A stretch of 64,000 bases of DNA, from positions 448,001 to 512,000 of the forward strand of contig JBHLNF010000002.1 in assembly GCA_048937405.1 (NCBI GenBank). Reading direction: 5' to 3'. The translations under genes were made by a program, and so were the position numbers. Origin of the DNA: Promethearchaeota archaeon. GTDB lineage: Archaea > Asgardarchaeota > Lokiarchaeia > Sigyniarchaeales > SOKP01. Below the pieces are notes generated by a model. That model ran no database searches. It worked only from the letters and a program-made list of their open reading frames with translations, and was not told the origin of the DNA. This document shows positions 1-64,000 of this stretch, piece after piece (within the stretch, counting starts at the first letter, position 1; each line of letters starts with the position of its first letter).

Positions 1-1
1 T

Positions 2-118
2 CATGAATTTATAACTGACTTGACGAAACTAAAACAAATTTCTCAGAGAGCTTCTAGATTAGCAAAAGAACTAAATGAAGCAGATAAAAAAATAGAAGAG
101 ATTTTAAAAAAATTTTAA
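2..118 (+). CDS. 3' end of a CDS entering from the left edge (helical C-terminus)
   Basis: Open frame HEFITDLTKLKQISQRASRLAKELNEADKKIEEILKKF ends at TAA 116-118, convergent with the next gene. Confidence 0.6.
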   Translation, partial: HEFITDLTKLKQISQRASRLAKELNEADKKIEEILKKF

Positions 119-140
119 GTTTGTAAATTTATTTAGGTGT

Positions 141-1949
141 TTATCCATCTGAAGGAGAATTTTCCTCGAGTGGTGGTTGATATTCTCCAATATCCTTAAA
201 AATTATTTTACAAATATCCCAGCCCTCTTTCGGTGGATATTTTAATGCATTCTCGATTAACTTTTCTCCAATCTCATTATTTATTTCTACTTTATGGATA
301 TCAGGATTGTCTTTAAGAATCATTTCATATTTTGCTCCCCCAGTTCCCGAAGGTACGATTAATAGACCTGAATCAATTGCTCTTTCGGTCATAGCATCTT
401 TTAATCTTTTAGCAGCATAATATCCAGCAACTCCAGCACTTCTATCAAAAGTTTTAATAGATGGTATTTCTAAACCCCATTTCTTGCCTTCAGCTTCAAT
501 TGCAGCAGCTAAAGTTTGTGATCTTTTACCAAGTTTAAATTTAAACTCCATCTGTGTTTTGAATTTTTTCTTTTTTTCTCCTCCAACCATCTCTATATAT
601 TTTAAAGTAGCACCAGCTACAGATTGAGGATTAACATCAATTGAATATTCTTCCTCTGCGAGAATATCATCGATTGTCTTCTTAATGACCTCTCTTGGTT
701 TAGAAAAATCAACAATTTCTTCAGCTTCTACTTGAGGTGTTGCTGTAGCAACCATATCAACTCCAACTTCCAATAATTGATCAACAGTCATTTCTTCCAT
801 AACTACTTTATCTATGAATCTTCTACAAAGTTTAATTGAATTTCGAGGGTTCCCTTGTGTTTTTTCAAATATTAATTCAATTAATTTTTCATTTAATGGA
901 AAAAGCGGATATAAGGGGGGATTCAAGTTATTGTCTTCCCAGAAAGCTTCCATTGATTTTGAGAAAAAAATCTTTAAGTCATTTAAACTAAATGGTCTTA
1001 ATTCTTGTTCAGGCTCCATACGGGATCTTAATGGAGCATCTGCTATCTCTATAATTCTAGGCCAGATTTCCTTCAGGACAGCAATAGTAATGACTAATCC
1101 TTTAACCTCATTATAGAGTCTTTTCAATATTTCAAGAAATTTTCTTTCGGCAGATTCACCAAACATTCTAAATGGGGACTCTAATTCATCAAAATAAAGA
1201 ATAAGCACTTTGTCTAAGTTTTCTGTAACAATTTTAATCAGAGCAAGACATACATCATCCTCTTCGACTACAGAATTAATTCCTAGTTCACTTAACTCCT
1301 CATCTTCTAGATCTTCACCGAGAAGCCACCTTTCAGCAAGAGCTTTCTTATTTTTATCTAATTGATAAGTCACTAAAGCTTTTACACAATCAGCAAATAC
1401 ACCAGGAAATTCTCTTATCCCCTTCTGAATTACTTCTTCAATCTTTGGTTTTTGGAAAACACCTTTTTTAAGACCACCCCATTTTCTTAATAATTTCTCA
1501 GAAACAACATCAAGCAATCCTGCACCAAGTTCCTCAATAATACAGGTATAAACATGAAGTAGAACACGTATACTAGCGGGAGGGCTTGGAACATATACAA
1601 TTGTCCAATCAGCAGAAGTTGATACTTTACCAGCGTCAACTTCCTCTAATTCAGTATCAGTTTCCAATTTCTTTTTGTTTTCACGTTCTTTATCTTTAAA
1701 TGAGTGATAGGCATGTGTTTTACCTGTTCCTGCAGAACCAAGGATTGGAATTAATCTTGAACTTCGATCCCGATATGTTTGTTGCACAAGTCTATATACT
1801 TCTCTGTCTATATGGCTTCTTGGACGTGCAATATCAACTTTGTCAGGAATATCCCCTCTAGATGCGAATTTTGAGAAAGGTAATATTGGAGCTTCTCTTA
1901 AAACATCCAAATACATCTCTTTATCATCATCAGAAAGTTCAGAATACAT
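141..1949 (-). CDS. P-loop AAA+ ATPase of unknown function
   Basis: Walker A GSAGTGKT, Walker B LYFDELE, sensor-2-like GNPR. Confidence 0.75.
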   Translation of the reverse strand: MYSELSDDDKEMYLDVLREAPILPFSKFASRGDIPDKVDIARPRSHIDREVYRLVQQTYRDRSSRLIPILGSAGTGKTHAYHSFKDKERENKKKLETDTELEEVDAGKVSTSADWTIVYVPSPPASIRVLLHVYTCIIEELGAGLLDVVSEKLLRKWGGLKKGVFQKPKIEEVIQKGIREFPGVFADCVKALVTYQLDKNKKALAERWLLGEDLEDEELSELGINSVVEEDDVCLALIKIVTENLDKVLILYFDELESPFRMFGESAERKFLEILKRLYNEVKGLVITIAVLKEIWPRIIEIADAPLRSRMEPEQELRPFSLNDLKIFFSKSMEAFWEDNNLNPPLYPLFPLNEKLIELIFEKTQGNPRNSIKLCRRFIDKVVMEEMTVDQLLEVGVDMVATATPQVEAEEIVDFSKPREVIKKTIDDILAEEEYSIDVNPQSVAGATLKYIEMVGGEKKKKFKTQMEFKFKLGKRSQTLAAAIEAEGKKWGLEIPSIKTFDRSAGVAGYYAAKRLKDAMTERAIDSGLLIVPSGTGGAKYEMILKDNPDIHKVEINNEIGEKLIENALKYPPKEGWDICKIIFKDIGEYQPPLEENSPSDG

Positions 1950-2137
1950 TTTAATCTCCTATCCAGTTTTTACTTTTTGATAAATAAGTTTTTATGTGGA
2001 ATAGATTTATTAATTCAAACAATTTTTTCTAGAATATAAGCTAATTAGTATTTAGCTGTTATAATATTTAATTAAAAATATTGCCTATTAAATTTATTTG
2101 ATAGTATAATGTTTATTGCATTTAAGGAGGAACAAAT

Positions 2138-2800
2138 ATGCCGAAAAAAAATAATGATGAAAATGAAGATGAGAAAGAAGAAAAAAAAGACACTTTTGAT
2201 TTTTATAAGTTTTTTGAGGATCCTCAAAAATTTTTCAGTGATCCAAATAAATTCTTACTAGATCCTAATAAAATATTTCAATCCAAGCAATTTCGACACA
2301 TGTTTAAAGATATATTTGAAAGAATCATGAAAAATTTGCCTCCAGAATTTCAAAATCTTTCTCCTGAGGAGATAATGAGGGAATTTAAAAAGAATCAGTC
2401 TAAGTTTGGATTTCCGATAATGTATGGATTCAATATTAATCTTGGTCCTGATGGTCCAACCATAGATTCTTTTGGTAATGTTAAACCTAAACCATATTCT
2501 GGAGAACCTGAAGTTAAAAAAGTTAGAGAACCATTAACTGAAGTAAGTGAGCAAGATGACAATATAATAATAATATGTGAGATGCCTGGAGTCACAAGGG
2601 AAGAGATTGAGATAAAAGCTACTACAAGATCATTAACAATCTCTACGGAATCTAAGGATAAAGGACGCAATTATTATAAAGAAATTGAGCTACCTTCCCC
2701 AATTAATTCAGATTATGCACGGGCAAGATATACTAATGGAATTTTGGAAGTGAAATTGAAAAAAATTGATGAAAAACAAACAAATATTAAGATTGAATAA
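2138..2800 (+). CDS. hsp20: Archaeal small heat shock protein (Hsp20, alpha-crystallin domain)
   Basis: YGFNINLGPDG...FGNV...REPL, EMPGV, YTNGILEVKL; AAGGAGG RBS upstream. Confidence 0.9.
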   Translation: MPKKNNDENEDEKEEKKDTFDFYKFFEDPQKFFSDPNKFLLDPNKIFQSKQFRHMFKDIFERIMKNLPPEFQNLSPEEIMREFKKNQSKFGFPIMYGFNINLGPDGPTIDSFGNVKPKPYSGEPEVKKVREPLTEVSEQDDNIIIICEMPGVTREEIEIKATTRSLTISTESKDKGRNYYKEIELPSPINSDYARARYTNGILEVKLKKIDEKQTNIKIE

Positions 2801-2944
2801 TTAATCTTAGATTAATCTGATTGAATATTATCTTTTTTAGGTTATATCTTTTTAAAATCGAAATCTATTTTCACATCTTTCTACAAAAACTATATTAATT
2901 GCTTTATCAAATTAGATTATAATTAATTTAAATTTGAAAAAGAA

Positions 2945-3988
2945 ATGGCGGAAAAAGGAGAATTTTTATCTAGAAAGGCTTTAATAATAATTGGAATTAC
3001 CTGGATAGCAATATTAATAATTGGTCTGATTTCATTAATCCCTGAGGTAAATGAAGCGTTTTATAGCGACAATTCTACTATTAGGGCAATATTTAATGCT
3101 ATTACTTATCTTGGCGAACCGATTGTTTTTGTAGTGATCATTTCAATGTTATACATAGTGTATAATAAGAAATTTGCGAAGACTTTAACTTTAAGTCTAA
3201 TATTATCATATTATTTAAATGGAATCGTAAAGGAAATTTTTCAAGATGCAAGACCAGACACTAATATAGACCCAACGGAAGAGTTGGGTGTTATTGAATC
3301 ATCTTATGGCTTTCCTTCAGCGCATACTCAAAATGCGGTTGCATTTTGGGGATATAGTTCTTATGAATTTAAAGATAGAAAGAAGTATCAGGAAATTCCA
3401 ATTATTCCTGTTGTTTTTTCTGTTATCATTTTTCTTGTCTCAATTTCACGGATAATAATCGGTACACATGATTTACAGGATATTATCGGAGGATTACTGT
3501 TGGGTATAGGTTTCTTATTAGTATTCATCTATTTAGAACCAACTATGACTTCACAGTTTAATAAACTTAGCTTTAATGGGAAAATTATTTTAACAGTACT
3601 TGTTTCTTTAGCATTTTTACTAATAGGAACATTATTATTTCCTAGAGCATATGTAGAATTAGCACGTCAAAATGAACCCCCAGATTATCCAGATGCTGGA
3701 GCTTTTAGCTTAGTAGGAGGTGTTATATTAGGTTTCGGTGTTGGCTATCTGCTAGAACAGGAGTACGTGAAATATAATCCTTCAGCACTTACAATTAAAA
3801 AGAAAATACTTAACTTAATAATTAGTTTAATTATTATTTTTATCGTATTTTTACCACTTGAATATCTAATAGAGATTGATAGTGCTTTTTATAGATTCTT
3901 TAAATACGGTCTAACAGCGTTTACAATAGCTTTTGTCTGTCCACTGATTTGCACAAAAATCGATTTAAAATCGAAAATAACTAAATAA
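2945..3988 (+). CDS. PAP2-family membrane phosphatase
   Basis: KEIFQDARP, YGFPSAH, SRIIIGTHDLQD motifs; multiple TM helices. Confidence 0.9.
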   Translation: MAEKGEFLSRKALIIIGITWIAILIIGLISLIPEVNEAFYSDNSTIRAIFNAITYLGEPIVFVVIISMLYIVYNKKFAKTLTLSLILSYYLNGIVKEIFQDARPDTNIDPTEELGVIESSYGFPSAHTQNAVAFWGYSSYEFKDRKKYQEIPIIPVVFSVIIFLVSISRIIIGTHDLQDIIGGLLLGIGFLLVFIYLEPTMTSQFNKLSFNGKIILTVLVSLAFLLIGTLLFPRAYVELARQNEPPDYPDAGAFSLVGGVILGFGVGYLLEQEYVKYNPSALTIKKKILNLIISLIIIFIVFLPLEYLIEIDSAFYRFFKYGLTAFTIAFVCPLICTKIDLKSKITK

Positions 3989-4310
3989 TTATTTTTTTTA
4001 ATTATTTCCTATCAAGAGATTAAATCCTAATTTAATGCTACTTCTACTGTCCTTCTAGCGAATTCTTTTATGAGAATTCGATTTACTAAAATTTTATCGC
4101 CCTCTTTTATCTGATTATGGGGAGTCACAATTTGATTTATATAAATATCGTCCCTAATCGGATGTGGCACAACTTCCTCCAAAATCATATTAATTTTGTG
4201 AAAAATTTGTCCAATATAAAATTTCCTATTTATCAATTAACAAAAAGGAATTTTTATCCTTTGGTAATGAATATCTAGAGTTTCATAGAGCAGAAATATA
4301 TCTGTAATAC

Positions 4311-4763
4311 TCAAAACAAACTTAAATATGATTCAACTTTCTCTTTTCCTTCAGGATTTTTAATACATTCAAGAATTATCTTCGACAATTCCTTTTTTTT
4401 TTTAAAATATATTTCCATTATCTCTTCCATTGTGTTTTCGGGATATCTTTCCGCTAAGGCAACATCTCTCCTTGGGCATCCATTGCGACGCATACAACAA
4501 TAGGAAAGTGACCCAAAGCATACTACTTCTGAATCCCAATTATTTTCCTTCGAAAAGTTTTCTTTAATTTTTATAAATTCTTCAGAGCTCAGCCCTAGCT
4601 CATTCAATACTTCATCTCTCTTGCATTTAAAAATATATGTCAGAGAATACCCTGGTTTGCAACAAAATGTTAAAGCACGGTAATCCCCTCCCATACATAA
4701 GGGTACTGGTGCGTTTCTTTCCCATCCTGGTAAGTCTCTAATTTTGTCTTCGTTTAACTTCAA
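4311..4763 (-). CDS. Cys-rich protein resembling the methanogenesis marker 9 domain
   Basis: W-x-NAPVPLCMGGDYRALTFCCKP...CFGSLSYCC-x5-CPRRD pattern; TTG start. Confidence 0.7.
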   Translation of the reverse strand: MKLNEDKIRDLPGWERNAPVPLCMGGDYRALTFCCKPGYSLTYIFKCKRDEVLNELGLSSEEFIKIKENFSKENNWDSEVVCFGSLSYCCMRRNGCPRRDVALAERYPENTMEEIMEIYFKKKKELSKIILECIKNPEGKEKVESYLSLF

Positions 4764-4817
4764 TATAAGCCAATTAATTCCAATATTATCTAAAAATTAA
4801 TATGATGATTATAAGAG

Positions 4818-4946
4818 GGCTCGGTACGGGAATTGAACCCGTCTTTCCCCAGCAAAAGAATATATCTTAGACTTCTAGGGATTCACATTAGGGTCTCTAT
4901 AAGAAATAGAAACGTCCCCAATACTAACCACTATACAAACCGAGCC
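4818..4946 (-). tRNA. tRNA-His(GTG) with encoded G-1 and two non-canonical introns (4888-4913 at 32/33; 4845-4874 at 45/46)
   Basis: Removing both introns gives a 73-nt cloverleaf: G-1, acceptor GCTCGGT/ACCGAGC, C73, anticodon stem GGGGA/TCCCT, loop CT-GTG-AA, T arm ACGGG-TTCAATT-CCCGT; CCA not encoded. Confidence 0.9.
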
Positions 4947-5201
4947 ACATTTTCTAAAATTTGTTAATAAAAACTAATAAATAATACTAAAAAAATTTTC
5001 TTCTTTAAATCTTGAAAAATATATTTGAATCAAAAAAGTTAATATTATTTTAAGAGAATGCTTGAAATAATCACTTTAAGATCCTTAAGAGTGCTAACGA
5101 GGGAGCCCAAGAGTTAACAAAAAAAAATTAAAAGGATTTTATAGTTTTTTTAAACTTTTTCTTTTATATTAAGCTTTCAGCCAAACTCTTTGGAGTTAAA
5201 A

Positions 5202-5765
5202 TTAACTTGCAACGAATTCAATAGAGAACTGATTGAGATCTGGAGATTGATAAAGATAAAATGGATCACTTGGGTCTGAAGTTACCCTCATCTCTATATA
5301 GTCATTCCCATCACTTAGAACATAACCACTTGCATGAACTTGATACCACGTTTGTATAGAAGAGGGAGTCCTATAACTGACCATAATAAAATCAAAATTC
5401 CCGTTTTTACGAAGTTCTAATTCATATTTGTAAGGCGTGGTTAAATCGTGCAATTGCATAGTAATTTGTATTCTATACCATCCTGCTTTAATTAAAGTTA
5501 ACCTTATACCTGTGCGAGTGACAGTGATATAGCTTGAATCGTTGTAAGAATTATCTATAAGTTCAACAAGCCAATCGGTTGTTAAAGTATATGGAGCATA
5601 ATCGGTATTTTCGTCGAGGTTATCCCATATTCCTACTAGCTTCTCTCCTGAATCTCTAGATTGGGTCGAAATTATAGGTTGGATCGAAATGAAGATGTAT
5701 ATACTTAATCCAAGGGCAATAATGCTTATAATTCCAAAAATAATTGTACCTGTATTTTTTGACAT
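5202..5765 (-). CDS. Membrane-anchored beta-rich protein, possibly C1q/BclA-C-like; likely start ATG 5765 (MSKNTG)
   Basis: N-terminal TM helix; IKAGWYRIQI and ASGYVLSDGNDYIEMRV resemble jelly-roll strand patterns. Confidence 0.5.
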   Translation of the reverse strand: MSKNTGTIIFGIISIIALGLSIYIFISIQPIISTQSRDSGEKLVGIWDNLDENTDYAPYTLTTDWLVELIDNSYNDSSYITVTRTGIRLTLIKAGWYRIQITMQLHDLTTPYKYELELRKNGNFDFIMVSYRTPSSIQTWYQVHASGYVLSDGNDYIEMRVTSDPSDPFYLYQSPDLNQFSIEFVAS

Positions 5766-5872
5766 AAGAATCTCACAAAATTTTATTTTAAAATTAATTT
5801 CTTTACATTTAAAACTTACCTGTATTGTAATAATTAAATTGAAAAAAATCCATTGAACCACGAGGATATAAT

Positions 5873-6400
5873 TACTTAATATGTCTTACTAAAAATTCCT
5901 TAATTTTTTCTATTAACTCATCTCTATATTCAAGACGCGACCATTCTTCAGCTTTGAATAGGTTCAGGCTTAGAGTGTAAGGGTTTTTTGCTTAAATGGA
6001 GTGGTAGGTTTTGAGATGAGAAGGGAGGGAGTATTTTTTTGAATGTAGATTTTATTTCTTCTTTATCAGATTTTTTGGAAAAGTCAATTCAGAGTCTGAT
6101 TTCAATGAAAATTCATTTGAAAAGAGATTCAATAATTCAATTAAGTTCAGTGGTTTAAATTTGAAATTTTTTGTTAGATAACAATTCATTATTTCTACAA
6201 TAGCTTTAAATTTTGTGTCAATATTCTCGAAATAATTTTCTTTCAACTTATTTATATATATATATAAAATTAATTTCAAGCCAAAATGGTTTTGTAACTA
6301 AGGGATTTAGGATGGAGGAGATCTGATAAGTCTTACGGAGATTTGGGAAGAGAAGCAATGCATCTTCATTTTTTTGCATTTTTAGCAATCTTATAAACAT
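5873..6400 (-). pseudogene. Probable decayed gene remnant (includes the 75-aa ORF 6052-6279)
   Basis: Protein-like fragments in shifting frames (LLNLFSNEFSLKSDSELTFP; FKAEEWSRLEYRDELIEKIKEFLVRHIK*); part is repeated at 9061-9109. Confidence 0.35.
6075..6123. repeat. Degenerate direct repeat, copy A (copy B at 9061-9109)
   Basis: Gapless manual alignment, 41/49 nt identical. Confidence 0.7.
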
Positions 6401-6496
6401 CAACTAATTTATTAAAAGAATAATTCAAACTCTTTTTGTGTAAATTGGAATTTTTAAAAAAATTCTTCTCCCCCTTTCTATATAAAAAGAATTTAG

Positions 6497-7843
6497 CTAT
6501 TCAACAATTTTTATAAATTTTTTTATAGTAGGTTCTAAATAATTATACCAATGCTTACAAGCATTGTTCTTAAAAAAACTTTCTTTATTAAAAGTATGCT
6601 TTGGACAACCTCCCATACAAATTGGCAAATAGCGACAAATAACACATTGTTCATTCTCAAAAATATTATATTTTGTCCATTTTTTATAAATAGGATGTTC
6701 CCAATAAGGTTCCCATATAAATCCACCACTTAATTGAAGATTGTCAATCTCAAGTCCACAATTAAATATTTTCCCTGAAGGGTGAACGCATACTGACCAT
6801 TCTGAAATAGCTCCACAGGGTTTTTGGAAAATTTTAGGATATTCGAATATCTCTTTTGGATTGATATCAGAAAACCTTTTACACAATTCTTGTTGAAATT
6901 TCAGAACATAAAAATACCAATCTTTAGGATCAATTGCTCTTTCGCATGTATTTAGACAATTTGGGGTAAGAGGTCCGATCATTGCTATATAAGGTCTTAT
7001 ATTTTTTTTAATTTTTAAAATTCCATATTTTTCCATTTTGTCTAAAAATTCAAAAGCTTTCTTTATTGAATAACGATCAACATTGATCCTAAGATTTATG
7101 ATAAATCTTTTTGAAGCTTTTTTTATTCCACGAATAACATCTTCAAATGATGCAGTCCCATCAATATAGGGTCTGTTTAAATTATGTATTTCTGGAAGAC
7201 CATCAAGTGTAATTTGAATTCTTTTAATGCAAATTTTTGAGAGAATTTTTACTGTCTTTGAATTTAAAAGCGTACCATTTGAGACCAAGGATGCTTCATA
7301 AAAAATATTATTTTCTTTAACTAAATTCATTATATTTCTTGAAAGATTTTTTATTAAACCTAATTTTAATAAAGGTTCGCCACCATACCATTCTACTTTA
7401 AGTACCTTTATATTCTGGGATTTAATTCTTCTTTTTATCTCCTTTATTATTGCTCTACATACTTCTTGACTCATAGATATATCTAAATGTCTCTGATAAC
7501 AATATGTACATCTTAAATTACAATTAAGCGTAGGAATAATGGTTAAATAGAAGGTCTTGGGATTAGGAGGAGAAAAAAACCTTTTTTTAATTATATTCAA
7601 TTCGCTAATGTTTTCAAGTACAATAAATCCTCCATTAATCAATAGTTTTGCAATTTTTTTAATATGTATGGGGATATCATTCAATTCAAAACAATTATTA
7701 GTAAGTTCTTCTACAATATTCTTTATATTTTTGGGGATGCGTAGAAGACCACCCTGCAAACTATTGAATAGATACGATGTATCACTTTCACCAAATCTAA
7801 TCCAAAAGTTATAATTTGAACTAATATAAGTCATTCTTTCCAA
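6497..7843 (-). CDS. Radical SAM/SPASM domain protein (putative peptide maturase)
   Basis: CNLRCTYC, YGGEPLL, QITLDG; SPASM cysteines C(GA)...IFNC...CVICRYLPICMGGCP...C; ~90-aa N-terminal extension that may be RRE-like. Confidence 0.9.
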   Translation of the reverse strand: MERMTYISSNYNFWIRFGESDTSYLFNSLQGGLLRIPKNIKNIVEELTNNCFELNDIPIHIKKIAKLLINGGFIVLENISELNIIKKRFFSPPNPKTFYLTIIPTLNCNLRCTYCYQRHLDISMSQEVCRAIIKEIKRRIKSQNIKVLKVEWYGGEPLLKLGLIKNLSRNIMNLVKENNIFYEASLVSNGTLLNSKTVKILSKICIKRIQITLDGLPEIHNLNRPYIDGTASFEDVIRGIKKASKRFIINLRINVDRYSIKKAFEFLDKMEKYGILKIKKNIRPYIAMIGPLTPNCLNTCERAIDPKDWYFYVLKFQQELCKRFSDINPKEIFEYPKIFQKPCGAISEWSVCVHPSGKIFNCGLEIDNLQLSGGFIWEPYWEHPIYKKWTKYNIFENEQCVICRYLPICMGGCPKHTFNKESFFKNNACKHWYNYLEPTIKKFIKIVE

Positions 7844-7870
7844 TGCATCAATTATATTTAGAGATATTAT

Positions 7871-8038
7871 TTATGCAAAACAGGTATCCCCACTCCCACA
7901 CAGTCGTGCTTTAGGATCTGGCCATTTTTCTCTTGGCTCCATCACCCAAAGATCATTTAACTTTATTTTTTTTAGTTCTTCTAAAGGAATTGCAGATAAC
8001 CTTTTGAGTTTGATTCCTACTTTTTTCTTTTCCTCCAT
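7871..8038 (-). CDS. 55-aa putative RiPP precursor peptide, absent from the ORF track
   Basis: Manual translation MEEKKKVGIKLKRLSAIPLEELKKIKLNDLWVMEPREKWPDPKARLCGSGDTCFA*; stops 27 nt upstream of the co-oriented rSAM/SPASM gene; alternative in-frame ATG at 8047. Confidence 0.75.
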   Translation of the reverse strand: MEEKKKVGIKLKRLSAIPLEELKKIKLNDLWVMEPREKWPDPKARLCGSGDTCFA

Positions 8039-8194
8039 ATATCTCATTCACGGATTTCGGTTATTGAAATTATTTTGCAATAATTTACAATAATGTAAAT
8101 CTCAATATTATTTAAGTTTTTTTAAATTAAGTCTCCTTCAGAATTAAAGAGAAAATAAAAAAAGAGTAATTATAAATTTAAGATTCTTGAATGA

Positions 8195-8914
8195 TTATAT
8201 AAATGAAGTTAAACTGTATCCCAAACGTGCTACTTCAGCTGATTGGATTTGAACGTAAAGATCACCGGAAAGAATACCGTTTCCAAATATTAGGTGTTGC
8301 TTAGGAGTCAATCCTAGAGAAGAATTGGCCAAATGATAATACAAGCGTTTTTGGGTCAAATTAGGAAGCACATTTTCAATAAAATATGAAGATGCTAAAT
8401 AGATATTAAATACTTCCTCTTCATAATCTACTAACGTTATTTTATCGATTATTGCTTGTCCATATATAGTACACACATAATCTCCTCCTCTTAAAAACCA
8501 TGCATGAACCATACGGGATAAATCTACTGAAATTGTATGGCCCATTGAGACAGTAACCTCAAAAATCTCATCTTGAAACTCAGGAGTCACACATTTAGCT
8601 CTAATTTGGATACACGGCTCAGGACGAGGTCCAGCTAGCATACCTACAACATATGTTTTGACTCCATCGACAGAGATGATAACATCACCCTCTGTAGGAT
8701 TATCACAAGTTGCCGGTATAATGTTTTCAATTGGTTTTTCATCACCATCAGCAATTACTATCTTTGTGCCTCTTATAAAACAAGTAGGTGGTTTTCCAAC
8801 GAGATTACCAAATTGTGTTAAAGGAAAAACACCTATTCCTACAAGTTCATGAGTAAAATCAATTTTATTCTGAAATTTAGATTTTAAAACCATATCCATT
8901 AATTTAACATCCAT
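8195..8914 (-). CDS. Hint-domain (intein-like autoprocessing) protein, 239 aa from the likely ATG at 8914
   Basis: T|CFIRGTKIVIADG..KPIENI (block A), VSMGH (block B), VFNIYL (block F), HLIFGNGILSGD (block G lacking the terminal HN); GAGGT RBS-like motif upstream of ATG 8914. Confidence 0.8.
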   Translation of the reverse strand: MDVKLMDMVLKSKFQNKIDFTHELVGIGVFPLTQFGNLVGKPPTCFIRGTKIVIADGDEKPIENIIPATCDNPTEGDVIISVDGVKTYVVGMLAGPRPEPCIQIRAKCVTPEFQDEIFEVTVSMGHTISVDLSRMVHAWFLRGGDYVCTIYGQAIIDKITLVDYEEEVFNIYLASSYFIENVLPNLTQKRLYYHLANSSLGLTPKQHLIFGNGILSGDLYVQIQSAEVARLGYSLTSFI

Positions 8915-9060
8915 TAAACTCAATTTTCTTACCTCAAAATTATGAATCTCTAAATTGATAATATAATTGAAGATGAGCAAATATTTAACTTTTTTGTCAA
9001 AAATTCTTTGAAAAGGTTCAAGTATTTTTAAATTTTGTCCCAATTTCCCTTGAAATTGGG

Positions 9061-9109
9061 TTGGAAAGGTAAATTCAGAGTTAGTTTTCAATAAAAAATC
9101 CTTTGAAAA
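9061..9109. repeat. Degenerate direct repeat, copy B
   Basis: 41/49 nt identical to 6075-6123. Confidence 0.7.
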
Positions 9110-9261
9110 AAATTTAAGAAAGTCTCTATAATAATTACTAAATTGAAATCCTTTTAATTTTACAAGTTAGCGAAAAACCAGATAATAATTTTGATATTTG
9201 ATAGAGAAATTAGTATGTAATCTATAAATTAAAAGAATCATTTTTTAATAAATAATTTAGG

Positions 9262-10545
9262 GTGTATGAATTGAACGAAATGAAGAGAGAAAAAATAAGG
9301 AAAAACCAAGAGAGTGGATTTACACTAGCGCGTGAGCAAAAGATACAGACTGTTTATTCAGGTATATATGTAATTGGGGCGATTGGAAATGCTGTTGCTA
9401 TCGAGACTGACTTTGGATTCATTCAAATTGACACCGGTACTGATGAAAAAATGGCAAAAAATATTATTGCTCAACTTAGAACAATTTCAGATATCCCAAT
9501 TCATACAATCATTTATAGTCACGGGCATAATAGTTATAATTTTGGAATAAAAGCTTTTCTCAAGGAGGCTGAAAAACGCGGAGAACCTCGTCCTCAAATC
9601 ATTGCTCATGAGCGTCTTCCTGTGCGTTACTGGCGCTATCAAGAGACTTTAGAACTTCAAAATTATCTTTCGAATATTCAATTCCGGTACCCTCTCGAAA
9701 GAAAAATGCAAAATGTCTATGTTTTTCCAGATATAACTTTTAGTGATATTTTACGCCTGAATATGGGAAATCGTACGGTGGAGATTCTTTGGGCACCCTC
9801 GGAAACAGATGATTCTATCGCAGTGTGGTTACCTAAGGAACGTGTACTCTACGGTGGCCCTGCAGTGATAATGAGTTGTCCCAACATCGGAACACCGTTA
9901 CGTACAATACGCGATTCTATACGCTGGGCTGACACCTTAGATAAGATGATTAACTTACGTCCGGATGTACTGATTCCATCATATGGTTCTACTATAAAAG
10001 GAACCGAAGAAATTCAAAAAATACTTGGAAACATGGTTGAAGGTCTCAGATATTTAAGACGCGAGGTTGTAAAGAGAATGAATCAAGGAATGACCGATGT
10101 AGAGATTTTACATGATATTAATTATCCACCCGAGCTATTTGATCAACCATGGACTAAACCAACTTATGGATGTCCTGATATGATCGTGCGAGATATTTAT
10201 CGTTCAGAAAATGGTTGGTGGGACCGAAATCCGACCAATCTTCATCCTGCTAGACCTGATTTGGCAGCTAGGGCAATTTTTGAGGCTATTGGAGATCACA
10301 AACAGGTGTTGGAAAAGGCTAAGCAATTAATGGATTCAGGTGAGGTTCAGTTAGCACTTCATGTTATTGATCTCTTGGCTCTAGCAAATGGGGAAGAAAG
10401 AGAGATATGGGAAGCGAAAAAACTTAAATCGAAATTACTTCACCTCAAATCTAAGGAAGTTCCTTCAATTGTTTCCACTAATCTCTATTTAAGCCATGCA
10501 GATCTTCTTGATAAAATGATTCAGGATCATAATACAGAAGAATAA
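9262..10545 (+). CDS. Alkyl sulfatase-like metallo-beta-lactamase fold protein with dimerization domain
   Basis: IDTG, YSHGH, APSETDD, PNIGTPLR, GWWDRNPTNLHP motifs. Confidence 0.8.
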   Translation: MYELNEMKREKIRKNQESGFTLAREQKIQTVYSGIYVIGAIGNAVAIETDFGFIQIDTGTDEKMAKNIIAQLRTISDIPIHTIIYSHGHNSYNFGIKAFLKEAEKRGEPRPQIIAHERLPVRYWRYQETLELQNYLSNIQFRYPLERKMQNVYVFPDITFSDILRLNMGNRTVEILWAPSETDDSIAVWLPKERVLYGGPAVIMSCPNIGTPLRTIRDSIRWADTLDKMINLRPDVLIPSYGSTIKGTEEIQKILGNMVEGLRYLRREVVKRMNQGMTDVEILHDINYPPELFDQPWTKPTYGCPDMIVRDIYRSENGWWDRNPTNLHPARPDLAARAIFEAIGDHKQVLEKAKQLMDSGEVQLALHVIDLLALANGEEREIWEAKKLKSKLLHLKSKEVPSIVSTNLYLSHADLLDKMIQDHNTEE

Positions 10546-11111
10546 TTTTTATCAATATTTTTCAATAAAAAATTCAATAATGTATCAACAGCATCTTCTA
10601 AATCTCCAGAATTATCTATAATATAATCTGCTTCAGGAAATTCTTGGTTTAATCGTGCTCGATTAATTCTTTCTTCTAACATTTCTGAATTTTCTCTTCC
10701 CCGCTTACTTAAACGCTTAATAATTATATCAAGAGGAGCATCTATAAAAACTACTTTAATATTTTTATAAAGTTCTCTAGCTCTATGCACTATTGTCCGA
10801 CTCACATTGATTATGACAGGATTTCCTTTTTTAAGAAATTCATCAATTTCTATTGGAATTCCATAATCTAGATTATAAATATGCCATTTCAATGCAAATT
10901 GCCCATTTTCTTCCATGTATTTAAATTTTTCTACAGTAATTGATATGTTTTTTTCAGTTTGAGAGGATTCTCTTGTAATATATCTTTTTGGAGCATAAAT
11001 CTGTTTCAAATGGGAAGGATATTTTTTGATGATTTCAGAGATTATAGTATCCTTCCCAGATCCAGAATTCCCAACAATTAAAAATAGTGTACCCATTAAT
11101 TCTTTTGCCAT
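10527..11111 (-). CDS. phnN: Ribose 1,5-bisphosphokinase (PhnN)-like kinase
   Basis: VGNSGSGKDT, RYITR, FALKWHIYNLDYGIP, NVSR, RGRE, IDNSGDL match the PhnN pattern. Confidence 0.75.
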   Translation of the reverse strand: MAKELMGTLFLIVGNSGSGKDTIISEIIKKYPSHLKQIYAPKRYITRESSQTEKNISITVEKFKYMEENGQFALKWHIYNLDYGIPIEIDEFLKKGNPVIINVSRTIVHRARELYKNIKVVFIDAPLDIIIKRLSKRGRENSEMLEERINRARLNQEFPEADYIIDNSGDLEDAVDTLLNFLLKNIDKNYSSVL

Positions 11112-11323
11112 TTTACTCTACTTATTACACTTTTAATTAATACTCAATCCACGTTTCTATTAAGTGTTAAATCACTTTAGAATGATTAAGTCTAAAATGG
11201 ATATATATTATATAAATTGAATGATTTATACTGAAAATAAAAAAGAATTAAAATATAATTAACGATATAAATCTTAGTTAACTAATTTATTATACTAGAA
11301 ATTTTGAACATTCTCCTAAAATA

Positions 11324-11746
11324 ATGGCGAAAAGAAGAATAAATGAAAACACAAAAATATCGGATATTCCAGAGAGTTATCAGAGATATTTAGATGAGAT
11401 TCATTCAATTTCTAAAAATAAAAAAGGTGGATGGGTGAGTAACAAGGAGATTGCTGAGAATCTTAAAGTAGAACCTGCTTCGGTAAGTGGTATGCTCGAA
11501 AAACTAAAAAAAAAGGAATTAATTAAATGGGAACCAAGAAAAGCTATAAGGTTAACAGAAAAGGGAAAAAAAATTGCTAAGCAATTAGATGAGACACACA
11601 CCCTACTTCATCAGTTTTTTGCAGAAGTATTAAAAATAGAAGATCAAGAGGTTATCGAGGACCTATCTTGTGAAATAGAACATCATATTACTCGGGATGT
11701 AAAGAATTCATTAAAAGAATTCCTCTCAAAATATTCAGATAATTAG
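11324..11746 (+). CDS. DtxR/MntR family metal-dependent transcriptional regulator
   Basis: wHTH IAENLKVEPASVSGMLEKL; SCEIEHH metal-site motif. Confidence 0.85.
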   Translation: MAKRRINENTKISDIPESYQRYLDEIHSISKNKKGGWVSNKEIAENLKVEPASVSGMLEKLKKKELIKWEPRKAIRLTEKGKKIAKQLDETHTLLHQFFAEVLKIEDQEVIEDLSCEIEHHITRDVKNSLKEFLSKYSDN

Positions 11747-11811
11747 ATTTAATTATAATCCTTAATTCATTGATGCAATGAACATAAATTATATTCTTAA
11801 AAGTATTTAAA

Positions 11812-12573
11812 ATGTCTGAGGAAATAAAGCAAAAAATTAATCAAGTCAATGAGATCTTTGAAAATTTTTCCAACTTTATTGAATTGAGTGATTTTAGATC
11901 ATATTTATTATTTACATTAACTAGTCAAGTACCCACAAATATCTTGGCTCAAATTGGCTTAGGCGGTAATAAAGAGATTATCAATTTACCTTATAATCCA
12001 TTATTCAATATATATTATCAGAAAATTAATTTAATCTCTGCAGGATCTCTAATAATTTTCATAAAAAACAACCCAATTACTGATAAATTCACTTTAGATA
12101 AAGAAGATCCTATAATAAAAACTTATCTCAACACTAATGAAATGAGTCTTGCTTTTCGAGGTAAAGAGAAATTTCTTTTACCAAAAATTAGTGATTGTAG
12201 TGCTTTTGATATTGATGGAAATTCAAAATTAAATGTAAAAGTCGATGATATTTTCCATTCTTTAGAAAGTTTTTTAGCTGTTGCTGAACCAAACTTAATT
12301 TTTGTTATTGATGCGACAAATGAATCAGAATCTGATCTAATCTTTACCTTTAATATGATGCCAGAAATGCCAAGTCGCATGGATCAGAAGGTTTTAAAAA
12401 TTGATGTATTTTTTGATAAAGATCATAAAACAAAAGATATGGTTTATCTAAAACGAGAAGAAGATTTTACTGTTAAATTTTTAAAAGATATAAAAGAAGT
12501 GAGTCATGCTGACTTATATAAATCCGCTTTTTCGTTAATTTTACATGTTAAATCGTTTTTAAAACCATATTAA
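11812..12573 (+). CDS. Hypothetical protein
   Basis: 253-aa ORF, no recognised motif. Confidence 0.6.
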   Translation: MSEEIKQKINQVNEIFENFSNFIELSDFRSYLLFTLTSQVPTNILAQIGLGGNKEIINLPYNPLFNIYYQKINLISAGSLIIFIKNNPITDKFTLDKEDPIIKTYLNTNEMSLAFRGKEKFLLPKISDCSAFDIDGNSKLNVKVDDIFHSLESFLAVAEPNLIFVIDATNESESDLIFTFNMMPEMPSRMDQKVLKIDVFFDKDHKTKDMVYLKREEDFTVKFLKDIKEVSHADLYKSAFSLILHVKSFLKPY

Positions 12574-12810
12574 AATAAATTTCACTTCTCTTTTTTTTAC
12601 TTTTTACCATAAATTAATTTATTCAGGTTGCTATTATCGCATTAATATTAATAATAGCATTATTAGGTTATTGATAGAAATATATTCGTTAGCCATTAAT
12701 CAATTAATATCATTAAAGGATTAATATAGTTAATTTATAAAACATCCGACAAAATATATAAAATATAGTTATCATACCTCGTCTAAATTTTAAGAAATTT
12801 ACAAAAAGGG

Positions 12811-13023
12811 TTGTCTAAATTGAAAATCATTACAATTAATTTACCAGAAAAATATTTACAAGCAATTCAAATTCTTAATGATATGGGGGTCTATCCTTCC
12901 CGTAGTGAAGCTATAAGAATTGCATTGCATCAATTTTTAACAAATGAGTTGAAAATGTTTAAAGATCTCGAAGATGACTGCTTTAAAATGTTAATAAGAA
13001 GTAAATCTAAAAAAAATAATTAA
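12811..13023 (+). CDS. Ribbon-helix-helix (CopG/Arc/MetJ) regulator
   Basis: IITINLPEKYL...YPSRSEAIRIAL. Confidence 0.85.
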   Translation: MSKLKIITINLPEKYLQAIQILNDMGVYPSRSEAIRIALHQFLTNELKMFKDLEDDCFKMLIRSKSKKNN

Positions 13024-13288
13024 TTCCTCTTTTTTTTATTATCTTTAAATTTTAGAATTTATGGATATAAACGATCCCCGTTGATTTTTTTATAACCCTG
13101 TATATGTGTAATTTTCAATTTTTCTCTTATAATTGAGATAATTTATATCCTAATTCGTTAAAAACTTCGAATTTTTATTTTCTTGTGCTTATAGATCAAG
13201 ATATAAATATCTAATTATTATATTTTCATTTAGAACCAAATGATTCAGAATTTGTTTTTTTGTAAAAAACTTTTTAAAGGTAAAATTA

Positions 13289-13927
13289 ATGAAAATTGCA
13301 ATTATTGGGACAGGAAGATTAGGAACAGCACTGGGGAAAATTTGGGCAGAAAAAGAACATAAAATTATGTTTGGATCTCTTGATCCACAGAAAGCCAAGA
13401 AATTAGCTAATTCAATAGGATTTGGTACAGTTGGTAGTACATATGAAGAAGCTGTAAAATTTTCTGATGTAATCATTCTAGCAGTTCCTTGGTCAGGCGC
13501 AAAAGAATCAATCCAAAACGCAGGAAATCTAAATGATAAGATTATTATAGATTCTACAACTACTGCAGCTCCTCATGTAGGTGGACCAATGATTTCACCT
13601 ACTCCATCGGCAGCAGAAAAAATCGCAAAATGGGCAGTAGGGGCAAAAGTAGTAAAAGCAGTTCACACAATTGGAGTAGAAAGTCTAAAAAAATTACAAT
13701 TCGGTTCCCAAACAGCAAGTTTATTTATTTGTGGAGATTATTTAGATGCCAAATCAAAAGCGAAAGAATTAGGATTTGATCTTGGATTTGATGTTATTGA
13801 CGCGGGACCATTAATAAATGCTAGACTTATTGAACCTCTGGGAATGCTTTGGATTGAGTTAGCTTATAATCAGGGAATGGGTACTGATATTGCATTCAAA
13901 TTATTGCGACGTAGATTGGCAAAATAA
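13289..13927 (+). CDS. NADPH-dependent F420 reductase / F420_oxidored family protein
   Basis: GTGRLG Rossmann motif, ILAVPW, VVKA, ICGD, DAGPL..AR.IE. Confidence 0.8.
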   Translation: MKIAIIGTGRLGTALGKIWAEKEHKIMFGSLDPQKAKKLANSIGFGTVGSTYEEAVKFSDVIILAVPWSGAKESIQNAGNLNDKIIIDSTTTAAPHVGGPMISPTPSAAEKIAKWAVGAKVVKAVHTIGVESLKKLQFGSQTASLFICGDYLDAKSKAKELGFDLGFDVIDAGPLINARLIEPLGMLWIELAYNQGMGTDIAFKLLRRRLAK

Positions 13928-14094
13928 AAAACTGAAATATACTGTTTTTTCTTTCCAGTTTTATTTTAAAATATTAACATAAAGTGTTTTTATCTTTTTT
14001 TAATACATAAATCTAAAAAATAGAGTAAATTTTAAACTTATAAATAATCATATTTAAAATTATATTATAACAACTGCTTTGTATTAATTGAAAA

Positions 14095-15135
14095 ATGAAG
14101 ATTGCACGATATTTTAGTAATGATAACATAATAACTGATGAAATGCCTAAACCAATAATTGGTCCAGAAGAATTTCTTGTCAAAGTTAAAAAATCTGGCA
14201 TTTGTGGCTCAGATATTTTGGAATATTATCGAAAAGCAAAAATGAAAAAATTAGGTGTTGATTCATTAATTTTGGGTCATGAAATCGCAGGTGATATCGC
14301 TGAGATTGGTGAATCAGTTAAACACCTAAAAGTAGGAGATCGTGTATTTGTTTCTCATCATGTTCCTTGTTTTGAATGTTACTATTGTAAACAGGGACAT
14401 CATACAGCATGTGAATTACTTCATAACACAAATTTTGATCCTGGTGGTTTTGCTGAATATGTTAGAATACCCAAAATCAATATAGAAAAAAAAGGGGTTT
14501 ACGTTTTAGATAAGAATATCTCTTATGAGGAAGCCGTATTTATTGAACCTTTAGGATGTGTATGCAGAGCACAACGTTTAGCAAATGTTAAAAAAGGATC
14601 TTTTGTCTTGGTTTTAGGATGTGGTGTATCTGGGTTATTGCATATACGATTAGCAAAACTAAGAGGTGCTGAAAAGATAATTGCTACAGATATTAATGAG
14701 TTTCGTCTCCAAAAGGCAAAAGAATTTGGAGCAGATGAAATATTTAACGCTAATGTAGATTTACCTAAAGAAATAAAAGAAATAAATAAGTTTAGATTAG
14801 CTGATATTGTGATAGTATGTACCGGTGCTTTATCTGCAGCCAATCAAGCTTTAGAATGTGCAGCTCCAGGAAGCAAAGTCATTTTTTTTGCAGTTCCACG
14901 GCCAGGAATAAATTTACAGGTTCCCATAAACAAATATTGGAGAAATGAAATTACAATTATGACGTCTTATGGTGCAGCACCCGAGGACCTTGATGAGGCA
15001 TATAATTGGATACTTTCAAAGCGAATAGATGTAATAGATCTAATTACTCATAGATTCCCTCTCAGTAAAGCTGAAGAAGCTTTTAAAGTTGTGTGTCAAG
15101 CTACTAATTCTATGAAGGTACTACTTGAACCTTAA
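14095..15135 (+). CDS. Zn-dependent medium-chain dehydrogenase (sorbitol/L-iditol type)
   Basis: GICGSD, GHE, CxxCxxC-x7-C structural Zn site, GCGVSG. Confidence 0.88.
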   Translation: MKIARYFSNDNIITDEMPKPIIGPEEFLVKVKKSGICGSDILEYYRKAKMKKLGVDSLILGHEIAGDIAEIGESVKHLKVGDRVFVSHHVPCFECYYCKQGHHTACELLHNTNFDPGGFAEYVRIPKINIEKKGVYVLDKNISYEEAVFIEPLGCVCRAQRLANVKKGSFVLVLGCGVSGLLHIRLAKLRGAEKIIATDINEFRLQKAKEFGADEIFNANVDLPKEIKEINKFRLADIVIVCTGALSAANQALECAAPGSKVIFFAVPRPGINLQVPINKYWRNEITIMTSYGAAPEDLDEAYNWILSKRIDVIDLITHRFPLSKAEEAFKVVCQATNSMKVLLEP

Positions 15136-15142
15136 AGGATCC

Positions 15143-16069
15143 CTAATCTAGATTCAATAATTTTGCTGCATTTTCTCCTAGAATAGCTTCAATTTCTTCC
15201 TCTGAAAAGACTATTCCTTTTGGAGACGTTTTAGGTAGACTTTTTATCTTTTCAATTAGTTTTTTTGCTGGTAAAATAACATCGTAAAATGGGGAATCAG
15301 ACCCAAATAATATCTTTTCCACCCCAACATAATCAATTATATCTCGCAATTCTCGACAGAATAACTCAAATTTCCCAAAAGCATACGGTCCCCACATAGC
15401 GAAATCTCCATAAAGATTTGGATTATGTACTGCAAGTGCAGCCCAAGGTCTCCAATTTATTTGCCCCATATGAGCAGCAATTACTCTAAGATGAGGAAAG
15501 TCAGCTAGAATGTCAGAAAGAACTAGAGGATCTGTAAATTTACTTCTTACAGCTCGGAGTGGACCAGTATGAGTTAATAATATACCATTATTCTTCTCTA
15601 AATAACCTAATAATTCATAAGATTCAGGACCACTAGGATCAAAACCAGTATCGGGGTGATATTTAAGTCCCTTCATATCAAATTCCTCAAAACATTGTTT
15701 CAGCATATCTAAAGCTTCTGAACGCCGGGGATCAACTCCAGCAAAAGCCATCAATCTATTAGGGTATTCCTTAGCAATTTCGCTGATTCTCTTATTAAGA
15801 TATTGATTTAATTCAGGTGTGAAATTTTCATTGTTAATGTTATCGACACGGCAGACTATAGTAAAATCTATATTTGCATTATCCATGTGTTCTATTACTT
15901 TTTTGCCCTCCTTATCACTCCATAATACTACACATTTTTGAATTAATGCATCCTCATCTGGTTTTAATCCCATAATTTTAGCTACTCTTAGAAGCTCCGG
16001 AATACCAAATTTGACCGCTTCAGGCGTTACATCAATAGGACTAAGATGATAATGAACATCTATAATCAT
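15143..16069 (-). CDS. Amidohydrolase-2 family protein
   Basis: IIDVHYH, GLKYHP, HTG, AHMG, LFGSDSP. Confidence 0.85.
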   Translation of the reverse strand: MIIDVHYHLSPIDVTPEAVKFGIPELLRVAKIMGLKPDEDALIQKCVVLWSDKEGKKVIEHMDNANIDFTIVCRVDNINNENFTPELNQYLNKRISEIAKEYPNRLMAFAGVDPRRSEALDMLKQCFEEFDMKGLKYHPDTGFDPSGPESYELLGYLEKNNGILLTHTGPLRAVRSKFTDPLVLSDILADFPHLRVIAAHMGQINWRPWAALAVHNPNLYGDFAMWGPYAFGKFELFCRELRDIIDYVGVEKILFGSDSPFYDVILPAKKLIEKIKSLPKTSPKGIVFSEEEIEAILGENAAKLLNLD

Positions 16070-16209
16070 TTTAAACCTCTCACTTTTTTACTCCTAGTTT
16101 TTAATTAATAATTATTATAATATTCTAAACTTAATTTATTTGAACAATTTTAGAAATTTACTCAATATGTTTTTAATCCAGTTAAAGTATAATTTAGAGA
16201 ATACTCTTT

Positions 16210-17196
16210 TTAAAAATTTTGACTCTGTTGAATATGTTTTCTTATAATCCATGATTCCCAAAATCTATAAATATCTGATACAAAACCTTTTAATTTCTTT
16301 TTAGGGAAGAATAAATCCATCTTAAGTAATTCATCGACAGCTCTGTTCTCAGATTTATTTAATAGATTCTTTTCTCTTAGAGCTTTATCTACTTTTTCTT
16401 GATTAATTCGAATTTTTTCTCTCATATAGTCAAAAGGAGAGTTATCTGGATATTTTACAATATAAGAATGACTTGAAGTTAAATATTTACTATTATTAAG
16501 GAAAATTTTCTCTGCTTTATTAATATCTTCTATATATTGAGTAATTGAACATTGTTTGAATCCATACCAAGGACCATAACCTTCTATTTGTGGTGAAGGT
16601 TTATCGAAACCTAAACAACTAATATGAAAAACTTTATCATCAGGTAAAAAGAATCCTGTATGTCCATTTGAATGCCCAGAAAAAGATAATGTGTTGATCT
16701 TAAAATCTTCAAATTTTAGTGTTTCTCCTGGTCTAAATGAATTAACTTGAGTACATTTTTGAAATCCATTAGCTTGTGCGAAACTTTTAACAGTATCGAA
16801 GTCAAGTTCTTCATCAAATCCAAAACCCTTATAAAAAATATGAAGATCTAATAAAAACTCTGCCTCTGGGTGTGGAGCATAGATTGCTGCTCCAACTTCT
16901 TCCCAAGCATGAATATGACAAGTGTGGTCAAGATGACCATGAGAACATACATAATTTGAAATAGGACCATAGATTTTATTTAAAGAAAATACATATTTTG
17001 GTTCTATGTTTAAATCAAGAACCACAGTTTTTTTATTGTGACCTCCTGTTGGTAAAATGAGAAGCCCATCACAGCAAGAAAAAAAGAACGGATGCTTTAT
17101 TTGATGGATTAATAGAATATTTTCTTTTACTTGTCTAATTTCAAGGTTTTCGATTTTTGGTAAAGTCATAGAAATAAAATGTTGCAAACTATTCAA
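16210..17196 (-). CDS. Metallo-beta-lactamase fold hydrolase
   Basis: SHGHLDH, GHSNGH, SSH. Confidence 0.8.
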   Translation of the reverse strand: MNSLQHFISMTLPKIENLEIRQVKENILLIHQIKHPFFFSCCDGLLILPTGGHNKKTVVLDLNIEPKYVFSLNKIYGPISNYVCSHGHLDHTCHIHAWEEVGAAIYAPHPEAEFLLDLHIFYKGFGFDEELDFDTVKSFAQANGFQKCTQVNSFRPGETLKFEDFKINTLSFSGHSNGHTGFFLPDDKVFHISCLGFDKPSPQIEGYGPWYGFKQCSITQYIEDINKAEKIFLNNSKYLTSSHSYIVKYPDNSPFDYMREKIRINQEKVDKALREKNLLNKSENRAVDELLKMDLFFPKKKLKGFVSDIYRFWESWIIRKHIQQSQNF

Positions 17197-17315
17197 TATA
17201 TTGCGATATAAAATAAATTAGAATTTAATAAATTAACCTTGAAGAATTTTGTTTTTTGAAAAAAGATTTCTCATGATGAGAAAAGGATTGAAAGAACTTG
17301 AAGACATTTTGATCT

Positions 17316-17723
17316 TTATCTAAGTAGTGGTTTTATTTTATCTTCCTGTTGGAGAAAAACAAGTATAAAAAGAGCAAGCATAATGATAGTGATTACAATT
17401 GTTAATGCAATCATAACAGGATCAAAAGCGGGGATACTAATAATTGATGTAACAAAATTAGCAAATAACCATACAATTTCAAGGATTACAACAATTTTAA
17501 CTTCTTTCCATTCTTTAGCCATCATTCCAAAAAGAGAACCCACAGTAAGTCCTGCAAAAGCAGAAGCAATTGTTAAGGACAAAGCACGAACATCATCGTT
17601 AACATATAATCCATATGTAGGACCTGTAGTATCAGGCATGAAAAACAGAATTGTAAAAATAATCCCTATTACAAAATGGATTAAAAACGTTAATTTCGTA
17701 AATTTTTGAATTTGCTCTACCAT
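17316..17723 (-). CDS. Small four-TM membrane protein
   Basis: Four hydrophobic segments. Confidence 0.65.
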   Translation of the reverse strand: MVEQIQKFTKLTFLIHFVIGIIFTILFFMPDTTGPTYGLYVNDDVRALSLTIASAFAGLTVGSLFGMMAKEWKEVKIVVILEIVWLFANFVTSIISIPAFDPVMIALTIVITIIMLALFILVFLQQEDKIKPLLR

Positions 17724-17924
17724 ATTTTAATTCACTTTTTTTAGTTTCTTTTATTATTTAATTTTGTTTTAATATATTCCCTTTTATATAAATATACAAA
17801 TTTTACTAGCATTAGGATAATAAGAAAATTTAGTGATAAAGTAAAAACTTTTATATTCAATGAATTTCTTTTTAAAGGAGAATGAGTAGGACAGAAAAAG
17901 TTAAAAAATCCTTATAAGTAGATT

Positions 17925-19016
17925 TTAGGATTGCTTCAGTTTTCTACTTATTAGAATTGCTATAAAAGAAAAAATACCGAGTAGAAAGAAAAGATTATAT
18001 CCTGAAATTAGTCCATTTTCTCTCACACAATTATTATTTTTGATATTATTATTAGCTCCTCCGTATTCATCTTTGATACAATAATCGTTTCCTAATAATA
18101 TATTTCCCGTGACTGTGTTATTATGACTATTAGATAAATACATACCAAATTGATTATCATTTGCAGTATTTTCCGAAATAGTGTTATTATTACTAGACGA
18201 TAATTGTATCCCAACAAAACCATTATTGGCGATGTTTCCTGAGAGAACGTTATTATTAGAAAAAGATAAATATATTGACCTCCCATCTCGAATATCATTT
18301 GCGGTATTTCCCGAGAGAGAATTATTATTACATTCCCCTAAATATATCCCAAAAAAGTTGTTATTATTTACAGTATTTTCCGAGATACTGTTATTATCAC
18401 ATGCACCTAAACTTAACCCACTATTACTATTGTTATTTGCCGTGTTTCCCGAGAAATTGTTATAATCACAAAAGCCTCCATATATTCCATTTCGATTATT
18501 ATTTGCAATGTTTCTTAAAATGTTATTATTATAACTATTTAATAAATTTATACCCCGTTGAAAGCCATGTGAACAATTATTCTCAATTAATTGGGCATTT
18601 GTTACATTTGATAATTTAATTCCTTCATTAGAATAATCTCCTGTATTATAGAGTGTACAATTTTCAATCCTAAAATATACAATGGAATTCTCAATTATGA
18701 TGCCACTTGTTGATCCTCCCACATTAATTACCAAATCTTCTATTAAATATGGTTCAGAATAAGTGCCATTTCATGTACAAATTCCTGCTTCTTTAGCGAC
18801 AGACCAATTAAAGCTTGGATCGATATCATCAATATAAATCGGTCCCAAAACAGCTGAGATTTCTAAATTTTTATAAATAAATTGATTATTATGAATCAAA
18901 CTCATACCATATTCTCTGGTTTCAATTACTGGGTTATAGGTAAAAAGAGGTAAGAAAGCGAAAATGATCCCTAACACTAATAAAATTATTAATTTTGGAT
19001 TTGAAGGTGATTTCAT
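17925..19016 (-). pseudogene. NosD/CASH beta-helix surface protein with Loki-CTERM-type tail, interrupted by one in-frame TGA (18771-18773)
   Basis: ORFs 18771-19016 and 17925-18734 share one frame: GICT*NGTYSEPYLIEDLVI; N-terminal signal/TM; NNNxxxGIxL repeats; C-terminal ISGYNLFFLLGIF..RKLK sorting tail. Confidence 0.75.
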
Positions 19017-19318
19017 TCTAATTTCATCTAATTTTATTAAAATAAATTATAAAGAAATTTTATCTCTAATATAAGTTAAACTTTAGATTTTAAATAAATT
19101 TACTAATTGAATTTCACTCTGTCTGGACATTCTAATAAAATTATAAAGATTTCATTCTCTAATAAAAAAGTGGATTATAAAATATCTATAATTTTGGCAA
19201 CTCTATAAATTTATAATGTATTTAGTTAATTTTTTAGTAATCTCTCTTTAAACTATCTTCAAATTTAATATATTTTACAGAAATTTCTATTTATAAATAA
19301 AAGACTAAACTATTTTGT

Positions 19319-20605
19319 ATGAATGATTATAATCTCTTTCGAATTAAAAATCAGACTTATCCAACTTTAAAATTTATAGAGGATTTAAGATGTGAATTAA
19401 GAAATTATTCTGAAGAATTAGCAATGATTTTTCCAAAAAGAATTACCAAATATTCTAATAGAGATCTTTCAAGACTATGGAATGGATATGATTATTATAT
19501 AAAAAATCTGAAAAGGAGAAAAGAAACCTACAGAATTGAAAATGAAAAATTAGATTTATTAAAAACTAGAATATTTAATTTTTATGGTTCAAAGTCTATT
19601 AAATGTTTTGACATTATCCAAAGATATGAGAAGTATAAAATTGATCGGAATTTACTATTTTTTATGCTTAGAGCAGAATTGGGCAGAATTTCTGGATTAA
19701 TTGAAGTTACTAATGAGGAAATGGGTATAATTTTGCAGGGTACACCATATTACATTCATGATAAGATATTTTTTATAAGAAGCCAAAATCCCAATTTCAA
19801 ATTTTCTATAGAAAGGCTTGACTATATGGAGCAGAACATTAAAATTATTTTTGTTTTTAAAGCTAAAGGCATATTAAAATTTATTCAAAAATATAAAAGG
19901 ATTAATCCAGACTTAAAATTGTATTCAAAACAACAATATGTAATCAAGAAACCATATTTTTTTAAGAAAATAGATACTTTTGAGAAAGCATATTGGTTTG
20001 GTTTTTTACAAGCAGATGGATGGTTAGATTTAAAGGAATGTCGTTTAGGTCTCGAACTCTCAATTAAAGATAAAGATCAAGTTATTGCATGGGCAAAATT
20101 AATGGGACTTGAATCTAATCGTGTAAAAGAGCGTATTAGAATCCTAAAATATAAAGGAAAAATAAAGAGTTTTAAAATGGTAAATTTAAAGTTTGTTTGT
20201 AAACCAATGGCAATAGATCTTTTTAATCATGGATTTATAAAATTAAAAAAAGGAACTCTTGATATTCCAAAATTTGTTACAAAAAGTATAAGAAAAAAAA
20301 ATAAGATTATAGCATATGCATGGCTTTTGGGATTATTTGATGGAGATGGAACTCTAAATGAAGATAAGAAATTAGTTAGACTTTATTCGAATAATAAAAT
20401 GCTTCTAATTAAAATTAAATACTATTTTAATATTTGTTATGGTGTTCTAAAAAACCATGAAGGACAATTATGTGAATTCATATCGAAAAATTCAAATAGT
20501 GAGTATATTAAATCAAAACCTCAATATTCTTTGCAAATAGATTGGGACATTTTTAAAAACAATTTAAATATTAGAAATTATGGATTACAAAGAAAACGAG
20601 TTTAA
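19319..20605 (+). CDS. Free-standing double-motif LAGLIDADG endonuclease-like protein
   Basis: AYWFGFLQADG and AWLLGLFDGDG motifs; very basic; ~220-aa N-terminal extension. Confidence 0.8.
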   Translation: MNDYNLFRIKNQTYPTLKFIEDLRCELRNYSEELAMIFPKRITKYSNRDLSRLWNGYDYYIKNLKRRKETYRIENEKLDLLKTRIFNFYGSKSIKCFDIIQRYEKYKIDRNLLFFMLRAELGRISGLIEVTNEEMGIILQGTPYYIHDKIFFIRSQNPNFKFSIERLDYMEQNIKIIFVFKAKGILKFIQKYKRINPDLKLYSKQQYVIKKPYFFKKIDTFEKAYWFGFLQADGWLDLKECRLGLELSIKDKDQVIAWAKLMGLESNRVKERIRILKYKGKIKSFKMVNLKFVCKPMAIDLFNHGFIKLKKGTLDIPKFVTKSIRKKNKIIAYAWLLGLFDGDGTLNEDKKLVRLYSNNKMLLIKIKYYFNICYGVLKNHEGQLCEFISKNSNSEYIKSKPQYSLQIDWDIFKNNLNIRNYGLQRKRV

Positions 20606-20636
20606 ATAGATTTAATATTAAATTACAAAAAAAAAT

Positions 20637-21431
20637 TTAAAGTCCTTTTGGACTATTTTGATAAATTTTAAATGCTTCCTCAACAGAAGCGTTTTCATGA
20701 ACTATTGCGCGTACAGCTTTAATCATTCCAATAGGGGAATCGCTTTGGAATATATTCCTTCCCATGTCGACACCGATTGCTCCTCTATCAATAGCATCCT
20801 TACTCATTTGCAATGCATCTTTTTCTGGAATTTTTCGTCCACCTGCGATAACAATTGGTGCAGGACAAATGCCTGTAACTTCTTGAAAGTTCTCACAATA
20901 ATACGTCTTTACAAAAGTAGCACCCATTTCTGCTGCCATTCTGCTTGCCATTCCTAGATATCGTGCATCTCTAACCATTTCTCTACCTACAGCTGTGACC
21001 GCTAAAGTAGGAATACCATATTGTTGCCCCCAGTTGACTAATTTTGATAAATTCATTAAAGATTGCTTCTCATATTCACCTCCCACAAATATTGAGCAAG
21101 TAATCGCAGAAACATTTAATCTTAATGCATCATCTACAGCAACATTTATTTCTTCATTAGAGAGTTCTTTTAACATTGAAGCACCAGCAGATACGCGTAA
21201 AACAATTGGTACATCAAGTTCTGAAGGTACACAATTTCTTAGCATCCCACGTGTAAGCATTAGTGCGTCAGCATATTCAAATAATGGGGTCATATCACTA
21301 AAACATTTTAATTGACCGGGAATATTTCCGAAATATCCATGATCGATAGCTAACATTACGCATCGTCCAGATTTAGGTTTGATGATCCTATTTAGCCTAT
21401 TTTGAAAGCCCCAATCACCCACTACAACCAT
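20637..21431 (-). CDS. lsrF: LsrF-type class I aldolase/thiolase
   Basis: DWGFQNRL, LAIDHGYF, VKTYY, VIAGG, GVDMGRNIFQS. Confidence 0.85.
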   Translation of the reverse strand: MVVVGDWGFQNRLNRIIKPKSGRCVMLAIDHGYFGNIPGQLKCFSDMTPLFEYADALMLTRGMLRNCVPSELDVPIVLRVSAGASMLKELSNEEINVAVDDALRLNVSAITCSIFVGGEYEKQSLMNLSKLVNWGQQYGIPTLAVTAVGREMVRDARYLGMASRMAAEMGATFVKTYYCENFQEVTGICPAPIVIAGGRKIPEKDALQMSKDAIDRGAIGVDMGRNIFQSDSPIGMIKAVRAIVHENASVEEAFKIYQNSPKGL

Positions 21432-21550
21432 TTTTTGTTCCCTCTTTAATATTTTGAATATAAAATTAGGTTTATTTTTTTAAAATAAATTAATGATCGC
21501 TATTTTATTTTTTCTAAAAAATCTACAAAAGAAACATCATTAAAAAATAT

Positions 21551-22399
21551 TTAAAGCACACTTAAGAATTTTCCCACTCTGCTCTTAATTTTTGAGGCTA
21601 AGCTTTTTGAAATATTCCGTTTTATAAACTCTTTTATTAAATTCAAGCGGTAATTGTTAATTTTCTTTATTTGTAGATCATTTGAAATTTTTTCTATTAG
21701 CTCATCTTCATAAATTTCGCTAATATCCTTAAGAACTGAAATTGTATATTTAACTTCTTTTACAAAATTGATAATATCTTGTCGTAATAGCATTATTTGT
21801 TGCTCTCCATCCATAATTTCGATTGCTCGTTTAATGATATCCTCTTCAAATTTAAGTTTCGATGTCCACGGAGTTTGAAAAATGTTTTGATGTGTATCCA
21901 TTATAAAAGCATCCGAATCTTTAATTTTAATTTTATTCAGTGTTTTCTTTTCAAGTAGAAAAAAAGTTTTATTACCTCTGTATTCCTCCGGTAAGAAATT
22001 ATCCCAAATACTATTAAGTGATTCCTCATTATATTCGAAATCATCATCATTTAAAATATACGTAGGATAATTGAAGATTTTTGCATGTATTAAATTTAAA
22101 ATGCCATATACTCCAAAAATCTTAATCAAATTTCTTAGATTGCCTTTTTCTGAAACTTCAGTTTTATCCAATTGAGCAATATGCATCAGTTGGATGTCAA
22201 TTTTATCGTATCCTATTATATTTCCTTTTGTGTCTACGAATACAATAAACTGATGCTGTGGACATACAGCTTTTATAGGTACTTGTATTTTAATAGAGCC
22301 AAATTTTTTTTGAGAAAAAACAGCTTCAGGAATATTAATACTTTTCACAATTCCACATATTGGACATTTAACTTCGAGTGTTTTAAATATATCAGTCAT
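21551..22399 (-). CDS. Hypothetical protein with N-terminal Zn-ribbon
   Basis: CPIC...CPQHQFIVFVD. Confidence 0.65.
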   Translation of the reverse strand: MTDIFKTLEVKCPICGIVKSINIPEAVFSQKKFGSIKIQVPIKAVCPQHQFIVFVDTKGNIIGYDKIDIQLMHIAQLDKTEVSEKGNLRNLIKIFGVYGILNLIHAKIFNYPTYILNDDDFEYNEESLNSIWDNFLPEEYRGNKTFFLLEKKTLNKIKIKDSDAFIMDTHQNIFQTPWTSKLKFEEDIIKRAIEIMDGEQQIMLLRQDIINFVKEVKYTISVLKDISEIYEDELIEKISNDLQIKKINNYRLNLIKEFIKRNISKSLASKIKSRVGKFLSVL

Positions 22400-22591
22400 T
22401 ATTTAAATTATTTAAGAAATATTTGTAAAAATATTATTGTGCACAAGAATAAATAATTTTTTTTTAGATATGTCTTTATTCATTCTGAATTTTACTTTTT
22501 AATAAATCCAAATTAAAATTTTTTATATTTTCAAATCTTCTAGTAATCAATATCTAGCTACTTGGATTTAAATTTAATTTAAGAGATATTT

Positions 22592-23896
22592 ATGGAAATT
22601 GAAGTTTTAAAAGAAGATTCTGAGTATATGTATAATATCATAGAAAAGATAATTGACGAATGTGGACCGCGAATGCCATGTAGTCCTCAAGAAGCCAAAA
22701 GTGCGGAAATCATTAAAAAAGAACTTGAACAAACATGTGATGAAGTAAAGATTGAACCTTTCAGATGTCATCCAAGAGCAGCGCTTGGGTGGATAAGGAT
22801 TGCAATTCTAACTGTTGTAATGTCGTTTAGTTTATTTTTTTTAATAAAACTATTTCAGGATTCAATATGGGTATATTTATTGTCTGTTTTATCATCGTTT
22901 TTTATAATATTAGGAATTACAATTGCGTGGGAGGAGTTTTTCTGTTATAAAGAATTTATTGATCCTATTTTTAAAGAAAAAGAATCACAAAATGTTATTG
23001 GTAAGATAAAATCTCCGGATAAAATTAATAAAATCATAATTTTTTCAGGTCACCATGATAGTGCTTTGCAATTTAATCTTTTAAGATATTTTAAATATGG
23101 TTATGTACCAATAGTCTTTCTAGGATTGGGCATTTTTTTTCTCTGGTTTCTCGTTTCTTTATTTTTCTTATTTTTAACCCTCTTCACATTTATCATAGAT
23201 TTTGTTAAGATATATGATTTTTTCTTTTACATAGCACTTTGTTTAATAATAATCGCAGCTGCACCAATGGTGCTTTTGCTGTTTTTTGTTACCCCTGGAA
23301 AAGGAGCCAATAAGGTTCCTGGTGCAGTAGACAACTTAAGTGCGGTTGCTGTTGTACTAGGTATTGGCAGATATCTAAAGAATAATAAAGAATTAATTCC
23401 TAAAAACACAGAAATAAGGTTAATTTCATTTGGATGTGAGGAAGCTTTTTTAAGAGGTGCCTATCGTTATGTAAAAAATCACTTAGATGGATTAAAAAGA
23501 TATGATACAGAATGTGTGAATATGGATGGAATTCAAAGTTTGAAAAACCTTTCATTTTTAGATAAAGAACCTACGACTAGAACGATTCATAGTGAAGAAG
23601 TTGTTCAAAAACTTAATGAAGCTGCTAAATTAGTTGGTGTTAAAGTAAAAGTGTCTAGTTTAGGAGGAGGAAGCTTTCTAGAAAATATTGTAGGTATAAT
23701 AGGAGGAGGTACTGATGCTACTGCTTTTTCAAAATCAAATATTAAAGCAAGTAGCATCACAGCTATAAATCTATTAAAATTTGTTCATTTTTACCATCAG
23801 GAAACAGATACTCTCGATAAAATAGAAGAGGGTGCATTGGAATGTGCTTTAAAGCTATGTCTTGGATATTTGATAAACGAATCTCAAAATAAATAA
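22592..23896 (+). CDS. Membrane-bound M28 family metallopeptidase
   Basis: GHHDS, GAVDN, GCEE, NMD, GTDA, YHQETD plus TM helices. Confidence 0.88.
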   Translation: MEIEVLKEDSEYMYNIIEKIIDECGPRMPCSPQEAKSAEIIKKELEQTCDEVKIEPFRCHPRAALGWIRIAILTVVMSFSLFFLIKLFQDSIWVYLLSVLSSFFIILGITIAWEEFFCYKEFIDPIFKEKESQNVIGKIKSPDKINKIIIFSGHHDSALQFNLLRYFKYGYVPIVFLGLGIFFLWFLVSLFFLFLTLFTFIIDFVKIYDFFFYIALCLIIIAAAPMVLLLFFVTPGKGANKVPGAVDNLSAVAVVLGIGRYLKNNKELIPKNTEIRLISFGCEEAFLRGAYRYVKNHLDGLKRYDTECVNMDGIQSLKNLSFLDKEPTTRTIHSEEVVQKLNEAAKLVGVKVKVSSLGGGSFLENIVGIIGGGTDATAFSKSNIKASSITAINLLKFVHFYHQETDTLDKIEEGALECALKLCLGYLINESQNK

Positions 23897-23999
23897 TAGC
23901 AATTAATGCCATTTTTAATTTAATTAGAATATCTTCAATAAGCTTTTTGAATGACTCTTCAATAAAATTAAGAAATTAAAAAAGAAAAATAAAGTGAAA

Positions 24000-26585
24000 T
24001 CAGAAATCTGTTCTTTCTTTAGCGAGCAATCTTACAATAATCATTATGAGGAGAGTTGGAACAACGCCAATACCAAAAACTAAGAACAATGTTGCGTTAA
24101 AAAGATTTGGGAAAGTAACGTTTAAAAATAATTGACCTATCGTATCTATTAAATAATGTATTATTATACTAGGTATCAGGCTTTTAGTTTTAGTATACAT
24201 ATAAGCAAAAGCAAAACCCAAAAAGCTAGCAAATATTATTTGCATAAAAGTAAGATAATAGTTTTGTCCACTTAATAGATTCAATAAATGAAAAAGACCA
24301 AAAAACAAACCGTTTAGAATTATTGAAGTAGTTCGAGAATATTTTTTTAATTGCAAATTTAATATAACACCTCTAAAAGCTACTTCTTCCCATAATCCTG
24401 CTCTAAGCATAAATAGGAATATAAACCATCCCATTCTAAGACTTCCTGATTCTATTCTAGGATTTCTTAACAGAATACTAGGATCGAATGAATAACTGCC
24501 AAGAATTATAGCAAAAAGTACTGTAGAAAACCCAAATACTACAATACTAGCAATACATATTAAAAGATTACGCCATACGGGTTTAAAAGTAACTAATTTA
24601 ATTGTTTGAGTATATTCTTTAAATGATTCTTTATTTGGTAATTTTAATCCTAACGGAACTAATACTAACCATAATAACGCCAACAATCCAAGGTTTATAA
24701 AGAAGTCACTCAATAATGTTGCTAATACTGGAAGATCTAATAAAATGGGTAATAAAAGGAATTCAATTGGACCTACTAAGAACATAAAAACAAAATATAA
24801 AGCCATCAATGAGAAAGTTCCCCAATTTACATGTTCTCTTAGAAAACCTCCTGTAATATAATCCCTGATTTCTTCTTTCTTAGGAAATAATCTGGAAAAC
24901 GCAAATATCAAAATAATCAATGAAATAATACCAATTATCCCTAAGGTTATTATTGTAATCTCAAATCCGAAGAGAACAAATAATATTGACCCTATTATAA
25001 AAATAGTAATAAAAAAAGCACCTTCTATTAGGATCATGCTAATCCATTTTATAATCTTATGTTCTTTATTTAATTCTACAAGAACATACTTATATTTCAT
25101 TTGACCAAATAACTTAATTTTCATTTCAAACAAGAGTAATAAGAAAGACCAAGCAATAGGTAAACTTACTAAAAGTAATATAAGTACAATGATTGAATTC
25201 AATAGAATTGTAAGTATTAATGAGGTTAAGGTAAGAGACAATCCTTGAATAGACAAGATTAGAAATATCTTCCCTTTTGCCTGATCTCTAGGGAGTATCG
25301 GTAAGGAAGCTACTGTAGATGAGCCTGATTCTTCAATATTTAGAAATCCCACAATTAACATAAATGGAATAATGAGGTAAACGATGAGAATAATACTCCA
25401 TAGGATTAATATTCCCTCGATCGAGGTTATTGCCATTGTGATTGCTGTAGTCATTGTAAAAATAAAAAATAATGGATAAAATATTGGTAAGAAGATAAAC
25501 ATAAATGATTGAATATCTCGAGTAGATGATGTAATGTCTTTTCGAATATAGGCTATAATACTTGAAGTGGATTTTATTTCAATTTCAATCTCTTTCTTTT
25601 CTGTCTTTTCAGTTTTAATTTCTGCTGATATCGCACTATGCAGTGATTTTTGAGCATGTTTAAATAACCTCCATACAAAAACTAAAAATAAGGCAAAACC
25701 AGTAAAAGAAGTAAGAATAATACCTAAATGTAATTGACCTGAAATAGTAGCTAATGATATTAAATATGCTGAAGAAAAAGGATATGGTATAATGCCTAAA
25801 AAAATGATTAAAAAAATGTTAGGTTCGCTATTAGCAAAAACTTCGAAAAGACTCTCAACTGTAGTTATTCCCCAGCTAAAAATAAAACTGCTTGTAAACA
25901 TTATGATAAAATATCCAAGCATAGTTATAGTTCTGAGTAAGTTTGCTCTTCTTGATCCGGATTTCGATTCTGCAAAAAGAAAACTCATCTTTTCTCCAAC
26001 AATGACTAGTACACTAAAGCAAAATAAAATATTAAAAAAGGATGTTAATAATGACGCAAGGAAAATCAGTATATTTTGTGTTCCTATTAACATAATAACT
26101 GGAAATCCAATCATTAAAACTATCATAGGGATATCGAGATTACGAAATATTGTCATTATACCAATTTTTTTTAAGTTTTTTTTAGATATAGGAAGTGTTT
26201 GCAACCATTTGAAAGAATTACCTGACATAAATGAACTAGTTGATATCATACCTAACATTAAGAAATATAGAAGCGTTAATCCAAAATAAAGCACAAATAG
26301 AAGAGATGATATAAAAAAAAGTGTATTTATCGTATAAACACCTTCAGTAAGATGCTCATTAATTGAAAAAAAACTTGCTAATGGAAAAATAGGTAATACT
26401 AAAAATAGAAATGAAAATACAATTTTAAGCACATTAAATTGAGTTTTAACATAGTTCTTGTTTCTCTTAAATTTTTCAATTAGTCTTGCTTGATGAGCAC
26501 CCGCACTTGCTATTTGACTATCCATTAAAATTTCATAACAGGTGAATTTTGATAGATGGTAAAACTTTAAATTTTCTTCTTCCAT
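24000..26585 (-). CDS. ABC-type permease fused to a C-terminal CPBP (Abi/CAAX protease-like) domain
   Basis: Many TM helices; C-terminal EEVAFRG, FGLFH, IIHYLID motifs; 10 nt downstream of the ABC ATPase. Confidence 0.8.
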   Translation of the reverse strand: MEEENLKFYHLSKFTCYEILMDSQIASAGAHQARLIEKFKRNKNYVKTQFNVLKIVFSFLFLVLPIFPLASFFSINEHLTEGVYTINTLFFISSLLFVLYFGLTLLYFLMLGMISTSSFMSGNSFKWLQTLPISKKNLKKIGIMTIFRNLDIPMIVLMIGFPVIMLIGTQNILIFLASLLTSFFNILFCFSVLVIVGEKMSFLFAESKSGSRRANLLRTITMLGYFIIMFTSSFIFSWGITTVESLFEVFANSEPNIFLIIFLGIIPYPFSSAYLISLATISGQLHLGIILTSFTGFALFLVFVWRLFKHAQKSLHSAISAEIKTEKTEKKEIEIEIKSTSSIIAYIRKDITSSTRDIQSFMFIFLPIFYPLFFIFTMTTAITMAITSIEGILILWSIILIVYLIIPFMLIVGFLNIEESGSSTVASLPILPRDQAKGKIFLILSIQGLSLTLTSLILTILLNSIIVLILLLVSLPIAWSFLLLLFEMKIKLFGQMKYKYVLVELNKEHKIIKWISMILIEGAFFITIFIIGSILFVLFGFEITIITLGIIGIISLIILIFAFSRLFPKKEEIRDYITGGFLREHVNWGTFSLMALYFVFMFLVGPIEFLLLPILLDLPVLATLLSDFFINLGLLALLWLVLVPLGLKLPNKESFKEYTQTIKLVTFKPVWRNLLICIASIVVFGFSTVLFAIILGSYSFDPSILLRNPRIESGSLRMGWFIFLFMLRAGLWEEVAFRGVILNLQLKKYSRTTSIILNGLFFGLFHLLNLLSGQNYYLTFMQIIFASFLGFAFAYMYTKTKSLIPSIIIHYLIDTIGQLFLNVTFPNLFNATLFLVFGIGVVPTLLIMIIVRLLAKERTDF

Positions 26586-26595
26586 CTCATTAAAC

Positions 26596-27399
26596 CTATA
26601 TATTTCTCGATTTAAAGGATTGTCTTAACTTCTCAACTATTTCATTTACAGATGTGTCTTGCTCAGTTAACCTTAAAAAAACATCCTCCAAGCTTGCTCC
26701 GATTTTGTTAGATTGCTTGCGAAGTTCTTCCATTGTGCCAATCCCAACCATTTTACCTTTATTTATAATCCCTATTCTATCACATAAATCTTGAGCAATC
26801 TCCATAATATGTGTTGAAAATAATACTGATCCACCCCTTTGTGTATGAATTTCTAATATAGATTTAAATACTCTTACAGATTTTGCATCTAAGCCTGAGA
26901 TTGGTTCATCTAAAATCAGTAAATCTGGTTCATGAAGGATAGCTGCTATTATTTGCAATTTTTGTTTATTACCGTGGGATAAGGTAGCAATTAATTGATC
27001 ATAATATTCCTCTGCTTCCAAGCTTTCTAAATATTCTTTTGCGAGAACAGTCGTTTTTTCTTCATCTAATTGTCTTATTGAGGCAATAAAATTGAACAAA
27101 TTTTTTGGAGTTAATGATTTGAAAATCAATGGCTCCTCACTTACATACCCAATTCGACGTTTAATCTCCACTTCATCACGTTCAGGATTCATCCCAAACA
27201 CACTCATTTCTCCTTCATTTGGCTCAAGCAATCCTAATAATAGCTTTATTGTGGTTGTTTTTCCAGCCCCATTTGGTCCTAAAAGTCCAAAAACTTCACC
27301 TTGATGAACACTAAAAGATATCCCATCTACGGCTTTAACATCACCAAAAAATTTCTTTAATCCATCGACTTTAATTATTTCATGATTAGACATTGTCAA
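26596..27399 (-). CDS. ABC transporter ATP-binding protein (ABC-2 exporter type)
   Basis: GPNGAGKTT, LSHGNKQK signature variant, LILDEP, STH. Confidence 0.93.
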   Translation of the reverse strand: MTMSNHEIIKVDGLKKFFGDVKAVDGISFSVHQGEVFGLLGPNGAGKTTTIKLLLGLLEPNEGEMSVFGMNPERDEVEIKRRIGYVSEEPLIFKSLTPKNLFNFIASIRQLDEEKTTVLAKEYLESLEAEEYYDQLIATLSHGNKQKLQIIAAILHEPDLLILDEPISGLDAKSVRVFKSILEIHTQRGGSVLFSTHIMEIAQDLCDRIGIINKGKMVGIGTMEELRKQSNKIGASLEDVFLRLTEQDTSVNEIVEKLRQSFKSRNI

Positions 27400-27621
27400 T
27401 CAATAAAATTGATATTTTAACATAAATTTTCGCAGAAAAAATTATATATATACATTTATATTTTTACATATAATACTATATTTAAATATTATGAAATATT
27501 CTTAGTTAAGGTAAAAAGCTTTTCTACCAATAGATTATAATTATTTTAATGATATATCTCAGTATATATTAATTCCATAGAAACACATAATTTTGAATTC
27601 AAATCCAATATCATACCCGTC

Positions 27622-28566
27622 TCATTCCTGATTGACGATTATTACTATTGAAATTATTATTATTATCGTCCCAACTAAATGGGCTATACTAAACGTTTCT
27701 CCAAGAATAATAGTGGCAAAAAATGCAGAAGATATCGGAGTAGGGGCCAATAAAGTAGTTGCTTTTGAAACATCCAAATAAGAGAGTGTTAAATACCAAC
27801 ATATTAGTCCTGATCCGTACACGGCTCCCATTACAAAAAAAAATAATAAATTGGCAGGTTCAGTAAAAAGATAATAATCTGGAGTAAAGAAGATTAAATA
27901 AGTAGATAATAAAACCATACCAGATATAAAATTCCTAAGAAAGACCATTTGAATTGGTGTTGCTTCATTTCTAGTAAATATTGGTTTTGTTAGTGTATGA
28001 CCAACCATATATAAAAACGCAATTAATAGTAATATTCCTACTCCAATCAAAATATTGATACTTATTTCAAGTAGACTAAAAAATTGAGTAATACTTATCG
28101 CCAAACCAAAAAATAGTACAAATGAAAATAAAATTTGAATTTTTGTTATCTTTTCTTTTAAAATTAAATATCCTAAAATTATTCCAAAAAAAACTGTGGT
28201 TTTTTGAGTTAAAGAACCATTAATAGCACCAGCCAAATCATAGCCTACAAAGAAGAAAACTTGGTTTACACTGAATACAATTCCAATAAAAATTAATAAA
28301 GAAAGATTTTTCTTCCAGTTTTTTAAATACTCAAATTTTTTATATTCATTTATATTACTATTAAAATTTTGAGTTTTTTTCTTCAAAATTTTTAATTCAT
28401 AAACCATTATTGGTAAAAAAATTATTGATTCAACCAAACATGTCATAGCTCCTGAGATATACGCATCAACAGCGCTAGGTCTTGAAATTGCAATTATTGG
28501 TTGTAATCCAACAAAAAAGATTGCTATAAACCCAGTTACTAGACCTTTCTTAATGTTTTTATCCAA
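27622..28566 (-). CDS. EamA/DMT family transporter
   Basis: About 10 TM helices in two repeats; ILKEKI and ILGETF motifs. Confidence 0.85.
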   Translation of the reverse strand: MDKNIKKGLVTGFIAIFFVGLQPIIAISRPSAVDAYISGAMTCLVESIIFLPIMVYELKILKKKTQNFNSNINEYKKFEYLKNWKKNLSLLIFIGIVFSVNQVFFFVGYDLAGAINGSLTQKTTVFFGIILGYLILKEKITKIQILFSFVLFFGLAISITQFFSLLEISINILIGVGILLLIAFLYMVGHTLTKPIFTRNEATPIQMVFLRNFISGMVLLSTYLIFFTPDYYLFTEPANLLFFFVMGAVYGSGLICWYLTLSYLDVSKATTLLAPTPISSAFFATIILGETFSIAHLVGTIIIIISIVIIVNQE

Positions 28567-28640
28567 CGTAAATATGAAAATGTAGTGAATACTTTAAAGT
28601 TTTATTTTGAAAGTAATTAGTTAATTTTTTTCAAAAATAA

Positions 28641-30068
28641 TTATTTTAAAGCTTTTTTAACTATCTTGCTTAATTCATTTGCTAAAGTTTCCTCAATTGG
28701 TTTTATAGAGGGTTTTTCTAATATTTGAATAGAAAGGTTCTTTGCCCTTTTTCTAGCAGATTGAGAACCCTTTTCTTTCCATGTATCTCTTGTCATTCTA
28801 TCTATTATCGAACTTGGAAGAAATAATTCTTTTCTAAAATACTTTAGTGTTGATGGATGAGATAATAATTCTTGCTTTGATTCATAATCATTTAATATTT
28901 CTGAAGCAAATGGGGAACCGTAATTTTCAATTCCTTGTAATAACCTTTTAACCATTCCAACTATTTCATTATCAATAATTAATTTTTCAATACTTTGTGT
29001 AGATTCAAAATCAAGCATTCCAGGACCAGAAACCATATTTATACCTGCTAATCCTGCTAAAAGCGCACCCATTCCTGCTTCAAAACCTGCCTGCGCATCT
29101 GGTATTTTTGAATCACTAAGCGACATATACGCATGTGTAGGAAGTTTTAAGAATTTGCCTATTTCAGTATCACCAATATTAATCATCATTGTTTCTATCG
29201 CACCCATAGGAGTTGTACCGTGTTTCATATCAAAAACTGCTGGAGATCCTCCCCAAATTAATGGTGCACCACGTTTTGCTAATTGAACTATAACTACTCC
29301 AGCAAGACATTCAGCACAGTGTTGAGTTATTGATCCTATTAGTGTTATTGGGGCACTGGCGCCAGCTAAAGGCATAGATACAAATTCGGAAGGAATCATA
29401 CTTTTTGCAGCATCTATTAATGATTGAGTTGTGAGATCCGACCATTTTAAAGGTGGACTGGGACAAGCATCGAATATGGCTAGTGGTTTTTTTGCTAAAT
29501 CATCTTCAGATAATCTACATGTTAGAAGGATTTCTTTCATGATAGAGAAACTTTCTTTCCGAAAGGTTCCTGTTATTACAGGTTTATAACAATGAGATAA
29601 AGCAAGATATAATCTATGCCAGTCCTGAGCCTTTTTTGGAACATCTTGATAAATTAAAGCAGTACTCTGTGCTTCAATATATTCTAATTGATCAACTATT
29701 TTTGAAAACCTAATGAAATCTTTGGATTCCGCTTCTCTAATTTCTCCACTATCCTCATCCAGAATAAAAATTGCAGCAGATCCTGGATCAAAATGAGTAT
29801 TGTCATCTTTTAATGTAATATGGGCATTACCCTCTCGATCGAATAAAGTAATATCATGAGGAACTGTTTCTAAACATTTATCTATTAAATCAGAGGGAAT
29901 GAAATATCGTAATCCTTCATGACTGATACCATTTTGTTCAAATAAATTAATTGCTTCTTGATTTTCAATAAAAACTCCTTGATTTTCAAGAATAAATTTA
30001 GCTTCTTCAAAAATTTGTTCTTTATGTTCAATATCTAAAATTTTTATACTTGGTTTAATAATCGGCAA
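28641..30068 (-). CDS. mttB: MttB-superfamily corrinoid methyltransferase, no pyrrolysine
   Basis: PSPPLKW, MPLAGASAPITL, SDSKIPDAQAG, GPGML; no in-frame TAG, Leu at the approximate Pyl position. Confidence 0.85.
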   Translation of the reverse strand: MPIIKPSIKILDIEHKEQIFEEAKFILENQGVFIENQEAINLFEQNGISHEGLRYFIPSDLIDKCLETVPHDITLFDREGNAHITLKDDNTHFDPGSAAIFILDEDSGEIREAESKDFIRFSKIVDQLEYIEAQSTALIYQDVPKKAQDWHRLYLALSHCYKPVITGTFRKESFSIMKEILLTCRLSEDDLAKKPLAIFDACPSPPLKWSDLTTQSLIDAAKSMIPSEFVSMPLAGASAPITLIGSITQHCAECLAGVVIVQLAKRGAPLIWGGSPAVFDMKHGTTPMGAIETMMINIGDTEIGKFLKLPTHAYMSLSDSKIPDAQAGFEAGMGALLAGLAGINMVSGPGMLDFESTQSIEKLIIDNEIVGMVKRLLQGIENYGSPFASEILNDYESKQELLSHPSTLKYFRKELFLPSSIIDRMTRDTWKEKGSQSARKRAKNLSIQILEKPSIKPIEETLANELSKIVKKALK

Positions 30069-30095
30069 GTAGTTAATCTCCTCCTTCGCAAAATT

Positions 30096-30980
30096 TTAAA
30101 GAGAGTCTATGATTTTTCGGATTGCATTTATCGTTTGCGGAGAAGTCCCACAACACCCCCCTACTACTTTTGCTCCTAATCTAATCATTTCTTTTATATC
30201 TTTAGCAAATTCATCAACAGGTTGTTCATAGTATGTTTTATCTCCTTTTATAACTGGTTGACCTGCATTAGGTTTTACTGAAAGTGGTTTATCCGTAATT
30301 TCAATTGCATTTTTTAATAAATCAATCATATCATCAGATCCCAGAGTGCAATTTGTTCCAATAACATCTACATCTTCATTATTTAGAGTTTCTATGCATT
30401 TTTCTAATGAATCCCCCATTATTGTGAAAAATCCTCTCTTGCTTCTACTATAAGTGATTGAAGCGATTAATGGTTTTTTAGAAACATCTCGAACTGCTTT
30501 AATGGCTATTATCATTTCTTTGAGGTCAGAAATTGTTTCAATATGCCACAGATCTACACCAGGTTCTAATAACTTCACTTGAGTCAAAAAACTAGAATAC
30601 CATTGTTCACTTGAAGCATTTCCTACTGGAGGTCTAAATTCACCAGTAGGACCGATATCACCTACAATTAAACATTCAGAAGGGCGAACTTTTTCGATAT
30701 TCTCTAACGCATTTTTAATAATCTCTTCAATTCGACTTTCAAGATTATGACGCTTTAAATTTAAAGGAGTCGATCCAAATGTGTTTGTTTGACACATATC
30801 TGAACCAGCATTATAATAATTTCCATGGATCTCAGAGATTATCTTTGGTTCTTCAATATTTAAGAGATCTGGTATTCTTCCTGATTTTAATCCTCTTTTT
30901 ATCAGTTCACTCCCAAATCCACCATCAAAAAGTACAATCTTAGAGTCGTCATTTAACCAATCATGAAACAACATTTTCAT
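30096..30980 (-). CDS. Homocysteine S-methyltransferase (MetH N-terminal/BHMT-like) domain protein
   Basis: DGGFGSEL, TNTFG, GTNC and GGCCGT Zn ligands, PNAG. Confidence 0.9.
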   Translation of the reverse strand: MKMLFHDWLNDDSKIVLFDGGFGSELIKRGLKSGRIPDLLNIEEPKIISEIHGNYYNAGSDMCQTNTFGSTPLNLKRHNLESRIEEIIKNALENIEKVRPSECLIVGDIGPTGEFRPPVGNASSEQWYSSFLTQVKLLEPGVDLWHIETISDLKEMIIAIKAVRDVSKKPLIASITYSRSKRGFFTIMGDSLEKCIETLNNEDVDVIGTNCTLGSDDMIDLLKNAIEITDKPLSVKPNAGQPVIKGDKTYYEQPVDEFAKDIKEMIRLGAKVVGGCCGTSPQTINAIRKIIDSL

Positions 30981-31003
30981 CCTTTATATAACTATTATTA
31001 TTA

Positions 31004-31648
31004 TTATTTTTTTAAAAGAGATTTAACTAGTCTAACCGCTTCAATAGCGTTTTCAGCAAAACCATCAGCATAGCATTCTTTTACCCAAGCATTCGTTACT
31101 GGTGCACCACCAAAAATAACTTTAAATTTATTCGAAATATTCCTTTCTCTTAAAATTTCAATAATTTTCTTTTGACCAATCATAGTAGTTGTTAATAAAG
31201 CGGAAACACCAATGATATCTGCTTCTTTCTTAATAGCCTCCTCTACTATTTTTTCAGCTGGAACATCAGCTCCTAGATCGTAAACCTCAAATCCATAAGC
31301 TTTCAACATAGTACCAACGATAGTTTTTCCAATTGAATGTATATCCCCTTCAATCGTAGCTATCACTACTTTCCCGAGTGAGATTCTTTCTATTCCTTTT
31401 TCTAAATATGGTATTAGAAGATCCAGACTGCTTTGTAATATATGTGCTCCTCTCATTAATTCTGGTAAAAAAAAATCCCCTTCTTCCCATAGTTTTCCAA
31501 CTTTCCGAATTCCCGCAGCATATCCCCTCTCAATAACATCAAGTAAATTCATGTTTTCATTTATTGCTCTATTAGCTAATTCAAGAGCTTTTTCTTCATC
31601 TAAATCAACAATAGAATCAACAATTTCTTTGAAAAAATTATTAGACAA
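31004..31648 (-). CDS. Cobalamin-binding corrinoid protein (MttC/MtbC-like)
   Basis: EGDIHSIGK, DLGADVP, SALLTTT, GGAP. Confidence 0.92.
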   Translation of the reverse strand: MSNNFFKEIVDSIVDLDEEKALELANRAINENMNLLDVIERGYAAGIRKVGKLWEEGDFFLPELMRGAHILQSSLDLLIPYLEKGIERISLGKVVIATIEGDIHSIGKTIVGTMLKAYGFEVYDLGADVPAEKIVEEAIKKEADIIGVSALLTTTMIGQKKIIEILRERNISNKFKVIFGGAPVTNAWVKECYADGFAENAIEAVRLVKSLLKK

Positions 31649-31852
31649 TTAAATCTCCTCATATTTTTTTGATAATTAAATTAAATTTGAGATTAAAAAT
31701 TAAAATACTATTTAATTTGATACAAGAAATAAAAAAAGACCTTATTCTTAAGGCTTTATTTTTATTTATTTCATACAGGAAAAATCTTAGTCTAAGTCAA
31801 AGAAAAAAAGTTGATAGAATAAAAACATTAAAATTAGAATATTATGTAATCT

Positions 31853-32233
31853 TTAAATGATAGCGATTGCATCAATTTCAATTAGAATTCCACTTAATGG
31901 AAGATTTGAAACTTCTACAGTACTTCTTGCAGGAAATTTTTCAGTTACTCCATTTTCCTCAAAAAAAGTTTTATAAATTTCATTCATTGCTTTAAAATCA
32001 TTCATATTCTTTAAAAACACAGTTGTTTTAACAATATTTAAAACGCTAGAGCCAGCAGCTTCTATAACTTTTTTAACATTTTCAAGAGCTGTCCGTGTTT
32101 GTTCTTTGATATCAGTTGTACCTTGATTAGATATTTGACCCGAAATAAAAATTAAGTTTTCAAATTTAACTCCTGGGCTATAAGGACCTACGATAGTAGC
32201 ACCCTCAGGAATTACTTTTTCTAAATCAACCAT
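31853..32233 (-). CDS. ridA: RidA/YjgF family enamine/imine deaminase
   Basis: GPYS, ISGQ, FPARSTVEV, IEIDAIA. Confidence 0.9.
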   Translation of the reverse strand: MVDLEKVIPEGATIVGPYSPGVKFENLIFISGQISNQGTTDIKEQTRTALENVKKVIEAAGSSVLNIVKTTVFLKNMNDFKAMNEIYKTFFEENGVTEKFPARSTVEVSNLPLSGILIEIDAIAII

Positions 32234-32460
32234 ATTAATTATAGTTCATTAAAATTTAATAATTTTTCCCTCATGCTAAAAATATTCTTTATCCTAATAA
32301 TTCATCATTATTGATGATTATAAAAAATTAATAATAAGAAATGATAATTTCAATTTCATATAAAATAGATTTATCTTCTTATTAGAGAAAAATCGAAAAA
32401 GATATTTGTTAACATTCTTTTTTGGTTTTAATAATAGTTAAATGGAATTAAAATAGTAAG

Positions 32461-33822
32461 ATGTCAAAGAAATTTTCTAAAGAACCACTCAGAGGGATGA
32501 AGGATTTTTATCCTCCAGCTTTAAGAGAATACAATTGGATTATTGAGACTCTAAAAGATGTTGTTGAGAGATATGGTTATGAAGAATATAGAACACCCCA
32601 AATAGAGCCTATTGAAATTTTTGCTGCTAAATCTTCTAATGAATTAGTTAATGAACAATCCTTTATAGTGGAGAAAAAAAAAGGAGAGAGACTAATTTTA
32701 ATTCCAGAACTTACACCTTCCTTAGCCCGGATGGTGGCAAAAAAAAGTCAAGAACTTAAAAAACCTATTAGATGGTTTTGCATCCCAACATGTTTTAGAT
32801 ATGAAAGACCTCAAAAAGGACGTCGAAGAGAATTTAAACAACCCAATGTAGATATATTAGGTGAAGAAAGTCTTTATGGGGATCTCGAAATATTTAATAT
32901 CATTGTAGATATATTCACCGAATTTGGAGCTACAGCAGAACAATTTCAGATTTATTATAATAGTCGACGATTCATGGATTCGATTTGTAATTTTATAATT
33001 AAAATAGATAAAGCTAAGATACCCTTAGTCTATAAAGCCTTAGATAAATCAGCTAAGATGGAGGATGAGGAATTTGAAAAATATTTAATTGATACCTTTC
33101 AAGATGAAGTAGCCATCCAAGGAATATTAAAATTAAAGGATGCTAAGAATATAAATGAATTATTAGAGAAATTTGATGATATTCCTGATGATTTCTACAA
33201 ATCTGAAGGATATCTCGAGATAATTAATTTTGACCGATTATTAAAGGAAGTAAAGATCTCAAACTATTGTACATTTTCTTCTGGGACCGTAAGAGGTCTT
33301 GATTATTATACTGGAATTATTTATGAAGTATATGATACAGGAACAGAAAATATAAGAAGTATTTTTGGAGGAGGTCGATATGATGATCTATTATCAATAT
33401 TTTCAGATGAGAAAATTACTGGAACTGGATTTGGTATGGGTGTTTATATGCTTTCTTTATTTTTGAAGACATATAATTTAATTCCAGATGAAATTAGAGA
33501 AAAGGATTATAGTGACACAATTTATATCGCATCAATAAATGAAGATATGTCAACCTACGCTTTTAAAATAGCACAAATTGTCCGAGATGAAGACTTTCCA
33601 TGTATAATTGATTATAGATTTAAAAATCTAAAAAGCCAACTAAAAAAAGCTAATGAATTGGGAGTGATTATAGTGCTTATCATTGGACCTGAAGAATTGA
33701 CTAATGGAACGGTGGTAATAAGGAATATGGTATCTGAAGAACAAAAAAACGTTGATTTATCTGAATTAATAAATGAAATTTATGATATCATTGATCAATT
33801 CAGTGATAGGAAATTTGAATAA
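32461..33822 (+). CDS. hisS: Histidine--tRNA ligase
   Basis: RGMKDF, PELTPSLAR, FRYERPQKGRRREF, RGLDYYTG, GGGRYD, anticodon-binding C-domain. Confidence 0.97.
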   Translation: MSKKFSKEPLRGMKDFYPPALREYNWIIETLKDVVERYGYEEYRTPQIEPIEIFAAKSSNELVNEQSFIVEKKKGERLILIPELTPSLARMVAKKSQELKKPIRWFCIPTCFRYERPQKGRRREFKQPNVDILGEESLYGDLEIFNIIVDIFTEFGATAEQFQIYYNSRRFMDSICNFIIKIDKAKIPLVYKALDKSAKMEDEEFEKYLIDTFQDEVAIQGILKLKDAKNINELLEKFDDIPDDFYKSEGYLEIINFDRLLKEVKISNYCTFSSGTVRGLDYYTGIIYEVYDTGTENIRSIFGGGRYDDLLSIFSDEKITGTGFGMGVYMLSLFLKTYNLIPDEIREKDYSDTIYIASINEDMSTYAFKIAQIVRDEDFPCIIDYRFKNLKSQLKKANELGVIIVLIIGPEELTNGTVVIRNMVSEEQKNVDLSELINEIYDIIDQFSDRKFE

Positions 33823-33839
33823 TAACAATTTTATTCTAT
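33691..33839 (+). repeat. Direct repeat copy 1: hisS 3' end plus ~17 nt downstream (left island boundary)
   Basis: Collinear with 44237-44385, e.g. gttgatttatctgaattaat, atcaattcagtgata and aattttattctat are shared. Confidence 0.85.
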
Positions 33840-34306
33840 AAGATTTAGATAAAATTTTTTTAATATACTAAAATGATATTAAATCTTCATTTTCATACTT
33901 AACTTAAAAAAAATATAGAGATAGATAAAAAAACTATAGTTATAAAAGCATACGGTTAATTAAAAAAACCAGATAAACCTAAAATTAGTATATATTAATG
34001 ATATATTTCAAATCATATGTGCTATCTTTTTCTGATTATTATCTTAAATCTTCATAGGTGCTTTTTTATTATAATAAAATAGAATTTGTTAAAAATAGAG
34101 ATATGATTACTCTTTGTGTCAATAAAGGAAATTAATTCATGAATTCAAAATATTGAAAAGAATTTTATTGGTTTTAAAATATCGGAAGAAAACATATCAA
34201 AAATAAAAGATTTTTAATATATTTATTTTTAATAAAAAATTACAAAAAAGTAAAAAAATAGAAAGATTTATATTAAACCATTTGATAAAATTTAATTGAG
34301 AGTGCG

Positions 34307-34903
34307 ATGTCGGATTCAATGTCTAATCTTGAAGAAGAATATTTTATTTCATTTAGGGATATGATTGTAGAAATTGCGAAAGGTGTTGCTGAAGCTCAGA
34401 GTGCTCTTGATGAACAAGCATTGTTGATACAACAAAGTATTAACGCAAACCCAGAATTAGCTAAGTTAGGTATACAGGCGACATGGTATCAAATACCAGA
34501 GGTTACCGCTTCTATCAAGGTATCAGTAGCAATACAAAGAAAAGAAACAGAGGCAAAAAAAGTAAATATTTTTTTCTGTCCCATCAATGCAAGTTATAAA
34601 AATGAGTTCGATTTTGATTTTCAAGGAACTAGTGAAATGACATTTAAAATTGTCCCCGTGCCATCGCCCATAGCAACATCCTATAGAATTGTTCCTGACC
34701 TAACAGGTAAATCAGAGGAAGAAGCTACTAACATGCTCAATACTGCTGAGCTTGCTTTAGGAGCCATAACCTATAAAGAGAGTGAAAAGGAAGGTGTGAT
34801 TGGTCAAAATCCTCCTCCAAACTCGACTGTTTTAATCGGTTCATTAGTAACTTTAACAATTGCAGTAAAAAAGCAAATGCAATTTGAAGATACGGGAATA
34901 TAA
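34307..34903 (+). CDS. Helix+beta-hairpin (DUF2589-like) protein with C-terminal PASTA domain
   Basis: Paralog of 35393-35926; PASTA pattern VPDLTGKSEEEATNML...VIGQNPPPNSTV..GSLVTLTI. Confidence 0.7.
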   Translation: MSDSMSNLEEEYFISFRDMIVEIAKGVAEAQSALDEQALLIQQSINANPELAKLGIQATWYQIPEVTASIKVSVAIQRKETEAKKVNIFFCPINASYKNEFDFDFQGTSEMTFKIVPVPSPIATSYRIVPDLTGKSEEEATNMLNTAELALGAITYKESEKEGVIGQNPPPNSTVLIGSLVTLTIAVKKQMQFEDTGI

Positions 34904-34908
34904 ATGAG

Positions 34909-35319
34909 GTGATCTTTATATCAGATAATAATCAAGATGAAAAAATAAGTAAAGAAAAGCAATTAGAATCATTGAGTAAGGAGGATTTAATTAAATTGTT
35001 AAAAGAAAAGGAGAAGCAATTAGAGCAACCTCTAATTACGCCTTCTGAATTAGCAGGCTCGTTTATAAATGCAATTGATACAATGAGAGAAAAAGGAATA
35101 ACAGCTAAGGAAAAACCAGTTAATTATAGAATTAGTAAATTAGATTTAAAAATAAAATCTGGTGTAGCAGTAGATGAAAATAAAAATTTGAAGTTATCAT
35201 TACCTAAAGCAGGAGAAACCCCATTGTTCGCACCAGAACAGTTAAGCACTATTAAATTTTCAGTTAGTGCTATTCCAAAAATTAAAGAGAAAAAAGAAGA
35301 AAAAGTAGATGAGAAATGA
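34909..35319 (+). CDS. Small hypothetical protein with a similar helix-then-strand layout
   Basis: ELAGSFINAIDTM, YRISKLDLKIK, LSTIKFSVSAIP; tightly spaced in the operon. Confidence 0.6.
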   Translation: MIFISDNNQDEKISKEKQLESLSKEDLIKLLKEKEKQLEQPLITPSELAGSFINAIDTMREKGITAKEKPVNYRISKLDLKIKSGVAVDENKNLKLSLPKAGETPLFAPEQLSTIKFSVSAIPKIKEKKEEKVDEK

Positions 35320-35392
35320 ATAATAATTCAATTTCTTATCTATAATTTTTATTTAAAAAAAAGAAATAATATAAAAAAAGGAGGTAGAAAGT

Positions 35393-35926
35393 ATGAGTAG
35401 CGTAGGACATGATCTTTTAAATGTCCCCTTTGGTGATATGGTAATGCAATTAGCATCAGCAATAGCGGAGGGTCAACACAAATTAGATCTAGTAAGTATT
35501 GAAATCGCTAAAATTATGGGTGATGTTTCCAAAGCTTACATTCAATTACCAAAAATTGCTGGAAATGATTTTGCTGGAACAGAAAATTTATCTTTAATAG
35601 CAGCAGGTTTTATTCCAACATTTTATCAATTTGTTGATACCATTCTTGAAGTGAAAATGGCAATTACAATGTCTCGAACGACTAAAACCCAAATTGGGGT
35701 GAAAGCTAAGATTGGATGGGCTTGTTTTAGTGCTTCTGTTAATGCGAAATACTCTAGTAAATATTCTTATAGTGCCGAAGGTTCAAGCCTTATTAGAACA
35801 AAAATCGTTCCTGTGCCTGTACCTCAAGTATTGGAAGAAAGATTAAGGGAAATAGTTAGAATCCAAGGGGAAGGAGCGCAATTGCCACCACCAGATGGAG
35901 ATGAATGGAGCACAGATATTGAATAA
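35393..35926 (+). CDS. Helix+beta-hairpin (DUF2589-like) protein
   Basis: PFGDMVMQLASAIAEGQHKLD, PTFYQF, VNAKYSSKYSYSAEGSSLIRTKIVPVP; strong AGGAGGT RBS. Confidence 0.7.
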   Translation: MSSVGHDLLNVPFGDMVMQLASAIAEGQHKLDLVSIEIAKIMGDVSKAYIQLPKIAGNDFAGTENLSLIAAGFIPTFYQFVDTILEVKMAITMSRTTKTQIGVKAKIGWACFSASVNAKYSSKYSYSAEGSSLIRTKIVPVPVPQVLEERLREIVRIQGEGAQLPPPDGDEWSTDIE

Positions 35927-35958
35927 ATTCAAATCACTTTAATAAAAAAAAAATTAGT

Positions 35959-36756
35959 ATGGAAAATCCCCGTAAACGTCTGTTTCCCTATCATTTAAAT
36001 GCTGATAAGATAGAAAAAGAATATCGTATTTGGAAATGCTTGGAGGAAGAGTTAAAACAAGAAAAAGAAAAAAAACTTAAAATAAATCAGCAGTTCGAAG
36101 AAAAAAGAATGGAATTTTGGGATTCAATAAAAAAAAATAACCTACTTAAGAAAAATAATCCATTTAAAAAAAAAGATAAAACTAAAAATAAACCAAAATG
36201 GGAAGAAATAAGGAATAAACAAAATAAATCAGCTTTGAATAACGCCAGTAAAAGGAACTCATTATTACATAAACAAAATCTTAAATGGGAACAAAATCAG
36301 AATCTCAATAATAAAAATTCTTTAAAAAATAGTCAAATTAGAGCTCAAAAAGAAATCAATTGGGAAAAAAGAAGAGAGAAAAATAGAAATAACAATATAG
36401 AAAGGACAATACAGCAAAACATTATAAGACGCAAGAAACCAGCAGAATTAGAACAAAAAAGAAAAGTAATCCGAAAACCTAATATTATATGGAATGAAAC
36501 TAGAAAAAAACAACATCAACATACTTTAGAGTACCAAACTGAAAAAAGAAAAAGTGAAAAAAAACATGAAAAAGCTTTATTAAAACGGAAAATAGAATTA
36601 CAAGAAAAGAAGAAAAATCAAGAAAAGTGGGAATGGAAAAGAGAAAAAGCACATGAAAATGCATTATTAAGACGAAAATTAGAATTACAAGAAGAGAAGA
36701 AAAATCAAGAAAAGTGGGAAGGAAAAAGAGATAATCTAAATTTTTTTATCCAATAA
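35959..36756 (+). CDS. Highly charged K/E/N/Q-rich helical protein with internal repeats
   Basis: Low complexity, recurring Trp, two 29-aa tandem repeats at the C-terminus. Confidence 0.6.
   Translation: MENPRKRLFPYHLNADKIEKEYRIWKCLEEELKQEKEKKLKINQQFEEKRMEFWDSIKKNNLLKKNNPFKKKDKTKNKPKWEEIRNKQNKSALNNASKRNSLLHKQNLKWEQNQNLNNKNSLKNSQIRAQKEINWEKRREKNRNNNIERTIQQNIIRRKKPAELEQKRKVIRKPNIIWNETRKKQHQHTLEYQTEKRKSEKKHEKALLKRKIELQEKKKNQEKWEWKREKAHENALLRRKLELQEEKKNQEKWEGKRDNLNFFIQ
36565..36731 (+). repeat. 87-bp tandem repeat, ~2 copies, coding HExALL(K/R)RK(I/L)ELQExKKNQEKWE
   Basis: Copies start at 36565 and 36652. Confidence 0.85.
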
Positions 36757-36762
36757 TTATAA

Positions 36763-37194
36763 TTGTTTCATTGGAGGAATCATGGATTGAATTTTGAAGA
36801 TTTTGTTGATCTAATTGATAATTTAATTGAAAAATTTACAAGAGAAAAGAAAAAAAAATTCCTTATTCTTGAAGAATATATAGACCATGGCATTCTTCAG
36901 AAAAGAAATCCTGAATTCTTATTTGTAGTATATGAAAAATCAAAATACTTATCAGAAATGGATGTATTAGACGAAGAATTAGAAGTTGTTAAAGTGGGCG
37001 TCAAAATTAAACTCTATACAAAATCCTCGGAGCCAAATAACAGAAAACTTTTCTTAGAAATGGAAGGGGAAGAAGTAGTTGAAAAACTAAAACATCTTCG
37101 AAGATTGATCAATTGTGGATGTATAAAACCTCCAGGAACATTGTTTCGTGATAAGGAACATTATAAGATAAAGATTGATGGTATAATATTTTAA
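36763..37194 (+). CDS. Hypothetical protein
   Basis: 143-aa ORF in the island operon; start uncertain. Confidence 0.5.
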   Translation: MFHWRNHGLNFEDFVDLIDNLIEKFTREKKKKFLILEEYIDHGILQKRNPEFLFVVYEKSKYLSEMDVLDEELEVVKVGVKIKLYTKSSEPNNRKLFLEMEGEEVVEKLKHLRRLINCGCIKPPGTLFRDKEHYKIKIDGIIF

Positions 37195-37253
37195 AATATT
37201 ACACTATATAATGATAATTCTCATATCAATTCTCTATTTAGAAGGTCAATAAA

Positions 37254-38294
37254 ATGAATTCATCTAATAATTATAGTATGAAATTTGATGCAAAAATTCA
37301 TGATAAACTTCAAACCAAGCTAAAACCATATAGCATTTTACTCAATAAATCATTCTATAAAAACCAAATGAAAAATACATTCAAAAGAAAGAATGTAGAT
37401 AATAATGATATGAGTAATGTTACATCTCTCGGGATGCAAATTATAACTTTACTCGGAACACAAAAAAAGATTAAAGAAGCAATAATCAATATACTTGAAA
37501 AAAATCATACAAGTAACGAGGAAATTTTTACAGATAACTCTATAATTGAAATACTTAATTATTCTGAAAATAAGGATAAAAATCAAACAATCGCAGACCT
37601 TATAATGCATCGATTTTATCAAATAATTAAAAAAAAGGAATGGATAAAAAAACCTGATAACTTCTTCACTAGATGGAAAAATAGTAATAAAATCGACTTA
37701 ACAAAAAAATTTCGTGAGGATTGGTTTAAATCAATGGATCTCTCTGCTTATGTAGGATTAGAAATTCTCCAAAATTTAAGTCTTGACTATAAATTCAAGC
37801 ATATTTCATTTTCTTTTCAGAACAATAAAATATCTCATAAAATTATTTCCAGAAGACCTAAAAAACCTAATTTGAAAAAAATTGAAGAATATTTTGTGAA
37901 TAATTTAAATAAAGGGTCTGTCTTATTATGTACCGAACTCATTAAAGATCATTTTGTATATCTTTTACAAATTCTAAATGAGGGAATTATCATTAATGAC
38001 CCTCTTGGAATTAAATTATTTGAATTTGGTAATAACTCAAAAAGATCCTATTTAATTAACAGTATGGTGATAAACAGGAACATTCAAAGGAATATTAAAA
38101 ATTATATGAAAGAATTAGAACATCGTTTAAAATATAATTCTTGCTTGTTGCAACACTTTAAAAAATATGAAAAATTCAAAGAAAAGGATCTATCGCACAA
38201 AAAACTTCCAGAATATATGGGTGAGAGAAATTTCTTTAATTGGGAAGAGGTTTATAAATTTCAAATAGGAATATTGGCAAATATCTTCTACTAA
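37254..38294 (+). CDS. Peptidase C39-like (papain fold) protein with Ser at the catalytic Cys position
   Basis: MSNVTSLGM (family pattern CNVTSLAM), DHFVYL, GIIINDPLG. Confidence 0.55.
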   Translation: MNSSNNYSMKFDAKIHDKLQTKLKPYSILLNKSFYKNQMKNTFKRKNVDNNDMSNVTSLGMQIITLLGTQKKIKEAIINILEKNHTSNEEIFTDNSIIEILNYSENKDKNQTIADLIMHRFYQIIKKKEWIKKPDNFFTRWKNSNKIDLTKKFREDWFKSMDLSAYVGLEILQNLSLDYKFKHISFSFQNNKISHKIISRRPKKPNLKKIEEYFVNNLNKGSVLLCTELIKDHFVYLLQILNEGIIINDPLGIKLFEFGNNSKRSYLINSMVINRNIQRNIKNYMKELEHRLKYNSCLLQHFKKYEKFKEKDLSHKKLPEYMGERNFFNWEEVYKFQIGILANIFY

Positions 38295-38384
38295 TTTGTA
38301 GATTACTTTTCTAAAGTTAAAAAAACAAATGAATAGCAACTCTAAAAAAAGATAATATTTTCAGACAGAACAAATGTTCCAAAA

Positions 38385-39395
38385 TTATTTACTTAGGATT
38401 TTTTTATATACTGCTATATAATTTTCAACCATAATATCTACCGAAAATTTTTCTTCAATCCATTTACGACAATCTAACCTATTAATACTTTTTATACCTT
38501 CCAATGCATTAACGGCTTCTTCAATATTATTTACTAAAAATCCAGTTTTTTTATCGTAAATAACTTCAGACATACTTCCCCTCTTAAAAGCTATTACAGG
38601 AGTACCACATGCCATTGCTTCGATTACAGACAATCCAAATGGTTCATTAAAATTAATTGGATGAAGGAATGCATAAGCATGACCTAATAATTTATCTCTT
38701 TGTATAGGACCCACAACTCCAATGTAACTTATGTTATCATCTTTTAAATGCGGTTTTATCTCTTGATTATAATAATTTTTATCCTGTATAATTCCTGCTA
38801 TTATTAATCTCATTCCAAATCTTTTTGATATTTCAATTGCTTCTTTAGCTCCTTTATCATGATGAATTCTTCCCAAAAATAATAAATAATTTCCAGATTT
38901 TTCCCTATAAGTGAAATGATTAAGATCTATACCATGATGGACTGTAGCTATATAGTTAAGTTCAGGACAACGATCAGCATCACTAATAGAAACATAATAG
39001 GATTTTTTATTATATTTTTTATATACAGGTAGAATTTTAGGTGAAGAAAATCCATGAATCGTTGTTAACACAGGAGTTTTTGTCATTTTCATGTAGGTTA
39101 ATGGCAAATAATCAAAATTATTGTGGATAAGATCAAATTCATTCCCTCTTTCAAAAAGTTCTGAAATATGTAAGCATTCCCATACTTTTGGTAATAATTC
39201 TTTATCTTCTTCATACCCTTTAGGACATACTCCAAAAAGACGTGCTTTTGAAAGTGAGTCCTTAGTAGCAAAAAGAGCAACGTCAATTCCCTTCTTAACA
39301 AGTCCCTCTGATAATAATGAAACAAAAGATTCCCAAGGACCATAATAACGTGGAGGTGTACGCCACGCAATGGGAGAAAGCATTGCAATATACAT
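38385..39395 (-). CDS. GT4 glycosyltransferase
   Basis: PPRYYGPWE, LGRIHHDKG, EPFGLSVIEAMACGTPV. Confidence 0.92.
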   Translation of the reverse strand: MYIAMLSPIAWRTPPRYYGPWESFVSLLSEGLVKKGIDVALFATKDSLSKARLFGVCPKGYEEDKELLPKVWECLHISELFERGNEFDLIHNNFDYLPLTYMKMTKTPVLTTIHGFSSPKILPVYKKYNKKSYYVSISDADRCPELNYIATVHHGIDLNHFTYREKSGNYLLFLGRIHHDKGAKEAIEISKRFGMRLIIAGIIQDKNYYNQEIKPHLKDDNISYIGVVGPIQRDKLLGHAYAFLHPINFNEPFGLSVIEAMACGTPVIAFKRGSMSEVIYDKKTGFLVNNIEEAVNALEGIKSINRLDCRKWIEEKFSVDIMVENYIAVYKKILSK

Positions 39396-39406
39396 TTTTC
39401 ATAATC

Positions 39407-40357
39407 TCATTTCAATTTATATTTTTTTAGCCATTCAAGTAATTCTAAAAGATTTGCTTTAGCTAGGGCGATACATTTATCAGCACTTCCATAATATAAA
39501 AATATGTCACTTTTATCTAGTATCCAACCACAGGGAAAAACAACTTTATCTACATCACCAATAATCTCATAAGACTCACTAGGACTGAAAACCCATTCAT
39601 CTGATCTTGCTATTAAATTTCTAGGGTTTTTTAAATCTAAAAGAGCTAATCCCAATCGATAAATAATTCCTCCAACTGTTTCTTTAACACCATGGTAAAG
39701 AATCAACCATCCCTCCTCAGTTTTTATTGGAGGTGGGGAGATACCAATTTTATTTGCATCCCACCAACTACCTCTTCTAGCTGGAATAAGGATTTGATGT
39801 TCACCCCAATGTATTAAATCGGGAGAATAAGAGATCCAGATGTGTGCTCCCATACCAGGACGATTGCATACTGGTCTATGAATTAATGCCCATAGACCAT
39901 TAAATCTAATGGAAAATAAAGCAGCATCTTTATTTTCAGGTGGCATTATAGGACCAAAACGATTGTATTCCTTAAAATCTGATGTGGTTGCTAATGATAC
40001 TAAAGGTCCTGCGGTTGAATATGATGTATATGTAATAGCCCATTCTTTCTTTTCTTCAAGAAAGGTAATTCTAGGATCTTCAATACCCCAAATCTCTTCT
40101 GGATATTGCTCTGGATTAGGTACTAATGCAGGAGAAGGATCAATTAACCAATTATCTATACCATTTTTACTTCTTGCTAATGTTAAATGAGAAATGCCTC
40201 TTTTATCCTCAACCCGCATTAAAAGCAAGAATGTATCCTTTTTTTTAACAGCACCAGCATTAAAAACCGTATTGGCTGGATAAGGCAAATCTAAAGCTGT
40301 TATTATTGGATTATTTTTGTGTCGAATAAAAAGTTCTTTATTTAAATTTTTTATCAT
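39407..40357 (-). CDS. GH130-like glycosidase/phosphorylase (five-bladed propeller)
   Basis: NPII, VFNAGA, GIEDPRI, NKDAALF, HRP, YHGV, VVFPCG, YYGSAD. Confidence 0.88.
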   Translation of the reverse strand: MIKNLNKELFIRHKNNPIITALDLPYPANTVFNAGAVKKKDTFLLLMRVEDKRGISHLTLARSKNGIDNWLIDPSPALVPNPEQYPEEIWGIEDPRITFLEEKKEWAITYTSYSTAGPLVSLATTSDFKEYNRFGPIMPPENKDAALFSIRFNGLWALIHRPVCNRPGMGAHIWISYSPDLIHWGEHQILIPARRGSWWDANKIGISPPPIKTEEGWLILYHGVKETVGGIIYRLGLALLDLKNPRNLIARSDEWVFSPSESYEIIGDVDKVVFPCGWILDKSDIFLYYGSADKCIALAKANLLELLEWLKKYKLK

Positions 40358-40371
40358 CAGATTCTCTTTTA

Positions 40372-41607
40372 TTAAAATTCTTTTTCTAAAACTACTTTTT
40401 TATCTGTTCTTTTTGCTTCTATCGCCAATTCATAAGCATAATTATATTGTTGCGCAACAATTTCCCAAGAGACTATAGTATCAAGATATTTTTTTAGATT
40501 TTCTCCTAATTTTAATCGTAGATTCTCATTACATGCTAATTGAACAACTTTGTCTCTTAACATTTTTTTAGTAGTAAATAATAAACCACCTTCGCTCTCT
40601 AAAGTTTGAGCTGTTAATCCTTCCATTGGAGCTACTGTAATATATGGTTTATTCAGAGATATAATTCTTGCGAGAGTACCTGATTGAGTTTCATCAATAG
40701 TAGGTAAAACAATAAAATCACAGATAGCCATCACCTTATAGTAAAGATCACCTCGAGGAATAAATTCATAATAATAAGCTAATCCCTTATCTTGGAGTTC
40801 AAGAACTTGGGATTTCCACATTTCATAATCCTCTTTATGGTTAGGATCGCGTATTGTCCCAGCAGCAAATAACTGCCATTCTTGTCCACTTTTCTTTTTA
40901 ATATCTTCATAAATTTCTTCCCATATTGAAAAGAGAATATCCCATCGCTTATTTGTTTGTATCCATCCTACCATTCCCATAAGATGATTATATCGATTTG
41001 AATCATTTAACCCCAATTCTTTTTTAAGACCTTGTATCTCATGGACACCCCATCTTTTATCAGAACGCGCACCATGGGGTACTACTAAGATATTTTGGGG
41101 GAGTTTCCAACCTCGCCCACGAAATGACCAATCCAATCTCCATTTTTGGTAATGACATTTAAATAAAACAACATCACTGTTTTGACAAAGCTGATATATA
41201 AAATTAGCTTCATCATCAGTGATTCGTCCATGAATTGTATGCGGTTCAACAATTATAGGATATTCACTTATAGCCTCAAGAAGCGTGAGAAAACCCTCAT
41301 TTTTGTCACCTATTCCACGTTCATCATAATGTTCATAAAGTCCATATTCATGTTCTAAATGAATTGCATAAGGCTCTAATTCCTTTACTTTATCCGCTAC
41401 ATTTCTCCACCATTTTCTACTATTGATATTAATAATTGGAAAAACTCCCTCACCTTCGCCATCAAAATGACTTATAACAAGAACTTCTCTATCTGGATTG
41501 GCTTTTTGGATAAATTCTCGAGCCTCTTCAGCAAAAGTTGCAATGCCACACAAGCGTGGAGGATATGAACTTATCATTACTATTGGTTGATTTGACAAAT
41601 TAATCAT
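40372..41607 (-). CDS. GT4-like glycosyltransferase
   Basis: SSYPPRLCGIATF, HEYGLY, QSGTLAR. Confidence 0.85.
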   Translation of the reverse strand: MINLSNQPIVMISSYPPRLCGIATFAEEAREFIQKANPDREVLVISHFDGEGEGVFPIININSRKWWRNVADKVKELEPYAIHLEHEYGLYEHYDERGIGDKNEGFLTLLEAISEYPIIVEPHTIHGRITDDEANFIYQLCQNSDVVLFKCHYQKWRLDWSFRGRGWKLPQNILVVPHGARSDKRWGVHEIQGLKKELGLNDSNRYNHLMGMVGWIQTNKRWDILFSIWEEIYEDIKKKSGQEWQLFAAGTIRDPNHKEDYEMWKSQVLELQDKGLAYYYEFIPRGDLYYKVMAICDFIVLPTIDETQSGTLARIISLNKPYITVAPMEGLTAQTLESEGGLLFTTKKMLRDKVVQLACNENLRLKLGENLKKYLDTIVSWEIVAQQYNYAYELAIEAKRTDKKVVLEKEF

Positions 41608-41608
41608 T

Positions 41609-43891
41609 TTACATAATTTTTATTTTTAAATCAATATCAGTTATTGTATTTAAATAATACATGTTTAATAGGGAGAGTAACCAAGCTAATGTGGATTCTG
41701 CTCCTTGGTTTCTATCTATTCCTGTGGACGATAAACCATCGTAACAACCTCCCGTTTGATAATTATAAATAGAAAGATTTAGATCATTGAAGCCCAAGAA
41801 CCATTCTAAACAGCTGCGTGCTTTTAAAACCCATTTAGTATCTTGAGTGACTTTAAAAGCCTCTATACATGCTTCAAGAATACTGTAAGCCTCTAAAGGT
41901 TGTTGATCAAATTTTGCTTTTTCGCCATCTTTAGGATACCATCCCATATTCCCAATAGGAGAAAATTGTCCCTTTTCATTGGTTTGAATATTTAATAACC
42001 AGTCTAATGATTTTAGTCCAGCTTTAACCATGTCTCCTCTTTGTAACCATTGTCCAGACATTAATAATGCTTGAGGAATTTTACCATTATCATAAGTGAC
42101 AATGTTATCGATCCATGGCCAATTATCTTGAGCATTTTGACTGTACATGTTAAATAATTTATTTGCAATATTCTTTCTAAATCTTTTAATTTTACGATCT
42201 CCACTAAACCTTATTAAATAAGCATGAATACCTATTAAACCAAATGCTAATGAACGTGTATATGTGAAATCTGATAAAGTTTCAACAGCTTTTTCAAATA
42301 TTTCCAATGCCACATTACTATATTCCTTATTTTTAGATAAACCAATTGCATAACCTAAGCTTAAAACAGCACGCCCATGACTATCTTCAGATCCCATTTC
42401 TTCAATCCATTTCCTATCATAACTCATAAAATTTCGAAATCTTTTGTTGTCTTCATTAAAAGCATGTAATATAAAACTTAAATATCGATCACCTTGATCT
42501 TTTAGAGATTTATCTCCGATTGATAGATTTTCAGCCAGTAATACAGTAATTAATGCTCTCGCATTATCATCGCTACAATATCCATGATTTCGATTAGGTA
42601 TAATATAATTAGAATGTTGTAAAATACCAACATCATCTGTTAAACGTATTAAATGATCGAACTTTGGATAAGGCATCTCAAATGGTGAAGATCTCAATGT
42701 TTTCCTTTTTGCATTACTTAATGGAACGGATAATCGATTTTTTACCACTTTTTCAAAAATATCTAAATATTCCATAGCAACTTCTTTCCAAATCATTTTC
42801 CTAGAAAAAAGATATGCTTGTTTACGCATATTATGCCTGTCAACTTCATTATCTAATAAAAAAATAACCTTTTCAGCTATAAACTTGGAATCTCCGAAAG
42901 GTACAATAAATCCTTTTCCATCAGCTAAAATTTCCTCGGCATACCAATATGGTGTCGATATTATGGCTTTACCTGCACCAAGTGCATAAGATAGAGTTCC
43001 TGAAACAACTTGTTCTTTATTTAAATACGGTGTGATATAGATATCAGCAACACCTAAAAATTCGCACAATTCATCTAATTCCACAAATCTATTGTAAAAA
43101 ATTACATTATCTTCTACACCAAGTTCTCTAGCTTTTCTTTGAAGAAAATGACGATATGCTTCCCCAAGCTCTTTTTTTATATTTGGATGAGTTTCTCCTA
43201 ATATTATATATACTACATTAGGGTGTATCTTTATAATTTCTGGTAATGCGTCAATAACGAATTCTATTCCTTTATTAGGATTAATTAAACCAAAGGTTAA
43301 AATTACTTTTTTTCCTTCTACTCCAAATTGATCTTTATAAAAATTAGGATCTATAAATTGTAAATCGGGAATCCCATGATAAATAAAAGAAATTTTTTCT
43401 AAGGGAACATTGTAAACCTCTCTTAAAAATTCCTCTGATTTTTTACTCATAACGACTAGCTGATCAGAAAATCTTGCAATTGTATTAATTATTCTTTTCT
43501 GTTGTGCACTCGGATTTGGCAAAAGACTATGAAATGTAGTAATAATTGGTATCTTCAAATTTTGAATTAAATTCAAAATATAATTACCCTGATCTCCTCC
43601 ATATATTCCAAATTCATGTTGTAATGAAACAATCTCAACTTTATTTACATTAACAAATTCCGCGGCTAATTTATAATCTGCTAAAGAATTTGCATCCAAT
43701 TCGAAGCGAACTTGTTTGAGATAAGGATAACCTTGAGGAATATCATTCATTGCAATAGCCCAACAATCGATATTACTCCCTTCATTTGATACTGCTTCCA
43801 ATAGATCATGAGTAAATGTAGCAATTCCACATCTTCTTGGAAGATAATTCCCTATAAACGCAATACTTTTAAGTTTCGTGAATTTCTCCAT
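41609..43891 (-). CDS. GT4 glycosyltransferase fused to a C-terminal (alpha/alpha)6 glycosidase-like domain
   Basis: YLPRRCGIATF, QHEFGIYGG, SGTLSYALG; C-domain GYCSDDNARAL, FDQQPLEA, NQGAESTL. Confidence 0.88.
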   Translation of the reverse strand: MEKFTKLKSIAFIGNYLPRRCGIATFTHDLLEAVSNEGSNIDCWAIAMNDIPQGYPYLKQVRFELDANSLADYKLAAEFVNVNKVEIVSLQHEFGIYGGDQGNYILNLIQNLKIPIITTFHSLLPNPSAQQKRIINTIARFSDQLVVMSKKSEEFLREVYNVPLEKISFIYHGIPDLQFIDPNFYKDQFGVEGKKVILTFGLINPNKGIEFVIDALPEIIKIHPNVVYIILGETHPNIKKELGEAYRHFLQRKARELGVEDNVIFYNRFVELDELCEFLGVADIYITPYLNKEQVVSGTLSYALGAGKAIISTPYWYAEEILADGKGFIVPFGDSKFIAEKVIFLLDNEVDRHNMRKQAYLFSRKMIWKEVAMEYLDIFEKVVKNRLSVPLSNAKRKTLRSSPFEMPYPKFDHLIRLTDDVGILQHSNYIIPNRNHGYCSDDNARALITVLLAENLSIGDKSLKDQGDRYLSFILHAFNEDNKRFRNFMSYDRKWIEEMGSEDSHGRAVLSLGYAIGLSKNKEYSNVALEIFEKAVETLSDFTYTRSLAFGLIGIHAYLIRFSGDRKIKRFRKNIANKLFNMYSQNAQDNWPWIDNIVTYDNGKIPQALLMSGQWLQRGDMVKAGLKSLDWLLNIQTNEKGQFSPIGNMGWYPKDGEKAKFDQQPLEAYSILEACIEAFKVTQDTKWVLKARSCLEWFLGFNDLNLSIYNYQTGGCYDGLSSTGIDRNQGAESTLAWLLSLLNMYYLNTITDIDLKIKIM

Positions 43892-44236
43892 GATAATTAA
43901 GATCCCTACAATTTTATTATGATTTTTTTTAATAGGAAAATTGTTTTCACTAAAATAAATAGCTAGACTTCAAATCTATATTCTGATAATACACTAAATA
44001 TAATAAAGATTGTTGATAGAGAGTGTTTATTATTTCTATTTTAAAATAATAAACTTTTAAATTTATCTCTTTTAATTTTTTAATAGCCAAATATTAATTT
44101 ACCTTCTATTGAAGTTATATCCAAATAGATTCTTCTAATTTTTTGCTATTCTTTTTAAATTTTCTTTTTTTTTTTAAGATAATAGAATTTCATCTTATAC
44201 TTTCACTATATTTATCGGATTACTATGATTTTTTGC

Positions 44237-44385
44237 GAAGAATTGAATGATTAGATTGTGATAGGAAGGAATAAGGTATTTAAAGAACAAAAAACGGTTG
44301 ATTTATCTGAATTAATCAATGAAATCTATTAGATTATCAATCAATTCAGTGATAATAAATTTGATGAATAAAAATTTTATTCTAT
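44237..44385 (+). repeat. Direct repeat copy 2: decayed hisS 3' end (right island boundary)
   Basis: Same length as 33691-33839; translates to ...KEQKTVDLSELINEIY*IINQFSDNKFDE* with stop codons. Confidence 0.85.
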
Positions 44386-44425
44386 TATATCAGAATTTAT
44401 AATAAAAAGTTAATTTTGGCTAATC

Positions 44426-45346
44426 ATGAATTTTATAGATGAATTAATCCGAGCAATAAGAGAAAAGAAAAGTGTAGTGTGTATGGGGCTTGATCCCAGA
44501 ATGGATCATGAGGGAGAAATTCCTCAATTTTTAATTGAAGAATTCCAAGAACCAAATAAAATTATAACCGAATTTAATAAAATCTTGATAGAGAACACTT
44601 ATGATATAATCCCAGTTGTTAAACCTCAAATGGCGTTTTATGAAAAATATGAAGCTTTAGATGCTTTAAAAGAAACCATAAAAGTTGCACATCAAAATGA
44701 TTTATTAGTAATTTTAGATGCGAAGCGAAATGATATTGGAAGCACTTCTGAAGCATATGCTTATTCAGTGTTTAAAAATTTTAACGCAGATGCATGCACA
44801 ATTAATGCCTATTTAGGTTTTGATGGAGTTAAACCCTTTTTAGATTACAAAGAAAAAGGAATTTTTGCCCTTGTTAAAACATCAAATCCTAGTAGTGCTG
44901 AATTTCAAGATTTATTTAGTATTAAATTGGATGAGATTCCTACTAATATAACTGAATACAAAATAGAAAATAAGATTTTGAAGAGAAATTATATTAATCT
45001 TGCTGAGCTAATATATGAATGGAGTAAAAAACTTGATAAATTTTCCAATTTTACTAATCTTGGTGTTGTAGTAGGAGCAACATTTCCTCAAGAATTAAAA
45101 ATTATACGAGATATTGTTAAAAATTCATTCATTTTAATACCGGGTTATGGAGCTCAAGGTGCTCAAGCAAAAGATATTAAATTTGGATTTTATGAAAAGG
45201 GATTAGGTGGAATTGTAAATTCTTCAAGAAACATAATTTATGCTTATAATAAAAGTGATAATTTTTCTCAAGAGAATTTTGGAAAAGCAGCAAGAGAGGA
45301 AATTATCGAAATGAGCAAAAAAGTCAATAAAGAAATATTAATATAA
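44426..45346 (+). CDS. pyrF: Orotidine-5'-phosphate decarboxylase
   Basis: CMGLDP, KPQMAFYE, DAKRNDIGST, VKTSNP, VVGAT, PGYGAQG, NSSR. Confidence 0.95.
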   Translation: MNFIDELIRAIREKKSVVCMGLDPRMDHEGEIPQFLIEEFQEPNKIITEFNKILIENTYDIIPVVKPQMAFYEKYEALDALKETIKVAHQNDLLVILDAKRNDIGSTSEAYAYSVFKNFNADACTINAYLGFDGVKPFLDYKEKGIFALVKTSNPSSAEFQDLFSIKLDEIPTNITEYKIENKILKRNYINLAELIYEWSKKLDKFSNFTNLGVVVGATFPQELKIIRDIVKNSFILIPGYGAQGAQAKDIKFGFYEKGLGGIVNSSRNIIYAYNKSDNFSQENFGKAAREEIIEMSKKVNKEILI

Positions 45347-45347
45347 T

Positions 45348-45767
45348 TTATAGGATAGTTCCTCCTAAAGATTGACCAATTAAATACATAGCGAATATAA
45401 TTGGTCCTGCGACAAAGATAACCACAACAAAAGATTTTTTTAACCCTATTTTATGAATTACATTTATTACGTTTAAATCTATAAAAATAGAGAAAATACT
45501 TAGAACAATAACAATTACTATGACCTCTCCCTCAATTTTTCCTATCATACCATATAAAATCACAGGAGAAGCAATAAAGAAAATAATTCCAAATTGTATA
45601 CCAAAACTACCAGCTACCCATTTCATCTTTCTTTTTTCTTGAGCATTAGTAATAATTAAGGTGAGTTTCAAAAGTAAAATATCTATAAGGATTAACGCGA
45701 TTATTATAGCAATTAGTCCTGGTGGTTCCATTTCGGAAAAAGGGTCAAAAAACATAAAAATCTCCAA
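45348..45767 (-). CDS. Small membrane protein
   Basis: Four hydrophobic segments. Confidence 0.6.
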   Translation of the reverse strand: MEIFMFFDPFSEMEPPGLIAIIIALILIDILLLKLTLIITNAQEKRKMKWVAGSFGIQFGIIFFIASPVILYGMIGKIEGEVIVIVIVLSIFSIFIDLNVINVIHKIGLKKSFVVVIFVAGPIIFAMYLIGQSLGGTIL

Positions 45768-45948
45768 CAGGACAAATCTTTTTAGATATTAAAAAATTGA
45801 TTTATTTTAAAAATAATTTTTAACTATAAGAAACATTTTATTAAAACAATTTAAATTTATTTAATTAGCTTTATCATTTAGAATTATTATAAAATTAAAA
45901 TTATCAAATTGGAGGAACAAAATAAAAAAAAATAGAAGGTAATAGGCA

Positions 45949-47928
45949 ATGGTAGAAACTAAAGATGAAACAGTTCAATACGAAGAAGAAACACCAAGGA
46001 TTGCTGTATTTATATGTCAGTGAGGTATAAACATTGCTGAAACTATTGATACTAAAAGCTTAGTAGAATTTTCAAAAACACTTCCAGGAGTGGTTGAAGC
46101 TTTAGAGTACATAAGTCTATGAACTGAAGCTGGTGCAGAATTTATAAAAGAAAAAATGAATGAGAGTAATGCAAATAGATTAGTAGTTGCATCATGTACT
46201 CCCAAAACGCATGAACCGGTTTTTAAAAGTGTTTTGGAATCAATGGGTACTGATTCATCTTACTTGGAATTTGCAAATATTCGTGAACATGCTAGTTTTG
46301 TGCATAAAAAAGATAAAAAAGGGGCTCAAAAAGTTGCAGAAGATATAATTCGATCTGCGGTGGCAAGAGCTTCTGTGTTGGAAAAAATAATCGTTAAGGA
46401 AGTAGATATTACAAAGAAAGCTTTAATTATAGGTGGAGGAGTAGCAGGATTATCTGCAGCTATCGATCTTGCTGAAGAAGGATTTGAAGTATATTTAGTA
46501 GAAAGAAGTCCTACAATAGGAGGTAAAATGGCTAAATTGGATCGAACATTTCCTACAGATGATTGCAGTATATGAATATTAGGTCCTGTTATGCTCCAAG
46601 CAGCAAGAACTCCAAGACTGAATCTATATACTTATAGTGAAGTTGAAGAGGTATCGGGATTTGTAGGTAATTTTAATGTAAAAATAAGAAAAAATGCTCG
46701 ATATGTTACTAATGACTGTAACGGTTGTGGAGCTTGTTTTGAAGTGTGTCCCGCTTTTGGATATAATGAATTCAATGAGGGAATGGATTCAAGAAAAGCT
46801 ATTTATATTGCATTTGCTCAGGCAGTCCCTTCTTTAGCCCAAATAGATATGGATAGGTGCATCAAATGTGGATTGTGTAAAAGTGCATGTGAAGTAGATG
46901 CGATAGATTTCGATCAAAAAGATGAAATTATCGACTTAGAAATCGGATCAATCATAGTGGCAACTGGTTGGGATGAATTTGAACCTCCAATAGGTTATTT
47001 AGGGTATAATAAATATCCTAATGTAATTACTCAACTCAAACTTGAAAGAATGTTAGCGCCGAATGGACCAACAATAGGTCATTTGAAAAGACCTTCTGAT
47101 GGGAAAGTACCAAAAAAGATATTATTCATTCAGTGTGTTGGATCACGGGATTTAAACATGAATACTTATTGCAGTTCTGGAGTTTGTTGCATGATTTCTA
47201 TTAAAAACAGTAAATTAATTAAACAACATTATCCTGAAACAGACATTACGGTTGCTTACATGGATATGCGAGCTGCAGGGAAAGACTATGAAGAATATTT
47301 TACGCTTTCAAGAAAAGAAGGAATAAAATATATTAGAACAAATGTCAGCAAGATAAAAGAAGATCCAAATACTCACAATCTGAAAATAGTTATGCAAAAT
47401 ACTTTAAGTTCAGGTGGATTGAAGGAATTAGAATATGATTTAGTTGTGCTTTCTGCTTCTATGGTCCCTGCTATTGGAGTTGAATCAATTCAGAAAATAC
47501 TAAAATTAGAAACTAGTCAGGATGGGTTCTTTAAAGAATTTCATGCTAGATTAAATCCGATCGATACAAAAATTCCCGGAATTGCTTTAGCAGGAGTAAG
47601 TCAAGGTCCAAAATCTATAGTAGAATCTATAGCTCAAGGGAGAGCTGCAGCATCCTCACTTGCTAGACTCATGGTTAAAGATAAGTATCGTATTTTGCTG
47701 ATACGTGCCTCTGTAGATAAAGAACGGTGTGCCAAATGTGGGTTATGTGAGTTAAATTGCCCTTATAATGCAATTAATTTGACTGAAGATGGAGCTGAAG
47801 TAAATGAAATTTTATGTAGGGGATGTGGAACGTGTTTAGCTAATTGTCCTTCAGAAGCTATAACTCTTCGATATTATCGTGAACCTCAATATGAGAAACA
47901 GATAGATGCAATTTTAGAAGAAATATAG
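45949..47928 (+). CDS. hdrA: Heterodisulfide reductase subunit A, selenoprotein with 3 Sec (TGA at 46021, 46120, 46573); 659 aa
   Basis: One frame from ATG 45949: FICQ-U-GINI, ISL-U-TEAG, FPTDDCSI-U-IL, each TGA at a conserved Cys position; GGGVAG FAD motif, CVGSR, ferredoxin motifs; joins ORFs 46156-46575 and 46591-47928. Confidence 0.92.
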
Positions 47929-47941
47929 GGAGGTAACATAA

Positions 47942-48406
47942 ATGACTATTAATGGTAATGTTAAGATTTTAGCATTTTTATGTTGGAAGTGAGGATATGG
48001 TGCAGGAGATATGGCAGGTACAATCAGAGCACAATATCCTGCTACATTAAGACCAATAAGGATTAATTGCAGTGGTAGAGTTACCCCTAGTTTAATGATG
48101 AGAGCAATTGGTAAAGGAGCAGATGGAGTAGCAATTGGAGCTTGATATAAAGGTGAATGTGATTATGAAACTGGAAACCTAGTTGCTGAAAGAAATGTTG
48201 TTTACACTAAAGAAATTTTAAAGACCATCGGAATTTCCCCAGAGAGAGTACAAATGTTTAATTGCAGTGCCGCTGAGGGACAAAAATTTCAAGATGAAGC
48301 TACTCGTATCTCAAATACAATCCAAAACTTAGGAAGCAATCCACTTAAAGATTCTGTTAATCCTAAGAAAGAGGAGAAAGAATCTAACAAGAAAAAAACC
48401 GAATAG
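47942..48406 (+). CDS. mvhD: MvhD/VhuD hydrogenase iron-sulfur subunit, selenoprotein with 2 Sec (TGA at 47990, 48143); 154 aa; absent from the ORF track
   Basis: FLCWK-U-GYGAGD, RINCSGRV, GADGVAIGA-U-YKGECDY, PERVQMFNCSAAEG; GGAGGT RBS. Confidence 0.92.
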
Positions 48407-48463
48407 AATGACCTTTTCAAGAAAAAATTAGTTGATTAGGGACTGACCTTGTGAGGGATTCGG
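48399..48463 (+). promoter_or_regulatory. Eukaryote-like SECIS element at the 3' end of mvhD
   Basis: AUGA (48408-48411) and GA (48441-48442) kink-turn core, upper stem CCU..UCAA/UUGA..AGG, apical GAAAAAA, lower stem CCGAAU/AUUCGG. Confidence 0.8.
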
Positions 48464-48577
48464 AAATGATTTCTATTATTTTTAACTTATATTAGAAATT
48501 TTATATCTTTCTTTTAACTTTTTATTTTAAATTTAATTTTGTAAATTAAATTATTTTTTTATTTTTGTGATTTTAAG

Positions 48578-49876
48578 ATGGGAAAAGATGCTGAAAAACT
48601 ATTAAATAAGGCGGAGCAGCTTTATAATGCAATGGCATACAAACGGGCAGCAAAACTATTTCATTCTGCTGGGGATACTTTCTTAAAATTAGGAGAATAT
48701 GAACTTGCAGAACAGAGTTTTTTTAATGCTGCTAAATCCGCGATAAATGAGGAAAAATATTTAAAAGGAGTAGAATTTTTGAGATATGCTGGCAATGCCT
48801 TTCTCTTTAATAATGATTTCTCAGAAGCTTATCAAATATTTAAGGAAGCATTAAATTATATCCCTACTTTAAAACACAACTTAGATAAAAATTTTCTATT
48901 TACATTATTTTCAAGTTTATCTTATTTATGTTTATTTTTAGAAGGAAAACAAGAAGAAGGTTTGAATATAATAAAAAAAAATAGAAAAAATATCGAAGAT
49001 ACTTATTTTAAAGAAAATTATTTAATTAAACTGATAAAAGATATCGAAGTAGCCACAAAAGATATAAATGAAGATTATGTGAAAAAAATCGAAAGTGAAT
49101 TTGATCCAACTTATCTTCTTGAAGGAGAAATAATTTTAGTTAAAAATGCTTTAGTTTTAGCTAAATCCATTGTATCCTTAATCATCAGTTTATCTCTAGA
49201 CAAAAAATCGTATACTACAAATGATAGTATTAACTTAAAAATTGATATTAATACTAAACCACTTGTAAATATGAAAAAACAATCTTTTTATAAATATGAT
49301 CTAAAAGAATTAAAAATTACCAAGATTGGATTACAGCTCTCCGATAACTTTACACTTCATAAAAAACCAGAATTACCAATTACTATTCTTGCTGGTCAGA
49401 GTCATCAATTAGATATATTAATTAAACCCCACTTTCAAATGGAGAAACCTTTTATTGGACCTCTCTTATTAACTTCAGAAATCGATGGAATTTTCAAATT
49501 TCTCTATGAATCTCCAGACATATTCTATCCCACTTTAATATCTCCTCCTCCAACTTTAGATATTATCTTAAAAAATTTAAGACCACCCCTTATTGGTCAA
49601 ACTTTTCCTATAGAAATCCTTATTGAAAATAAAAGTGAGGGAGAAGCTTTAGATCTTAATATTGAAGTGGAATTTCCTGAAAATCTTAAGGTTATGAGAG
49701 GAACATTAAAAAAACAAATATATTCACTTAGACAAAATGAAAATATTAAATGGGAAATTAGTCTAAAACCACTAGAAGCGGGAGATTATTCTATTAAGAT
49801 AAAAGCACTATTTAAAGATCCTGATCAGAATCAAATTGGAGAGATTAAAGATTTCCCTCTTTCAATAAAATTATAA
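48578..49876 (+). CDS. TPR/SNAP-like helical N-terminus plus C-terminal Ig-like beta-sandwich domain(s)
   Basis: AAKLFHSAG..F...GEYELA-type repeats; C-terminal IENKSEGEALDLNIEVEFP...LKPLEAGDY strand pattern. Confidence 0.6.
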   Translation: MGKDAEKLLNKAEQLYNAMAYKRAAKLFHSAGDTFLKLGEYELAEQSFFNAAKSAINEEKYLKGVEFLRYAGNAFLFNNDFSEAYQIFKEALNYIPTLKHNLDKNFLFTLFSSLSYLCLFLEGKQEEGLNIIKKNRKNIEDTYFKENYLIKLIKDIEVATKDINEDYVKKIESEFDPTYLLEGEIILVKNALVLAKSIVSLIISLSLDKKSYTTNDSINLKIDINTKPLVNMKKQSFYKYDLKELKITKIGLQLSDNFTLHKKPELPITILAGQSHQLDILIKPHFQMEKPFIGPLLLTSEIDGIFKFLYESPDIFYPTLISPPPTLDIILKNLRPPLIGQTFPIEILIENKSEGEALDLNIEVEFPENLKVMRGTLKKQIYSLRQNENIKWEISLKPLEAGDYSIKIKALFKDPDQNQIGEIKDFPLSIKL

Positions 49877-49927
49877 ATTCTATTTGTTTTATAATCTTCA
49901 TCTTAAAATAAAAATTGAGAAATTTTA

Positions 49928-51496
49928 ATGAAACTAAAAGTTAAAGAAATTAATTTTGAAACAGGCAATCCTAAAGATATTGTCTTAAACATCAAAGATG
50001 CTAAAGAATTGGGTCAAAAAGCAGGAGAACGGGTCTTTATTAAAAATCTAAAATCAAAATCTTTGGAAGATAAATATTGGGTTGCTATTATTCAAATTGA
50101 TTATTTAGGCACCATTGTTAAATCTGGAGAAATAGGGTTATTTCTTAACCTGTTAAGAGAAAAAAAAGATTTAAAAAATGAAATGCTCGTCTCAGTAAAA
50201 CCAGCAGATCCTCCCGATTCATTTAGATTTATTCAAAAAAAGATCAAAGGGAATAAAATAACTAGCGAAGAAATTAACAGTATTATTAATGACGCAGTCT
50301 CAGGTTCCTTATCGAGGATTGATTTGGCTGCTTTCATAACAGCTGTATCGATTAAAGGAATGGATAATGAGGAAATGACCGCTTTAACCTTATCAGAAAC
50401 AAAAAGTGGAGAAATTTTTTATTTCGGAATGGACGTCTACGATAAACATAGCACAAAAATTTACATTTAGTAAATTTTGTTAAAAGGTGGCGTTCCAGGA
50501 AATAAAGTTTCATTGATAATTGTTCCAATTATTGCTGCAGCGGGATTAACAATTCCAAAATCATCAACAAGAGCTATCACATCCCCTTCAGGTACAGCAG
50601 ATTCAATGGAAGTTTTAGCTCCTGTATCTTTCTCTCCAGATGAGCTAAAAAAAATTGTAGCCGATCAAAATGCGTGTATAATATGGGGTGGTGCTCTTGA
50701 AACTGCACCGGCAGATAATATATTAATAGAAATTGAGCGTCCTTTACATATGGATCCTATTGGTCTTATGATACCTTCTATTTTAACAAAAAAGCTTTCG
50801 TTGGGGGTTAAAAAGCTAGTTCTTGATATTCCTGTTGGAGAGGGAACTAAATTTATTACGACTGATAAAGGAAAGCAATTTGCATACTTATTTAAAGAAA
50901 TCGCAGCAAATGTTGGAATTGAGGCAGAGTGTGCTTTAACTTTAGCTCATCAACCAATAGGTCATGCTGTAGGTCCTGCTCTTGAAGCAAAAGAAGCTCT
51001 TACATTATTACGTGATTATTCTACTGGACCTAATTCCTTAATAGAAAAGTCTACAGACCTAGCAGGGATGCTACTAGAAATGGGTGGGAAAGCTCAAAAG
51101 GGGATGGGACAAACTCTAGCAAAAGATATATTACGGACTGGAAAAGCCTATGAAAAAATGAAAAAAATTATTGAAGCACAAGGGGGAAATCCTGAAATAA
51201 TACCTGAAGATATCGAATTAGGACCCTATGTTAAAGATTTTTATTCTTCAAAAGATGGTTATATTGTTGATGTTAATAACGCACTCATTAATCAAATTGC
51301 AAAAACTGCTGGGTGTCCTAACTCAAAAACTTCAGGAGTAGTAATTATAAAAAAACAGGGAGCAAAAATTAAGGAAGGAGAACTCGTGTTTAAAATATAT
51401 TCCCATAGTGAATCAAAATTAAGAAAAGCAGAAAAGATATATAATGCTACAGGAGGTCCTATTAGGTTAGGTGGAATGGTGATTGAAAGAGTCTAA
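49928..51496 (+). CDS. deoA: AMP phosphorylase (archaeal DeoA-like), interrupted by a putative 30-nt intron (50455-50484); spliced product 512 aa
   Basis: ORFs 49928-50470 and 50477-51496 are in frame; splicing gives DKHSTGGVPGNK; KSSTRAITSPSGTAD, IIWGG, APAD, DIPVGEGTK, GPALEA, AQGG motifs. Confidence 0.88.
50455..50484 (+). other. Putative bulge-helix-bulge-type mRNA intron
   Basis: Central helix UAGC/GUUA, 3-nt bulges AC^A and AA^A, perfect 9-bp intron stem AAAAUUUAC/GUAAAUUUU; contains in-frame TAG TAA. Confidence 0.8.
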
Positions 51497-51529
51497 TAAA
51501 TTTAATTTCAACCAATTTTCAATAAGTTC

Positions 51530-53020
51530 ATGCCTTTAACTCCAAATGCTATTTATGAGGATTTCAAAAATAAAGATCTAGATTATAATTCAACTCTTGA
51601 ATTATTAATAATGCTAATCGATAATGCTGATAGCATAAATACACGTCTAGAATGTATTGAAATCTTGAATAAAATTAAATCTAAAGATGATAGAGTATTT
51701 GAAATATTAGAAAATTTATTAATCTCTGATTCAAACAAAGAAATAAGAAATAGGGCTGCCCTTTATATAAAAACACATTTTTTAGATAGAGCTTTGAAAC
51801 CAATGAGTTGGGCTCTTGAATATGAAACAACAATCAAATGCATAATTACTGTAATATCAACAATTTCGGAAATTAAGGACGAAAAATCTAAATCAGTATT
51901 GTTTGATAAATTAATTTATTTCTACAATCAAGAAATTAAATATAATTTGAAAAATATTTTTAAAGTCAAAAAATATGAAGATTTTACAGTTGAAGACCTT
52001 GCAGAAATATTGATAAATTATTATTTTATTTTATCCCTAAAAAAAAAATTTGGTTATATTAAGTATGAGTTTGATGCTACTGGTTTTATTACAAAACTAG
52101 ATTTAACTAATATCGATGCACAAGGTATTTTTTTGATAGATTTCCTTGAACTAATATCATCGCTAAAGCATCTTCAAGTTCTTGATTTAAGATTCAATAA
52201 ATTAACTAAATTAATGGAGATCCCTGTCGAAATAACATCCTTGAGATCTTTAGATTTAAGTTATAATCACATTTTCAGTCTTAAAGAATCAATTGATAAA
52301 TTAAAGTCCCTGAAAATATTAAATTTAAAATCTAATAGGTTGCGCATTCTTCCTAACTCTCTTGGTAACCTAAAATTACTTCAATCGTTAAATTTAAGAA
52401 ATAATTTTTTGAAGAAGATTCCAGAATCAATAAATTCTCTAAAAAGATTAGAGACTTTAGACTTACATGGAAATAAATTGAATTCAATTACATTCAAATT
52501 AAATATTCCTATTAAAAAACTTGAATTAGGTTGGAATAACTTTCTAGAAGTCCCACCCAGTATTAAATTACTTACCTCATTAGCAGAATTGGGTTTAAGT
52601 GGAAACAAATTAAAGACTATTCCTAAATGGATTTCTTCACTTCAGTCATTAAAAGTTTTAAATTTATATGATAATAATATATCCCACTTGCCCAAATCTT
52701 TAGGTCTTCTAAAATCTTTAGAAGTTTTAATTTTAAGGAATAATAGTCTTTTAAAATTACCAGATAATTTTAAACGTTTAAAAAGTCTTAAAATCCTTAA
52801 TTTAAGTTGGAACAACTTTGCTCAAATCCCTAAATGGATCGGAGAATTGGATTCACTTGAGGATTTAAATTTATGGGGAAATAAACTTGATTCACTCCCT
52901 AGATCAATACTCTCATTATCTCACCTTAAGATCTTAGATATAAATTTTAATAAATTCGAGTCTTTCCCTCCATTTTTAAAAGAATTAGAAAGAAGAAAAG
53001 ATCTTATTATTAAATATTAG
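51530..53020 (+). CDS. HEAT-like N-terminus plus leucine-rich repeat protein
   Basis: About 11 LxxLxLxxNxL repeats with ~23-aa period; LENLLISDSNKEIR N-terminal motif. Confidence 0.9.
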   Translation: MPLTPNAIYEDFKNKDLDYNSTLELLIMLIDNADSINTRLECIEILNKIKSKDDRVFEILENLLISDSNKEIRNRAALYIKTHFLDRALKPMSWALEYETTIKCIITVISTISEIKDEKSKSVLFDKLIYFYNQEIKYNLKNIFKVKKYEDFTVEDLAEILINYYFILSLKKKFGYIKYEFDATGFITKLDLTNIDAQGIFLIDFLELISSLKHLQVLDLRFNKLTKLMEIPVEITSLRSLDLSYNHIFSLKESIDKLKSLKILNLKSNRLRILPNSLGNLKLLQSLNLRNNFLKKIPESINSLKRLETLDLHGNKLNSITFKLNIPIKKLELGWNNFLEVPPSIKLLTSLAELGLSGNKLKTIPKWISSLQSLKVLNLYDNNISHLPKSLGLLKSLEVLILRNNSLLKLPDNFKRLKSLKILNLSWNNFAQIPKWIGELDSLEDLNLWGNKLDSLPRSILSLSHLKILDINFNKFESFPPFLKELERRKDLIIKY

Positions 53021-53137
53021 TAGATGACCTATCTAACAAGGGAATATACAGTAGAGATCTCATTCTTTTTGTAGTAAATATCAAAAAACATCTTTTATTT
53101 TTGATATATGAAATTAGAATAGTTTAGATTTTAATTT

Positions 53138-54898
53138 CTATTGGATTTCATACAATTCTTTAATCTCTTTTATAGTAGTAATATCTTTTGGAGATTTTTC
53201 TGGACGTAATCTTAGAAAAACAGGAAATCTCATAGAATATCCTAAGGTAGCAAATTTATCACTAACTGTTATCTCATCTCCGGTAATTTCCATAACAATT
53301 TCTGGATTTAACCATACATCAGGGGTATCTTCACAAATAACATTTTTTGGTTTTCTCTCCACGCTATATGATTCCATTTCTTCTGTTAAAGATTCAGATA
53401 ACTCATCAGTTAAACCTGAGAAGAAGCGCGTAAAAGCTATATAAATATCATTTTCAGGATCATAAACAGCACCTATATAGGTTCCATATACTCCCGTTCT
53501 TCTTCCTTTACCAAAAAATGCACCAACCAAGACCACATCAATAGTATCTTTTAATTTTCCTCCTTCTAGACTTTTTAATTTTAACCATTTGTAACCACGA
53601 TTTCCTGCTTGATAAATTGAATCTTCTTTAATCGATTTTGCCATTATTCCTTCAGTTCCTTCTTCTTTTGCCTTATTAAAGAAACTGAGTAATTCCTCAG
53701 TACTATGAATAGTTATAGATTTAACTAACCTTAATTCATCTCTTTCCTTAACAACTTCTTCAAGTTTTCCCCTTCTTTCTAAAAATGCTTTATCTACGTA
53801 TGATTCATCACCAAATTTTAAAAGATCAAAAACAAATAAACAAACAGGGACTTCTTTTGCAATATCATCAATATCATATTTTCGTCTCCTTTGACTTAAA
53901 ACCTGAAATGGTTGCATCTTCTCATAGAATGGGTCCATAGCTACAACTTCTCCTTCAATAATAACCTTTTTGGCTTTAATATTTTCCCTTATAACTTGAC
54001 ATACATCAGGATATTGGTTTGAGATATCTAGCAACCTTCTTGAAAATAACATAATATCATCACCTACTTTATGGATTTGTAGCCTTTCTCCATCTAGCTT
54101 ATATTCTGCAATAAATGGAGATCCTAGTCTTGATATGAACTCTGTGTATAATTCACGAGAGGCAAGCATACTAAGAATAGGTATTCCATATTGTATATCA
54201 ATCTTTTTTACATTTTCTAAACCGTTTATTGCTAATACTTTTGCAATTTCTCCTAAATCTGGATATAAACTATACGCTCTTTCTATAAATTGTTTATTTT
54301 CCTTTAGATCTGTGAAAGCTAGAGCTAAACCTTCTATAATAGTTGGAGATTGAACTCCTACTCTCAGTGTTGATGTTATAATTCTTAATAAATATTTTGT
54401 TTCTAATGGTGTACATTTTCTCATAAGGCCTCTTAAAATCCTTAATTTAGTATCATGTGACCCTATACCCTCAGATAATGCTATTTTCTTTAATTTAGAG
54501 TATAATTCAACAATCTCTATTGATGCCTTTAAATCTTCATTCGGATTGATATCTAATATTGATCTTTGCTTTTTACTTTTTGATAACATAAATTCAGCAG
54601 TAGCTCCTATATCTCCTTTTTTAACCAAAACTTCTTTAATTCTTTTAACTCCAACACCAGAATGTACTGATAAAGCTTCAATTATCATTTTTTCAGCTAA
54701 CCCCATCTTAGGAAATTGCATTATATTAGGTGTTAATTGACCTTGTAAAAGATAAATAATTTTATCTAAATCTTCAAATTTTTTACTTTTTTTAATTTCA
54801 GTAAAAAAAGTTGATAGTAGATCAATCATTTCTAGTCTTTTAGTAGTACTTTCAAGTTTTAAAAACAACTGAGATAATCTATTGAATTTCATGTTCAA
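53138..54898 (-). CDS. lig: ATP-dependent DNA ligase
   Basis: EYKLDGER, EGE, FDLL, EGIMAK, WLKLK, DVVLVGA, RFP. Confidence 0.95.
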   Translation of the reverse strand: MNMKFNRLSQLFLKLESTTKRLEMIDLLSTFFTEIKKSKKFEDLDKIIYLLQGQLTPNIMQFPKMGLAEKMIIEALSVHSGVGVKRIKEVLVKKGDIGATAEFMLSKSKKQRSILDINPNEDLKASIEIVELYSKLKKIALSEGIGSHDTKLRILRGLMRKCTPLETKYLLRIITSTLRVGVQSPTIIEGLALAFTDLKENKQFIERAYSLYPDLGEIAKVLAINGLENVKKIDIQYGIPILSMLASRELYTEFISRLGSPFIAEYKLDGERLQIHKVGDDIMLFSRRLLDISNQYPDVCQVIRENIKAKKVIIEGEVVAMDPFYEKMQPFQVLSQRRRKYDIDDIAKEVPVCLFVFDLLKFGDESYVDKAFLERRGKLEEVVKERDELRLVKSITIHSTEELLSFFNKAKEEGTEGIMAKSIKEDSIYQAGNRGYKWLKLKSLEGGKLKDTIDVVLVGAFFGKGRRTGVYGTYIGAVYDPENDIYIAFTRFFSGLTDELSESLTEEMESYSVERKPKNVICEDTPDVWLNPEIVMEITGDEITVSDKFATLGYSMRFPVFLRLRPEKSPKDITTIKEIKELYEIQ

Positions 54899-54975
54899 TC
54901 ATAAAATATAGTTTAAAAAGTAGATGTTATTTAAATCCACAATTTAATAAATAATAAAAAAGAAGTAATAAAAAA

Positions 54976-55809
54976 TTATATTAGTTTTGAGAGTTCAATA
55001 AATTTCTTTTGAATTGCTGTTTTTACTTTAGGATCTACTCCAGAAAAGCTATTGACCGTAAAATTCAATTTTGAACCTTCTTTGATTGAAAATTGACATA
55101 TAGGACCATCCATTTGTTCAACAGCATAACTTCCATCTTGCTTCTTCGAAATCCAGATGTCATCATAATGATCCATAATTGCCGAAAAAACAAATGATAT
55201 CTTCGCATCTACCATTAAATCCGTAGAAGACACCTTTTTTGCTGGTGCTGGTTGTGTTTTAATACTAGGCATTGGTTCAGTAGATTCATATTCAGAGGCT
55301 ATTGTTTTAGGTTTAGCCGAAGTAACAGGTTTTGAGACAGCAGGAGATGCCATAGGAGTTGGAGTGGGTTTTGCTTGCACTTTTGGTTCTGTCTTTTTAA
55401 CTGTTACAGGTTGCATTACTCCTGTTTGAAAAGTAACAATAAAATTTTCTAACTCTGTATGCTTTTTATCTAAAATTTCCTGAAGTTCTTCGTTCATCTT
55501 GGTATCTTCAGGAACTTTTCCGACTTTTCGAGCATCAATTTCTTTTATGCTTTTAATATCTCGTCCTATAATACTTTTTCCAACTGTATATCCATGTCCT
55601 TTAAGTGATTCCGCTTGTCTAAGAGCTGTTCTCCGTGCAACTAATCCTTGTTTGGCACCATGCCATAAATAGACAGATTCACTACCTTCATCTAAAACTA
55701 TAATAGAAGTCTCTGGCATAAAGCTATTTTTATCCCATTTAATTGGAACAATTTCTCCCCCGGGTCTCGCGTCGAACATTAGCGCAAATGAAGTCGTTAT
55801 AATCACCAA
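54976..55809 (-). CDS. Gelsolin-like domain protein with a Pro/Thr/Lys-rich linker
   Basis: SIIVLDEGSESVYLWHG....ARRTALRQA resembles the gelsolin core (ILD...IYVWxG). Confidence 0.65.
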   Translation of the reverse strand: MVIITTSFALMFDARPGGEIVPIKWDKNSFMPETSIIVLDEGSESVYLWHGAKQGLVARRTALRQAESLKGHGYTVGKSIIGRDIKSIKEIDARKVGKVPEDTKMNEELQEILDKKHTELENFIVTFQTGVMQPVTVKKTEPKVQAKPTPTPMASPAVSKPVTSAKPKTIASEYESTEPMPSIKTQPAPAKKVSSTDLMVDAKISFVFSAIMDHYDDIWISKKQDGSYAVEQMDGPICQFSIKEGSKLNFTVNSFSGVDPKVKTAIQKKFIELSKLI

Positions 55810-56070
55810 TTTGAATTTACATTAAATCTTGATTTTTATTATAATTAAAATAGTTTTCATAAATTTAAAAATTGAGTTTTCGATGATTTTATTAAATTAC
55901 TGATTAAATTAAAAAATTTAAATTACAATTTGAATTTCAAAAACTTAAGTATTTTAACTTAATAATACTAATAACGGAAATAATAAAAGATAAAAATTAA
56001 ATTTTATTAAGTAAATATTTTAAGTATTTAATTCAAGAGATTCTTAAAAAAAATAAAAAAGGATACAGAC

Positions 56071-57156
56071 ATGGAATTAAATAGATTACTACGAGAAAAT
56101 TTAAGAAAATATACCGCTTTTGAGCTTGTGGAACAACCAAAAGAAGATGGTTGGGTTATTTTAAATACTAATGAAAATCCTTTTCCTCCAATAAATGACA
56201 TTTTAATTGATATAAAAAATGCTGTGAATGATAACATTAGACTCTATCCTGACCCCACTTCGTTTGAATTGCGTAAGGAAATCCTTAATGTATTACTAAG
56301 AGATAAGGATACACTTACTAATCGTAATTCTATACTCATTGGAAGTGGTTCAGATGAGATCTTAGACATTCTTTTTAAAATATTTGTTGACCCTGAAGAT
56401 AAGGTAAATTTCTTTTATCCTTCTTATGGATTATATAAAACATTAGCAACACTTTATAATGCTAAAATCAATGAAATTCAGTTAAATGAAGATTTTTCAA
56501 TACCTGATACAGTTTATTCATCTAAAGGTAAATTATTAATTATTAACTCACCAAATGATCCAAACGGAAAATCTTTTGGAAATGCTACGATCTTAAAAAT
56601 CTGTGGAAGCTTTCCAGGTGTTGTTGTTGTTGACGAAACTTATGCTGATTTTTCGCCTCAAACTTGTTTATCATTATTGAAAAAAGTAAAGAATTTAGTT
56701 GTATGCAGATCTTTTTCAATCGGGTTTTCTCTGGCATCCTTTAAATTAGCATTTGCTCTTGCTGATGCAGATATTATCAAAGAAATGAATAGTGTAAAAT
56801 TACCATATAATATTAGTTATATAGATCAAATAGCAGCTTTATCTTGTATTAAACATCATAAAAAAGTATTTGAGCAGAATAAAAAAATTCTTGAAGAAAG
56901 AGAAAGATTAACTAATAAATTAAATACGTATAATGGTATTAGTGTTTTACCTTCAGATGCAAATTTCATATTCATTAAATTTGAAGATAAATCTAAAACA
57001 TTAAAGTTTGTATGGGATTTGAAAGAACTTAAGATCCTAGTACGTCACTTTAGTAAACCTGGATTATATAATTATATTAGAGTTACTATTGGAACTGAAG
57101 AAGATAACAATAAATTTTTAGAAGCCTTTGAGACAATTGCAAATAAATACTTGTAA
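56071..57156 (+). CDS. hisC: Histidinol-phosphate aminotransferase-like protein lacking the PLP lysine
   Basis: LNTNENP, YPDP, GSDE, SPNDPNG, VDETY, SDANF, IRVTIG; RSFSIGFSLASFK in place of RTFSKAxGLAGxR. Confidence 0.7.
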   Translation: MELNRLLRENLRKYTAFELVEQPKEDGWVILNTNENPFPPINDILIDIKNAVNDNIRLYPDPTSFELRKEILNVLLRDKDTLTNRNSILIGSGSDEILDILFKIFVDPEDKVNFFYPSYGLYKTLATLYNAKINEIQLNEDFSIPDTVYSSKGKLLIINSPNDPNGKSFGNATILKICGSFPGVVVVDETYADFSPQTCLSLLKKVKNLVVCRSFSIGFSLASFKLAFALADADIIKEMNSVKLPYNISYIDQIAALSCIKHHKKVFEQNKKILEERERLTNKLNTYNGISVLPSDANFIFIKFEDKSKTLKFVWDLKELKILVRHFSKPGLYNYIRVTIGTEEDNNKFLEAFETIANKYL

Positions 57157-57183
57157 TACTTTTAATTTATTGTCAAGTCACAC

Positions 57184-58386
57184 ATGGAGCGATTGATAAA
57201 AATTACTAATTTACACTTTTCTGAAGATAAAAGGAAAGATGAGGTTAAATGTCCGTATTGTGGATATAAAATACTAAGACCTTATCCAAAAGACAAGCTT
57301 TGTCCTAAATGTAGTAAATTTTTAGCGATTCTTCATGATTTATCTACTGAAAAGGAAGGAAGAACTACTCCTAAAGAATTTGAGAAAAAGCAAAACACAC
57401 TCTCAACAAAATTAGGTAGTAAAGTAAAAGTTAAGCAACAACCATTAGCTATCTCTTTAGAAAGTGATAAAATTAAATTAAAAAAAGGAGAATATGTAAA
57501 GTTATTAGGCATTACTACAAATGAAAGAACTCAATTATATTGTAGTAATGATAATTATAAGTATTTGTTAGAATTAACAAATAACCTAGATTTCATAGCA
57601 ACCGGTATTTTAGAAGGGGATCTTGATAAAATGTTGCTTATTTCGGGGGAGAAGAAAAAAGAAGAAAAATGCCAATTCTATGAAAAAAACGAGATAATCT
57701 ATATTGTTTATGGGAAATTTCCTGATAAAAAAGGCAAATGGATCCTTGAACAGATGTCAAATCATTTCACAGAATTATTACAGGGTAAAGACGCTGACAA
57801 ATTAGATAAATTTGAGAAATATAATATTCAATTAGAATTTAAAAGACGAGTTAAGTTTATACTCCAACAATACGTAAGATTACAAGAAGTATTTACTGAT
57901 CAAGATTTCACTTATGTAGAAGATACAATTAGAATTGATTATTTAGGATTATCTTCAATGTCAATTGGGGTGATATCAATTTTAATAGGGGAGGATAACT
58001 TGAATATTGAGACCCTTGGTGAATTTGAAAATCCAGAAGAAGATAGAGAAATGAAGGAATCAATGCTTACAGCAAAAATAGAAGCAATAGCCGCTAATAC
58101 ACAAGGTAATACAGGTGCAGTACCTCAATGGATAGCAGTAAAATTAGGATTTCAAAAATATCGATTTTTAACTTTTAAAAAATTTCAGAACGATTATTTT
58201 CTTTCTATGCTTTCGGAAGGTAATTTAGATAAGATACCCCAAGTAGAACAATTATTGAATCTTTTAATTGAAAAAGTTACATCGACAGTGTTTTCTGGTA
58301 ATCTAAAACCTTTTAATGAATTAAAAGCAGAACTAAAAGACAAATTTTCTATAAGAAATAAATTTCCTCCCTTTGATTTTAAATAA
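57184..58386 (+). CDS. Zn-ribbon protein with possible longin/roadblock-like domains
   Basis: CPYC..CPKC; downstream alpha/beta segments (IIYIVYG...WILEQMSNHF) are longin-like by eye. Confidence 0.45.
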   Translation: MERLIKITNLHFSEDKRKDEVKCPYCGYKILRPYPKDKLCPKCSKFLAILHDLSTEKEGRTTPKEFEKKQNTLSTKLGSKVKVKQQPLAISLESDKIKLKKGEYVKLLGITTNERTQLYCSNDNYKYLLELTNNLDFIATGILEGDLDKMLLISGEKKKEEKCQFYEKNEIIYIVYGKFPDKKGKWILEQMSNHFTELLQGKDADKLDKFEKYNIQLEFKRRVKFILQQYVRLQEVFTDQDFTYVEDTIRIDYLGLSSMSIGVISILIGEDNLNIETLGEFENPEEDREMKESMLTAKIEAIAANTQGNTGAVPQWIAVKLGFQKYRFLTFKKFQNDYFLSMLSEGNLDKIPQVEQLLNLLIEKVTSTVFSGNLKPFNELKAELKDKFSIRNKFPPFDFK

Positions 58387-58419
58387 AATATTTATCAAAT
58401 TATATCAGAAATATATAAG

Positions 58420-59376
58420 ATGAATTTAACTCCTCAAATTATTTTAGACCAATTAGAGAGGAATGAAATAAGTAAATCTTTTGCTTTTGATCAATTAATC
58501 TCTTTTGTAGAAAACAGTGAAAATGAACAAATAAGAGAAGAAGCATTAGAAAATTTAGATCGGGTTGGAATTTATGATAATAAACTTTTTGAATTTTTAG
58601 AAAACATACTCCTTTCTGATTCAAATGAAAAAATCAGAAATGTCGTTTTGAAAATCATAGAAAGAAGATTTCTATACAAAGCAATTGCCCTTTTAAAGTG
58701 GGCTCTAAATCATGAGAAAGATTATGAATGCCTTGTTATCATAATCAAATCATTAAAAAAAGCTAATACTGAAGAGTCTAAAAGAATTTTATTTGATAAA
58801 ACAAAGGAGATTATACACACTAAATATATCAATAAAGACAAAAGAATTGAAAATCGTAAATTCAAATATATTTTAAAGAAATTATTAAAAACTAAGAAAT
58901 ATGAATTATTTACTCATAAAGAATTATCCCTTATTTTAATTAGTTTCATGACAATTATTAATTTAACAAATTTATATCCAAATGTCTCTTATGAGATAAA
59001 TCCAGAAAATGGATTGTTAAACGAATTAGATTTATCAGATTATTTTGAATATGAAGTGAAAGGGATACCTTTTGGATGGAAAAATAATATTAAATCAATT
59101 TCAGAAATAAAAGGTTTAATGTATTTAAAATCTCTCAAGAAAATTAATCTTTCAAACAATCTGATTGAAGATATTAAAGAATTAGTTTATTTAAAAAATA
59201 TAACACATTTAACTCTTTCTAAAAATAATATTAGTAATGTCGAAAACATTGAATATCTTAAAAAATTCAAAAAACTAGAATATCTGGATCTAAGAGATAA
59301 TGAAATTGCTACAAAAATTCAATCTAATGATTTTAATTCTAGTATAAGAGTTATTCTGAAAGATTCTTATATTTAA
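58420..59376 (+). CDS. HEAT-like plus short LRR protein, paralog of 51530-53020
   Basis: LENILLSDSNEKIR shared motif; LKKINLSNNLI, LTLSKNNI, LDLRDNEI. Confidence 0.85.
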   Translation: MNLTPQIILDQLERNEISKSFAFDQLISFVENSENEQIREEALENLDRVGIYDNKLFEFLENILLSDSNEKIRNVVLKIIERRFLYKAIALLKWALNHEKDYECLVIIIKSLKKANTEESKRILFDKTKEIIHTKYINKDKRIENRKFKYILKKLLKTKKYELFTHKELSLILISFMTIINLTNLYPNVSYEINPENGLLNELDLSDYFEYEVKGIPFGWKNNIKSISEIKGLMYLKSLKKINLSNNLIEDIKELVYLKNITHLTLSKNNISNVENIEYLKKFKKLEYLDLRDNEIATKIQSNDFNSSIRVILKDSYI

Positions 59377-59388
59377 AAAAAAAGTAGA

Positions 59389-60726
59389 TTATTTTTCAAT
59401 TAATTGTGTTTTTCCCGTCCCCCATACTCCAAGGGCGACACCTAATTCCTTCTTCTCTTTAGCTACGTCTTTTACGTTCTTACCCTCCATAACCGCATCT
59501 ATTGCTTGTCTAAAAGCAATAGCGCCAGCTATAGGCCCATCAGGATGACTATGGATACCACCTCCACTTCCAATAAGGATATCCGTTCCAGCTTCTTTTA
59601 TACATTTCTCAACCATTCCTTGTGTTATTCCACCACTAGGCATTGGGAGTGTTGGTTTAATGTTTTGTAATGAATATCGAAGGGCCTTAAGATTTTGCTC
59701 ATATCTTTCTTCTAATATTTCTGCCTTTCCATATGGGGCAGGGATGACTACTATATCAGCACCACAAATCCGTGGTAATTTTGCAAATGTTAACATACTA
59801 GTCATTCCTGTCCATTCTCCTCCAAAATATGTACCACCAAAATCCATGTGTCCTAGAATTGGAACATTTATTGAAGGATCCTCTGCTATTTGTCTCAGAG
59901 CTTCATAACCAGTAGCTAAATAATTTATCATCAAGGCATTGGCACCTAATTCGATCATCTTATCCGCGTGTTCAAATATATCTGGGAATTTAGAGGTAAT
60001 ATTGATAGTATATAAAGTTTTTTCGCCTTTCTCTGCGTCTGCTTTGTCAACAGCTTCCATAACCTTGACAATTCGCTCTTCAAGTCTATTAAAGGAGGGA
60101 TCTGAGATTAATTCATCATCTTTTACTACATCGCAACCACCGACTGCAGCTTTATAAACTAAATCTGCAGCTACATCTGCTGTATGCCCCGTACACGGTT
60201 TAACCATATTATTCAAAAGTGGACGTGTAGGAATATTCATAAGTTTCCTAATTCCATCAATTCCAAATTTAGGACCTTTAAAATCTTCTAACCAAGCTTT
60301 AGGAAATGCTAAATCAACCAACTTTAAACCGTGAGTTATACTAATATTTCCAATTACTGTTGTGAATAACATTGGAATCCCCATTCCCTTAATATTTATG
60401 ATAGGAAATCCGATTTGAACGAAGTATGTTCTTTCTTTAATATCTTTAGGGATAACATATTCATACATAGGAAGTTCATATACGCCAAGTACTCTAGCAA
60501 CATGGTATTTTCTCACTTCTTCTGTTTCAGCTGGAACTCTAATCCAAGTTCCAGTGGATTGTTCAATTGCAGCAAAACGGGATAAGTAATTAACATTTTG
60601 GCCTTTAGGACGTTTAATAATGTATGAAGCAATTATATATTTTTCTATATCAATTCCATCTAACATAGCTTCTGGAACATCATAATATTGCTCACAAGAG
60701 GGAAATTCTCCTTCCATTTTAATCAC
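59389..60726 (-). CDS. RuBisCO-like protein (form IV)
   Basis: EQSTGTW, GPKFG, KDDE, SGG and GGG present, but VKPCTG (K177 lost) and GHMDF (R295 lost). Confidence 0.85.
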   Translation of the reverse strand: MIKMEGEFPSCEQYYDVPEAMLDGIDIEKYIIASYIIKRPKGQNVNYLSRFAAIEQSTGTWIRVPAETEEVRKYHVARVLGVYELPMYEYVIPKDIKERTYFVQIGFPIINIKGMGIPMLFTTVIGNISITHGLKLVDLAFPKAWLEDFKGPKFGIDGIRKLMNIPTRPLLNNMVKPCTGHTADVAADLVYKAAVGGCDVVKDDELISDPSFNRLEERIVKVMEAVDKADAEKGEKTLYTINITSKFPDIFEHADKMIELGANALMINYLATGYEALRQIAEDPSINVPILGHMDFGGTYFGGEWTGMTSMLTFAKLPRICGADIVVIPAPYGKAEILEERYEQNLKALRYSLQNIKPTLPMPSGGITQGMVEKCIKEAGTDILIGSGGGIHSHPDGPIAGAIAFRQAIDAVMEGKNVKDVAKEKKELGVALGVWGTGKTQLIEK

Positions 60727-60827
60727 TTCTAGTTTTAAAATTATAATTATTTCTATAATGAAATTATTTTTAAATATTGAAAAATCTTAGTATAAAAAAA
60801 AATAAGATAAAGAAAAATAAAAAAATA

Positions 60828-61955
60828 TTAAACTTCAGTTTTAGCAGCTTCTTTTGCAGCAGCTTTGGCTACAGCTTTAATATCACTGTAAGAATTTTCC
60901 AGTACTGTTAAATATTCAACTAATACTTGACTTGCTTTTGATTTCTGATCGTATACTTTCTTGATAGTGTTAAGTAGATATTTAGGAAATACGAGATCTA
61001 AGTAATAATCTGAAAGAAGTGCATAGTATTCATTATTTCTATCATCTTGGAATACTTGAATCATCTGAGTATCCCAAAGCAACTTTAATACATCATCTAA
61101 GTCATCGACGCCTTTCTTTCTTAACTTCTCAAGGTCATTCTTGGTTACTATTGCTGTCCTTAATAATCGCAATGTTTCATACACTTGTGGATTAATTAGT
61201 ATATCTATTATCCTAAGATTGTCTCCTTCTGATGGACGATAATTTTGAAAGTATTTCTTTACTTCCATCTTATAATCCTCCTCAAGTTGTGAAGGTAAAC
61301 CTCGATTGGAGGGATCACTATAAATTTTAACAGGAGGTACTCTTAATGCAACAACATCTTGAATTAAAAAGATTAATTCCGATGGCATACCTTTTACAGA
61401 AGTTTCTTTTACAATTTCTCGTTTAATCAGCTCTGTTAAAACGCCTTCTAGATCAACAAAACCTTGTTTATATTGATCTTTAAGCCATACCATTAATTCA
61501 GATTTAGAAACTACACCCTCATCTCTTAAGCGACTAATTATTAATCTTTTAATCTCATCTTGATAGGTGATAGCAAGACGTTGCTCATTATTGAGTGTGG
61601 GATACACAGATAATCTTCTAAAAAGATCAGGGATCATTGGTACATAGGCATCATCTGTTATATTTTGAAGAATTATTCGAGAAATGTCTATTAATCCTCC
61701 TTCATAAGCGTCGGGATCATCATCTAAACTTAAAAGTAAAAGAATATAAAAGCCTTTATCAGGACCAGTGTAATATGAAGCGATATTTAAAGATCCTATC
61801 ATTAGACTGATCATCCCGGATTCACCACTGTATTCATGAGTGCTATATACTTGCATAAGAGTTTTATCAGTTATATTTAACTCTTCTGGATATTTCGCGA
61901 GGATCTCAGTTCCAACTCGTTCATCCCATCTCATTATTGCTAATCCAACAGGCAT
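60828..61955 (-). CDS. DENN/longin-like protein (eukaryotic-signature type)
   Basis: N-terminal GLAIMRWDERVGTEILAKYP matches the uDENN/longin start (FD...GP.+...YP). Confidence 0.6.
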   Translation of the reverse strand: MPVGLAIMRWDERVGTEILAKYPEELNITDKTLMQVYSTHEYSGESGMISLMIGSLNIASYYTGPDKGFYILLLLSLDDDPDAYEGGLIDISRIILQNITDDAYVPMIPDLFRRLSVYPTLNNEQRLAITYQDEIKRLIISRLRDEGVVSKSELMVWLKDQYKQGFVDLEGVLTELIKREIVKETSVKGMPSELIFLIQDVVALRVPPVKIYSDPSNRGLPSQLEEDYKMEVKKYFQNYRPSEGDNLRIIDILINPQVYETLRLLRTAIVTKNDLEKLRKKGVDDLDDVLKLLWDTQMIQVFQDDRNNEYYALLSDYYLDLVFPKYLLNTIKKVYDQKSKASQVLVEYLTVLENSYSDIKAVAKAAAKEAAKTEV

Positions 61956-64000
61956 TAGTCAGCACCTCCTTTAAATTCTTCTTTTACTTCAGGTAATTTC
62001 ATCTTCTTTTTCTCTTTGACTCCCATAATATCCTCCAAAGATAATCCAATCGAATCCCATTTATCTCCTAGTTTCTTCACTATAAATTCTTCTTTTGAAG
62101 GATAAAGTAAGGAATCGGATATAATTTTATTTCCCTTAATGCTTTTCTTCATTGATCTCGACTTCTTGACAAATGTAGGGATTCTCCGTTGCTGAACTAT
62201 ACGATATGCAGTAAGACTTCCCGCAACAGCTATTATTGATCCTATAATCATTACAAAATAGAATGTTGGGAAACCAAATATTTCTTGCATATTAACTACT
62301 ATAGTAATAGTTGAAGATTTGGTCTCAAAGTATTGCTTTTCGATTGTTAGTGTAGCTGTAAATGTTTCAGGCACAAAGAATGGATTAGAAATTGCAGGTA
62401 TATTAACTATATAAGAACCATCACCATTATCAGTAAAAACATAAGTTTCATCTCCAAGTGTTAAATAAACGCTTGCTCCTGTAATTGGTGCCGAATTATT
62501 ATTGGGATCTGTAAGATCTATTGAAAATTGTAATGTTTTTCCTGCATCTATTTCAATCTTAGAATCTAAAAGTAACTCAGGCCAACCAATATCTATAATT
62601 CTTTCCAAAATCGTTAAAGAAACTATCGCAATTCTGTATTCATAATTTTTTTTAGCAAGTGTAACTATCACAGAATATTCTCCATCGTGTCGTAATTCTG
62701 TATCAAGATCTAACACGAATTCATTGCCTATTGGGATTAGTGAACCTATTTCTGAAGTGCCTTGAATTGGATCACCATTTTCATCCAATTCTTGCATTAT
62801 ATAACTCATTTCATCTAAATTTGAGATTGGACTATTCCTCAAAACATCTGTATAATCAAAAGAAAAATTAAGTTCTTCAAAGATATAAATTGATTCAGAA
62901 ACATACACTATTCCTGTCGAGTCTTCCGTACTGGTTGGTCTAGTTAATATAGTTATGAAAAAATCAAAATTTACAATTTCGGTATAGTTCTCACGTCTAG
63001 CAGTAAATTCTAAATGATATGTACCAACATTCTCTACTACTGAAGTATCAAGTTCTAATATATAATATTCAGAATTTATTGGATCTGGGCTTAAAGTACC
63101 TGAACCATAGTCCCAATCATAAGTGAAAGATTCTGGAGTTAAAGAATTATTATTGCTTGCATCATAGTATTTTAAGGTTATATTTATTAATTCATCATAA
63201 TATTCTGAAATTGAATTACTTTCTAACTCATCTAATGTTTCATAATCATGTATGCTCATTCCTGTTGGTCTTGAATTTATTGTGATTTCAGCAAATATAG
63301 GGATAGGATCAACATATCCTAGTTTACTTCCAGTTATTTCAACCGAATATATTTCATAATTATTTCCAGCTGAGAACTCATATGAAGGAATTGTCACTGT
63401 AAAAACTCCATCAGTAACAAAATTCATATCATAAGATTTAATTCCCCCTATTGTACAAATTATTTCATCAGGATCATCTAGACCTACCCAGTTAGCCCCA
63501 ACTCCAGCTTTAATCGTAAAATTAACAGAGAAGGTCATGTCGCTTCCCCAAATTACAGCAGTATCTCCTGAATAATCAATAAACATTGATTGGTAATCAT
63601 CGATATTTATTAGTAACTTAAATACAAGTGAAGTATTGAATCTTAAAGAATAATTGTAGTGATTAACTAAACTTGGAGATGGATCATATTGATCTGTTTT
63701 ATTTACTAAAAAGTTTTTATCACTACCACCATAGAAGTTTAAACTAAAAGTGTAGTTTTCTGTTGGATTTCTTACATACCAGAAATCTGATTCGGAATTG
63801 ATCTGTCCATGAGCATATCCTTCACTATCTGTAATCAAGTTTGTAATTGAATCTCCAGTAGAATTCTTAACTTTAACGATACAAGATTGGACAGGTATAA
63901 TTTCATCGCTTGTATCAATTACTCGAATCTGTAATTTAGCCATTGAAGTTTTATTATATATATTGCATGTTTCAACGGTCTCTACTAAAATTGTACCATT
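61955..64000 (-). CDS. Large cell-surface protein with Ig-like repeats and a C-terminal TM anchor; 5' end lies beyond the window
   Basis: Frame stays open to 64000; repeated beta-rich units, many NxS/T sequons, TM then basic tail. Confidence 0.75.
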   Translation of the reverse strand, partial: NGTILVETVETCNIYNKTSMAKLQIRVIDTSDEIIPVQSCIVKVKNSTGDSITNLITDSEGYAHGQINSESDFWYVRNPTENYTFSLNFYGGSDKNFLVNKTDQYDPSPSLVNHYNYSLRFNTSLVFKLLINIDDYQSMFIDYSGDTAVIWGSDMTFSVNFTIKAGVGANWVGLDDPDEIICTIGGIKSYDMNFVTDGVFTVTIPSYEFSAGNNYEIYSVEITGSKLGYVDPIPIFAEITINSRPTGMSIHDYETLDELESNSISEYYDELINITLKYYDASNNNSLTPESFTYDWDYGSGTLSPDPINSEYYILELDTSVVENVGTYHLEFTARRENYTEIVNFDFFITILTRPTSTEDSTGIVYVSESIYIFEELNFSFDYTDVLRNSPISNLDEMSYIMQELDENGDPIQGTSEIGSLIPIGNEFVLDLDTELRHDGEYSVIVTLAKKNYEYRIAIVSLTILERIIDIGWPELLLDSKIEIDAGKTLQFSIDLTDPNNNSAPITGASVYLTLGDETYVFTDNGDGSYIVNIPAISNPFFVPETFTATLTIEKQYFETKSSTITIVVNMQEIFGFPTFYFVMIIGSIIAVAGSLTAYRIVQQRRIPTFVKKSRSMKKSIKGNKIISDSLLYPSKEEFIVKKLGDKWDSIGLSLEDIMGVKEKKKMKLPEVKEEFKGGAD

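What the first reader, a model, noticed from the sequence alone, without database searches (positions are those of the whole stretch)
50449..50488. Bulge-helix-bulge intron inside a protein-coding gene (AMP phosphorylase)
Seen: the conserved motif DKHS(T)GGVPGNK is interrupted by exactly 30 nt containing tandem in-frame stops (TAG TAA). The RNA folds as UAGC-[ACA]-AAAAUUUAC-AUUUA-GUAAAUUUU-GUUA-[AAA]-GGU: a 4-bp central helix, two 3-nt bulges and a perfect 9-bp intron stem, with only weak exon-exon pairing (relaxed BHB/BHL). Cutting after the second nucleotide of each bulge, the EndA rule also obeyed by both tRNA-His introns in this window, rejoins AC+A = Thr and gives an intact 512-aa enzyme; both halves are otherwise undegraded. 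Known: EndA-spliced mRNA introns are established for crenarchaeal cbf5 and very few other genes. Inference: Asgard archaea splice mRNAs with the tRNA machinery, here gating a nucleotide-salvage enzyme at an active-site motif. This may be regulatory, is reminiscent of HAC1/XBP1-type non-spliceosomal splicing, and suggests other split genes in these genomes may hide introns.
Basis: partly seen in the sequence, partly recalled or inferred. Interest (0 to 1): 0.92.

Follow-up and report, generated by a model that had tools for sequence, protein, structure and literature searches.

The report
tRNA-type mini-intron in Asgard AMP phosphorylase
The only AMP phosphorylase gene of this Loki-type Asgard archaeon is broken inside its active-site motif by a 30-base hairpin shaped like an archaeal tRNA intron; about 30 related species keep it with compensating mutations, so the mRNA almost certainly has to be cut and rejoined by the tRNA-splicing enzymes, which the papers I could search report for one archaeal coding gene only (cbf5).

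Summary
Observation confirmed. Window 50455-50484 (30 nt, stops TAG TAA) interrupts DKHST|GG of a single-copy AMP phosphorylase gene (49928-51496, +). The RNA has a 4-bp helix (50449-52 with 50479-82), two 3-nt bulges (ACA, AAA) and a 9-bp intron stem. Cutting after the second nucleotide of each bulge gives AC+A = Thr and a 512-aa enzyme.

A 29-31-nt insert sits at the same site in 30 further Asgard species genomes, giving 31 distinct sequences with G000. The central helix is 100% paired and co-varies with synonymous exon sites. Eight of nine stem pairs show compensatory changes. All inserts carry stops and four have lengths not divisible by three. Both halves stay open, with dN/dS about 0.07-0.11. 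Relatives without the insert read DKHSTGG exactly.

The genome has an alpha/beta EndA pair and RtcB. The same cut rule turns a two-intron gene in this window into tRNA-His. It also restores two more split genes in this genome (methylmalonyl-CoA mutase and an AIR-synthase-like gene).

Missing: RNA evidence. No RNA run holds the gene. The regulatory and HAC1-like ideas are unsupported.

This scan has already reported the same intron, and similar ones, on other Asgard DNA and elsewhere in this genome. I found no paper describing it. It is a new member of a known kind (cbf5-type pre-mRNA intron). Confidence 0.87.

The parts
49928..50454 (+). Exon 1 of AMP phosphorylase (175 codons plus the first two bases, AC, of the junction Thr codon)
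   Evidence: ORF. Pfam Glycos_trans_3N. TIGR03327 profile positions 1-165.
50449..50452 (+). Exon strand (TAGC) of the 4-bp central helix H
   Evidence: Pairs with 50479-50482. Paired in 31 of 31 sequences, with U-A to C-G switches at the synonymous His-codon site in 9. The Ser codon is AGY in 31 of 31 intron-bearing genes against 13 of 22 intron-less genes.
50453..50455 (+). 5' bulge ACA; predicted cut between 50454 and 50455
   Evidence: A and C are invariant; the third base is A in at least 90% of sequences.
50455..50484 (+). Predicted 30-nt intron (holds in-frame TAG 50468-70 and TAA 50471-73)
   Evidence: Excision reproduces the DKHSTGG reading of intron-less orthologues.
50456..50478 (+). 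Intron hairpin h': 9-bp stem (50456-64 with 50470-78) and 5-nt loop (50465-69)
   Evidence: 97% of cells paired. Eight of 9 pairs have changes on both sides among 31 sequences.
50479..50482 (+). Intron strand (GTTA) of central helix H
50483..50485 (+). 3' bulge AAA; predicted cut between 50484 and 50485
   Evidence: The first base is invariant A. The third base varies (A/T/G/C) and always completes ACN = Thr.
50485..51496 (+). Exon 2 of AMP phosphorylase (last base of the Thr codon, 336 codons and the stop)
   Evidence: Pfam Glycos_transf_3 and PYNP_C. TIGR03327 positions 167-500. 4GA4/4GA5, the T. kodakarensis enzyme, at E 4.5e-102.
4817..4946 (-). tRNA-His(GTG) gene with two introns (4888-4913, 26 nt; 4845-4874, 30 nt). 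It serves as an in-window positive control for the same motif and cut rule.
   Evidence: After removing both introns by the rule, ARAGORN calls tRNA-His and the RNA folds as a cloverleaf.

Best explanation
The insert at window 50455-50484 is a tRNA-type (bulge-helix-bulge, relaxed HBh' form) mini-intron in the pre-mRNA of the genome's only AMP phosphorylase gene. In the transcript, the last bases of exon 1 pair with the 3' end of the intron to form the 4-bp helix. This helix is flanked by two 3-nt bulges and closed on the intron side by a 9-bp hairpin. The heteromeric (alpha-beta) splicing endonuclease EndA cuts after the second base of each bulge, and RtcB joins the exons. The result is the codon AC+A (Thr), the motif DKHSTGGVPGNK and a 512-aa enzyme; the 30-nt intron is released, probably as a circle. 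Shown here: the geometry, its conservation with compensatory changes, selection on both exons, precise presence or absence among relatives, and the enzymes' genes. Inferred: that cutting and ligation actually happen on this mRNA.
For: (1) The geometry is exactly as required.
(2) Thirty GTDB species genomes, all Asgard (Promethearchaeota and Promethearchaeia labels), carry a 29-31-nt insert at the identical site, as do 7 of about 24 genomes of the same genus.
(3) Covariation: helix H is 100% paired, including U-A to C-G switches between a synonymous exon site and the intron. The stem is 97% paired, and 8 of 9 pairs change on both sides. No shuffle of 500 reaches the observed values, and slid controls pair at 34-49%.
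(4) All 29 distinct inserts hold in-frame stops. Four are 29 or 31 nt long, yet both halves stay open.
(5) dN/dS among intron-bearing pairs is 0.108 for exon 1 and 0.073 for exon 2, against 0.077 for intron-less pairs, with dS saturated.
(6) All 22 intron-less orthologues read DKHSTGG with no residue of the insert. On the gene tree they are nested among intron-bearing ones (at least 10 changes, at least 6 forced), which suggests repeated precise loss.
(7) The gene is single-copy. TIGR03327 positions 1-165 and 167-500 fall on the two exons.
(8) The genome has a catalytic EndA alpha (best PDB match is the A. pernix alpha subunit 3P1Z_B; Tyr, His and Lys kept), a His-less beta-like paralogue, and RtcB. 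PMC5829648 reports (alpha-beta)2 EndA with the L1 loop, the broad-specificity type, in Asgard archaea.
(9) The same motif and cut rule yield tRNA-His from a two-intron gene in this window.
(10) The same rule restores two other genes of this genome to the sequence of intron-less relatives: methylmalonyl-CoA mutase and an AIR-synthase-like gene.
(11) The insert is present in DNA contigs of two independent studies.
Against: There is no RNA-level evidence for this gene. The helix h next to the 3' bulge is essentially missing (an invariant A.G mismatch, then one or two pairs). A more distal exon-exon helix is paired as often in intron-less genes (75%) as in intron-bearing ones (81%), so it is a by-product of coding. 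The substrate therefore depends on a broad-specificity EndA whose activity is untested in this lineage. Minimum-free-energy folds recover helix H in only 17 of 31 sequences and the full motif in 6 of 31, because the helices are short and AU-rich and A-runs allow register slips. The sequences compared are related, so shuffle statistics overstate independence.
Confidence: 0.87

Rival explanations
1. Split enzyme. The insert is a short intergenic spacer and the two halves are made as separate polypeptides (about 180 aa and about 339 aa) that assemble into an active phosphorylase.
For: The break lies near the boundary between the helical-bundle and alpha/beta Pfam domains. In G000 and 18 other distinct inserts, a TTG lies in the exon-2 frame inside the insert. 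Public annotations list many 338-341-aa proteins of this kind.
Against: Ten of 29 distinct inserts leave no ATG, GTG or TTG in the exon-2 frame after the last stop. Where a TTG exists, it is part of the stem/helix junction. The break cuts through the conserved DKHSTGG loop. This model does not explain a spacer of fixed 29-31 nt, the 4-bp helix that co-varies with exon codons, or the 3-nt bulges. It also does not explain the precise absence in relatives.
Confidence: 0.04
2. Translational bypass. Ribosomes hop over the 30-nt hairpin, as in phage T4 gene 60 or the 'byp' elements of yeast mitochondria, giving the same protein without splicing.
For: The insert is a short hairpin with a stop soon after the take-off site, and a hop would give the same protein product.
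Against: Bypassing needs matching take-off and landing codons. Here the take-off codon is ACA or ACT, and the codon before GGN is AAA, ATT, AAG, AAC, ACT, AAT or ACA, with no co-variation. The conserved features are those of a BHB motif (exon-intron 4-bp helix, 3-nt bulges). The same architecture occurs in a tRNA gene, where translation plays no part.
Confidence: 0.03
3. Cleavage without rejoining. EndA cuts the motif but the exons are not ligated, or only rarely, so the element mainly destroys or down-regulates the message.
For: The motif and the endonuclease are present. No RNA data show ligation.
Against: Both exons are under purifying selection as strong as in intron-less genes across saturated synonymous divergence, and the gene is single-copy. 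RtcB is present. A gene that never yielded protein would decay.
Confidence: 0.03
4. Dead or dying gene. A small hairpin element inserted and inactivated the gene (a pseudogene), or the insert is an assembly error.
For: In-frame stops sit in a conserved motif.
Against: The insert is kept in about 30 species with both halves open and dN/dS of 0.07-0.11. There is no other copy of the element in the genome. Contigs of two independent studies span it without gaps.
Confidence: 0.01

Closest known systems
BHB intron in the cbf5 (pseudouridine synthase) pre-mRNA of Crenarchaeota (Watanabe 2002; Yoshinari 2006; Yokobori 2009, PMC2738675)
   Same: Both are introns inside a protein-coding sequence with a bulge-helix-bulge motif at the exon-intron boundaries. 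Both are removed by the tRNA-splicing endonuclease of the hetero-oligomeric, broad-specificity type. Both show a patchy pattern of gain and loss among related species.
   Different: The gene differs (AMP phosphorylase, a nucleotide-salvage enzyme) and so does the phylum (Asgard, Promethearchaeota). This intron is a very small, uniform hairpin of 29-31 nt. It is one of several such introns in the same genome: I verified two more. Splicing is not shown experimentally here.
Non-canonical (HBh') tRNA introns of Asgard and Thermoproteota, cut by (alpha-beta)2 EndA with the L1 loop (PMC5829648; bioRxiv 10.64898/2026.10.13.758758)
   Same: Same motif, same cut rule and same size class. The tRNA-His gene in this window carries 26- and 30-nt introns of the same build. 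The same enzymes are encoded in the genome.
   Different: The host RNA is an mRNA, so the exon half of the motif is made of codons rather than tRNA stems. There is no mature-domain tRNA structure to help recognition.
BHB intron in the 5' UTR of a Haloferax volcanii mRNA
   Same: An mRNA substrate of the archaeal splicing endonuclease.
   Different: That element lies outside the coding sequence. Here the reading frame itself depends on excision.
HAC1/XBP1 unconventional mRNA splicing in eukaryotes
   Same: Non-spliceosomal, protein-catalysed cut-and-ligate splicing of an mRNA. In animals the ligase is RtcB (my own knowledge).
   Different: The endonuclease is Ire1 and it recognises twin stem-loops, not a BHB. 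That splicing is stress-regulated. No Ire1 RNase domain was found in G000, though the search had no positive control. There is no evidence of regulation here.

Membership tests
Archaeal bulge-helix-bulge (tRNA-type) intron | [quoted passage not shown] | tested here: met
   Helix H is 50449-52 with 50479-82; bulges are 50453-55 and 50483-85. H is paired in 31 of 31 sequences and the spacing is invariant.
Archaeal bulge-helix-bulge (tRNA-type) intron | Flanking helices h (exon side) and h' (intron side); relaxed forms lack one | tested here: inconclusive
   h' is met: 9 bp, 97% paired, 8 of 9 pairs compensatory. h next to the 3' bulge is nearly absent, and the distal exon helix is no better paired than in intron-less genes. 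This is therefore the relaxed HBh' form, which PMC5829648 says only (alpha-beta)2 and epsilon2 EndA cut.
Archaeal bulge-helix-bulge (tRNA-type) intron | Cutting at the symmetric bulge positions restores a functional RNA | tested here: met
   It restores the frame, the Thr codon and DKHSTGG, identical to 22 intron-less orthologues. It also works for the 29- and 31-nt versions.
Archaeal bulge-helix-bulge (tRNA-type) intron | Suitable endonuclease and ligase encoded | tested here: met
   Two PF01974 genes: a catalytic alpha and a beta-like paralogue lacking the catalytic His. One RtcB.
Archaeal bulge-helix-bulge (tRNA-type) intron | Excision and exon ligation observed in RNA | not testable with these tools
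   No RNA run was available for this gene; see Tried and rejected.
AMP phosphorylase (TIGR03327; T. kodakarensis DeoA type) | Full-length match to the equivalog model, including the N-terminal extension, helical bundle, alpha/beta and C-terminal domains | tested here: met
   Exon 1 covers profile 1-165 (108 bits) and exon 2 covers 167-500 (448 bits). The rough sum of 556 exceeds the 535 cut-off, though each half alone is below it. The best solved relatives are 4GA4/4GA5. Enzyme activity was not tested.
Programmed translational bypass (T4 gene 60, mitochondrial byp elements) | Matching take-off and landing codons flanking the gap | tested here: not met
   The take-off codon is ACA or ACT. The last codon of the gap is AAA, ATT, AAG, AAC, ACT, AAT or ACA, with no co-variation.
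Repeated mobile hairpin element (MITE-like) | Multiple similar copies in the genome | tested here: not met
   blastn-short of the 40-nt region finds only itself in 4.47 Mb.

The most novel reading that the evidence does not exclude
In Loki-type Asgard archaea, cutting and rejoining of messenger RNAs by the tRNA-splicing enzymes is a routine, obligatory step for many ordinary genes. These genomes would hold a population of about 30-nt micro-introns that sit in conserved motifs of housekeeping genes, are inherited for long periods and are repeatedly and precisely lost. That would be an intron-bearing protein-gene repertoire in the closest archaeal relatives of eukaryotes. I verified three genes in this genome; unchecked notes of this scan name about ten more. 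A further, much less likely layer (about 0.1) is that splicing is regulated and gates enzyme production.
Probability: 0.6. Interest if true: 0.9.

Novelty: new member of a known kind. Interest (0 to 1): 0.78.

Why it matters
In the papers I could search, endonuclease-dependent splicing inside an archaeal coding sequence rests on one gene (cbf5) in Crenarchaeota. Here an unrelated metabolic gene in Asgard archaea shows the same kind of intron, backed by strong comparative evidence, and at least two more genes in the same genome do too. If RNA work confirms it, three things follow.

- Asgard gene expression would include mRNA splicing by a protein-only machinery whose subunits are homologous to eukaryotic TSEN and RtcB.
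- Gene callers systematically mis-annotate such genes as truncated or hypothetical proteins. About half of the best 120 database relatives of exon 2 are 338-341-aa fragments.
- Metabolic reconstructions of these organisms would under-count intact enzymes.

It would also give a tractable system for studying intron gain and precise loss in prokaryotes.

Tried and rejected
- RNA evidence: no RNA holder was listed for the gene. Only DNA metagenome runs hold it, so read laying could only show that the insert is in DNA.
- An exact 44-nt spliced-junction pattern of the G000 allele had 0 hits in metagenome contigs.
- The protein database holds no full-length form at least 97% identical to G000 that could have come from a cDNA.
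- ARAGORN and Rfam find no tRNA in the window. ARAGORN with introns enabled finds only 21 mostly dubious tRNAs genome-wide, so it could not serve as a systematic control. I verified tRNA-His by hand and by script instead.
- A loose genome-wide scan for hairpin BHB motifs whose excision joins two ORFs gave 117 hits against 107 expected by chance. There is no bulk excess, and only the best-structured hits were informative.
- False positives from that scan: U32 peptidase|PCMT and TnpB|PEMT are adjacent genes. C28:250367 is also discarded, because its second ORF starts with Met. A TnpB-like candidate at C25:212404-212435 is unresolved.
- The distal exon-exon helix as a selected part of the motif is rejected, because it is equally paired in intron-less genes.
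- Stop-codon read-through via pyrrolysine is rejected. The inserts also hold TAA or TGA, and some have non-triplet lengths. The PYLIS hit in the window lies in an ORF without an in-frame TAG.
- The Ire1 RNase domain search found nothing, but it had no positive control.

Full report
WHAT IS THERE. The window is G000:C28:448001-512000, from a 4.47-Mb genome with 28.9% G+C. Two same-frame ORFs, 49928-50470 and 50477-51496 (+), are the two parts of one gene. The first carries the helical-bundle domain of the glycosyl transferase 3 family. The second carries the alpha/beta and C-terminal domains. Against NCBIfam, exon 1 covers positions 1-165 and exon 2 positions 167-500 of the 500-position AMP phosphorylase equivalog TIGR03327. 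The closest solved structures are 4GA4/4GA5, the Thermococcus kodakarensis enzyme.

Between the two parts lie 30 nt that contain TAG TAA in frame.
- exon bases 50449-52 pair with intron bases 50479-82 (4 bp, one G-U);
- 50453-55 (ACA) and 50483-85 (AAA) are 3-nt bulges;
- 50456-64 and 50470-78 form a perfect 9-bp stem around a 5-nt loop.
Cutting after the second base of each bulge removes 50455-50484 and joins AC to A. This gives Thr, the motif DKHSTGGVPGNK and a protein of 512 aa.

IS IT REAL DNA? Contigs from two independent metagenome studies span the insert without gaps, and insert-less relatives occur in the same samples. It is not an assembly artefact.

COMPARATIVE EVIDENCE. Among 40 relatives, 7 of about 24 genomes of the same genus (G000 included) have a 30-nt insert at exactly this site. 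The others read DKHSTGG without any remnant. A pattern scan of 185,579 species genomes found 30 genomes with a 29-31-nt insert at this site. All 30 are Asgard archaea carrying Promethearchaeota or Promethearchaeia labels.

In an alignment of 31 distinct sequences (A1), I counted pairs for the proposed structure:
- The central helix is paired in 100% of cells. It switches from U-A to C-G in nine sequences, between the synonymous third base of the His codon and the intron.
- The intron stem is paired in 97% of cells, and 8 of its 9 pairs change on both sides.
- Overall 90.7% of cells are paired, against 34-49% when partners are slid by 1-3 columns.
- None of 500 shuffles reaches the observed value on any of five measures. 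This includes the two measures that the tool's own trials show to be robust to relatedness.

The exon is visibly constrained by the intron. The Ser codon inside the helix is AGY in 31 of 31 intron-bearing genes, but in only 13 of 22 intron-less ones, where the rest use TCN (Fisher 1e-4, not corrected for phylogeny).

THE GENE IS ALIVE AND NEEDS EXCISION. All 29 distinct inserts contain in-frame stops. Four are 29 or 31 nt long, so the two halves are then in different frames. Ten leave no possible start codon for the second half. Even so, every intron-bearing gene keeps about 175 and 336 open codons. dN/dS among intron-bearing pairs is 0.108 for exon 1 and 0.073 for exon 2, the same as among intron-less pairs (0.077), and synonymous divergence is saturated. 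The gene is single-copy in G000. Two RuBisCO-large-subunit-like genes are present, one of them about 8 kb away in this window. This is consistent with the archaeal AMP pathway, an assignment I make from general knowledge.

HISTORY. On a maximum-likelihood tree of 51 distinct proteins, the sampled sister families lack the intron. It is present on the basal branches of the ingroup, and intron-less genes are nested among intron-bearing ones. The tree needs at least 10 changes, at least 6 of them forced by well-supported branches. The simplest reading is one old gain followed by repeated precise losses. The caveat is that the 30 pattern-derived loci were selected for having the insert. The intron is not a repeated element: nothing else in the genome resembles it.

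MACHINERY. G000 encodes two EndA paralogues and one RtcB.
- The first EndA paralogue (197 aa) aligns end to end with the catalytic alpha subunit of the Aeropyrum pernix heterotetramer (3P1Z_B, E 2e-33). It keeps the Tyr, His and Lys catalytic positions.
- The second (200 aa) has Ser in place of the catalytic His, so it looks like a structural beta subunit.
PMC5829648 states that only (alpha-beta)2 and epsilon2 endonucleases cut relaxed motifs, and that Asgard archaea have the (alpha-beta)2 type with the L1 loop. This matters because the exon-exon helix next to the 3' bulge is practically missing here. A more distal exon helix is no better paired in intron-bearing genes (81%) than in intron-less genes (75%), so it is a by-product of coding. 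The motif is therefore of the relaxed HBh' kind.

POSITIVE CONTROLS FOR THE CUT RULE.
- tRNA-His. Standard tools see no tRNA in the window, but a gene at 4817-4946 (-) carries two inserts of the same build. Removing 4888-4913 and 4845-4874 by the same rule gives a 74-nt RNA that ARAGORN calls tRNA-His(GTG) and that folds as a cloverleaf.
- Methylmalonyl-CoA mutase. My genome-wide scan picked up a 31-nt insert at C15:3033-3063. Its exons match Pfam profile positions 2-54 and 58-512. Only G000, G005 and G024 carry it, while 18 relatives read GGA ACT CCT. Excision by the rule gives GGA ACG CCC.
- AIR-synthase-like gene. The scan also found a 29-nt insert at C7:314151-314179(-). Only G000 and G024 carry it, and relatives have a continuous ORF of about 465 aa. 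Excision gives GTA ACG AGA against GTA ACT CGA in relatives.
The loose version of the scan shows no bulk excess over chance (117 hits against 107 expected). Such introns are therefore rare per genome, and they need homology to be recognised.

RIVALS. Four alternatives were weighed.
- A two-piece enzyme is contradicted by the missing start codons, the cut through the conserved loop and the unexplained BHB constraints.
- Ribosomal bypass would give the same protein, but it lacks matching take-off and landing codons, and it cannot explain the same architecture in a tRNA.
- Cleavage without ligation is contradicted by purifying selection on a single-copy gene.
- A pseudogene or an artefact is excluded.
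Read-through by pyrrolysine is also excluded. TAA and TGA stops and non-triplet lengths argue against it, and the window's PYLIS hit lies in an ORF without an in-frame TAG.

WHAT IS NOT SHOWN. No RNA data exist for this gene, so splicing itself is inferred. Nothing supports a regulatory or 'gating' role, or a relation to HAC1/XBP1 splicing. The position in an active-site motif is more simply explained by the fact that half of the BHB is exon sequence, so introns persist where exons are conserved. The Asgard tRNA-intron preprint 10.64898/2026.10.13.758758 makes the same point for tRNAs.

KNOWN OR NEW. Four full-text searches found cbf5 of Crenarchaeota as the only documented intron inside an archaeal coding sequence (PMC2738675; references 22-24 of PMC5829648). 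They also found a Haloferax mRNA substrate (PMC7714728) and papers on abundant Asgard tRNA introns (PMC11291895; the 2026 preprint). None mentions introns in Asgard protein genes or in AMP phosphorylase.

Within this scan, however, the same AMP phosphorylase intron has already been reported on several other Asgard genomes. Other BHB mRNA introns have been noted in this very genome (uppS, mevalonate kinase, the acyl-CoA mutase, rnhB, elp3, pfk and others). One follow-up on a cold-shock gene reports environmental RNA reads spliced at the predicted sites. Those are unchecked AI notes. I independently re-found only the mutase intron and the multi-species distribution of the AMP phosphorylase intron.

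VERDICT. This is a genuine, conserved tRNA-type mini-intron in an Asgard protein-coding gene. It is a new member of the cbf5 kind, and very probably spliced (0.87). RNA proof is outstanding.

Noticed in passing
G000:C15:3033-3063 (+) = L067:466-496: A 31-nt BHB-type insert splits the methylmalonyl-CoA mutase large subunit at ...FSGHG|T|PEETN. It is present only in G000, G005 and G024 of the genomes sampled; 18 relatives are continuous. Excision by the cut rule reproduces their Gly-Thr-Pro reading.
   Followed up: yes
G000:C7:314151-314179 (-) = L065:1106-1134: A 29-nt insert with a G+C-rich 9-bp stem splits an AIR-synthase-family gene (ThiL/HypE/SelD-like) at GFHV|T|RAALRDL. Only G000 and G024 carry it (30 nt in G024); relatives have a continuous ORF of about 465 aa. 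All three verified mRNA introns sit in a Thr codon (AC|N), and two share the 3' end ...GTAT|CG.
   Followed up: yes
window 4817-4946 (-): A tRNA-His(GTG) gene with two introns: 26 nt at 32/33 in the anticodon loop, and 30 nt between the anticodon stem and the T arm. Default ARAGORN and Rfam do not see it, and ARAGORN -i mis-calls it as tRNA-Ser. The two introns pair with opposite strands of the anticodon stem (GGGG with CCCT, and CCCT with GGGG).
   Followed up: yes
window 29021-29120 (-), inside ORF 28641-30068 (-): An Rfam PYLIS_3 (mttB pyrrolysine insertion element) match at 51.6 bits. The 475-aa ORF is open under the standard code, and the model's UAG aligns to CUU. This looks like a non-pyrrolysine MttB-family gene matched through coding homology, not a Pyl site.
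   Followed up: partly
window about 59422-60264 (-) and G000:C28:205471-206349 (+): Two RuBisCO-large-subunit-like genes (PF00016: 163 and 304 bits). One lies about 8 kb from the AMP phosphorylase gene, a possible partner in the archaeal AMP pathway. Form III versus RuBisCO-like protein was not resolved.
   Followed up: no
G000:C25:212404-212435 (-) = L068: A 32-nt hairpin whose excision would join a 91-aa ORF to a TnpB-like ORF (OrfB_IS605 plus TNB domains). It is unclear whether this is an intron, a broken transposon gene or chance.
   Followed up: no
protein database hits to window:50486-51493: About half of the 120 best relatives are 338-341-aa fragments that start at the TTG inside the insert. 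They are annotated as 'hypothetical protein', 'thymidine phosphorylase' or 'AMP phosphorylase'. Public annotation therefore systematically truncates this gene.
   Followed up: partly
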